From: Eledone cirrhosa
Lineage: Eukaryota
DNA: 64,000 nt
Assembly: GCA_964016885.1 (NCBI GenBank)
Contig: OZ024745.1
Span: 83,948,001-84,012,000, forward strand
Reading direction: 5' to 3'
The position numbers and the translations under genes are program-made. Below are positions 1-64,000 of this stretch, piece by piece; position 1 is the stretch's first letter; every line of letters begins with the position of its first letter. Under the pieces are notes generated by a model. The model did no database searches. It was not told the origin of the DNA and saw only the letters and a program-made list of their open reading frames with translations.

Positions 1-58
1 ATTTGTAAGTTCGGATCTAGCTATACTAAATTGTGCTTCTGTTTGTTCATCGACCTGC

Positions 59-565
59 GAACTAGCCTACAAATTTAGAAGGGCCCTAAATAAACATAAA
101 CTCAATATTAAGATAGTAGAAAGACCAGGTACCTCCGTAAAAACACTTATTAGCAAGACATACCCGTTCCAAAGACCCTCATGTATAGATAAGAAATGTA
201 TAACCTGTAAAATAAGCCCCCATATTAACTGTAAAACTAGAAATGTAGTGTATAGCATAAGATGTACTGAAGGACAATGTAGAAACAAAAATATAGTGTA
301 CATAGGTGAGACAGCTCGTAGTATAGGGGAACGGATAAATGAACACTGGCGAGACCTTCAAGATAATAAAGAATCATCTGTACTCTACCAACATGCTAAG
401 ATAGAACACAAGGGTAAATTAGAGAACATAGAAATAAAAATAGAATCTACACACAGAAAAGATGCAATGTTTAGACAAATTACAGAGGCAGTAAACATAA
501 AAGAATTACAACCAAAATTAAATAGAAAATATGAGTGGAACAGCAACATCACAACTTACAATTAA
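59..565 (+). pseudogene. GIY-YIG endonuclease domain of a PLE ORF (5'-truncated)
   Basis: ORF 248..565 plus in-frame upstream sequence; VVY...YIGET-R...R..H motif. Confidence 0.88.
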
Positions 566-770
566 GGACAAAATGAAAACACACACACACATAGAACAAA
601 CAACCAACCAACAACATGTAAATAAATAAACAAATAGATAAATGAACACAAACACACACAGACACCCGGATGTGGCGCATGCGCAAACTCAGTACACAAC
701 ACACACACAGAAACAAAATGGCGTAGGACAGAAGAAAGGAAAGGCACAGAAACAAAGAAAGGAATCCCCA

Positions 771-815
771 GTCACTGAAGAGGTCACAGAGTGTGTGACG
801 AAAGGACTATGAAAC
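771..815 (+). ncRNA. Minimal type I hammerhead ribozyme in a PLE pLTR
   Basis: GTCA-CTGAAGA-G-GTCAC..GTGAC-GAAA-GGAC-TA-TGA. One extra nt after A9, tiny helix III, CUA triplet. Confidence 0.75.
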
Positions 816-967
816 AACTATCTGGTTGTGGAACCAACCAACCAACCAGAAATTTATAAATTTCTAGATTTGTAAATTTATAAATTTATAAATATATAAT
901 AAATTGAAGTGAAAGCAACTGGTGCGTGTGTTTCTTATTGGCAACATGACCCTCCCAAAGTATAACA

Positions 968-1000
<33 letters not shown>

Positions 1001-1002
<2 letters not shown>

Positions 1003-1197
1003 GGCAAATGTTTGACCCCGACGGCAGAGCTCAAACCGTTTCGACGGCTATTTCTGGACAGAGTCCATAAATCGCCATCGAAACGACTTGAGCTCTGCCC
1101 TCGGGGTCAAACATTTTTCTATTACCCACTCTACTACCCTAAGTATTGAGTACTCTGGTGCGTTATGGTCCATCTGGTTCCTTACCACACTTCCTTC

Positions 1198-1200
<3 letters not shown>
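1001..1200 (+). mobile_element. Fold-back fragment of a TA-inserted repeat family carrying the 3' half of an HHR
   Basis: Imperfect palindrome 1001-1122 followed by TATTACCCACTCTACTACCCTAAGTATTGAGTACTCTGG. The same family occurs at 18503-18585, 33720-33918 and 37451-37640. Confidence 0.75.
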
Positions 1201-1233
<33 letters not shown>

Positions 1234-1236
<3 letters not shown>

Positions 1237-1385
1237 GGCACAGAGAGTGCTAAAATGTACGTTATTCCGGGTTGATCGGAGGTAACCACAGTAAGTAAGG
1301 TACTCAATACATAGCAGAGTATAACAGTTTTAATATAGATGAGATTCTACAGGACTAGAACTGTTTCATTCATTAGAAATCATCA
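1234..1385 (-). mobile_element. Solo pLTR fragment related to the 1401-4270 PLE, with the HHR truncated at C3
   Basis: Similar to 1405-1530. The minus strand reads TGATGA-TTTC-TAAT-GAAT-GAAA-CAG..CTG-TA-GAA; (TA)n lies on both sides. Confidence 0.75.
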
Positions 1386-1486
1386 TATATATATATATAT
1401 GTAGGTCCCGCGTTGAGTCGGGGATAACCACAGTAAGTAAGGTACTCAATACATGGCAGAGTAAAATTTTTTTATTTTATAGAAGG

Positions 1487-1537
1487 AGCTTCTACAGGAC
1501 TAGTACTGTTTCATTCAGATGAAATCTTCAGGAAGCT
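1487..1537 (-). ncRNA. Type I hammerhead ribozyme in the 3' pLTR
   Basis: AGCTTC-CTGAAGA-TTTC-ATCT-GAAT-GAAA-CAG-TACTAGTC-CTG-TA-GAAGCT. Perfect 6-bp stem I, GUA triplet. Confidence 0.88.
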
Positions 1538-1974
1538 GGGTGTCATATTAAGTTCTGGTATTTATACATTTAGGTAGTGGCAAGGGAGGGTGGTGGATGG
1601 GGGGGGGGGCGTATTTAGATACAGAGGACCACTACATGGCACAGGCCGTTTTTTCTATGGGGAGTGGTCAATTAGCCAGAGTGCTTTTTTGAAATAAATA
1701 AATAAGTAAATAAATAAATAAATGAATAAATAAATAGATAAATGAATAAATAAATAAAATAAATAAAGAAATAAATAAAAAATAAATAAATAAAGACTCC
1801 AAGAATAGTAATTCAACAGATATATAGTAGGGAAATTTTTTAGGTGGGTTGGTAATAGAAATAAGCATTTAACAAGACCGAATCATGGCACAGACTGGGG
1901 TGAGTGGTCAAGTTAACATAGAAGCACAGGTGGCCAGAGTGTTTTAGTAGGATGGAAAGAATAAAATATATTTA

Positions 1975-2276
1975 CATACTCACAACCACATACAAAAACA
2001 CTTACACACACACATACATATATACTTACATATATATACACACACACACATACATATGTGTGTGTGTGTGTGCACACCTACACATTCACACACACATACA
2101 CATACATATATATATATATACACACACACACACATGTGTGCGCATACACACACACACACACACACACATACATATACACACACACACTCACACATACATA
2201 CACATATATACATATATACACAGGAAAAACACAAACACACAAATATACACACACACACGCATACACATACACACAC

Positions 2277-2354
<78 letters not shown>

Positions 2355-2691
2355 ACACATACACACGCGCGCATACACATATACACATACATATATATAC
2401 ATATACATATATATATACATATACATATATATGCATACATACACACACACATATACACATATATATACATATATATACACACCTACAAGTACGTATGTCT
2501 CTCTCGTGTAAACTATACTATACATACACATACATACATTTGCACACACATACATACACACACACACACACAAACACATACATTCACACATAAAAAAAAC
2601 ATATATACACATACACACATACATATATAATTTCATATATATATATATATATACATATACCCATACATATACATATATATATACATATATA

Positions 2692-2729
<38 letters not shown>

Positions 2730-2900
2730 CATACATATACACACATACATACATATACATACACACACACACACATACATATATTTACGCACATACATAC
2801 ACACGCATACACATTTACAAGCAAACACGCATACATACAAATAAGTACACAAACGCATATGCACAAACACGCACTCGTTCGCACTCATACATGTGTCTAT
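1975..2900. repeat. Compound (CA)n/(TA)n low-complexity tract within the PLE 3' UTR
   Basis: Direct inspection. Confidence 0.95.
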
Positions 2901-3539
2901 AATATAAAGGTAGTGGGACAAATTTTAAATTTTAAATTTTAAACTGGGCCTGATAGAGGATTAAAATAATTAATGTCACTATTAAGTTATTAATAGTATC
3001 ATCAAGTAATTAATTACTAATTATTATTTATTCCTTACTATTTACCATTCACTATTCGTTACCTATCTTTTATCCTATATCTAATACCTAATCATTCACT
3101 CATAAATAAATTAATAAATAAATGAAAGAGTTAACTAACAAACGAACAAATAAACAAATAAACCAGTAAATAAGCAAATAAATAAACAAGTAAATAAATA
3201 AATGGATAAATAAATAAATAAATAAGTAAATAAAGTAACTAAATAAATAAATAAATAAATAACTAAATAAATATACAAGTTAAATAGATAAATAAATCAT
3301 GAACGTGTGCGTGCAGCAGTTCATAACTGCACGTATGCAAACATGAGCAGGTATATACGTGAATTTGTGTGTGCGGCCACGGAACTTTACTCAGAGGCAT
3401 ACAACACAATATATAAGACCTGGAGGGGAGGAAAGAAGGTAATAATGAGAGATGGAGGGGAGGAAAGAGGGTAATAATGAGAGATGGAGGGACGGAAATG
3501 GGAAGGGAGGCTGGGGTGGGGTGGTGATATGAGGGGGGG

Positions 3540-4110
3540 TCAGTCGGGGGGCCGGGGGGGTCTGTAGTTTTTGTAATTTGCATAGTTCTTGTGCATGCAA
3601 TTAGGGGAGTGTTCCGAGATCTTGTTGAGGAGAGGGCCTTTGGCGAATAGAATCTCATAGCTCTCGGAGATACAGAGGTCACAGCAATTATGGCCTCCCG
3701 TGTATGATCGCGCTCTCTGGAGTAGTCTCCATTGGGTCTTGAAGGGGATGGAGTTCCTTTTTAGGTGCCAGATGTGGGCGGCGAGTGTAGTTTGGTTGGA
3801 TTTGTCTGGGCGCCGGAACGAGTGTGTGTGGGCGTACCAGCGAGTCTTAAAACTATTAGAAGTCATCCCGATGTACGAGTTTCTTTTTTCATCGGGGCCT
3901 GAGAGTACATCTCATATATACACAAGATCTTTTTTTAGACAGTTGTTGTTGAGAGGGCAGGTCGTCTTATCAGGGCAATTGCAGTTGCTATCGGTTGCTG
4001 GATGGGCTTCGGAAAAAGTAGACTTATTTAGCTTCTTGGTGTTGTTGTTGGCTAAGTTTCTGGCTAGATTAGGTGTGGTAGAGTAAGAGAGTCTAATGGT
4101 ATTCTTAAAT
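3540..4110 (-). pseudogene. Frameshifted linker and GIY-YIG domain of a Naiad-like PLE
   Basis: IRLSYSTTPNL..CNCPDKTTCPLNNNCL..VY / FKTRWYAHTHSF..TTLAAHIWHLK..CDLCISE..LLN..CMH. Homologous to 42130-42790. Confidence 0.88.
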
Positions 4111-4199
4111 CGTGTGTATCTAAATACCCCCCCCCCCCATCCACCACCCTCCCTTGCCACTACCTAAATGTATAAATACCAGAACTTAATATGACACCC

Positions 4200-4250
4200 A
4201 GCTTCCTGAAGATTTCATCTGAATGAAACAGTACTAGTCCTGTAGAAGCT
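4200..4250 (+). ncRNA. Type I hammerhead ribozyme in the inverted 5' pLTR
   Basis: Exact reverse complement of 1487-1537. Confidence 0.88.
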
Positions 4251-4269
4251 CCTTCTATAAAATAAAAAA

Positions 4270-4304
<35 letters not shown>

Positions 4305-4475
4305 TATATTTGTGTGTGTGTGTGTGTGTTTAATAATGTTCTATGTTTAATGGTAATTAGTCGGAAGTATGTATATACTGAAATGAAAGACACCTATTTC
4401 TTATAGAAAAATGTATTGTTGACGACTCCACTCACATTTGCATTCACACAAGTCTTCACAAAATACGTTTCTTTC

Positions 4476-4480
<5 letters not shown>

Positions 4481-4541
<61 letters not shown>

Positions 4542-4555
4542 TCTCTCTCTCTCTA

Positions 4556-4594
<39 letters not shown>

Positions 4595-4625
4595 ATCTCT
4601 ATCTATCGTACACACACACACACAC
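4481..4625. repeat. (CT)n/(CA)n microsatellite
   Basis: Direct inspection. Confidence 0.95.
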
Positions 4626-5082
4626 AGTATAACGTCTGTGTAACATAATAAACTAGTATATTCTGGAATATACTAGTACCACTTCAAAGTTTTAATATTT
4701 TCAAACAGCAGAGTTGATCCTGCATATTACCGTCAATAGCTTTACCTTGTATTGTATAATCCTAAGAAGTATAAAGGAATTAACCGTCTATAAAATAAAC
4801 AGAAACTCCCGGAAATGCCAGAAACTCCCAGAAATGCCAAACAGATAAACTTTCCTCAGACTTTATTTCTCAGGCCAGTCTCCTATCAATGTGACAAAGA
4901 AATATTCATTACTTGCTTCAATTCAGGTTAGGGGTGATCTTGTCAAAATTAATTGTATTCTTATCCTGCTAACTTCATATACGTGAATATGTGTTCAAAA
5001 GACTAAAACAAAAATTTAGTCTGTCTCAACCCGAAGGTTTATCAGGCTGTTCCTTATCCTGGTTTCCGCGACATTAAGCGAC

Positions 5083-5176
5083 TCACCTTAACGGATCATC
5101 AGCTCGATTTAAATGGGTTGAATCCGGATTTATTTAAACAGAACTGATGAGCCGTTAAGGTGAAATAAATTGTTCT
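5083..5176. ncRNA. Inverted pair of HHR-like cores (degenerate)
   Basis: Plus strand: AGAA-CTGATGA-GCC-GTTAA-GGT-GAAA-TAAATTG-TTCT (5140-5176). 5083-5114 is an imperfect reverse complement truncated at GA. The cleavage triplet is non-canonical. Confidence 0.5.
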
Positions 5177-5206
5177 CGGAAATGGTTTACTAACTGTAGT
5201 GGAACT

Positions 5207-5242
<36 letters not shown>

Positions 5243-5279
5243 AGGGTGGGGTGGGGGTTATACATATATATGTATGTAT

Positions 5280-6690
5280 ATATGAGAGCATGGGTCTGTG
5301 TCAATGGTGAGCTACTAGAACCTTTCTCAGTTGAGACAGGCGTGAAACAGGGTGACCTGCTCGCCCCGACTTTGTTTGCCAACTTTTTTGTTGCTGTTTT
5401 GGTGGCATATATGTTCGATAGGCTTTTTAACATCCGATGATTCCTCGCTGCATCAAAAAGATATCACACTGATACGTGATATATTTTATGCAGACCACTG
5501 TGATCATGTTAGCCACACAGAAGAAAACTTTCCACTCCTGATGGATTACTTCTCGGCAGCATGTGATTAATTCGGGCTGGCAATGAGACTGGAAGTTACA
5601 GTCGTGATGTACCAGCATGGACTCGCAAAGCCATATATTCCTACCTCTATATCTGTCAAACGGAAAATATTGAGGGTTGTGTATAGGTTTGTCTACCTGG
5701 GTAGTACTCTCTCGAGCAGCAGCACCCTTAATGATATGAAATATCAGCTGTCTAAAGCTTCCGATGCTATTGGTAAGCTGGGGAAGCGCCTGTGGTTACA
5801 GTCAGACATCAGTGTGCGCACGAAATTCAAAGTATCTCAGGCTAATGTGCTTACAGTCTCGCTCTATGAATGTGAGGCATGGACAACATACTGTCGGCAT
5901 AGCCAGCGTCTCTAATGTTTCCACTAACAATACTTGAGCTTCGTCCTCAAGATCTCATGGAGGTTTTATACACCAGACATCAAGTGAATGATCATGAAAC
6001 AGTGTCTCTATTGGACAGTTCATATAATACGCCTAAACGACAGCCGAATCCCCAAGCAAGTTCTGTATGCCAAACGCTTACGGTGCCAACTACACAAGCG
6101 CTTTAAAGACTGCTTGAAAGATACCTTGAAGAAAGTCAATATCAACGCGGAAACATGGGAAAATCTTGCAACCGATAGAGCCCAGTGGCGAAATCTCATT
6201 GCTATCGGTGTTGAGGAATATAAAAGAAGCAGCGGGCCTATGCCGAAGTAAAGCGAGCAGCTAAATATATGAGAGATGTTAGTCCGCTCCCAGAACTAGG
6301 TTGGAAAGAACTCTTACCTGTGGGGAATGCGGACGTGTATGTCAAAGGTTCAGCCACTTAGCCATATCAGACGTCAGACCCACGGAAATAACACGTTTGA
6401 GTACCCTATACATCTTGATTTTGCATGTGGCATCTGCAACAAAATGTCTCACTCTGCAAGTCGGATTACACGAAACCACAAAGTATGCCATGCCAACCAG
6501 ACACAAGCAGGTGCGAAACTTAACTGCACACTGTGTGGTATGGAGTGTAAGTCACTTCCTAGTTTGATGAGCCAGCTATGGTGGTATCAGCGACAGCAAC
6601 ATCAATAACATGAATTATTGATGATCTGGACAAATATCCATTGAGCCATTCTACTGAGAAACACAACTATCATACATAATATATATGTTT
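5280..6690 (+). mobile_element. Degenerate 5'-truncated RTE-clade LINE (RT C-terminal half plus C2H2-like cysteine motifs)
   Basis: [82 protein letters not shown]; many stops and frameshifts. Confidence 0.9.
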
Positions 6691-7126
6691 CGATACATTA
6701 AATTAGTACATAACTGCTCCAAATTCTTTTTTAGCGGCTCACACTGACTAGTATTTCGCACTTCTTTCTAGCAGAAATTACGTCCAGTTTTGTTTCTATC
6801 TGCCAACATAGATTAAACGATTATTGCACCATGTTGTCTGTCATGTTAGCATAACTTGTAGGTCTTGGCAGATATAAATAAGTATTTTTTACTCTATACT
6901 TTATTGCAACTTTACTTAAAGACGTAAATTCATCTGCTGGTTGATTTGCGTCTTCCGTAACTTTACTAGAATCGATAGCTGTTGATCGATTTTAAGTTAT
7001 GGTTCCAAAGAATTATGAAATGGTGCCATAAGGAAAGAAGACATTTTTTTCCATTTTGAAGTACGTATTTTTTCTAAATATTATGTGTCTTGTGTGTGTA
7101 CAAAATACTGTTTCTCAAATAATATA

Positions 7127-7226
<100 letters not shown>

Positions 7227-7349
7227 TATATATATATATATAGATATAAACAAAACAAAAAATGAGATGTCATACATGGGTGAAAGTATAAGGGAAGGAA
7301 ATTGAAAATGTAACTGGAGTCTTTTTTAAAATATTCATTTATTTCTTTT

Positions 7350-7673
<324 letters not shown>

Positions 7674-8380
7674 CTATTTATAGTTATGTATATACTATTA
7701 ACAACTATAAACAGGAAGGTCTGTAATTTCTTATTACCTCATTACCAGTAAGAGAAATAGCTCAATGTATGAACAACAGTTATTTTACAGAGCAGGAAAA
7801 TAAATAAATTATACAAGTATCAAAGTTGTGTTCAAATCATAACTTAAAACATTCAATATAAATATTAACTAAAATTTAATTCAATATATGTCTGCAAAAA
7901 CTGTATGTTTCTCAACACACATAAATTCGAACACTATCAACATTCAGCATCCACCATAGATTCTAATACATTAACATATTTGCTTAAAGTGCAATCTTTA
8001 TTCATCTATATATGCATAATAGCTTTGCTTGTCTCCTTCTCATGTATATGTCTAACGCAGTTGCACTCTCCACATGCCTGCATATGAATTGTTAATGTAC
8101 TCTTCTTTTCTCAAAACTACTTTCTCAATGCCTCTTTAATAATTGGACTATTCTCTTGTTTTATCTGTTTCATGTATTCCACTCCGTGCTTTTGATTTTA
8201 ATTTAATTTATTTTGAATTTGAACTTGAATGTTTGTACAATTATTGTACAATTCTCGTAAAATATATGTCACATCCATTCCACCCTGTAAATACGAAACT
8301 GTTGCTCACAACATCAATTTATATGTATCTATATTATTGTTCAGTTGAATAGGAGGTTAATTATATGTGCAAACATTGAT

Positions 8381-8432
8381 AATGCTCCGATGATTCCAAA
8401 CGAGAGATTGGAAGAAACGATTGTCAGCTATT
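8381..8432 (+). ncRNA. Minimal type I hammerhead, U4C core variant
   Basis: AATGCT-CCGATGA-TTCCAA-ACGAGAGA-TTGGAA-GAAA-CGATTG-TC-AGCTATT. GUC triplet; near the 3' end of a TA-flanked segment (7670-8468). Confidence 0.75.
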
Positions 8433-8465
8433 AAATGATTTGAACACAGCTTTGATAATTGTATA

Positions 8466-8531
<66 letters not shown>

Positions 8532-8535
<4 letters not shown>

Positions 8536-8639
8536 GAAAACGAAAAATCAGTGATGCGTCTGAGCTCAATTTATTGTGTGAAACAATTGTAACACAATAC
8601 ATTGAGTTCAAATGCATCACTGATTTTTCGTTTTCTATT
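8532..8639 (+). repeat. Fold-back palindrome centred on an HHR 3' half
   Basis: Arms of ~48 bp surround GAAA-CAATTG-TA (8580-8591). Confidence 0.7.
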
Positions 8640-8689
8640 CTATCATACTCTGCTCTGTAAGAGCATAGAGTGCTCAACCGGCATACCGC

Positions 8690-8734
8690 CTATGGAAGCA
8701 TCTTAGCTACCATCAGACACATATATATATATAC

Positions 8735-8777
<43 letters not shown>

Positions 8778-8797
8778 TGTGTGTGTGTGCGCGTATG

Positions 8798-8834
<37 letters not shown>

Positions 8835-8865
8835 GTGTCTGATGGTAGCTAAGATGCTTCCATAT
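8690..8865. repeat. Short inverted repeat enclosing microsatellite (MITE-like or fold-back)
   Basis: TATGGAAGCATCTTAGCTACCATCAGACAC ... GTGTCTGATGGTAGCTAAGATGCTTCCATA. Confidence 0.75.
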
Positions 8866-8898
8866 ATATATATGCGTGTGTTTGTGTGTGCGTGCGCG

Positions 8899-8933
<35 letters not shown>

Positions 8934-9327
8934 TAAGTGCAAGTATGTTTATGTTTATATATATGTGTATGTGTGTGTGTCTGTATGTATGTGTGCGTGA
9001 GTGTGTATGTGTGTGTATGTGTGTGTGTGCGTGTGTGTGTGTCTGTGTGTGTGCTGTATATTTATGTAAATTAAATATATTGCGGCGACATCATACATTT
9101 ATTAATCTTGCCACGTTGCGAAAAATTTACGGCTACTTAAATATTTCCAATATAGCTTAGAACCAATTACTTTATTTTTATTCTCCCAAATATGGTTATT
9201 CAATCTTGTCTCGTTGATATTAAAATACGTCTCTCGATTAAGAACATGTTAGTCATTCTAAAATTATAAGTAGATACCCTATCATACGAAACCTTATTTG
9301 CTGCAAATACTTAGCATACAAATATAA

Positions 9328-9515
9328 TAATTGTTTCTACGTTTGGCAGAAGGCCAGCAATTAAATAGTGTATTACTGGTACTTTGGTACTTTATTTTAT
9401 CGACCTTGTAAGGATGAAAGGCAAAGTTAACCTCGGCGGGATTTGAACTCAGACCATAAATGGCCGTAACTCTTTGCTGCAAAACATGGCGTCCGACCCT
9501 CTACCGATACTGCCA
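9328..9515 (-). mobile_element. tRNA-derived SINE (Nin-domain-like)
   Basis: Minus strand has a B-box GAGTTCAAATCC followed by TTTGCCTTTCATCCTTAC..GGTCGATAAAATAAAGTACC. Multiple copies in the window. Confidence 0.85.
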
Positions 9516-12389
9516 AAATATAATAATATCATATGACTGCCATTCACACAAACTCATAACTACGATTGTCTATTTTATAAATCGCTGCTTCAAATTTTCA
9601 ATTAGTTTTAATACCTATGAGTTGTATAATGATTTCTGTAGATTCTGATGCATTGCAATAAAGATATATGTTGCCTCAAACGGAATCTTGATATCTATAT
9701 ATAATATTTCAGGTGAATCTTTTAATTGGAACTGCAAGTTTCTATGAACGTTCACACAATTTCGGTAAACAGAAGTTCTGAACCATTTGTCATTGAAATA
9801 TGTGGTTTCGAATTATTTCACTTTTAACTGCAGCTGACTACCTTCAGATAAAAGCATAGAAAAGGTTTTTCTATTAACAGGATGTATAAGATTTATGTCT
9901 CTATCTAAAATTTGAAACTAAGGTTGGTACCCATTTTATTCATGTTCAATTCAAAGAGTATCATATTTGAAAGATTTTTCTTGAAGTGTTAGATGTAAGT
10001 TAGATGGAAATTGACATTATGTCCTTTTAAAATACGTTTTCTAATTTCTTTCTACATAATTGTCCAAATCTAATATGCCAGCACGGAATAAAGTTATTAA
10101 AACTCAAACTCTCCTTATATCACATTTTCCTTTTTATTTTATCCTGATTGCAGGATATACCGTTGTTCTTGACAATTTGTTCTATTTGAAACTCATAGCT
10201 CTCCTTATATCGTGAACGCTTCTGAATTTGGTCTAAATTGCAAAACAAAAACCTAATTTCACAATCCCTTGAAATATCTGTCTTTGAGCCTCATGAAATA
10301 ATCAAGATATGACAAATACGCATGCTAGAACACAACATGTATTAGAAGATTTCAAATGAATTTAATTTAGATATAAATAGTAGAAACAATTATCATGCTA
10401 AACTGCAATTCAGTTGATAGGTGGCTATGTATTTTTATCAATATGAATACGCATATAAGTGAAATATGTGAGTTAGTACAAAATGTAAGTGTTTTGGGGG
10501 GTACTAATTTTCTGTTTCAAATTTCCGTTAAAAATCCAAATACACATTTAAACATACATATCAGGCACAGATTACCATGTATTAGAAAAATATTAACCAC
10601 GAAAATTGTTCTGCCGTGGGACATAGAAAATATTTTAAATTGCAATCATGTCACAGCTACCTCATTGACCATGTTTCTGAAATTTTATCCGTCACCGGTG
10701 ACGTTTATTCACTGTGTACTGAGGCAACACGAGCCATAGCTTCTTTACTTTTGGGATGGGAAACATTTGCATATTGTGTGAGCTTGATCGGTTATAACTA
10801 ATTAGCAGTAGCATTAACAAGGCGTGGTTCACAATAAAAGTGTAAAAGAAGCATATATAATATATTTATATATAATGATGATTTAAACTGATTATGTCAC
10901 AGCTATCCTAGTAGCCGTGTAAAAGTGGCAGACCCATATTTCAGGATATTTAATCGCCATCGGGGACATTTATTCACTGAGACAAGAATAACGAATATAT
11001 ACATACATATGTGCGTGTATGAACAATTGTTTTATGATGTTTGTGTGTAACCACACAATAATATCATTTTAGTAATAAACCATTATATGGAATTAAATCC
11101 ATATAATCATGCTATAAGAACGACAAGAAAAAATGAAATAAAATAAATGAAACTATCCCTCCCCCACACACTCACGAGCATATGAAGGAATGTAGGAAAG
11201 GGATAGTTAGTGATAGGAATTGCGAAGTTAAGGGTATAACATATATCAATATGCGCATGCTCACTAATGCGAACATTCACGAACGCAAAAATGCATGACA
11301 AAAGGACTTAAGATAAAAAAAAAAGTGGAAGATATATTAGAAAAGAAATCTATTTCTTTTTTCTTTATATCGTTCTCTCTACAAATGACCTTAACAATTT
11401 TACCACGCAAGAAATCTTATACGTTCACCTATAAAAGTGTTGTTATGTCTCGAGGAAAGAAATCAAACCACCGCTAGATACTAAAAATAGTAGAACGCCA
11501 GATAAATTACCTGATGTTATATTATCATTTCTCTTACGTTCTGAATTCAAATCCCACTGGAATTAGCATCGCGTTTCATCCGCTCATGGTCGATCAAGCT
11601 AGCATAATTGACAAAAGTAATTAATATTTGCATGCCTTTAATTTAACGCATCATATCAATTCACAGTTGCCATTACTTAGATCGACATTATATACAGACA
11701 TATTGTATTATACGTGTTTATACTATAGATTACGTATATATCTTATATAAATATAGTATATTTTCTTGAATTATACATATGTATGTAGGGTCTCCTTACT
11801 TTTGATGAAGTTGTAGAGCTGCCATTGTGACATACGGCGTTTCGTGGCTATTTTAAACTTGAAGGAGCCCATTTCCTCTCCAGATCAGAACACAGCCGAT
11901 TTCTTCCAGAGAAGGATTAAGAGTGATAGTGGGAGTGAGAAAGTGGTACAGAGAAAGTATAAACCCCATTATTCTTTTAACCTCGAAAGGAAGAAGGTCA
12001 AAGTGCAGGGAGGTGGAACGAATACCGCAAAGCATTCTATCGGACGTTTTAACAACTCCTTGCTTTTAGTATATTGTAATTTTATGATTAACATTATCTA
12101 TTTAGAAGTTGACGGCCATCAAAAATGGGATAATTATTTCTTTTTGCAACGGAATGTTACCAGAAAACCTCTTGTAGACATTTTTTCGTTTAGTGGCTAG
12201 ATAAACCAGAACGGCAAGATTGTTTTTATATATTCTAAACATCCTTTTTATGTCGTTATACAAAGCCAGCGTGAGGAGCAAAGTTAAACGAAAATCTAAA
12301 GAGGAACGTATTGTTAGCCCTATTGTACTTTATCGTGATGATTCCAACCATGCCATAAGACTGTTTGCTTATATCAGTCTTCACATTAG

Positions 12390-12530
<141 letters not shown>

Positions 12531-12624
12531 GTAATAATAATAAATGTGAAGAATAAAATCCAAAGAGGACTCGATAAGGATAAATATATATATCAAATAT
12601 ATAAGAACCCTAGAGCAAATATTT

Positions 12625-13790
12625 ATTAAAATAACAGATTAAAGTTTAAGCAAAGAATCGCTGCGTTCACCCTTAACGGGATCTTCTGAAACTAAAAGAA
12701 TGAATCTGTGAACGCAGAAGTAAATATTTCAAAAAAACGTTGCAACCGAAAGAAAACAGGAAGACGATACTTTGGTTCGTGAAGACGTTCCCTGGTAATG
12801 AACGGAAAAAAGCGAAGATAATACGTCGTAATATGGGGCGCGAGAACAATTGATAGTACGAACAATACGCGGATAATTTACGTCTTGATGTGGTAGCTAA
12901 GTATATTTTATGTTTATACCATTACGTATATGTATAGGTAAGTATACCTTACTCGTATGTTTTGTGGAGGTAGGTATACTTTCTCGTACGTATATACGCT
13001 TGCATTTGTTATAGGTGTATATAATATATACTGGTGTGTGTGTATATGGTTATGTGTATATGTGTATTTCGTGCTTGCGCGTGTATATTTGTATGCGTGT
13101 ATGCGTGTTTGCACGTGTGTATGGTGTGAGTTTATGTGTACTTTGGGTTTATGTACGTTTGGTGAACATTTGTAGGTATGTGTGCGTGCGTTATATACGT
13201 ATTTATGTGTGTATATTTATATACGTTTATAATTATATGTATATATACACACATACACACACACATGTTTTATATCTGTATTTAGTGTATACATTCGTAC
13301 GTGTGTCGCGTGGGTTTACGTACGTGTGCGCGTGTTTATGTGTATGTGCATGTTTATCCATGCATGGCGTGTCTTTTGCGTATGCACGTGAATATACGTA
13401 TTTAGATTTGTGTATGTATATATTTAATTATTTTTACTTTTATGATTTTAATAACCTCTGTCATTTTCGTTCAACTAACTTATTTACATTATTCTTAATT
13501 CCGGAGCCGAGAATCATTCGGTTTCCTAAATAGAATATTAGTCTAATGACTCAATTTATACCATAAACGTGGTTTTGTCTTTGCGTGTAATTGTTCTCAG
13601 CGCTCCACATTTTTATTCCGTTCAGTACCAGGGAACGTCTCGACGAACCAAACTATCGTCTTCCTGGTTTCCTTCGGTTGCAACGTTTTTCGAAATATTT
13701 ACTTCTGCGTTCACAGATTGATTATTTTAGTTTCAGAAGATCCCGTTAAGGGGGAAAGCACCGATTCTTTGCTTAAACTTTAATCTGTTA

Positions 13791-13798
<8 letters not shown>
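12625..13798. mobile_element. Non-coding HHR-bearing repeat with inverted terminal arms (12625-12830 and 13610-13798)
   Basis: The arms are imperfect reverse complements. Homologous to 36525-37320 and ends in (TA)n. Confidence 0.8.
13729..13779 (+). ncRNA. Type I hammerhead with U4A core variant (other copies 12643-12693 -, 36536-36586 -, 37254-37300 +)
   Basis: AGTTT-CAGAAGA-TCCC-GTTAA-GGGG-GAAA-GCA..TGC-TT-AAACT. The 37258 copy has the canonical CTGAAGA. Confidence 0.6.
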
Positions 13799-13862
<64 letters not shown>

Positions 13863-14053
13863 GGTTTGAAGGTTCACCACTGGATAGAGCTGGTCAATTC
13901 AGTATGGTCAATCTTAATGTAATAATATGGAGAGTAATCAACGTAAAGCAGTTCAACTATCTTCGTTTTTGTAGTTGGTCGTGCTAGTACGGAGTTAAAT
14001 ATTATAATAAAATGACAGGGGCTGTACTTGTGTAAATCCTTGAAAGGTTTATT

Positions 14054-14111
14054 ATACTATGATCATTTCAATGACCGGGTTCCGTATGAATCCGGTGATA
14101 TCATCAGGTAT
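14054..14111 (-). ncRNA. Type I hammerhead with palindromic helix III
   Basis: ATAC-CTGATGA-TATCACCGG..CCGGTCATT-GAAA-TGATCA-TA-GTAT. Confidence 0.78.
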
Positions 14112-14488
14112 TCGAAATATAATAAATGAATGATATAATCCATGAGGCTGAAAATCAAAGACCGGAGGACGACCGACATCTAGCATCTTCCACTTTTGCC
14201 GGTCGCCCTCAAGTAAGGGGGCTAAAGCTTATAGTCTGCTACTACCAGTCAAATAGAAGGTCAATTAATTATGGTCAACCTTAATGTAATAATATGGAGA
14301 GTACTCAACGTAAAGCAGTTCAACCGTCTTCGTTTTTGTAGTTGACCGGTAGTAGCACACTATAAGCTTTAGCCCCCTCACTTGAGGGCGACCGACAAGA
14401 GTGGAAGATGTTAGATGTCGGTCGGCCCCCGGTCTTTGATTTTCAGCCCCATGGATTTTATCTATTACATTCATTTATTATATTTCGA

Positions 14489-14546
14489 ATACCTGATGAT
14501 ATCACCGGATTCATACGGAACCCGGTCATTGAAATGGTCATAGTAT
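14489..14546 (+). ncRNA. Type I hammerhead (inverted partner of 14054-14111)
   Basis: ATAC-CTGATGA-TATCACCGG..CCGGTCATT-GAAA-TGGTCA-TA-GTAT. Confidence 0.78.
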
Positions 14547-14591
14547 AATATACCTTTCAAGGATTTACACAAGTCCAGCCTCCTGTCATTT

Positions 14592-14646
<55 letters not shown>

Positions 14647-14876
14647 GGTATCCGCAGTGAGTTTCCTCCTAGTAGATGTTTATGCCAATTCGACTATTAA
14701 CGCCATTCAACCATTCCTTTCAAAGGGTCATGACCTCAACTAAAGTGTAACTAACCTTACATAGATCAATAACGGAGTATAGCTACAATGTATTATCATC
14801 ATCTAGAAACGATCGTAAAGCAGTGAAGTATATATCTAATGACTTGATATTTTATTTCATTGTTTTAAATTATATA

Positions 14877-14919
<43 letters not shown>

Positions 14920-14925
<6 letters not shown>

Positions 14926-15235
14926 TGCCCCCTCGCTATCGAGTATGGCCATTGCACGGTATACCATTATTAGTAATTATTAATTAATTCTATCGTGCAA
15001 TGTCTGTGCGGGAAGATATTTTTTTAAGTGAGGAAAGACTGTGCACTGAGCCAATCCCACTCTCTGAGCGACAGTAGCTATAACCCGAAAAGAGGAAAAG
15101 ATCGACATCATCGGTAACTACTGAGCCGCAGGTTTGATATCAGTTTATCCCAGTTTCTTGAGTTGCCTTCTCCTAGAAGAATGCCCTGACAAAGGCTAGC
15201 GGGTCCTTCAATTCCAGTGGTTTAACTGCGCGATA
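14920..15235 (-). mobile_element. Possible RTE-derived non-autonomous fragment (5' UTR-like and 3'-end-like parts)
   Basis: Minus strand CTAGCCTTTGTCAGGGCATTCTTCTAGGAGAAGGCAACTC resembles RTE 5' UTRs as I recall them; not verified. Confidence 0.4.
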
Positions 15236-15349
15236 CATGTCTATATACATATTTACACACTTTTGGATGGCCGTTGACTCTTATGAGTTCTTCCGCCCTT
15301 TATCAGGTTTTATTTTTTGTCCTGCAGAGTATCCAGAATCATATATATA

Positions 15350-15827
15350 TATAAGTATGATTACGTACATACATATATGTATACAGACGTATAGTAGTAT
15401 GTATATATATATATACATACATGCACACATATATATATATATGTACGTATGGATTCACCGAACATTTATTATAATGTTCGGTGTGTTTGTAAACAAACAT
15501 CCCGAATTAAGCCGTACAGTGTCTTGCAAACATCGTTGCTCATTTGTTCAACAGGAACGCTGTACTAGTTTCAAGCTTATTAGTTATCGTCAGCAACGTA
15601 TACCTTCCTGCCAGGTGATTGAACGTCTGAAAGTATATACTTTTCTTATACTTATTAACGGCTGAGCAGCCCAATTTGCATATCGAGTGAGTTAATCGGC
15701 CGGGGTACCGAAAACGATACATACTACTGTACGTCTATATACATATATGTATGTACGTATACATACTTATATTTAAGTAATAGCCGTACTAAGAGTGAGA
15801 AATGAAATTTCGTTTCATTTTTCCGTT

Positions 15828-15830
<3 letters not shown>
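15350..15830 (-). mobile_element. Diverged copy of the array retrozyme-like family, with an inverted segment at 15722-15828; HHR at 15557-15599
   Basis: Alignable with the 28945-33395 unit. Minus strand: CGTTG-CTGACGA-TAACTAATAAGCTT-GAAA-CTAG-TA-CAGCG. Confidence 0.85.
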
Positions 15831-15852
<22 letters not shown>

Positions 15853-15858
<6 letters not shown>

Positions 15859-16660
15859 ATTAGAACCCTGTAACCATTAAGCTCTAAGTATAAAGTACAA
15901 ATAAATACTGAGCCGATTAACAATATATAGTAAGAAACACAGTAAACCGTGTGTCTAAAATTACAAGGGTTGAAAAACCACATATGCTTGAAATATTTAA
16001 CCACGAAACAGACAGAATGACAGAATGAAAATAAAAATATATTATCATAATAATACAAACCGCCTCAATAACCATTATATCTCTCGGACAGATTATCCCT
16101 AATCTGTTTAGCCCTGAGTGTGTTTGTAACAGATAATCCTGGGCTTCATCAGCGAGAGATTGCGATTAAATGCCACAAATACTATTTGCCAACGTTCACA
16201 CAGAAAGATGAATTCATCACCTCGTGCTTCGCCAGTCAAACGTGGTAAGCGCGTATTGAACAGAAATAACAGTCCAACACGCACAACTTAATAGCTCAAC
16301 TTGTAAGGGAGCAGAAATATATATATGAGAATTAGAATGGCGAAGCACGAGGTGATGAATTCATCTTTCTGTGTGAACGTTGACAAATAGTGTTTGTGGC
16401 ATTTAATCGCAATCTCTCGCTGATGAAGCCCAGGATTATCTGTTACAGACACACTCAGGGCGAAACAGATTAGGGATAATCTGTCCGAGAGATATAATGG
16501 TTATTGAGGCGGTTTGTATTATTATGATAATATATTTTTATTTTCATTCTGTCATTCTGTCTGTTTCGCGGTTAAATATTTCAAGCATATGTGGTTTTTC
16601 AACCCTTGTAATTTTAGACACACGGTTTACTGTGTTTCTTACTATATATTGTATATATAT
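15853..16660. mobile_element. Head-to-head copies of a ~472-bp HHR repeat
   Basis: ATGAGAATTAGAA occurs at 15853 and 16325. 15920-16232 is inverted at 16338-16652. Confidence 0.82.
16412..16493 (+). ncRNA. Full canonical type I hammerhead ribozyme
   Basis: ATCTCTCG-CTGATGA-A-GCCC..GGGC-GAAA-CAGATTA-GGGA-TAATCTG-TC-CGAGAGAT. 8-bp stem I, 8-bp stem III, GUC at 16483-16485. The inverted copy at 16079-16160 has G12>U. Confidence 0.93.
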
Positions 16661-17131
16661 ATATATGAATATATGTATAGTATATTTGGCAATATACCGT
16701 ATGTTTAATTAAAAACACTTTGAAGACCTTGCGCTGTCATTTTTAAATGTATTGACTATGTCACTTACTTCTTTTTTCGGTAAAAGAAGGGAGAGAAGCT
16801 GACAGATTCTGTTTCACGCTGGTGGCGATCCTCAGATCATCGTAGTCACCGCCTTTTCCGAAAATTACAGAGGTTGGATTCTTATACAATTCCAGTAATA
16901 ATCAGGAACTGATTATGCAGAGCGATTGCCGATCCAGCAAAAATAAAAAATCAGGATTGGTGCTCTGAAATAGCGATGTATACATGTATGTTTATTATAT
17001 TTGGCAATATACGGTATACTTTAAAAATGATAGCGCAAGGTCATGAAAATGTTTTAAATTAAACATACGGTATATTACCAAATATACTCTATATACATTC
17101 ATGTATACATCGCTATTTCGGAGCACCAATC

Positions 17132-17135
<4 letters not shown>
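16660..17135 (-). mobile_element. Diverged copy of the 314-bp HHR repeat family with inverted tail; HHR at 16796-16840
   Basis: Homologous to 34800-35310. Minus strand: CTGAGGA-TCGC-CACCA-GCGT-GAAA-CAGAATCTG-TC-AGC. Confidence 0.75.
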
Positions 17136-17213
<78 letters not shown>

Positions 17214-17221
<8 letters not shown>

Positions 17222-17873
17222 GATAAGCAGAACAAGTAAAATTCAATCAATTTTTCAAAATACATTAAAAAATATAATATAAATATTTACCTCTTCTAGT
17301 GGCCCTTACTGATCAGTTTCGCTTTGTAAAACCTCATAAATCCGATGGATTTATGATGGAAAACCAAAGCTCATCAGAGAAGCATTTTCCCTTCCTAGGG
17401 CTAAACGTCCCAGGAACGACAAAATATACAACCTCCTGCCAGCTAATAAAGGTCTGAAAAGTCGTAAAAGTGACCCGTATGTAAACTGGACCGAAGTAAA
17501 AGCGGGAAAATCAAAGACTTGCTGTCTACAATTACTACTAAAAAAATAGCAGCCAAGTAGAGCAACAGATTTGTTCTCAACGGACGGAGAAAAAGGTAGA
17601 AGTTAATATGTCCAGGGATACTAGGTACCCCTAGAAATACATAGGTTGTCTATGATTCAAGGTTGTTCAATGGTGTTAATTTGATACACCAGAACTTTAA
17701 TATTAAGATAAGCAGAACAAGTAAAATTCAATCAATTTTTCAAAATACATTAAAAAATATAATATAAATATTTACCTCTTCTAGTGGCCCTTACTGATCA
17801 GTTTCGCTTTGTAAAACCTCATAAATCCGATGGATTTATGATGGAAAACCAAAGCTCATCAGAGAAGCATTTT

Positions 17874-17877
<4 letters not shown>
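17214..17877 (-). mobile_element. Retrozyme-like unit: 485-bp period, two identical HHR-bearing direct repeats (HHRs 17302-17383 and 17787-17868)
   Basis: Minus strand: TTCT-CTGATGA-GCTTTG..CATAAATCC-ATC-GGATTTATG..CAAAGC-GAAA-CTGATCAG-TA-AGGG. (TA)n on both sides. Confidence 0.87.
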
Positions 17878-17970
<93 letters not shown>

Positions 17971-17975
17971 TATAT

Positions 17976-18490
17976 AAATGGAATAGAATGAAACGAAATT
18001 TCATTTCTCACTCTTAGTACGTCACTTACTTAAATGTAAGTATGTATGTATGCGTACATACATATATGTATACAGACGTACAGTATTATGTATATATATA
18101 CATACATGCACACATATATATATGCACGGATCGATTTACCGAACATTTATTATAATGCTCGGTTTGTTTGTTTGTAAACAAACAAACAGCCCGAATTACG
18201 CCGTACAGTGTTTAGGCAACCACGTCACCTTTTTGTTCAACACTGACACAGGAACGATGTACGAGTTTCAAGCTTATTAGCTATCGTCAGCATCGTATAC
18301 CTTCCTGCCAGATGGTTGAACGTCTGAAAGTATATACTTTCCTTATGCATATTAACGGCTGAGCAGTCTAATTTGCATATCGAGTGAGTTCAGTTGGCCG
18401 GGCGCACCGAAAACGATAAATGGAATAGAATGAAACGAAATTTCATTTCTCACTCTTAGTACGGCACTTTCTTAAATGTATGTATGTATG
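17976..18490 (-). mobile_element. Diverged ~1.15-mer (441-bp period) of the array family; HHR at 18254-18296
   Basis: AAATGGAATAGAATGAAACGAAATTTC occurs at 17977 and 18418. Minus strand: ACGATG-CTGACGA-TAGCTAATAAGCTT-GAAA-CTCG-TA-CATCGT. Confidence 0.85.
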
Positions 18491-18582
18491 TCCTACTCGT
18501 TCCTATTACCCACTCTACTACCCTAAGTATTGAGTACTTTGGTGCGTTATGGTCCACCTGGTTCCTTACCACATTTCCTCCG

Positions 18583-19087
<505 letters not shown>

Positions 19088-19119
19088 ATAATAACTTGTG
19101 TGTTAGACCTCTATTCTTT

Positions 19120-19199
<80 letters not shown>

Positions 19200-19298
19200 C
19201 ATACATACATATGGCTTCAGATTCGTGTTACTTAATTAAATTAATTGATTACACTAACGGAAACTGAATAATAGTAGATTTCTATCTACCCCCCCCCC

Positions 19299-19350
<52 letters not shown>

Positions 19351-19354
<4 letters not shown>

Positions 19355-20051
19355 GGAATGAAAAATTGCGTGCTGTGTTGTTGCATATGTGATATACAAA
19401 TTAAAATGATGAATTAGAAATAGAAGCCAGGACTATCCATCATCAGTGGTCTACTAGCCATCATAGGTATTTCTTCTCAATAAAAGACCAGATACCTCAG
19501 GCTAGCGCGAACAATAACTAAAATAAATTATTGGGATAAAAAGAATTGGGTGGAGAAAGAGAGACAGGTAAACAAACACGAACGGTGAGGCAACGTAAAG
19601 AGAGGAAAGAATGAGAAAATCAAGTCAATGATTCATTTGAACATAAGAACTTGCGAATATTGACGAAAAGACGAAAGATACATCTTAACCGTGCGAAAAG
19701 TAAGCGAGGAAAGCATTTCGCACGGTGTGGGACGATGGAGGAAGTGAGAGAGTGGGTGAGTAGCAGAGAGTGAGTGAGTAAAAGTGTGAGGAAGAGGCTA
19801 GCCGAGAGAGGGTGACTAGCAGAGGGGTTGAATGAAAGTAAGAGGGAGAAGGAGAGAGAAGGGGGAGAGAGAAAGAGGGTAACAGTAAGAGAAGAGAAAA
19901 AGACAGGTCACAGCGAAGGGGAAAGCATATAGGAATGAAAAATGGCGTGCTGTGTTGTTGCAAATGTGATATACAAATTAAAATGAAGGATTAGAAATAG
20001 AAGCCAGGACTGTCCATCATCATGGTCTACTAGCCATCATAGGTATTTCTT

Positions 20052-20052
<1 letters not shown>
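19351..20052 (-). mobile_element. TA-flanked unit with ~125-bp direct terminal repeats (577-bp period) and a degenerate HHR-like core
   Basis: AGGAATGAAAAAT..TAGGTATTTCTTC occurs at 19354 and 19931. Minus strand CCA-CTGATGA-TGGATAGTCC lacks GAAA. Confidence 0.7.
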
Positions 20053-20118
<66 letters not shown>

Positions 20119-20814
20119 TTATACTATCGTTCCTATATATACTTAGTGATGGTGTAATTGCTTTTCCGTGCATGCTTATTTATGAATAGGTTTTCCTGAT
20201 TTAATTCTGCTTTACGATGTAGAGCCAAAATTGACCCGGTAAATAATATTTTCTTGTGTTTCTAAAAAGAGTAGTTGCATTGGTAACAAATCGCTTCCAT
20301 TGGAAACTAATAAAATTGTAACTACATTTCTTTGAAATACCAATACCCAAAATTCGCTATCTTAAAACTAAATTAAAAGCTAGATTAACTGTATAGTGAA
20401 ACATCTGTCCACACAATCAATCCTTTCACTAATCATACTCTCAGCCCATATTCCACCCGCCTCATTGTCAAGCTGGACATGCTTGATGTTTTTGATAACG
20501 TTAAGTGTGGGCATGTTCTGGCACATGGCATGGTTATATCTCTATAGAACAAACTGCCTAAGGATTTTAAAGAAAAGGGTCAATAATTACCTCTCCATAT
20601 CATAATTTCATTCAAACTGCCTGTTCACTTGTCATTTTCATTTATATTCTTCTTATCTTCCTTTTTTTCTATGTTCATCCTGTCATGTACCCCATAACCT
20701 TGAGTGGATTTAAATCCATGTTATTTAGTGACCTTTAGTACATAAAACACCGGCTAGAACAGTACATGAGCCAATGATGTCTAACAAAATGGTCGTTTGG
20801 AGTCGCCCCTCATT

Positions 20815-20993
20815 ATGCAGTATCAGTAGAGGGTCGGACGCCATGCTTTCCAGCATAGTTACGTCCCTTTACGATCTGAGTTCAAATCCCGCCGAGGTTG
20901 ACTTTGCCTTTCATCCTTACGGGGTCGATAAAATAAAGTACCAGTAATGCACTGGGTAATTGCTGGCCTTGTGTCTAAAGTAGAAACAATTAT
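20815..20993 (+). mobile_element. tRNA-derived SINE (Nin-domain-like)
   Basis: GAGTTCAAATCCCGCCGAGGTTGACTTTGCCTTTCATCCTTACGGGGTCGATAAAATAAAGTACCAG. Confidence 0.88.
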
Positions 20994-20999
20994 GTTGAC

Positions 21000-22500
21000 T
21001 AATGACGATGTTGCCAACACGATCAAGTGTTTGTCCATTATATCTAATTTTGTTTCGTAATTTACCGTTTTAACTACAGACCTCTCAACTCTCCTCGTCC
21101 AACAGGGAGATCTCCCACCCATTTGGGGTTGGGTGATAGATGGCTTCTCTTGTGAAAATTGTTATAGCTTTCAATATGTAAAATCTCCCCATTTTGCCAC
21201 ATTTCTCTCCGTTTTGGGGCACATTTATTCATGGTACTCCCTGTTTGGGTCTTTAGAGTTTGGTATGTCTGTAACTATATTATTTTCTGGATAACTAATT
21301 AGAATCAACAATTGTTAAGAATATTGTAACTTGTAGCAGTAGACTACGTTCTTGTTCTTAAAGTATCAGTCAAATGGACCATATACAAAAAGAAAGTGAC
21401 TCTTCGTCTCTGGGTAACTAATCTAAGATAGTTTGTATCGGGTGAAATAAATAAGTTTCTTCGCAAAGGGCATAATATATTTGTAATCACACTTATAACG
21501 CTGGAGAAACTATTGTATCCATTAAGTCAATTTACTTTAGAAAGTAAACTGCAACTACTATGAAAAGAGTATATTTTCAGGCTTAAGTTGCAAATGCTTT
21601 CATTCGTATAGAAACTGATTTTTCATAAATATGAAGTTAATTTTATAGCTGCAAGTAACCTGGGATTTAAAAGGATTCTATAATTTGTACATGATTCTAA
21701 CAAGCAAACGATGCTGAAGCTGAATTTATAAATAGAACTGCATATTGTGACATAGCTAATAGAATGCAGAAGACATTTACTTCCTCTTGGGTATTCGTTA
21801 AATTTACACTTTGTAGTATTGATCGTTTCATTCCCTTTATAACGAAACTCCGCTAAATATCGTATATTTGTTGCTAATGAACCGTAAAAGAAACAATTAT
21901 TGAAACTTTCGTATCTCTGCTTACAGATACGATTTTCCAATTCAACAATAATCGATGCTATATTGAGATGGATAACTATAAGATTTAAGATTGGTAAACT
22001 GGTGAAATGTACTTTTACACTTGCTAACTCTTTAGTTGTAGAATAATAAGAATAATGATTTAACATTTGTACTGTAATACACGAAGATATTTTGTTCTTT
22101 CATGAATATGTCTTTAACTTTCCAGAAGCTACAAACAATATATAGTAACAGCAATGGAAAATCCAATGGAAACGTAGCTTTTGTGATTCGATTCGAAATT
22201 GAGTGGAAGGAAACTATGTGCAAACCCATTGGATGGAATGTACCTGTATTTCAAAGGTTCAGCTTCCTCCCTTATTTGGAAATAGTGATTTTGTTAAGTT
22301 TGTATATGTCATCGGAATATTCAACTACTTACACGGCTAGCTGAGCAAATTATTGAATGCTCATCGTCGAAACAGACGAAGGATCCACCATGAAATTTAT
22401 TCATTTATTCATAACATTTTTAGAATAGATTTGTTGCACTGTTTTATTACTTTAATCGAAATAACACCACGATTTCATTTGACTTGGAAAATATTTTTTT
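21000..22500 (-). pseudogene. Possible highly degraded BEL/Pao LTR-retrotransposon integrase region
   Basis: Minus-strand fragments near 21000-21200 (KMWQN..; PK..GEISLLDEES..; ..DRV) weakly resemble the Pao integrase C-terminus; many stops. Confidence 0.3.
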
Positions 22501-23139
22501 TTTATAAAGGAAATAGAAAAGATCAAAAGGACTGGATAGCCGTGACTGGAAAACCTTGATCACATGACTGTTTTAACAGGATTTACATGTAATTCAACAA
22601 AAGTAACTTTTACTTCATAGATTTGCTTCAAACTTAAAATCGTAATAGATAACGATCTACATAACATAAACCGATTACCTATTTCTATCTTCAATTCAGG
22701 AGAGGCGGAGAATAAAAGAATCGGCGGAGAATGCCTGTGATATTTACTTACATCGATTTTTCTTCGGATTCCAAATTTTGTCGGGATGAACTTTCACTTG
22801 CATTCTTCCATCGGTCTATAAAAGTAGAACCAGCCAATTAGTATGATCGACGGAATTGTTTTCTCCCCTATTTATTTATTATTATTTAATCAATGTTAAC
22901 ATCCGTATAGAGTTAGGAAGCTATAACAGACTAGGGGAAGTATCTAGTACTTCTTATAGTTGAGAAACAAATCACAAAAATATGTTTTATTAATTATTTA
23001 ATTTTGTAAATTGTAAACAATCTATTTCAAATAGCAGCAACACTACAGATATTTAAAAATGGAAAATGAAGGGAAGGGCAAGGGCTTTAAGGTCACAGAA
23101 GAATGGGAGGAGGAAGATGGAGGGTGATAAGCACTCGGC

Positions 23140-23470
23140 CTAGGGCGAGGTGGTGTTGGGGTTGCGCCCTGCGGACAAGACCGCAAAAGCATTTCCACAG
23201 ACAATGGCCAGCGACACCTGCTGCAACAGCCACAATATACGGAGATTAGTGAATATAAAAATAATAATTAAAATTAGAAAATAAAACAGAATAAGATAAA
23301 AAATCTAAATAGGGAAGGCCAAAGGGAGCAAAATAAGCGTAAACAAGATAAAGAAAAATTGGAAAGCACGGGAAGTTGTAAAGCAGCTAGGAGGTTCTGT
23401 TGTTGAATATTTCCATAACATGTACTAAAATGAGTTTTTTCCTGCCAATGCTATAGATTTGTATACAATT
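23140..23470 (-). mobile_element. Degenerate CR1-like LINE 3' fragment
   Basis: Minus strand KNSF..LW..ST..PSCFTTS..FQ-like end. Similar to 25330-25500. Confidence 0.4.
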
Positions 23471-23722
23471 TCCACTCAAAGCAGAGGTTGAATAACTATA
23501 TTTTACTTTTGGCTCTTCATTAACACAGATACTTACCTAGCTACAGAGCTACTTAGCTAGCTACATACGTATCTATTTACCTATTTAAATATCCATACAG
23601 ATTAACATTAAAACCTAAACGAGAAGCAAAACGTTTATCGTTTTAAACTATTGATATTTTTGCTATGTCGTCATTATTTTCTCACTGTTTCAAACATTAT
23701 ATTGAACTACGGCAACATCCAC

Positions 23723-23895
<173 letters not shown>

Positions 23896-25329
23896 ACACG
23901 TACTGAAGGGTAATGAAATTAAGCTATTTGGAAAGAATTATGCTAATAACGTTATCTTATATAATTTGGGATAAGTTTTCCTCTTTCCATACGTCAGCAT
24001 ATGCAAATATATACTACTACACAAACAAACACATTCTCAAACCCATATGGTAATGCACTTGTATGTTTAATAAATAATTTAATTGCCTTCAATTATAAGA
24101 TGGAGATTTAAGATAGAAATTAAATTTGAATGGGAAATAATGAACGAAAAGACATAATTCCTTGTGAATTGATTCTAGAATAAATATTTCGTTGCAAACA
24201 AATTTATGCTTCGATATTGTACAATATATGACAAATTTGAATAACATGAGTCAGACAAGAGAGTGAAAATATTAGGGTGTGAATATAAGGGATCAGTGTG
24301 TAATGACGGCACGAATGAAAACGCGAGGGTTTAAAACTTAAAAAGAAAAGGTAACAAGAAACACATAGTTGACAAAATATATGCATGAAACAAGGTGAAT
24401 AGATCTGACATTTCGAGTTAAAGTCTTTATCAAAATAGAAAACGCTAAGCGAGGAAAAGAATAAGAAATCCGAAATAGAGTATAATCGATACATTGAAGA
24501 GTAGATATTGTATAAATAGAATAGAAGTTTGACCCTTTGGGCATGGAATGGACAAACAAACAAGGCTGGCAGTAAAAGCAGATATCGGGATGGAGTGTTG
24601 CTGTGAACTCATAATGGAAAGAGGGATTTATAAAGTGAGGTGGGAGTGAGAAGGAAAGTGGGCAGGGAAAAAGAACGAGAAATAGATTAGGAAGTGAAGA
24701 AGAAAAAGGGTGAAAAGGAGAGAGAAAAGAATCTGTCTATATAATTGACATTTCTTAATGAATGCCTGCTAATTTTTCAACGTAGATAAAAGCAAATGCC
24801 GCTATATATGCTATTATGTATTAGTCTAAACCCTTAACATATATTTTTATCTTTCATTGTATGCACATCACTTATTAGATAAAACAACCTCTACATACTT
24901 GACAGAAGATTAAATGTTAAAATCTTCAAATGGCATAAAGCTTCATGGTAAAGAGAAATTTCATTTTTGCTATACATGAATAAAATTTTCAAGAAGAATT
25001 TTTGTGACAGATATAAGAAATTTCGGTCTTGACAGAAAAAGTAGCTCATTAAAAGATTATTCGATAGTTGTCACTTAAGTTTTAAATGGAACTGTGATAG
25101 GTTTCCCAGAGCCATTTTAACTAACCCTGCCAAATTAAGTCTGTCGTAACATCCATACTAATGACAATCAGTTGACAAGATATTCTATGACACCATATAT
25201 AAAATATTGCGACATAGATCTCAAACGTCTCATACTCTCTATTTATTTAATCAACTTAAGCGTCCGTATAGAGCTAGTAAGCTATAACAGATTGGTAGCC
25301 TTTTCAGTCAAGAAAACAAAAAACAAGAT

Positions 25330-26050
25330 AGAGACAGAAAGAAAAAACGGAAGGTCATCAGGATGCACAAGAAGAATAAATAAGATAAAGAAAAGTGAAA
25401 AAACGGTAGTTATAAAACAGCTAAAAGTTTGTTGTTGAATCTCTTCGCATCCTTGATGTAATGAAATATCTTCTTTGTTGTTTGTAGATATTTGACAATA
25501 TATTGTATCTCCAGCCTTAGTATTTTTTATCAGCTTCAAGATATCCGTTCTCTCAGAATGGAAAATTCAGCATTGGAACAAATAGGGCCAAAGAGTTTCT
25601 GGGCAGTCACCACAAGAACTTAGATGTGATTCTTTACGAGATGTTCATGATAAAATATAGTTCAACGATGTTCGAAGCCAGCATAGTTGTTGTTTATAAA
25701 TATTGTTCAGTGTCTGATATGTTTTAAATGTTGGCAGAGCTGAGTGGGAGAGTAGAGAGTTGAACTATACTTGTTTTGAATGTCCCCAAGATTACTATAG
25801 ACTTCTAAGATACAAGATAATTTGTTTGTACTGCGTGCAATATCAGATTGTATGTGAATTAGAGATATATTTGATATAATCTAACATATTTATTACTATT
25901 AGAAATGTTATTGTCAAACAGATGAAACACAGTGAAATTGTGTAGTATTTGAACATGGGGAGAAGAGAGACAAAGGTATTTTATTCAATAATTTTTTTAC
26001 CTTTCATTTTTTCCGGGGCAATAAAGAAAATACTAGCCCACTGCTGGTGC
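25330..26050 (-). mobile_element. Degenerate CR1-like LINE fragment
   Basis: Coding-like composition; 3' end similar to 23330-23420; no intact ORF. Confidence 0.35.
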
Positions 26051-26259
26051 AACGCTCTTCTCAGCTGTCACATACCTAGATGGTCGTTTAACGAAATCAT
26101 GTTATCGATTGTGAGTGACGACTGTTATAGTGTATATATATAGTGTATATATATATAGTGTATATATATAGTGAATATATATAGTGTATATATATAGTGT
26201 ATATATATAGTGTATATATATATATATATGTCTCATTCTTTGGTCTCACACACTCGACG

Positions 26260-27280
26260 AACTAAATGATTTCAAAAATTTAATTAACGGCATCAATAAC
26301 CACATCCAATTCACAATGGAATACAGCCAAGATCAAATCCCATTTCTGTACATCTTAATCTTTAAAAAATAAAAAAAGACATAAATATTGAAACTGACAT
26401 ACACTACAAACCGACAGATTCCAAACAATACCTGCTATTCACCTCCAACCATCCAAAGCACACGAAGACGAACATCCCTTTTAATCTAGCAAGAAGAATT
26501 TGCACAATTGTCTCCAATTATGAAACGCGAAATAAAAGACTTCAAGAATTAAAGGAAATTCTACTCGAAAGACAGTACCCACCATTACTAATATATAAGG
26601 GAATAGAAAAGGCTAAAGCAATAGGCATTGATGAATTACGAAAACAGAAACAAATTCAAGCTACGTACAATATTCTATCATATAACTCAACACACAACCC
26701 AAGAAATGCGGAAGCTTACAACACTATTCACAAGAACATCCCATTATTGAAACAAGACCTAAGAATGAAAAAAACACTTGAAACACACAAAATAATCAAA
26801 AGCAAAAGACAACCGAAATCACTAAAACCATTACTCACCAATGCCAAATTATCTACCACAAACCCACAACCAGCTGTCAAAAAATGCGGTCGCTCTAATT
26901 GTGAAACCTGCACTCACCTCATTGAAGGCAACATGTATACATTTCAATCAGGACAAAATTTTGCTGTAAAAAATCACTTCACATGCTCATCAAAAAATCT
27001 TCTTTATGCCATTAAAAGTAAAGGATGCAATGAAGATTATATAGGACAAACTAAACTCACACTCAGAAACAGAATGACAGTTCATCGCCAACAATTACGA
27101 GATCCAACCACTAGACAGATACCACTAAGTGCACATCTAGACATATGCGCAAAAAATAAGACACCCAAATTCCAGGTCTTCCCATTTTATCTTTGCGCTG
27201 ACAATACAACAGGACAAATACGAATAAATAAGGAAAATATCTTTATTCAAAAATATAGACCAGCATTAAATATAGTTTAA
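26260..27280 (+). pseudogene. RT thumb, Cys linker and GIY-YIG of a PLE (disrupted)
   Basis: ORF 26747..27280: KRQPKSLK..CGRSNCETC..TCSSKNLLYAI..YIGQTKLTLRNRMTVHR..PALN. Confidence 0.9.
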
Positions 27281-27399
27281 TATACATTATGTCAACACCA
27301 TAACATGCTAACCATCCAAACATACACATACATACACACACAAACACCTTCTACTTTAGAATATAAAAACCAGAACTAAATAAACCTTAACATACGTTA

Positions 27400-27830
27400 A
27401 TACTCTAATACCTTAACATGCTAACCAGACCCCCACACACATATAACTCCCTCCCCCATTTCTACTAACGGAATCATTTTCCTACACACACACAAAGAAT
27501 ATATATATATTCTCTCCATCTTAACATGCTAACCATACCCACCCCCACACACATAACACCCATACACACACACATAACACCCATACACACACAACTCCTT
27601 CCCCCATTTCTAATAATAGAATAATTTTCCTACACACACACACATAATATATATATTCTCTCCATCTTAACATGCTAACCATATTCCCGCACACACATAC
27701 ACACACACACATAACACCCATACACACACACACATAATACCCATACACACACACAACTCCCTCCCCCATTTCTACTAAGAGAATCATCTTCCTACACATA
27801 CACACACACACAAACACAAGCACACAAATA
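27400..27830 (+). repeat. Imperfect minisatellite (~3 units of 140-170 bp) in the PLE 3' UTR
   Basis: CTTAACATGCTAACCA..AACTCCCTCCCCCATTTCTACTAA..GAATCATTTTCCTACAC is repeated. Confidence 0.8.
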
Positions 27831-28142
27831 AACATACATATCTCTTCTTTCTTTATTTCAATAGAAAGTCTGAATTCTGACACCCCAGCACACCAGCCAT
27901 ATTCACTGAAGCAGAACAACTCTCTCCATCCCGTTTTTCTTGACCATTATCTTTTGTTTGGCACAAAATTCTCTAAACGGCTACAAAATAAATTCCTAAA
28001 TACGGGCGCGAAATTTAATGTACTTGTTCACGTAACAGTCATAATTTCATTTATAACCAATCAAATTACATTTCAGCACATCAGTCATACTCAGAACGAC
28101 TCTCTCCATCCATTTTTCTTGAACATTATCTTTTGTTTCGGT

Positions 28143-28323
28143 GAATTGGCAGTATCGGTAGAGGGTCGGATATGCTTTCCAGCATAGTTACGTCCCTTTA
28201 CGATCTGAGTTCAATTCCCGCCGAGGTTAACTTTGCCTTTCATCCTTACGGGGTCGATAAAATAAAGTACCAGTAATGTACTTGATTAATTGCTGGCCTT
28301 GTGCCAAAAAGTAGAAACAATAA
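28143..28323 (+). mobile_element. tRNA-derived SINE nested in the PLE 3' UTR
   Basis: Same family as 20815-20993; flanked by repeated TTATCTTTTGTTT / TAATCTTTTGTTT (possible TSD). Confidence 0.85.
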
Positions 28324-28898
28324 TCTTTTGTTTGGAACAAAATTCTTCTCTATATAGCTACAAAAAAATTCCAGAATACGGGCGCGACTTTAATGTACTT
28401 GATCACGTGACAGTCACTATTTCATTTATAACCAATCAAATTACATTTATGAAAAAAAGCCTTCGTGAGCCACCTTTGTTTAAGTAAAAAGAAATTCAAA
28501 CACAAACTGGCGCGTACGCCGATGTGCTTATTCACGTGACTGTATCAACGAACCAAACTTCACTCATATATAAAAAAAACAACCTCAGCACCCCCCCCCC
28601 TGTTTGAAGGCACATTTAATACGAACTTTGTAACGCGAACTGGCGCGAAATTTATTATTCTTAATCACCAACCAACCAAATTACTTCTCTAAAAACCTAG
28701 CATTTCGAGCCACTTTTTTCCATATAAAACAGAAGTAACATTCAAAAACCAACCAGCTGTGAGAAAAACCACAAAACCTCCATCTCAATTCTACTTTTGA
28801 AAAGCAGAAGAACTGCGAAACCGGTAATGGAACCAAATAAAAATAAATATATATTTAAATAAAAAAAACTCCAGTTGCATTTTCGATTTCATCTTTTT

Positions 28899-28947
<49 letters not shown>

Positions 28948-29057
28948 TTGAAAAAAATGAAAACGAAATTTCATTTCTCACTCTTTTATGGCACTTACTT
29001 AAATGTAAGTATGTATGTATACGTACATACATATATGTATACAGACGTACAGTAGCA

Positions 29058-29156
<99 letters not shown>

Positions 29157-29318
29157 GCATACAGGTACACATACATATATGCACGCATCAGTTTAGCCGG
29201 CGTTTATTATAACGCAGGCCGCTTTGTTCGTTTGTTTGTCAACAAAGCGAACAGCCTGAATTTATGCCATACGGTGTTAAGGCAACCACGTCACCTTTTT
29301 GTTCAACACTGACACAGG

Positions 29319-31479
<2,161 letters not shown>

Positions 31480-31719
31480 TACCCATCTGCCAGATAGTTG
31501 AACATTCGAAAGTATATACTTTCCTTATGAAAATTAACGGCTGAGCAGCCTAATTTGCATATTGAGTGAGTTAAATCGGTCAGGCATACCGAAAATGATA
31601 AGTTGAAAAAAATGAAAACGAAATTTCATTTCTCACTCTTAGTATGGCACTTACTTAAATGTAAGTATGTATGTATACGTACATACATATATGTATACAG
31701 ACGTACAGTAGCATGCATA

Positions 31720-31788
<69 letters not shown>

Positions 31789-31995
31789 GCATACAGGTAC
31801 ACATACATATATGCACGCATCAGTTTAGCCGGCGTTTATTATAACGCAGGCCGCTTTGTTCGTTTGTTTGTCAACAAAGCGAACAGCCTGAATTTATGCC
31901 ATAACTCACTCAATATGCAAATTAGGCTGCTCAGCCGTTAATTTTCATAAGGAAAGTATATACTTTCGAATGTTCAACTATCTGGCAGATGGGTA

Positions 31996-33102
<1,107 letters not shown>

Positions 33103-33264
33103 CCTGTGTCAGTGTTGAACAAAAAGGTGACGTGGTTGCCTTAACACCGTATGGCATAAATTCAGGCTGTTCGCTTTGTTGACAAACAAACGAACAAAGC
33201 GGCCTGCGTTATAATAAACGCCGGCTAAACTGATGCGTGCATATATGTATGTGTACCTGTATGC

Positions 33265-33333
<69 letters not shown>

Positions 33334-33392
33334 TATGCATGCTACTGTACGTCTGTATACATATATGTATGTACGTATACATACATACTTAC

Positions 33393-33468
<76 letters not shown>

Positions 33469-33719
33469 AAAAAAGATGAAATCGAAAATATATATATATA
33501 TATATAATGTATAATTATTTTTTTATATATCTCTTGCATTACTTTTATTTATATTCTTTTTTTGTCCGTTAAACTCTGGCCTTTCTTGAGGAGATTTTTC
33601 AAATATTTCACTATGTTTTATATTGCCTTGTCCGATGAACGAACTTACATAGAGCACTCTTCACTCCTATGACTTTTTCAATTTTCAACGGAAACTTCAA
33701 TACTTATATATATATATAT

Positions 33720-33918
33720 CAGATAGAGTGTGGTAAAAAAACCGGTGAACCCTAACCCGCCAGAGTACTCGATTCTTGGGGTAGTAGAGTGGGTAATATG
33801 AAAAGATTCAGGACCCCGATGGCTGAACTCCGGCCGTTTCGACAGCTAGATCCGAACTGTCGGATCTAGCTGCCGATACGGCCGGAGCTCAGCTGTCAGG
33901 GTCCTGATTCTTTTCATA
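33720..33918 (-). mobile_element. Fold-back fragment with an HHR 3' half (relative of 1001-1200)
   Basis: Palindrome 33797-33918. Minus strand: ..CAGCTAGATCCGA-CAGT-TCGGATCTAGCTGTC-GAAA-CGGC..GCCA-TC-GGGGTC. Confidence 0.75.
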
Positions 33919-34063
33919 TATATATAAATATATATATAAACAGTGTCTGTCAGATTTTTTAGGACATTTGCTTGAATTCAGAAAAAGAGGCTTTGCACAT
34001 CAAGGAAATTCTATATTTAGATATTTACTATACCTTTTAGCTTGTATGTGCCATCTTTTCTTT

Positions 34064-34115
<52 letters not shown>

Positions 34116-34225
34116 GTATATATTTATATATATATTAATATATATATATATTTAAATATATATGAAGCACTACCGAAGGATTCAAGTCCCAAAGTTCTAC
34201 CATACGTCCAAAATACATATGCATG

Positions 34226-34308
<83 letters not shown>

Positions 34309-34579
34309 CTGGAGTTAAACTTTGGAGGCAGCCCGGGGCACTTTAGGTTCATGTTCAGAGAAGCCCTCATACATAACAAATAAAAATACACAACAAATAC
34401 TCAGGTTTACATTTCAAAGTCGCCTTGGTGGTGAATGTAATTGGAATTGTCAGGTTAACCACAGATGTTAAATGCAAAATTTCTTGCCACCTTCATGATA
34501 GGTGCACTTCTGCACTGCATGTTTTGGACGGATTGTACATATATACACACACACAAACACAGACTCACACACACACACA

Positions 34580-34645
<66 letters not shown>

Positions 34646-34799
34646 AATTAATAAAAACAATGAATAAAAACAAAGAAACAGTTCCTTATATTAATAAATT
34701 CATCAATTTATGATCGTTTCTAGGATATGTATATCATATAGATCGATGGTATGTATATCATATAGATCGATGTAAAAAATTTACAAACTAATTTATATA

Positions 34800-35310
34800 T
34801 ATATAGTGTATTTGGTAATACACTGTATGCTTAATTAAAAGCATTTTGAAGACGCTATTGTTTTAAAGTAGTGACTATGTCACTTACTTGTTTTTTCAAC
34901 AAACTAAGGGAGATAAGCTGGCAGATCTCTGTTTCATACTGTTGGTATTCCTCAGAGCTTAGCACTCCCATTGACTGTTGGAAATTATGAATGTTGGATT
35001 CTTATAGAATTTCAGTAATAATCAGGGACTGATTATACAGAGCTGTTGCCGATCCGGCAAAAATTGAAAATTATAATTGGTGCTCTGAAATAGCGATGTG
35101 TATATGAATGTATATCTAGTGTATTTGGTAATACACTGTATGCTTAATTAAAAGCATTTTGAAGACATTACGCTATTGTTTTAAAGTAGTGACTATGTCA
35201 CTTCTTTTTTCAACAAACAAAGGGAGATAAGCTGACAGATCTCTTTTTCATACTGTTGGTTTTCCTCTGAGCTTAGCACCCCCTTGTCTGTTGGAAATTA
35301 TGAATGTTTT
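34800..35310 (-). mobile_element. Retrozyme-like tandem, 314-bp period, 1.6 copies; mutated HHRs at 34914-34961 and 35228-35275
   Basis: Minus strand: TAAGCT-CTGAGGA-ATAC-CAACA-GTAT-GAAA-CAGA-GA-TCTG-(C/T)C-AGCTTA. Confidence 0.82.
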
Positions 35311-35329
35311 ATATATATATATATATATA

Positions 35330-35713
35330 TTGTTATGCTTTGGGAGGGATATGTTGGCAATAAAAACACACGCACCAGTTGCTTTCACTCTAATTTATTA
35401 TAAGTTAAATTTATAAATTTAATCATTTATAAATTTCCGGTTGGTTGGTTGGTTCCACAACCGGACGGTTGTTCATATATTGTCAAAGTTCTTTCGTCAC
35501 AATTCTGTGACCTCTTCAGTGACTGGGATACTTTTCTTTGTTTTTGTGAATCTCCTTTATTCTGTCCTACGCCATCTTGTTTTTGTGTGTGTTGTGTGCT
35601 TAGTTGGCGCATGTGTTACATCCGGGTGTCTGTGTGTGTTTATTTTGGCAACATGACCCTCCCCAAGCATAACAATATCAGATAAAGAGTCTTGCTAATC
35701 AAATTCAGAAACG

Positions 35714-35715
<2 letters not shown>
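35330..35715 (-). mobile_element. Solo pLTR of PLE family A with inverted tip; HHR at 35482-35523
   Basis: Homologous to 650-968. Minus strand: GTCA-CTGAAGA-G-GTCACA-GAAT-TGTGAC-GAAA-GAAC-TT-TGAC. 35633-35677 is an inverted copy of 35330-35375. Confidence 0.85.
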
Positions 35716-35752
<37 letters not shown>

Positions 35753-35756
<4 letters not shown>

Positions 35757-36412
35757 AGTTAATATAAATTAATATATTTGATAAACACAAATACCAACAT
35801 ATAAGTGTTTGTATCGTAAATGACTAAGTTAGCTAGATTGAAAAATACTAATTATAATAATACAGTTTGCCTGTCTCGATTTAAAATAATAAATCAATAA
35901 AAACAAATCATATTGGCAAATGGCCGTGGTACTTGGACAAATTTAAATTTCAAAATCCAAACCTACTCCGTAGATGAGTTTAAACTTCAAAATCCAAATA
36001 TGTTTCGATAAATGAAAAAGTGAAAAAATACCAAATTCAGATCTCTTCAGCAAGTACCCTGAAAAATTGGTATGTTTCATTTCAAAATATTTAAGAAGAC
36101 TGAATAACGCACATGGTTTTTCAGTGTCTAGCTGCCTCATACTCGTGCTACACTTTCTCATTTATCGAAACATATTTAGATTTTGAATTTTAAACTCATC
36201 TACGTAGCAGGTTTGGATTTTGAAATTTAAATTTGTTCAAGTACCACGGCCATTTGCCAATATGATTTGTTTTTATTGATTTATTATTTTAAATCGAGAC
36301 AGCCAAACTGTATTATTATAATTAGTATTTTTCAATCTAGCTAACTTAGTCATTTACAATACAAATGTTGGTATTTGTGTTTATCAAATATATTAATTTA
36401 TATTAACTTGTA
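35753..36412. mobile_element. Inverted-repeat element (~260-bp arms) carrying an HHR
   Basis: 35753-36022 and 36150-36412 are imperfect reverse complements. Confidence 0.82.
35928..36058 (-). ncRNA. Type I hammerhead with very long GU-rich helix III
   Basis: GGTACTTG-CTGAAGA-GAT..ATC-GAAA-CA(~60-nt hairpin)TG-TC-CAAGTACC. Perfect 8-bp stem I, GUC triplet. Confidence 0.85.
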
Positions 36413-36524
36413 TTACACGGCTCAGAAATACTTCCTTCTTTGAGCTATTTCATTGTAAAGGACTGTTTGAGTTTAGAACTCGTTATTCATAGTATATATA
36501 TATATATATATGAATATATATATA

Positions 36525-37159
36525 TAACAGATTAAAGTTTAAGCAAAGAATCGTTGCTTTCACTCTTAACGGGATCTTCTGAAACTAAAAAAATCAATCT
36601 GTGAACGCACAAATAAATATTTCTAAAAAAGTTGCAGCCGAAGAAAAACAGGAAGACGACACTTTGGTTCGTGGAGATATTCCCTGGCAATGAACGGAAA
36701 AAGCGAAGATAATACGTCATTATGTGGAACGTTGAGAACAATTACGCGCAAAGACAAAACCACGTTTATGTTACAAATGAAGTCGTAGACTAATATTCTA
36801 TTTAGGAAAGCGAATGATTCTCAGCTTCTGAGTTAAGAATATAGTAAATAAATTAGTAGAATGAAAATGACAGAGGTTACTGAAATCAACAATAATTAAA
36901 TATATACATACACGCATCCATATACGTACATACCCATGCATATGCGAAATCACCCGTCATGTTATGCATATACAACCACGTACACATAAACACGCGCACA
37001 CATACAAAAACCCGCGCGACACCTGTACCCGCACACATACGAACGTATACACCAAATACACATAAAAAATATATATGTGTGTGTTGCGTGTATACATAAA
37101 ATTATATAAACGTATGTAAATATACACACATAAATACGTATATAACGCATGCTTCTGTT

Positions 37160-37236
<77 letters not shown>

Positions 37237-37320
37237 TAATAATAATAAATTATAAATCTGAAGACCGTTAAGGGTGAAAGCAGCGATTCTTTGCTTAAAC
37301 CTTAATCTGTTATTTTAATA
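36525..37320 (-). mobile_element. Second copy of the 12625-13798 family with an inverted tip
   Basis: 36525-37150 is the reverse complement of ~13185-13795; 37255-37320 is an inverted terminal piece. Confidence 0.8.
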
Positions 37321-37390
37321 TATAGTTATTATATATTGGTAAACGGAATAGAAAATGCTGACAATTTGTCAGCATTATCTATTCCGTTTA

Positions 37391-37450
<60 letters not shown>

Positions 37451-37452
<2 letters not shown>

Positions 37453-37640
37453 GGAAAAAGTATGACCCCGACGGCAGAGCTCAAGCAGTTTGGACGGCTA
37501 TTTCTGGAAATAGCCGTCGAAACGGCTTGAGCTCTGCCGTCGGGGTCATACTTTTTCCTATTTCTCAGTCTACTACCCTAAGTATTGAGTACTCTGGTGT
37601 GTTATGGTCCATCTGGTTCCTTACCACAATTCCTTTGTTA
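37451..37640 (+). mobile_element. Fold-back fragment with an HHR 3' half
   Basis: Palindrome 37451-37560: GACGGCTATTTC-TG-GAAATAGCCGTC-GAAA-CGGC-TTGAGCTCT-GCCG-TC-GGGGTC. Confidence 0.8.
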
Positions 37641-37834
37641 TATATATATATATATATATACATATATATACACACTAACAAACAGATGTCCTTAGCACTA
37701 TACACTTTCTTTCTTTTTCTCTTCGTCTTTCTTTCTAACTGTCCTTAACATTTTCACTACCAAAACAACTTTTTAAATGGAAGTTGTAAAGTTTAAGGTA
37801 TGTAAAATTTATTTATAAAACTGTTTATATATTG

Positions 37835-37900
37835 TATTTTGTCTGAAGAGGGCATACCATATTTTTAATATGATATCCCTGAAATATATATAATGAAATA
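37835..37900 (+). ncRNA. Minimal type I hammerhead in a TA-flanked fragment (37675-37940)
   Basis: TATTTTGT-CTGAAGA-GGG..CATATT-TTT-AATATG..CCCT-GAAA-TATATA-TA-ATGAAATA. Confidence 0.75.
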
Positions 37901-37940
37901 AATATGGTTTTATAAATGTAGTTTCCATTTGTTTAATATC

Positions 37941-37980
<40 letters not shown>

Positions 37981-37986
<6 letters not shown>

Positions 37987-39925
37987 ATACTTGGGGAGGG
38001 TCATATTTGCGTAATATTGCCAGAATTAATAACAGAACACACTCACTGTTTGGTTGGTTTTCGCTTCTAGCTGTCTTTTATATCTGCGATCTAACTTACT
38101 CGGTCCTCAATGTTGCCATTGACTGACCGACGGTCAAAAATAATACAGATACAATATAGACACAAACACATATATATAGTTTACATAATTTACATAAATC
38201 TTTCGTTGCACATCTGCAACATCGTCAGTGGTGTTATATTTTTTTCCTCCTGTTGTGTTGTATGTCTACGCCATTTTTTTTTATTCAGTCTGTCTATATA
38301 TTTATTTATTTATTTGCTTGTTTGTTTATTTTATTTTATTTTGTCTTCTTTGCGCATGCGTTTGCGTGTGTGTATAGTGTTGTGTGCTGTGTGACTAGTG
38401 TGTATAGTGTTGTGTCTGCTGGGTGACTACTGTGTGTTTATGTGCTTGTTGTTATTGTGCTTGTGTATGTATTTATTTATCTTATTTCATTTTATTTTAT
38501 TTATTTACTTATTTATACTTCTCTTAGGTCAGTGTTGTTTGTTTGGGTGTTGTTTTGTTCCACTCATTCTTTCTGTTTAGCTTTGGTCTTCTAATTTCTA
38601 TTTCACTGGCCTCTCTGATTTGCCTATCTGCTGGGTCATTTCTATGTTTAGATATTATTCTAATTTCTATGTTGTCTATGTTACCGTCATGTTGTTGTCT
38701 AGCATGTTCGTATAGTACTGACCCGTTTTTTCGTCCTTTTAGTTCCCCCAAGTGTTGGTCTATCCTTTCACCTATGCTACGAGCTGTCTCACCTATGTAT
38801 GTTGTTGTCATGTTTCTGCAAGTACCCTCTGTACATCTTATGCTATAGACTACGTTTCTAGTTTTACAGTTTATCCGGGGGTTCACCTTACATATGATAC
38901 ATTTCCTATTGGTACAGTGGGTTTTCTTAAAAGGGTAGGTTTTGCTGATCAGTGATTCTATGGTGGTTCCTGGCTTTTCTACCACCTTTATTTTTAAGTG
39001 GGTCTTTCTCAGGGCCTTTCTACACTGGTTAGCTAATTTCCCTCCAGGGGTGGCGTCCACAAACATGACACTCTGATATCTCTGGTTGTCGTACCATGAT
39101 GTGGCCTTCCCTATCTTATGTCTAGCCCTATCTAAGCTATTCCATGATTTGCTCCTGTATAGTGGGCAAATTCCTTTCATGTCCAGTTCTATGAGGGTCT
39201 TATACTTTTCCATGGCTCCTTCGTATACTCTGACTCTGTCTCTTTGGTTGTAGCCAGAGAACTGAATGCGGTTGATGAAGTGTTGGGTGTGTCTTTCCAT
39301 TTCTGTTGGGTCGCACATGCTGGACACATTCTTCATCACTCGTACCAAATCTGCGATCAGAATATTAAACTTAGCACTACTGGACATTGCTGAGTTTTTT
39401 AGTATCAGGTATTTGGAGGCCATGGGTTTAGCATAGTGTGAGTGGAGAATTTGGGCTCTCTCGTATATAGTGTTAATCCAGAGTTCTGTGTCTAATACAG
39501 GTAGTCTATTGTTAGGGTGTTTGGAAGGGAAGTCGATAGTTACAGTTATACTCTGGTGTATGGAATTAGCTATCTGCTGGATGCTTTCCATCGTGCTATG
39601 TTCTAAATCAAACTTGTTAGTGCTCTCTAGTGGGGGTGTTCTTATAACTATATTGATATCGTCTACATAACGAGAGTACATGATGAGGTCTATGGAGCTT
39701 TCATTAAGGAGATCTTTAAGTCTCCTTTCCCACCATACCATGAAAAGGTTGGCAACATCACCAGCTATGCTGACGCCGATGGCTGCTCCCTCATTTTGGG
39801 GGTAGATTTTCTCATTGAACTTAAATATGTGGCCCTTTAGGGCAATATTACGCAAATATGACCCTCCCCAAGTATAACAATATCTGTTTCGACACACGAT
39901 TTCATATAAAAAACCTCGCTAAACA
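37981..39925 (-). mobile_element. 5'-truncated PLE family A with inverted pLTR tip (39841-39882); HHR at 38192-38233
   Basis: Open RT-GIY-YIG frame and inverted terminal 41 bp. Minus strand: CA-CTGACGA-T-GTTGCA-GATG-TGCAAC-GAAA-GATT-TA-TG. Confidence 0.92.
38524..39840 (-). CDS. PLE reverse transcriptase C-terminal half plus GIY-YIG endonuclease (5'-truncated, uninterrupted frame)
   Basis: QNEGAAIG, YSRYVDD, LPVLD, HYAKPM, MFVDATPGG, VVYSIRC..YIGETARS..ER..H. The first ~19 aa of the listed ORF come from the inverted pLTR. Confidence 0.9.
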   Translation of the reverse strand, partial: LKGHIFKFNEKIYPQNEGAAIGVSIAGDVANLFMVWWERRLKDLLNESSIDLIMYSRYVDDINIVIRTPPLESTNKFDLEHSTMESIQQIANSIHQSITVTIDFPSKHPNNRLPVLDTELWINTIYERAQILHSHYAKPMASKYLILKNSAMSSSAKFNILIADLVRVMKNVSSMCDPTEMERHTQHFINRIQFSGYNQRDRVRVYEGAMEKYKTLIELDMKGICPLYRSKSWNSLDRARHKIGKATSWYDNQRYQSVMFVDATPGGKLANQCRKALRKTHLKIKVVEKPGTTIESLISKTYPFKKTHCTNRKCIICKVNPRINCKTRNVVYSIRCTEGTCRNMTTTYIGETARSIGERIDQHLGELKGRKNGSVLYEHARQQHDGNIDNIEIRIISKHRNDPADRQIREASEIEIRRPKLNRKNEWNKTTPKQTTLT

Positions 39926-40116
39926 ATATATATATATATATATATGAAAATAAAACAAAGAAGCCTTCAATACATCAAAGGTCTTTATTAGCCAACAATG
40001 TTAAGGACTCATCAGGGCAATTAAAACTACAAGAAGCACTATCGGCCAATACTGCTCCCATTGGTTGAGCTTCCTCCTATATACTGGTGTTTTGGCCTTT
40101 ATATATATCTGACAGT

Positions 40117-42790
40117 ATGCTAACAAAGAGTTACCTGCCTTTATCTCTGAAGAATATTCCCACCCCCTCTAAGAACACCTACGAAAAACTCTTAATTGCT
40201 AGTGTTAACTCCTTCGTAAAAAGGATTAGATGGCGTGCTTTCCACTATGATATTAATAGGAATAGAAAGGACCCCAGGAATAGAACTCATTTCAATAACT
40301 ATGGCTTCAAAACTTATAAGAGCCCACCACATAATGTTCTATTGGATAATTTTGAAAATGACTTACTCTCTCTTGTCAAAAATATTAAGTATAGGCCATA
40401 TAATAGACATAGAAATTATAATAAGTTTGATAAGTTCCAGTCTAGACTTAAAAATATTGTTAAGGGTTTTAGTGCGAATAAGTCTATTCTTGTCCCGGCG
40501 GATAAGACTAAGAATCTATACTCTATGGATTACAGTGCTTACCGTGACTTTATTTATAAGGAGCTGCATAGAAATTATAAAAAGACTACGCAAGATAATT
40601 TGAACCATATCAATTGTGAGGGTCTTAAAATAGTCTCGGACCTTGGCCTCGATATGTATACCCAGCCATATTACCCTAGAGAACCGAGATTAACTCTTAA
40701 GGATCATAAGGTAGACTTCATTAGTAACCCCTCTGTTAGACTCATCTGTCCTTCTAAGTCCGATATAGCCATAATCAGTAAAAAAATCCTCGACCTTATT
40801 ATACCGGATGTTAGGGATAAAGTTAATTTTAACCTATGGGGGAACACTAAGGAGGTTATAGATTGGTTCTCTGGCATTAATAAACTTGAATCTAATAAGT
40901 TTATCCAGTTCGATATTGATGCCTACTACACATCGATTTCACCAATCCTCCTCAATCAAGCCTTAATGTTGGCCATGAGAGTGTCCAGCCTTACACGATC
41001 ACAGGTAGATATTATACAAGCAGCCCGTAGAACTATCATTAATTTTGAGGACACATTTTGGACCCGTAAAAACACGCCCAATAATTTCGACGTTACAATG
41101 GGTTCGAGTGATTCGGCCCAGGTAACTGATCTTGTTGGGTTGTTCCTCCTAAATGAACTATATGTTACCTTAAAGGCGGACTATATCGTGATGATGCATT
41201 GTTTGTGATTAACTCTAGCACCAATAATGTCGAGCATAATAAGAAGCTTTATAAATTTTTTAAAAGCTATAACCTTTCGATCACGATAGATAGAAACGAT
41301 AGAGCGCTCAACTTTTTAGATGTGACTTTGGACTTGGTCACTAATAGTTTTAAACCCTTCCATAAGCCTAATGAAATACTTTCTTATGTTAGTCCCAATT
41401 CTAACCACCCCAAATCTATGATAAGCTCTATAATTAAGGGTGTATCTAATAGGATTTCCACACTCTCTAAGGACGTAGGGACATTTAATGACCATGCGGA
41501 GTACTATAATAATGCCCTAGCTAATTCCGGTTACTCTGGTAAAATACATTATAATAATAGTAACCTTAGAAAGTCTCCGCTTACTTATAATAATAATAAC
41601 ATAATATCCCATAATATGGCCATGAATGGGAGTAGGAAGCATAATAATCGTAGAAATTACATAGGTGTATCTGAACCCATCCATAAGTTAACCCACCGGA
41701 CTCGTAATAGGGAATCTAATACCTCTAGGAATCAAGTCGAACCCTCTGAGCGCTCACTCATTGGTGATGCCTTTGCTAGATCTAATTCTAATAATGTTGT
41801 TTCTACTGATCCTATTATTGGCCCTAATCCCTTTGATAGGATTCCAGACAGCAGCAGATATACTAAAGGTAGAAACAGAAAGAGACTTAATGGAATTTCG
41901 GCTGATTCTAATAATGTGGTTTTAACTAATCCTTGTAGTAACCCTAGTCTTAATAATGGGATATTGGATAATGGTAGAGTCGGAAATGATAAAAATAGAA
42001 GGAGACTAAATACTTATTTTAACCCGCCATATAATCAGGAAGTATTAACTAATATCCCTAGGTCTTTCTTTTCTATCTTAGAGAAAAATTTCCCCCCTTC
42101 TCATAAATACCATAGTATTTTTAATAAAAATGTAATTAAACTCTCATTCTCTACCACCCCTAATATTAGTTCTCATTTAGCTAGCACTAACAATAGGAAA
42201 ATTAGGGATGGATACTCCTCTCTACATACTACTAGTCAGAACAGATCTGCAAATGCCTTACCACCAGAGCAGACCTTATCTAATACTAATCCTACGCGTA
42301 ATGCATCACTACTTCAGCCAATCAATAGCATCCGGAAGTGTAACTGTAGAGTGAGTGCTAACTGCCCTTTAAACGGTAACTGCCTCTCTAGGAACATCGT
42401 TTATGCTTGCGTAGTTATAACTAATTCCTCTAATAGAACATATATAGGCTCTACATCTAACACTTTTAAGACTAGGTTTAATTCTCATATCTCTAATTTC
42501 AAACATGTTAAGTTTAAGAATTCTACTTCTTTAGCACACTATATCTGGGATCTTAAGGGGGCTAATATACCATATAGCCTTAATTGGCGTTTAGTAGCAC
42601 GCTCTAATAACCTTCTACACATACTAAATTTTGTAATCTCTGTATCCTTGAGACACACTCTATAATTTTCTCTAGTGAATCCTTACTTAATAGAAAGTCT
42701 GAGATATTCTCTTCTTGCCCCCACGCTATTTCTAATTCTTACTTTTATTATAAACCTAAAGGTTCTAGTAGTGTAAATTGTATCCATTAG
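40117..42790 (+). pseudogene. PLE RT/GIY-YIG polyprotein with two frameshifts (~41170, ~42610)
   Basis: SLKNIP..KRIRWRA, ADKT, TLKDHK..NP.VRLICPSKS, QFDI, VTMGSSD, GGLYRDDAL, NFLDVT, FNPPY, CNCR..CPL..C..IVY..YIGST..FKTR..H, CNLC..E..CPH. Confidence 0.92.
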
Positions 42791-44473
42791 CTGATATATT
42801 CCATTACTTATTTTTTAGCTTAGTTTAGGTTCATTTTGTTTACCACCATTATTATCATCATTATTATCATTGGTTTTTGACAACTTTTTATTCTAGCTCT
42901 CATAATCTTTTGGCTACTATACCATACCTTACACATTAAATTTTCACTATTAACACCTTATGAGTATATATCTGATTATATATTTTATATTATTTTGTTT
43001 CATTTTATTTTATTTTATTTGGATTCTTCTTTGGATAACTAACCCCCCCCCATGCACACATAAACTTATTGCTAACCCCTTCAAATATATTATGATTATA
43101 TTTAATCCCCTTTTTTATGCTCCTTTCTATTATATAATACAGTATATTGATTATGATTTTATGCTCCTTTGTATCCACATACATTTCTTTTTTTCTGTCC
43201 ACATTAGCCTACCATAATTCTGCTTAAATCAGTTTATTAGATAACGTTATGTAAATGATAGTAGAATATTTCATTCCTTTCTATATATATTTATAGTTAA
43301 TATCTTAATGTTTAGGAATTTTGATTACTTAAACCATAGCTAATATTGTATTGCCTTATTAAGTATTTTAAATATTTTCAATATTAATTTATCAAATAGG
43401 GTTTTCTAGTCATTTATCCGGGTTGTTTCCTAAGTTTTTACATAACTGCATGTGAGACCTAAGTAAATACTTTTGTTTTTGTTTTTTTGATTTCCGGTCG
43501 ATTTTATTTATTTATTTATTAATACTACTGTGCCTAATATTTTCTGTCTGGCCCTTATTCACTCATTCACATATGTGTCTGCTCACCAACCTTGTAATTA
43601 TAAGTAATTATATATTATATTATGTTCATTATTTATATTGAAGTTGTTATTCAACTCTTTGTAAATGTAATATTGATCTTTGTTGCTTACCGATGATTTT
43701 ATGCACCATTATGATATGTTATATTTTATATATTCCGTAAGATGTTTATATTTTTGTACCATCATAATTTTGATTTTGGTATTGTACAATATATATTTTT
43801 TTCTCACCTGCTCTCTAACTCTATATGAATTGATTTGTTAACTTGCATGCCATTATATATTATTATATTATTATTATAGTGTTATTGTGACATCTATATT
43901 GCTTGTGTAAATTAACCGGAGATTATCTATTATATTATATTATATATTATATATTATATATTATATGTTATGTAATTATATATTATATGTTTTACTTTTA
44001 CTAATTTCATTACTTCATGTTATACTGTATATTACATATACGTATTATTTTGTATTTTTATTTTTATTCCTATTATGCTTATTTATATTTAAACTCTTAA
44101 TAAGGTTTAATTTGTGCTGTTAATGATGGAAATGTGTATTGATGTATATGTATATGTGCGTATGTGTGTGTATATATATACATATGTATATTGTGCCTTT
44201 TAATTTTAATTATTATATTATATTATATTGTATTACATTGTATTACATTGTATTACATATAGTACTATAATTCCCGCTCTATATAACCACTTTTGTTTAG
44301 CTCTAGTTTTTTTGCTTTGGACTATATTTGTAATATGGTTCAAAATGTTATCCACCTCCTTAGTGATTTTTATTATATATTTTTACCCATAATCTTCCAA
44401 TACTTTAGTGTATGTACACTCCATATTCTTCGGAGTTTTCGGCTTGTATTGGCCGATAGTGCTTCTTGTAGTT

Positions 44474-44523
44474 TTAATTGCCCTGATGAGTCCTTAACAG
44501 GACGAAACATTGTTGGCTAATAA
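44474..44523 (+). ncRNA. Minimal type I hammerhead in the 3' pLTR
   Basis: GCC-CTGATGA-GTCC-TTAACA-GGAC-GAAA-CATTG-TT-GGC. Confidence 0.87.
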
Positions 44524-44664
44524 AGACTTTTGATGTATTGAAGGCTTCTTTGTTTTATTTTCATAATTCTTCGGCTCTGTTTAATTACATTGAGCTATAC
44601 CTATTACTGTCATTTCTATAATACGAAGAGGGTGTTTAACTCCAACACGCTCCAGTATTTTAAT

Positions 44665-44750
<86 letters not shown>

Positions 44751-45839
44751 ATGGAGAGGATGATGTTTGTGTCTGTTTGTGTCTGTTCGTCTCTGTTTTA
44801 AATCACAGATGAATGTAGAATGTAGTCGTTTACAAGATGAAAGATTTCACTGAGTCGCATAGACCTTCTATTAACTAATGTGATTCTTTTGATTCCACAC
44901 ATGGGAAAGAAGCAGCAGTTAGTGCGGAAGACTTTTGTAAGAAATGTAAGATTTGCATTTTGATGGTGGGTGTTTTATTGCCAAGCTATTACATAGAATA
45001 CAATTGTGAAGACGTAGGTTTAGTTTCCCTCATCATAGCTGTCATAACACTAGAGTTTAAACAAATATATCAATGAAGGATCCTAATCAATGACTGAAAA
45101 TATATAAATCTTTTGTAAATAGCTGGAAATGGAAAGTACACAGCGAATATCTTCAGTTAATTTAGATTACTGCATAAAAATCAATGTTCAGAGTATTGGT
45201 TTTGAAAAGTTTTATTGAAATTGCTGAGAGCAATTTTGTAGTTTTTGTACATGAAATATATTTATCCATAAGTCAAGCTGCTATTCTAGATGGCAAAAGA
45301 AGAAAGCCACACACTATCATAATGGTTATAAAAACCTGCTGTCATCTAGCATGATTAAATCCTTTTCACTGCACTGTTCCATCTATCCTAATAATTCCGA
45401 TAAGTGATACACCACATCAATGGTTCGTTTATCAAAAAGCGAAGTTTATTATCAATTTATTGACATAATAATATCGGTAGGAAGTATAAACATTTTTTTT
45501 TCTTTGTTATTAGCTCTGTAGAAACATGGGAGTTGTGTGTTTGGTGATAAATCAGAGATGTTTGACTTATTTTCCATCTTTGATATTTCCTTTGATATTT
45601 GATATTTCAGTGTTTACGATCAAATAGAAAATCAGAATAGCAACATAAATTGTTTCTAGTTCCTCATGACATTTTCCTAATGCCAAGTTCTGGGCTTATA
45701 TTAATAAATTTTCTCTGATATTGATGAGCCGCTGCAAAGTTTATTTGCTGTTTAGAATGGTGAAAACAAACATTGCAAGACTATGATAACATTTGATTCT
45801 AAAACTTTCTGTATAACTCGGGTTTGCATTTTAATATTT

Positions 45840-46035
45840 ATTTCTGATTTAGGCACAATTTATGGGGAATGGAAAGTCGATTAAATCGACTCCAGTGCAT
45901 TACTGGTGCTTTATTTTATCGATCTCGTAAGGATGAATGGCAAAGCTAACCTCGACAGGATTTGAACTTAGATCGTAAAGGGCCATAACTCTATGTCATA
46001 AAGCATGTTGTCCAATGCTCCACCAATACTGCCAA
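45840..46035 (-). mobile_element. tRNA-derived SINE
   Basis: Same family as 20815-20993. Confidence 0.8.
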
Positions 46036-46949
46036 AATATTGGCATCATGTTAGTTCGAGCAGGGTTTGGAGATTGTTTTCCTCTAATTGACTTAGTTTC
46101 ATTATCTAGCGTGCTCTACTGAAATAATCATATAGTTATAATAGTTTGGATCGTTTGTCGCAGTTGCTGGTGCTTGGGATTCGAACTAAGTATTGTAGCG
46201 TGACGAAACACTTGTTAATTATGTAATGTTATCATTTCTTACAATCAACAGTTAATTAATACATGACGACAACGTCAATGGACCCTTAAAATCAATGCTT
46301 ATTTGTTAGAAAGAACTCGTGGATCTGATAAACTGATGTGACATTTTTGTGACATCCTTTTTTGAGAAATAAAGCATCCAAGGAAAATACGTTTAATGTT
46401 GTCCATCAATTAAGATATATTTCGTCCCAAACAAAATGTCACAACCTTGTTATGCCAGGATAGCAGAGAAATGTGTGGCTTTCTAAAGATTACACAACGA
46501 AGCAGTTTCACAAAAGGCTCGAATAAATTATCTGGGTTAAAAGTACAATTTGTAAAAGAACCATATACTTTTTAATCACCAGTATATTTTCTCAAATTTA
46601 ATTTTGCTACGGATTTCTGATAAATTACTGGGGTGCACCGTCTGTTATTGAGAAAACGGGGGAACCTTTTGACGGCCTCAGCTGTAGAATAAAGCCATTT
46701 CCTCAAAACGCAATAACTCATTCTCGACAGAATTTACTCAATAAAAACAAAATGTTACAATTTAGAAAGCAAAATTAAATACTTTTTCTAGAAATTTTGT
46801 TTAAACGAAATTTATCAACATTCATTTTAATAAGTCAATATGTTAACATATTACTGTGTCAAAGCGTCAAAGATGGCAGCCTCGTGGCACTCCGTTTCGA
46901 GGATAAAAGATATATGTTCAACTAACTTAGCTCTGGCGGCTGTAATAAG

Positions 46950-47160
46950 GATTTCTAATTTAGGCACAATGCCAGGAATTTGGAGGGAAGAGAAATGTTG
47001 ATGAAATCGACCCAGTACTTAACTGGATCTTTATTTCACCGAGCCCGAAAGGACGAAAAGCAAAATTGACGTTAATAATGTTTGAACTCAAAACGTAAAG
47101 AGCCGAAACAAATGCCGGAAATCATTTTGTCCAACACTCTAACGATTATGCCATTCCACC
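46950..47160 (-). mobile_element. tRNA-derived SINE (older relative)
   Basis: Degenerate CCCGAAAGGACGAAAAGCAAA..TTTGAACTC. Confidence 0.7.
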
Positions 47161-47667
47161 ACCATGGCAGCTCTAATAACTGTAAGTAATGTACAGGCGT
47201 TACTAGATTAAGGTCTTGTTCTTGTAGAGAAGTGGAAAAAAATCGTAATACGAGATAAATAGTGTCTCTTGTATCCACGAGCATTTCTTTAAATGGAATT
47301 AAACGTAAGGATCCCCACACATTTTATTACGATTATTTTGATATCGTACAATACTGATAGAACCAGTTAAAACTCATATATATCGTTATTCAGTGACATA
47401 TTAGTTACAAGTTTTAACAATTTGGATTAATTTCTCTTATGGTCCAGTTTGGATTACTAATAACGGTGATGTACTCTAAATATGTGTACGTGTCACTCAA
47501 GTCGTTTTCACCAATATGATTGTTGATAATATTTTAGAACACGTTACAGCGTTTTAAAGACAGACACTAAGACGTTTGAACTGAAGCAACTAATCTCCTG
47601 CCTCGGGAAGAGTAAATAGATTTTCATCCGAATGCAACGCAACACAGCAGTACGCTCTAAGTCGTTT

Positions 47668-48130
47668 TCTTCTTCTTCTTCTTCTTCTTCTTCTTCTTCT
47701 TCTTCTTCTTCTTCTTCTTCTTCTTCTTCTTCTTCTTCTTCTTCTTCTTCTTCTTCTTCTTCTTCTTCGCCCACTTATTTCTGAGAGGGTCGTGGCGCAG
47801 AGCCCCCACTCCTAGTGGGTCCTGTCAGAATCAACTGTATCCAACTGACCGAGAACATCACAACCCTTACAGGCAAGGAGCAGGAACTAGTGGATAAGGC
47901 TACATGCTACTAGTTAGATATAGTCGGGGTTTTGTCAACAAAGTTCCGTGGCTCTGGTACTGTAGATTTGAATGGAGGATGGAAATCCGCGGTGGAAGTG
48001 CGGATACTCACAACCCCCCTGCTTATATGTTCGATATAAAATGCATAAGTCAGATTTCGACTGATATATTAAGATCCTAGATGCATCTACAACAGGTGTC
48101 AAAACTGCTTGGCAAAGTGTCACTATCGCT
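47668..48130 (-). mobile_element. Probable LINE 3' end with (GAA)n tail; (TTC)n at 47668-47768
   Basis: Long trinucleotide tract abutting a GC-richer segment; clade not determined. Confidence 0.45.
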
Positions 48131-49694
48131 CGTGCTAAAACAGGCTCACCGGTTCATGGTTTCTCTATAATTCATTGGCCGGAGATACCACAATAGTTTA
48201 TGACCAATAAATAACTTCCTACATAATACGTCTTCCACCAAACCCACGCGCCTCTTTTGTTGCTTGTGTGTGTTATCCAATATCATCTCAGCTTCTTTAC
48301 CATTCTATTGAATTTCATCCTCTCTTTTGATTGATATTTTCCGAAACTGAACATCAACTACGTTTATCGATGGTCTGCAAAAGTCATAGACAAATCACAT
48401 CCTTCACTGACTAATAGAAAACCAAATAGGCCTAATATCTGACATTACTGATATTGTAGAGATGGTCACCGAGCTGAGAAACAAACACGATATTATGAAA
48501 AGAGTTATAGATTAAAATATACTTCTATCAACTTAGAGATGGGAGTGGAAATGGAGATGTCAGATCGAGAGTTTCGTATGGTTAAACAGGATATTTGCGA
48601 GGGAAATACGATATAAAATGCAGAAGAGCACAAAGCAAATTTAAATACGTTTTCGACAAATTGTTTTCGAAGAAAATTGTCAATATTGTCAGAGCTACAT
48701 TCATTTTAATAAATGAATATGTTAACTAACTTAACATGTTGCACTATCAAAATGTCAACGAACGTTTTTCCTTAACCCTTAATTAAAAAAGGCATCAAGT
48801 TCTTTAAATTGAGAAAAAAATATATATATTTCTTTTTACTCAAGTTTATTAAAGATTTTTACTTTTTTTTATTTATTTTTTTTTTCTGTGTATTTTCCTC
48901 TATTTTGTAAAATCCAATATTAAATCTATTTCTATTTTCTCTCCATCTTTGATAAATTTGGTATTCTGTATTCTGAAGATTTTTTCTATATTTTCACTGC
49001 TCATTCCAAACTTCTATATATCCGTTTTTCTTTCCTTCTGTCTTTTTGTTTTTTGTTTTTTGCATTTTATTTTACCTATCTCAATATTTTTTCTTCTCTT
49101 CATCCATTTAGTCAATATTTACTAATTCTGTGATAAGGTAGTTCATGTGGAAAACGGCTTTTATTACTTGTCTTATATTGTATTCATCAAGAACAATTAA
49201 ACTAATGAAGTTACTAATAGCGATAGTGATGATGATGATGGTGGTGATATTTTCCTATTTTGTTGTTGTTGTTGTGGTGGTAGGGGTTGTGGTTTCTCTG
49301 TTATAACTCTTTAGTGATGATAATGACGAAGATGGTAATGATGATAATAGATTTGTTAGTGGTGGTACAGGGAAGCATGGATAATCGTAGGGTGAAGGTG
49401 GTCGTTACACACAGAGGCAAGGCCTTTTTCATAATTTCATATGATTTTCTAGGTTATTTGAAACAGATGATTTCTCTAATTTATCATCGTTTTTTTCCTC
49501 ATCACGGTTAAGCTGAAGAGATGTTGGCACGCGTTATTCTCGCTTTAAAATAAGCAGAGCCCCTGCAGATTGAGTAGACATCATTACCGGTGTTTTGATT
49601 TTGACTGTTATATTTATGCTTCATCAATTTGGAGTTTATGTTTTTTTGTTTCTGATTAGTCTAGTTTGAGAATTCCAAACACAGAAAATAACTA

Positions 49695-49885
49695 TGATTG
49701 TTTCTACTTTTGACACAAGGCCAGCAATTACCTCAGTGCATTACTGGTGCTTTATTTTATCGACCTCGTAAGGATGAAAGGCAAAGTTTACCTCGGCGGG
49801 ATTTGAACTCAGGACGTAAAGGGTCATAACTCTATGTTGCAAAGTATGGTGTCTGACATGCTACCGATACTGCATATCCACCGTT
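49695..49885 (-). mobile_element. tRNA-derived SINE
   Basis: Same family as 20815-20993. Confidence 0.85.
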
Positions 49886-50053
49886 AGAAAATAACTATAA
49901 TAAGAGTTGATCACTATAAGTTGAGAGAAACGGTAAAATAAACCCTACAGATGGTAAAGGGGACCAGAGGCGACTATGAGGAATCAAACTCCATATCGTG
50001 TGAATGTGTTCGGGATTCTCACATCTCAATATTTCCAAATTCATATATATATA

Positions 50054-50095
<42 letters not shown>

Positions 50096-50634
50096 CGCGT
50101 GTGTGTGTGTGTGCGTGTGTGTGATATTGTAGATATACTTTGTGGTTTGTGGCAGCTAAACATTTTAACACAGAGAAACTTTCCTCGATTTCATCTTTGA
50201 AAGCTTGTGTATCTACGTTGCTTTCCTAATTTAAGTTCATCTTATTTCAAGCTGTTTAAGCTAGCACAACAAATTACATCAGCTTTTTTTTTTTTTATAT
50301 ATATATTTGTTTGTTGGAACTAATAATTGAGAGAAAACGATTAGCGTTGATGTAGACATCAAAATCACACCGGCAGTAAACGGTAAAATGAATCAGACAT
50401 ATAGTGGAGATCGTGGGCAGAGAGATTGCAGGTGATGCCATACTTCAAACGAAACGTTCTGTTTCTGGACTCAAATCTAATAAAGGCAAAATTATGTGTC
50501 AGTCTTATATTTTAAACATTTTCACTGATAGCACAAAATCTAATAAAAGCTGCGAGAAATATACACTATTTTTCCTATCCTGGGTAAATTGTCAAGAAAT
50601 GAATTTCATTTCGTGCCATCAGTATTCTGTGTAA

Positions 50635-50762
50635 TTCCCTTTACGATCTGAGTTCAAATCCCGCCGAGGTTGACTTTGCCTTTCATCCTTACGGGGTCGA
50701 TAAAATAAAGTACAAGTAATGCACTGGGTAATTGCTGGCCTTGTGCCTAAAGTAGAAACAAG
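50635..50762 (+). mobile_element. 5'-truncated tRNA-derived SINE
   Basis: Nearly identical to 20865-20990; flanked by AGTATTCTGTGTAAT / AGTATTTTGTGTAAT (TSD-like). Confidence 0.87.
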
Positions 50763-52809
50763 TATTTTGTGTAATATAATTAAGAAAATCACAAACTGTG
50801 TGCTAAAGGGTTATGTGTCTCCAGAAAATAAAACAAAAGCATAACGTCAAAATGATTATGAAAGAATCTATTGCGTATCAAATGTTTTCTCCTGCAATAT
50901 TCTGTCGAAAGATTTTCTTCAGTAGAACTCGAGGACTATTAACTTTGTGGTTTTGTTTCTTTTATGGTATTCATGGGCAGTGAGAATGGATGGGTTTTTA
51001 TAGTTGTTTTTTCTTTTTTTTTTTAGTTGTTACAATTTTCTTTACATTTGTATGACACAAACAAAATGAAGTTAATTGTTTGATAAATCACTGCTTATAG
51101 TAAATCATTTAAAAACGATTGTTCCAATGTTGTAATTAAAAGATGTATGTATTTTCTGCATGTTTCTGTTTGAGATAATGACTTTCTGCTTCAGTTTCAG
51201 ATAAAACCTGTTGTCGTTAAAACTGATACAGACGTTGCCAGTGCTGGCAATATTAATATTGTTTTCATGTCCAAGTTTCAAACACATTCAAAATCAAATT
51301 ACTATATTGGCTTACAAATAAAAAAATAAAAAAATATGTTGAAGGTCTTTCTTTTCATCCTTTCCATATTATTTTGAATTTAAGCTTCTTTCTTCGCCCA
51401 CCCCCATACGACAACGCATGGCCCCTTACTGGCCATTCATGTGGAGGTAGCCAACATCCTAGTAATTAGATATCAAATCACTCACAGGCAGAGCGTGAAA
51501 ATTTAGGAGAGGTCCCATCTTATATGAATATGAGGCCATTATTTTTAGAATGTTTTAAATACTTATCAAATAGAATATTATAAAACAAGGAATTCTTGTT
51601 TCTTTTTTTTTCAATTTTTCTGTTACTGGTTTCAGTAACTGAAACGCCTCCATGCTTGAGCTCCACCTTCACAGTTGTTTTATTGTCCATCACACCAACC
51701 CTAGTACTTATTTCTGCCTGGTTCTTATTTACTCAATGCATATTTGTCTACTAGATAGTTTTAACACATGAGTTTAACTGGGGATGTTATATCAAAGAAA
51801 TAAACATGTACACACACATACAAGCCCCCACACACAATTGCGCACACACTAATACAAACACTGACACGCACTTCCAAACTTTAGTCACAGGGTATTGGTT
51901 AACCCGATGCTATAGCGGAAGACGCTTATCTATTGTGCTGCGCAGTGGGATTGAATCCGGAACCCCATCGTTACGAATCAAAGTTATTAAATACGCAAGC
52001 ATGCTTGCCTGTAAAGTACATGTAGCTCGTCATTAGTATTTGTATATATGTTTTATATGAAAGTTATGACATTTGAAACTTCAACTCTAACTGATTGTCA
52101 TCTTAATCTTCCCTTGACATTCACCTATTTCTCCCCATTTAATTAATATCTTAGTGAAAAGGTTCAGTCTTGTCCTTCACTGTACGTGCCACCATTTTCT
52201 AGATGACAATGAAGAGAAAGCTATTAATCATGATTTTAACCATATAATTTCAGTCATATAATTTATAAATGTTATTTGTTTTTCCATCAGTTTTCTAATT
52301 TGTTATCAAATAAAATTTTTTCTCTTCAATTACTCTAGGAACCGTATGAATAATAATGAATACACCTCCATCTTTATAATGTTGTTCATACATCTTACTT
52401 TTACAATCTCGCAAACTATCTAAATAACGAAATTTTGTTTTAAAATCTGCAGGAATAGTAACATGGAAAATTACTAACATGAACCATTTCGTTTAAATTA
52501 GCAGAAAAGAACCAAATATTCCGATGATCAATTGACATTTCAAGCGGAAAATCTATGACCTCATTTGTGTGATATAAATTGTAATTCCATACCTATAGAA
52601 CAGCCTGAATGGAGAGAATATTATACATTTATGGACTGCGAAAATTATTTATTATGAAATAATTGCTTTCACTGCTCCTTTTGTAAATCAAATTTAGAAT
52701 CTCGTCTGCTTTGTGTAAGATGTAATTTTCTGCACTTCCCTTTTATTTATTTATTTTTGTTTGCAATAAATGAGTTTATGTGTTGGGTAACATCCAAGAA
52801 AAAGAATAA

Positions 52810-54300
52810 TTCTTTCTTTATTGGCCACAAGGAACGAAACATGTAGGACAACACAGAAGACAATGTGAATTTACAAAAAATGAAAGCGTGTAAACAAATA
52901 AAACATAAAAATAAGCAATAAAATTATAGCAATAAACATTCACCAATTGGGGGAGCACCACCCAGGGGTAACTTAGAAACCCCTCTTATACTAAACCATC
53001 CTAATCTCCAAGAGCACCATAGGAGTGCGCTCATCTCCCCTCCAACCTCTCCGGGCTACAGGCGCTTCCACTCGGACCAGTCTCGCTACGTTCACCGACT
53101 TTTTGACAAATGTAATGTGGGAGTGGCAGCACTTCCTTCTCCAATTTCCCTTTCCTTTCCAAGTAGAACTTGAAAAAGATGATGAAGCCTTGGCTGAAAA
53201 GGTAAGTCTCTGTTTTCAGTCCTTTCAACCGCGTTCACTACACAACCTCTCTTGCTACAGCCACCAGACAGAGGAACACTGCCTGCCTTTCCTGACCGAA
53301 AATCTGCGGCGTGCGATCTTCAAGATGGAGTCGGTCTATAGCTGCAATGCATGGACATTGGACGTTTGTTTTGAACTGGCAATAGCCTGGTAGCCCTGTC
53401 AAGTCAGAGACTTTTGGAAATTGTTCATAGTCCCCCGCCTCAAATGTTCTCCGGAAAAGACAGATTAGTTCAATTTCATCAACATCCAGATATTCTCCGA
53501 GAAAGTTGTCGAACATTCTTGTTTCGCGTTGAAGAAGTACTGGATAGCCATTCTTGCCGCAAGCACGTCACTTACAACGCCATTTCTAATCAGTTCATCT
53601 AGTTTAGCTTCTAATTCCCACTCCGTTCTACTTTTCTCCTATCGCTACCTCTTTACTAAAAGCTATCGACTCTACTCTGATCGCTCTCGAGAGAGAGCAC
53701 CCCACCACCTGCTGTTCACGTCTGCTCCTTTCAACCAGTGCTTAACTAATGTGCTAATCCGATCACTGCAGACTTTACGCACCGGGAACGGCGTTTTAGG
53801 CTTCGGAATCTATCTAGGTCAGCCATGCAAACCTTGAATTTGTTTTCTGAATAGGTGACCGCCGAAATGGTGGGCATTCTATGCTATCTTTATCTACGAA
53901 CCTAATCAAAAACTAAAGTACGATCCGGATGACTCAATGCGATTGGTCCAAATCAACGCTGGCGCATTTAGGAAATCTAGTCGGTATCTTTCAGACAGTT
54001 GGAACTACCTGATCAGGTTCTTGAAGCTTTTGGACACAATCTCAGCATACGCCCAAGATGCCGTTTCAGTACACAGAGACCACAGAGTACGTCTTGTCAA
54101 GAGTCTCACTTTTGAAGAGCACTGATATGTTGCTAAACTGCTTGACCTTTGCAACGGGTTGTATATCTGTGGTTGCCCAAACCTCAAACGGAATGCTTAT
54201 GGTACCTCGACTGTTACAAGTTTGGTTCCATGACCAAAACATTCTTCTCTCCTGCTAAAATCTATATGAAATCATTTCCGATATAACGGAGCCGTTCCTG
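52810..54300 (-). mobile_element. Degenerate L1/Tx1-like LINE ORF2 3' portion
   Basis: C-terminal remnants (..KTNVQCP..AVFLCLVAVAREVV..KGLKTETYL..FFKFYLERK) with a T-rich 3' UTR and A-rich end on the minus strand. Confidence 0.6.
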
Positions 54301-54602
54301 CGAGAGTGCTTTTGTTGTCGTTGTTGTCATTGTTATTGCTGCTGTTGCTACTGTTATCTTGTTGTTGCCGTTGCTGTTGTTACTGCTGTTGCTGCTTCTG
54401 CTGTTGTTGTCGCTACTCTTGTTGCGACTGTTTCTGCGGCAGTGGTCGTTGTTCTTATTGTTGTTGTCGTTGCCGTTGTTGCTGCTTCTGCTGTTTTTTT
54501 GTTATCCTTGTACATATGTATATTTATATATGCGTATATATTTATATATGTATATTTTTATATATGTATATATAAGTGTTTTCATATATATATATATATA
54601 TA

Positions 54603-55696
54603 TAGTAGAATAATCGAGTATCGAAAAATCGGCGCACGAGTTCACGATAAACAAAATTCGAGATGAGCGGCAGAGGGCTCTATAATTCAAATAAATTAGA
54701 GCTATAACTATCGTTAAAATACCGTCACACGTAGAATATGTCTACAATCAACCAAATAACCGAAAAGTTCGATATGGAAGATTCGGGACACTCAGATAAA
54801 TTATCAATAAATCAATAAATGAAATGAATGTAAAATGCATACCCGGACCCACTAGAGAGATGGAATATCTAGCTTCTTGGGTTTCTGTAAATCCTTAAAC
54901 CGTCATCTATCAGCTCATATAAAAATATAAGACTTACAGATAATCGGGGGACTGGAGTTACTTCATCAACGAGCTTCGTCCGAATGGATAAAAAGACAAG
55001 ACCCAGGCTAAAAATACGCACATGGATTTCAGCAAGGGAGATAACCTTTATATCCGCAAAAATATTCGGAAAAATGTGGCAAAAACACATATCGAATAAG
55101 AGTGCTCAATAGACATGTTAAAATAAACAGAGGCTATTCATCATTTAATAGAATCGACAAAAAATGAACAATAAAATTAACTGGTCAATAGCTAAGTCTA
55201 GAGCTAAATATAGTAGAATAATCGAGTATCGAAAAATCGGCGCACGAGTTCACGATAAACAAAATTCGAGATGAGCGGCAGAGGGCTCTATAATTCAAAT
55301 AAATTAGAGCTATAACTATCGTTAAAATACCGTCACACGTAGAATATGTCTACAATCAACCAAATAACCGAAAAGTTCGATATGGAAGATTCGGGACACT
55401 CAGATAAATTATCAATAAATCAATAAATGAAATGAATGTAAAATGCATACCCGGACCCACTAGAGAGATGGAATATCTAGCTTCTTGGGTTTCTGTAAAT
55501 CCTTAAACCGTCATCTATCAGCTCATATAAAAATATACAGATAATCGGGGGACTGGAGTTACTTCATCAACGAGCTTCGTCCGAATGAATAAAAAGACAA
55601 GACCCAGGCTAAAAATACGCACATGGATTTCAGCAAGGGAGATAACCTTTATATCCGCAAAAATATTCGGAAAAATGTGGCAAAAACACATATCGA

Positions 55697-55698
<2 letters not shown>
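54603..55698 (-). mobile_element. Retrozyme-like tandem, 608-bp period, 1.8 copies; variant HHRs at 54842-54973 and 55450-55574
   Basis: Near-identical direct repeats between (TA)n. Minus strand: CTCG-TTGATGA-AGTAACTCC..GGATTTACA-GAAA-CCCA..CTAGA..TCTAG-TGGG-TC-CGGG. Confidence 0.8.
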
Positions 55699-55736
<38 letters not shown>

Positions 55737-55785
55737 TTGTGTGTGTAGATATATGTATATATATGTGTATATATATGTGTATATA

Positions 55786-55835
<50 letters not shown>

Positions 55836-55949
55836 CATATATGTATACATGTATACATGTGTGTAAGTGTGTGTATTTGCAAGATATTAAAACTGTTGTA
55901 TACATAAGACCTTGTGACAGGTTGTACTGGGTTACATGTTATCAGACCG

Positions 55950-56135
55950 GGCCTGATAGAATGCTTGAAGAGACACCTGAGCCGGTAATGTCAGGAGACT
56001 GAACGTTCGAGAATCACATCTGTGAACGTGCTTGAAAACCAAAAGCTGGTGTGAAAAGTCACCTGGGTGCACATGATCGTGCAATGTTCAATGAAGGGAT
56101 GGCACTCTTCTGACAAGAAGTAGTAATTATCATGT
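55950..56135 (+). mobile_element. Short RTE LINE 3' fragment (C2H2-like remnant)
   Basis: HICERA*KPKAGVKSHLGAH reading. Confidence 0.5.
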
Positions 56136-56222
56136 ATGTATTGATGTGAAATTGCTAATTTTTAAGATAAATTGAATAATATTATATTACTATTAATGTA
56201 AATCCAAATTTGATAGGTAAAA

Positions 56223-56283
<61 letters not shown>

Positions 56284-56685
56284 TCACCATACTAAGAAGA
56301 GCGAATGAACATGTAAGTCAATCATTTAAAAAAAAACTGATGTGGTCCAGAATTATTGATTAGATTCTCTGCTAGTTGATCAAATATTTGACATTCCTGC
56401 CATTCTAATTACGTAGACGAATGAATTCCTCCGTTGTTCTGTTATAAAACACAAACTGTTACATCTGTTTAACATAAATTCTTACAAAAATATTCCTTCA
56501 TACATGATATATTGCTGAATAGTGTTATCTTGGCTGAAATAATTTAGTATATATAAACTGTTCCGGTTTCCGATTATTTTTACATCTAAGTAGTTATTCA
56601 ACCAGCGTGTAGAAGCATTTGATATCATCCTATCTCCTGGAGTATCATCCTATCTCCTGGAGATCCCCGGTATCTCCATAACATG

Positions 56686-57035
56686 TGGAGACGCGCGCTT
56701 TAGTGGCTAGAACATTGTGCTAACGACTGTGAGGCTGTGAGTTTGATTCCCGGACCGTGTGGTGCGTTGTGTCTTTGTGCAAGACACTTTATTTCACGTT
56801 GCTCCAGTTCACTCAGCTGGAAAAAATGTGTTGCGACATCACTGGTCCCAAGCTGTATCGAACTTTGCCTTTCCTTTGGACAACATCGATGGCATGGAGA
56901 GGGAAAACTAGTATGCATGGACAACACGTGCTCTTTCACAAAAACACCTTGCCAGGGCTTTTGCCTCGGAGGGGATCTTTCTAGGTGCAAAGCCAATGGT
57001 CATTCGTGAACGAAGGGGTCTTTACACATTTTACC
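56686..57035 (+). mobile_element. Second tRNA-derived SINE family
   Basis: A-box-like TAGTGGCTAG and B-box GAGTTTGATTCC, then GCGTTGTGTCTTTGTGCAAGACACTTTA core. Confidence 0.8.
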
Positions 57036-59187
57036 CCCTAAGGGATCGGAAGCTTCTCTCTTGTCTCCGATACTGAGTTTTCTTAATAGTTATAAATCTC
57101 AATAACCTTTTTTACATGAAGGTAAATAAGTGTCTAATGTTGCTACTGCACACAGATTAATGCATTAAAGTCTCCAATAGATCCCCTTTCCTATATGAGT
57201 AGAAGTGTTGTCTCTGACACTCCCAACTATTTCAAACTTGGAACAAACTGTAACACATCTCTCCTAATAATGCGTGGCATCCTGGAATTAACAATACCGT
57301 CGAGTTTATCCTTGCCTTGTAAGTGAAACTAGATTGATGGAATATTTTTCTAAGCCCATCAAATAGACTTTACCTGTAGTTCAAAGGACCAGCCTTGTTA
57401 CACACACTTTCACGCTGAATATCACCATGAATTTCGCTGACAACACGTATCGGAATACTCAGTCGTTTACCATATGTATTTATGTAATGATAGGAAGTGA
57501 ATTAACAATTCTAAATAACAAAGCTTGGTGCTATTAATTCGTGGAAAACATTTGAAAACTAACAATCGATGCAACAGTTTTAGGACCTTGTTTCGCTATA
57601 TATAACATATCTGAATAAAAAGTAGTTAAATTCAATTTCTTACTGAATGAAAAGAAATCTTTATTTTCAATGACGTTAGAATCCACTGGAGTTCAAAATA
57701 GATGTGGTATATGTTAACAGTATCAGATTAGATCCATAATAGTTGGTATTGCTTGTTTCAATTTTATGCCACAGACAGGAAGTGTACATTTTTGTAAAGA
57801 AACATGAAATAGACATTTTCCTCATGGACGTTGATGACATCTTTTGTTGATGAACGATTGTTTCTGATGTAACTAATTTCTAAATGTATTGCTTCTTTCA
57901 TTCAAGAACAAAGTTAGTGTGCTATGCTCGTATCTTATATATTTCTATGCCTTAAGGATGTAAGTGAAATGTATTGTTACTATTTCAATTCGAAATACAG
58001 CTGACATATTCGGTATGCATTCATCACATCGCTGTTTTTGAAATATTGATAAATAGAATAGCGTATGGTATCTAGATATATTTGTATTTTGATACTGTAA
58101 AACGAGCAAAACTAGGTAATGGATAAATATCCGTGTAAGTCTTTTATAGTCGGCGAATTGACAGAGTCTTTAGAACGTCAGATAGAACCCTTTGTGGTAT
58201 TCGTCCTCTCTCGGTAAAAGCACTACTCGGTAAAATACTAAAAGTCTAGTACTGGGATCGATTCTTCCTCTATATCTCTTTCTCCCTCCCTCTCTGTCAC
58301 TTTCTATCCTTGTCTGGAAGAAATCTGCTGTAGTCAGGCATGGAGAGGGATGGGCTCCGCCATGTTGAAAATGCCTAAGAAACGTGGTATCTTACTACGG
58401 CGTCCCTACGTCCCCACCAGGAGTTACAGTATAGAAACAAGAACAAAAAATCATTTTACATTTCTATTAAAGTATTCTTCCTTCACTATAGACATAGAGT
58501 TTACAGAAACAAAGTAACAAAATTTAGTTTGCTCCAGTACATTTCTTTATGGAGATTTCTTTTATATATCTTAGATGAGTCAACTAAATTGTGTTTATAT
58601 ATATATTCTAACTACAACAAATCTTGCAATATATTCCAGTTTTTCTGTTATAATTGTTTGAAGCCTGTTTCAATTACAATATAATTAATTTGTAAAATCA
58701 ATGAGAACTTACTTTGTGAATTGAACCATCAGTGAGGTTTGCTTTAAAACAGAAATCAATACGTAAGGCTGACCTTTCGTTGAATTTAGATAATTCACAT
58801 TCACATGTCCATCAGAATTTTCACACTCAATGACATACATAGACATTGTTGTATTTGTATTTTTAAGTGATTCATTGGAAGTATATTCTGGCCGAAAAGT
58901 TTTCGTTTGTATCCTGTTCGGGGACCTAGAGTATTCCCTCAACAGACATTAAAATCTCTAATAATCTGTGAATTTGAAATATGGTGGGAATCTGCTTGAA
59001 AGCCTCAGGCCACAGACTACCACAGATATCATAAAAGTCTGTGGAGGTGGGAAATAGCATCCCCTACACTCCATTACGTACCCGTTTGTCATACTTCTGT
59101 ATGTCGTTGCTTGCCTGCTGTAGCCACATCAAAGCGACGGTGAAAACACTGAATTTGGGAGAGGAGTGCTTATTATTAGAACTACCA

Positions 59188-59376
59188 GGTGGATTGGCAG
59201 TGTGGGTAGAACGTCAGACACCATGCTTTGCAGAATAGAGTTATGGCCCTTTATGTTCCGAGTTCAAATCCTGCCGAAGTTGACTTTGCCTTCCATCCTT
59301 ACGGGGTCGATAAAATAAAGCACCAGTAATGTACTGAGGTAATTGCTGGCCTTGTGCCAAAAGTAGAAACAATTAT
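59188..59376 (+). mobile_element. tRNA-derived SINE
   Basis: Same family; flanked by TTATTAGAACTACC / TTATTAGAACCACC (TSD-like). Confidence 0.85.
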
Positions 59377-59903
59377 TAGAACCACCTAGCAACTTCAAAA
59401 CAGGGTCTTGGTGAAAGTGGGATGTCAAACAACAACCTCCCCGTCAACTTGTCTACCAGCATACTGCTAACGCCCACTTGATTTCATACAGAAGCAGGCC
59501 ATTGAAATAACAACACCAGCATTTTAGTCTGTTCCGTGTCGCTACTTTATTAGTTGATCACATATCGCCTGATGAAGGGAAGAGATGAATTGCACTATCG
59601 TGCCACCTTGCAACAGAAATATATACCATTACTATTGTGTAATTAAAGATAATATAAAATTTCGATTTCGCCTTCATGTTGTCTCATTGTTATATATATA
59701 TATATATATATGCGTGTGTGGGTGTGTGCATGTGCGTGCGTGTATTTATATATATATATATAAATTTAAAAAGCAGAGTTAAATACTCATATTAATCCCC
59801 TATAATTTAATGAGCTTAAGGAATAGACTCCGGGATCTTTATAAATCAACATATAGAAATACACTTATCTCTATGTGTACTTCTCTCTATATGTTGATTT
59901 ATA

Positions 59904-59934
<31 letters not shown>

Positions 59935-60019
59935 CAACGTATACACATATATATATATATATATACATGTGTGTGTGTGTGTCTGTTTGATAGGATGATA
60001 CTTCTCACAAACCTATAAT

Positions 60020-60627
60020 AATTATTTCTAATCGAGGCCCAAGGCCTGCAATTTGTAGGAAGGACGAATTCAATCATATCGACTCCGGAAGGATTAGATG
60101 GAATATTAATCTCGGTGAGATTTGAAATCAAAATATAAAAAGCAGGAACAATTACCAAAAAGCATTTACCCAACGCTCAAACGGTTCTGCTTATCCAGCG
60201 CCCTTATAATAAATACTTCTACATTTGGCACAAGGCCAGCAATTTGAAAGGAAGTAGAAAATCGATTATTCCAGAGCATTACTGTACTTATTTTATCGAC
60301 CCCATAAGGATGAAAGGCAAAGCTAACCTCGGCGGGATTTGAACTCAGACCATAAAGGGCCGTAACTTTTTGCTGCAAAGCATGGCGTCTGACCTTCTAC
60401 CTATACGGCCAATTCACCGATTTATGTCAAGGTCATTAATTTTGAGGGAACGGAAAGTCGACTAAATCGCCCACAGTGCGTAACTTGTACATTATTTTAT
60501 CGATCCCTGTCAGGATTAAAAGTAAAGCTAACCTCGTCGGGATTTGCAATCAGAACGCAAATGGCTGTAACTCTGTGCTGCGAAGCATGATGTCCGACGC
60601 TCTACCGATACTACCAATTCCACCGCC
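60020..60627 (-). mobile_element. Three tandem same-orientation SINE copies (~60020-60200, 60215-60420, 60430-60627)
   Basis: Repeated GGATGAAAGGCAAAG.TAACCTCG.CGGGATTTG motifs with differing decay. Confidence 0.75.
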
Positions 60628-62755
60628 TGTTTTACTTTTAAAGACCAAACCAAGGTATTTTGTTAATTTAATTTTAGTTAGAAACAGTTTGTCCAGGGAA
60701 AAGGGGAGTGGCAAGCAAGAAATAGATTTGCATCCCTAAACAACAAAACTGGATGTGAACACGTGATTGATATCCTTTGTTGTGATACAGAGCCCTATCT
60801 TCACGATAGATTTACGTATACAAGAGGAAAAATCAACATGTAGATGTATTTGAATGTGGGCCTAGTTTTTTTTTATATTCACAAAAGGTTTATTTCTATG
60901 CAGATAAAATTCCGTTTTAAAGCTAATATAACAAGTGCTCATATTTTATGTCAAACTTAAATATGTATGTTCAACAACATACACTCACACACAAACTCAC
61001 ACACGTATACTCACATACTCACACACACACACACATATTTACACGCTAACGTATACACACATACAAATATACAAAAAGCATATAGACAAACGTACATATA
61101 TACATAAGTGTATGTCTAAATGAGATCTCTCACGAAAGTCATTCGGACATACACGTAATATTCGCATACATAGACACACACACGCGCTTATACAGACATA
61201 CCCATTCATAAATATATAGACACTTACGTGCACATACATGCACACAGAAAAACAGAAAAGCATTCTCATACACACATTCAAACAGTACAAAAAATCACAA
61301 ACATACACGTAGAGACACATATACAAACACTCATACATAAACATAAATCCAATCATACACATTACACGCACGCCTACACTAAACAGACTACACAAAAACA
61401 CACCTAAACATACACACACACGTACGAATGGAAGGAAATATGGGTGGCGTGTTGGTGTAATGGTGACACATTGGTCCGGCAAACCATAGATGTCGGTTCG
61501 TGACCCATGAACGTCAATACTCGTCCCTTTTTCCATTCAGAAGGTGTTTTTTTAAGTCCCAACTAACAGACTAAATCTATTTGGTCAAATACGGCGTAAG
61601 CGCATGTTGCTGCCTTATTTTCAGATTCACTGGCCGTTTCTAAACAAAGCCTGCTTTATGTCTCCTTGTTTGTGTACACACATATATATATATATATATA
61701 AACTATATGTCGACATAGAAAGAACTTATAATGTATTCAACAAAATATAGGATGCAAGTGCAAGATATTGAAAGTCAGACAGGAATTGAAAATCTGTTGA
61801 CTATGTATTGCCAAAAATATAACTAATTCTTATAATTCTTAATAAACGCTTTGACTGTTTAATTGTTACATCAAATCTTTAATAAGTCAGGACACTGCGC
61901 GAGTTTTTTGTTAAATTGTATAACGATACATCACTACATGGCTGAATGAATTGAGCAACTGGGATTGAAGATTGTCGTGATTCTTTTGTTGTTTAGTTTT
62001 AGGTCCCACCTGATTGAACAAATCTAAGATAAAAATCCGCAAACATCCTCTTTATTGATATGTAGGACTATGTTATCAAATGTTTTCCCAGCATAGATCC
62101 TCCATCTTTGGAAAGTGAAACATTGATTATTGCTGTTCTTTAGTTTCGATCGAACAAACATAAGATTCTTGTCTTGACACTACTGTCTATTTTAGTCAGA
62201 TTGTGTCCAGTACTATATTATCCAAAGTGACTTCCTTGTTTTATAACGTGATTGGTGAGAGGTTTTGCTACAAGCCAAACAACATAGAGTTGGCCTCGTT
62301 TGCTCATGTAAGATAGGAGAAGTATAAAGGTGGGTAACTCTTGTAGGAGGTCCAATTTAGAAATAATCAAAATCTTTAATGGCGTTAATGATTGAAGCAT
62401 TGTTTTCAGCCAACTTCTCAAGAAGGGAGCATTATTGATATACTATGTACGAGAGTAATTCTTTGATAAATGTAATTGTACAGAAGACGTGTACGTGGTC
62501 ACTGAAAATATGAGAGGTTCACAATAATAAATGAGGTCAGTGTCCACCATAGTTTCTAATGGTTCTGGCAAGTTATAAACAAGAGCAATATATTGGTAGT
62601 TAGCAGTGTCGAAGTGATTGTTCTTCCTAAAAATAGACCATGGGCATCAAGTGTTTCGGTAGGTTGAGAAAGATTCCCATACGTGGGAGTATGATTTAGA
62701 TTTGCGATGAAGATATCTGTTAGCTCAGTAGAGAAGCATTTGGGAATGAGAGACC

Positions 62756-62757
<2 letters not shown>

Positions 62758-62851
<94 letters not shown>

Positions 62852-62950
62852 GTTTGTTTGTGTGTGTGTTTGTTTGTTTGTGTGTGTGTTTGTGTGTGTA
62901 TTTGTGCGTCTGTGTGTAAGTGACAGTGTGTGTGCTGTGTGTGTGTGTAC
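62758..62950. repeat. (TG)n microsatellite
   Basis: Direct inspection. Confidence 0.97.
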
Positions 62951-63099
62951 GTTTAGTGTCACTGAATTCTCTGAATGTGACGGGAATCATTAGTCAATGT
63001 TAAAGGAATATTTGATTTGATTTTATCATGAACTCTCTGTAGTGAGATATTTGTTGAGGTGGACGACTGGAGTAGCTGGTGAGGTATAAAGAACAGGAT

Positions 63100-63350
<251 letters not shown>

Positions 63351-63734
63351 GAGAGATACAAGTAGGCAGGCAGTTAAACAGTCAGGTAGGTAGTTTGGTA
63401 AATAACACAAGATAAGAGAGAAAGAGAGAATCAAACATCCATTTAGAAGTAAGAATAAGAAGACATAATAGAGGGAAAGAGAGTGAGAGGGGAGGAAGAG
63501 AAATAGGATAGAAGCGAAAGCTGCGATCAAGACATCTGTGGTTTCTATGTACAAAGTTGTTCAAATAATGTTACTTGGTTTAATATATCTGTCTATTAGA
63601 CGTTCATTAATCATATTATTTGCGTTTCTACTTAACTCAGAAGACTGACATCAATGTAATGATTATAATTCAACACTAGTCGTGTGGCTTCTACTGCATG
63701 TCTCTGTCTAACTGTTGGTCAGTATCTCCCTCCC

Positions 63735-63831
<97 letters not shown>

Positions 63832-64000
63832 TAATTTCAGCGAGAATCACATTTCGGCGGGTAGAAAAACCGAAAAGTAACCAAATATATATATATATAT
63901 ATATATATACAAATATAAATTAGCGAGAATCGTATTTCGGCTTAGGAATTAACGAAAAACAACTTCCGAGATGTGTGGCAAGCGCTCAATGATTCAGATG

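Follow-up and report, generated by a model that had tools for sequence, protein, structure and literature searches.

A short insertion lies within a (TA)n microsatellite in the window, by which is meant the whole 64,000-nt stretch of Eledone cirrhosa DNA that was analysed. On the minus strand it reads as two copies of a pLTR-like repeat separated by a spacer, and each repeat carries a type I hammerhead ribozyme motif. Its parts are as follows.

17136..17218, no strand: (TA)n target microsatellite bordering the element's 3' end (RNA sense), with 41 TA units at 17136-17217
17215..17392, minus: downstream 178-bp repeat, pLTR-like, made up of 15 nt, hammerhead B and the tail; exact repeat
17215..17306, minus: tail reaching 88-92 nt past the predicted cut, a long AU-rich hairpin with a TA-like end
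17300..17385, minus: type I hammerhead B, core at 17377, helix III at 17308-17317, predicted cut 17307/17306, helix I weak
17307..17791, minus: predicted monomer of 485 nt from cut to cut, GC 36%, circular fold of -140.7 kcal/mol (z -7.7)
17393..17699, minus: 307-bp spacer, coding not detected, structured on the ribozyme strand only
17700..17877, minus: upstream 178-bp repeat, its 5' truncation lying 15 nt ahead of the hammerhead core; exact repeat
17785..17870, minus: type I hammerhead A, core at 17862, palindrome at 17793-17802, predicted cut 17792/17791
17877..17976, no strand: (TA)n microsatellite bordering the element's 5' end, 37 + 12 TA units

The two repeats (17215-17392 and 17700-17877) are identical at 178/178 bp with an offset of 485. 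The unambiguous repeat length is 174 bp, because the first 4 nt of the repeat coincide with the TA flank, and the whole insert of 663 nt amounts to 1.37 units. An earlier note on this DNA had described two identical repeats of ~180 bp and had taken their identity as a sign of recent insertion, and both points are borne out. There are 0 differences between the repeats, with a 95% upper bound on divergence of 1.7%, as against identities of 90.6-97.8% for the internal repeats of other elements in the window, which suggests that the insertion is young.

The insert ends on its 3' side in a TA-like stretch common to the element and its target, 88-92 nt beyond the predicted cut, and the overlap of this tail end with the target may mark the point at which reverse transcription started. 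The 5' end lies 15 nt ahead of the upstream hammerhead core. Neither end coincides with a predicted cleavage site, in which respect the insert resembles PLE insertions. (TA)n flanks the element on both sides and masks any target-site duplication, and the surroundings are a nest of other repeats inserted in microsatellites. The internal junction holds 4 nt of TA-like sequence, which could be part of the unit or could be a remnant of the target between two truncated insertions.

No second copy of the element was found in the 64-kb window. Searches with the element gave chance matches only, among plasmids (48 records, E 0.2) as among phages (2 records), and a hammerhead pattern scan of prokaryotic genome contigs returned 0 matches. 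The element contains no A box, B box or octamer of a Pol III or snRNA-type promoter, and its sense strand has 17 runs of at least four T.

Two identical hammerhead-bearing repeats around a non-coding interior, together with a cut-to-cut monomer, are also features of the plant LTR retrozymes, and TRIM dimensions are compatible with repeats of 178 bp and an interior of 307 bp. It could therefore be asked whether the element is a miniature LTR retrotransposon (TRIM) or a plant-type LTR retrozyme, and a tract of 12 purines followed by TG does stand ahead of hammerhead B. However, this tract lies partly within both repeats, neither strand has TG...CA termini, and the unit, with a GC content of 0.36 and a size of 485 nt, lacks the LTR/PBS/PPT layout. 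LTR retrozymes are described, in the accessible part of a preprint, as having a type III hammerhead, a PBS, a PPT and 4-bp TSDs (10.64898/2026.07.22.740005); here the hammerheads are of type I, neither an evident PBS (by eye, the first TGG is 8 nt from the repeat end) nor a 4-bp TSD is seen, and the target is a (TA)n microsatellite. This explanation is already largely refuted, and the chance that it is correct is minimal.

Both hammerheads are of type I, lie on the minus strand and have intact CUGAUGA cores at 17862 and 17377. In each, G10.1-C11.1 closes a 6-bp helix II which is extended by a long hairpin, with 50 nt between the core halves; after helix II come GAAA, the palindromic helix III and a GUA cleavage triplet. 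The palindrome is 10 nt long (ACTGATCAGT at 17308-17317 and 17793-17802) and is read on the minus strand of each hammerhead as ACUGAUCAGU. Within a monomer it can form 3 bp with a GAUC loop, and between two copies it forms a 10-bp duplex. Helix I consists of U-A, C-G, U·G and U·G pairs, followed by a C×C mismatch and then by G-C and U-A.

A descriptor fitted to these motifs (helix II of at least 6, helix I of at least 4, helix III of at least 3) finds hammerheads A and B as the only two sites in the window and matches 0/300 dinucleotide-shuffled windows. Looser descriptors match 1/300 and 4/300 shuffles, the loosest (4/300) having 7 real sites. Hammerheads A and B are absent from the Rfam matches, both at the gathering threshold and among 66 matches up to E=10; this negative is uninformative, because Rfam also misses the other hammerheads in the window, bar one weak match at 16402-16511. 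The claim that each repeat holds a G10.1-C11.1 hammerhead with a palindromic helix III is thus upheld. With cores 485 nt apart and predicted cuts after 17792 and 17307, the layout is predicted to suit cleavage by the two hammerheads and release of a 485-nt RNA running from 17791 to 17307, as had been proposed.

The same note had called the monomer 'clean', a word which suits the hammerhead core but not the activity to be expected from folding. Helix I is weak (4 bp, two of them G·U), and active folds are predicted to lie 7-14 kcal/mol above the ensemble. In a model of secondary structure alone, to which tertiary contacts, Mg2+ and protein are external, the energy needed to force the active fold is +9.9 and +13.5 kcal/mol in the monomers, +7.3 to +7.5 kcal/mol for a single core with inter-repeat helix III, +13.7 kcal/mol for the full dimer and +13.0 kcal/mol for the circle. 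Pair probabilities are about 0.25 for the inter-repeat palindrome duplex, 0.7-0.99 for helix II and at most 0.001 for helix I, both strands of which find competing partners just upstream, in the 3' end of the spacer. Weak activity is predicted on this basis. By a local metric, the cost for this hammerhead (+9.6 kcal/mol) falls among those of four other hammerheads in the window (+2.5 to +10.7 kcal/mol), so that it is an ordinary PLE-type motif. Inspection of the unit by eye showed no hammerhead of rearranged (non-circularly permuted) order whose helix I would be stronger.

PLE hammerheads in general have a short helix I, a large helix II and a palindromic helix III, and are reported to cut weakly in vitro even as dimers (PMC4209133, accessible text). 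The hammerhead of the anole PLE required the presence of protein to cut, and insertion did not depend on its cleavage; the available portion of the same paper reports no RNA-seq reads terminating at the cut site (PMC11167929). Among predicted Xenopus retrozyme dimers, 1/9 was cleaved in vitro, according to the accessible part of the preprint (10.64898/2026.07.22.740005).

Protein coding was not detected in the element, including the spacer of 307 bp, for which 300 bp of non-coding sequence had been claimed; poorly conserved ORF ends or spliced frames could escape these searches. The longest stop-free frames inside the unit are of 83, 69 and 68 aa, and in the circularised monomer the longest ATG-led ORF is 15 aa in the sense and 34 aa in the antisense direction. 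A PLE profile made from 115 homologues of a PLE protein from the window finds five PLE coding stretches there (~0.1-0.6, 3.7-4.0, 26.8-27.3, 38.5-39.8 and 42.3-42.6 kb; E 8e-189 to 1e-6); against the element, the best HMM E was 0.59 and the best tblastn E among the 115 queries was 0.036. Candidates of near length (2) and of greater length (359) included no homologue of the 83-aa frame. Pfam gave a best E of 0.023 across 8/8 frames, its weak matches (E 0.02-0.35) being taken as chance, and exact protein look-up found 0/3 frames; the 68-aa frame was judged by Pfam and exact look-up only. The 69-aa frame, on the plus strand, has one match among 1.8 billion proteins, an RCC1-repeat protein at E 3.6e-5, which was rejected as a homologue: the score sums weak matches of 14-29 aa, and the frame is on the non-ribozyme strand. 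GIY-YIG C-termini seen by eye in frames of the element are likewise unsupported (tblastn E 0.036, HMM E at least 0.59).

The spacer folds with a z of -4.76 on the ribozyme strand as against -0.68 on the opposite strand, and 1/32 background stretches folds as well as it does. This points to selection at the RNA level and is compatible with a retrozyme and with a 3' UTR alike. For three other PLE-type hammerheads, the 307 nt that lie upstream give z values of -4.25, -3.73 and +0.74, and folding was rejected as proof of a retrozyme because PLE-type 3' UTRs show similar folding.

PLEs and PLE-like insertions lie elsewhere in the window.

39946-44670, plus: near full-length PLE with RT and GIY-YIG, a frame break near 41.2 kb, an inverted 5' pLTR, a ~1.7-kb 3' UTR and a hammerhead at 44483
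38524-39918, minus: truncated PLE
59-967, plus: truncated PLE
35330-35690, minus: truncated PLE
3708-4106, minus: truncated PLE
26366-27280, plus: truncated PLE
15920-16652: near-perfect palindrome, arms 97.8% complementary, no ORF, hammerhead at 16420 (plus)

The elements at 59-967 and 35330-35690 belong to a common pLTR family, with hammerheads at 775 and 35519, 83% identity and inverted tails. The hammerhead at 16420 has a helix I of 8 bp together with a long helix III; of the active folds in the window, its own is the most stable (+2.5 kcal/mol). Its inverted copy has a damaged core. Local PLE 3' UTRs range from about 215 nt to 1.7 kb. The distance from the predicted cut to the start of (TA)n was measured for seven hammerhead elements of the window, and in all of them (7/7) it is 88-166 nt; given this local range, tail length was rejected as a diagnostic. 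The PLE protein at 38.5-39.9 kb has its best named homologue in Octopus vulgaris, with 64% identity over 78% of the query, and the start of the 40.1-42.7 kb ORF, in the near full-length PLE, was likened by eye to Hydra-1_Obim of the Hydra clade. No host exon was found in the 140 ORFs scanned of 181 qualifying in the window, the only matches being three to GIY-YIG; a ZIP match among the window ORFs was set aside as a (CA)n artefact.

The case that the earlier note had named against itself was that the unit is only the tandem pLTR of a coding PLE. Since the element is flanked by (TA)n left and right, and more than 8 kb separates it from the nearest PLE coding sequence, it is not, at this locus, the pLTR of an attached coding element. 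It might instead be the 3' end of a coding PLE with a native tandem pLTR of two hammerheads, truncated at its 5' end. Axolotl PLEs are reported to carry minimal hammerheads in tandem (PMC7229834, accessible text), and the short helix I, large helix II and palindromic helix III seen here are those of PLE-type hammerheads (PMC4209133, likewise in part). Against this, no ORF adjoins the repeats, 100% identity is not required of a long-standing internal tandem, and where a 3' hammerhead was detected in other coding PLEs of the window (775, 44483), it is a single one. A native tandem pLTR is improbable as an explanation. The opposition between retrozyme and PLE pLTR that the note drew is too sharp as an either/or, because animal retrozymes have been proposed to be non-autonomous pLTR derivatives of PLEs (10.64898/2026.07.22.740005, accessible part).

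On the actual rival reading, a longer coding PLE left two 5'-truncated 3' ends (485 and 178 nt), which were joined head to tail through re-initiation, template switching or insertion of the PLE into its own end. The spacer would then be an ordinary 3' UTR, and the 485-nt spacing a one-off without a family-wide monomer. 5'-truncated pLTR-only insertions are common in the window (35330-35690, 15920-16652), the local 3' UTRs are long and structured, the junction has its 4-nt TA-like stretch, and partial tandems are a normal PLE arrangement according to the accessible text of PMC8557442. However, the units are not separated by a (TA)n tract, the 307-nt spacer has no coding match, and a TA-like internal junction of the same kind is found in a second family, where it is conserved as a trait of the unit. 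Though the main rival, this reading is rather unlikely.

The second family is represented by two copies.

34806-35308, minus: second retrozyme-like family, older, 314-nt non-coding unit, type I hammerheads
16697-17133, minus: the same family and unit, directly adjoining the 485-nt element

Cores of this family lie near 35271, 34955 and 16835. The copy at 34806-35308 has a repeat-spacer-repeat layout with two degenerate hammerheads one 314-nt unit apart, and its repeats are 90.8% identical. The two copies are independent insertions with PLE-type ends and are 78% identical; helix II differs between them by compensatory changes. Both read through one and the same tail-to-spacer junction, which the 16.7-kb copy also has in its inverted 5' part. 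Conservation of the junction in two independent copies implies that the 314-nt unit closes on itself as a true loop, which leaves no space for an ORF. The second family has no sequence similarity to the 485-nt element and would support the loop reading of the latter by analogy. For the 485-nt element itself, the tail-to-spacer junction is seen once, in the single copy in the window, and as there is one copy only, the junction is not demonstrable there as a family trait.

This recurrence also bears on whether a local DNA duplication, gene conversion or an assembly artefact created or homogenised the second repeat. The region is rich in microsatellites and palindromes, and 100% identity is compatible with collapse or conversion. 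Yet the period is long, the breakpoints fall at a PLE-type 3' end in (TA)n, and the layout recurs in a diverged family whose repeats are 90.8% identical, which leaves such an origin very improbable.

The preferred reading, with a probability of roughly 0.6, is that the element is a young, non-autonomous, PLE-mobilised animal (non-LTR) retrozyme whose 485-nt template was a closed loop or a tandem. The unit would be a 485-nt non-coding loop comprising a hammerhead, an AU-rich tail and a structured spacer. A multi-unit transcript would be produced, and its weak hammerheads would cut now and then; cleavage would go best in dimers paired by the 10-bp palindromic helix III, and a PLE protein might assist. 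A host RtcB-type ligase would close the monomer, and alternative pairings would hold the ribozyme off. The GIY-YIG endonuclease of a PLE would then nick (TA)n, and its reverse transcriptase would prime ~90 nt past the cut at the TA-like stretch, copy 1.37 units and stop. The product that stands in the sequence is repeat-spacer-repeat, with identical repeats and with ends off the cut sites, within (TA)n. As neither end is a cleavage site, the template would not have been a cut linear monomer; as it covered two cleavage positions, it would have been a circle or an uncut multimer, and the sequence is compatible with both.

Several of these steps have published counterparts. RtcB-type ligation has been shown for axolotl and mussel retrozymes (PMC7229834, accessible text). 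Purified PLE protein nicks AT-rich DNA, and its reverse transcription starts 111-118 nt into the ORF, with hammerhead cleavage at +26 (PMC11167929, available portion); computed from these values, the anole Poseidon start lies 85-92 nt past the cut. The cut-to-(TA)n spacing of 88-166 nt in the window matches such internal initiation by a PLE reverse transcriptase. Octopus PLEs of the Hydra and Naiad clades favour (TA)n, and Hydra elements have canonical short-helix hammerheads (PMC8557442, accessible text); in the accessible supplement, Hydra-clade PLEs, including an Octopus family, combine a (TA)n target with similar short-helix hammerheads. Recently active Penelope-like families are reported in O. 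vulgaris, ribozymes being unmentioned in the available main text (PMC13282606).

The existence of a 485-nt circle of this family in vivo is, as a matter of judgement, conceivable but on balance doubtful, and more doubtful still for this locus. A bolder version, in which a still-active cephalopod retrozyme family makes a 485-nt circle that is kept off by alternative pairing of both strands of helix I and is copied directly by the co-resident PLE reverse transcriptase, is unlikely. If it were true, the insertion geometry of two families within 64 kb would be a record of rolling-circle target-primed reverse transcription, and the two partners would form a substrate-enzyme pair for in vitro work.

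In the features that give a clear result, namely tandem type I hammerheads, absence of detected coding, size, GC and layout, the element agrees with the animal non-LTR retrozymes. As described in accessible parts of PMC7229834 and 10.64898/2026.07.22.740005, these share with it a non-coding tandem unit with one type I hammerhead per unit, a GC content below 50%, the absence of LTR/PBS features, a stable predicted circle and co-occurrence with PLEs. The axolotl retrozyme likewise has a palindromic helix III for dimer cleavage, and two intact hammerheads are what the preprint uses to call a retrozyme 'active'. The unit of 485 nt falls inside the range of 51-972 bp reported there for retrozyme families, but is longer than the ~170-400 nt invertebrate circles shown experimentally (PMC7229834). 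Unlike the animal retrozymes so described, the element has 1.37 units rather than a multi-unit array, its (TA)n target conceals TSDs, and its hammerhead is PLE-type: instead of the canonical loop 1-loop 2 form, it has a helix II arm of 50 nt and a helix I that is weak.

The pLTRs of EN+ PLEs (Hydra, Neptune and Poseidon clades), as given in accessible parts of PMC4209133, PMC8557442 and PMC11167929, resemble the element in having a hammerhead near the 3' end with a short helix I, a large helix II and a palindromic helix III, a 3' end ~90 nt past the cut, 5' truncation, partial tandem arrangement and a (TA)n target. They differ in that EN+ PLEs carry an RT/GIY-YIG ORF, none of which lies between or beside the repeats here, so that the element does not qualify as an autonomous PLE, and in that their units are of 2-4 kb rather than 485 nt. 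Unlike metazoan minimal PLE hammerheads, as described in the available text, those of the element lack the typical extra nucleotide between A9 and G10.1; some Hydra-clade hammerheads in the accessible supplement of PMC8557442 lack it as well.

Animal retrozymes and their dependence on PLEs have been described, mainly for vertebrates and with the mechanism still to be elucidated, in the accessible part of the preprint (10.64898/2026.07.22.740005). No cephalopod retrozyme was found in the literature searched, most subscription papers being outside its reach. The present locus is expected in kind and useful as a case: it adds a young invertebrate example, from a cephalopod, whose ends bear PLE insertion signatures, and a nearby second family with a conserved loop junction. 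If the circle is confirmed, it would provide a substrate for asking which template PLE proteins copy, circles or uncut multimers, and what part, if any, the hammerhead plays.

Some observations on hammerheads and PLEs lie to the side of these questions. In two Naiad consensus 3' ends from the accessible supplement of PMC8557442, apparent hammerheads were seen by eye with the order of their segments rearranged, such that the helix III/cut/helix I strand lies inside loop II. Naiads are said in that paper, as far as its accessible text goes, to be without canonical hammerheads, and non-circular permutation of hammerheads is a concept already described (PMC10085705, available part). The helix III motif of the present element has 0 occurrences in the same supplement (Naiad, Chlamys and Hydra consensuses), where line breaks could hide a match. 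Splice-donor-like motifs occur soon after the predicted cut, at 17777 and 17292 (minus), and likewise near 34890 (minus) in the second family, possibly by chance; in some PLEs, 5'-UTR introns begin within the pLTR (PMC8557442, accessible text).

Other repeats surround the element. A tandem and inverted array of a ~520-bp repeat at 28940-33400, with internal (TA)n and an octamer-like motif, has further copies at 15445-15822 and 17977-18491; no hammerhead was found in the array, and the repeat is possibly a Helitron-like or satellite unit. At 54605-55699 there is a tandem duplication of ~495 bp with 98% identity and a period of ~608, in which a hammerhead was not detected. Long palindromes in or near (TA)n at 18690-19090 and 13996-14606, which gave spurious miRNA matches, are probably foldback or 5'-inverted insertions. 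A weak tRNA match (31.8 bits) lies at 61446-61516 (plus), and a SINE-like dispersed repeat of ~190 bp is present in at least nine copies, at 9325, 20815, 28140, 45890, 49694, 50637, 59190, 60270 and 60480.
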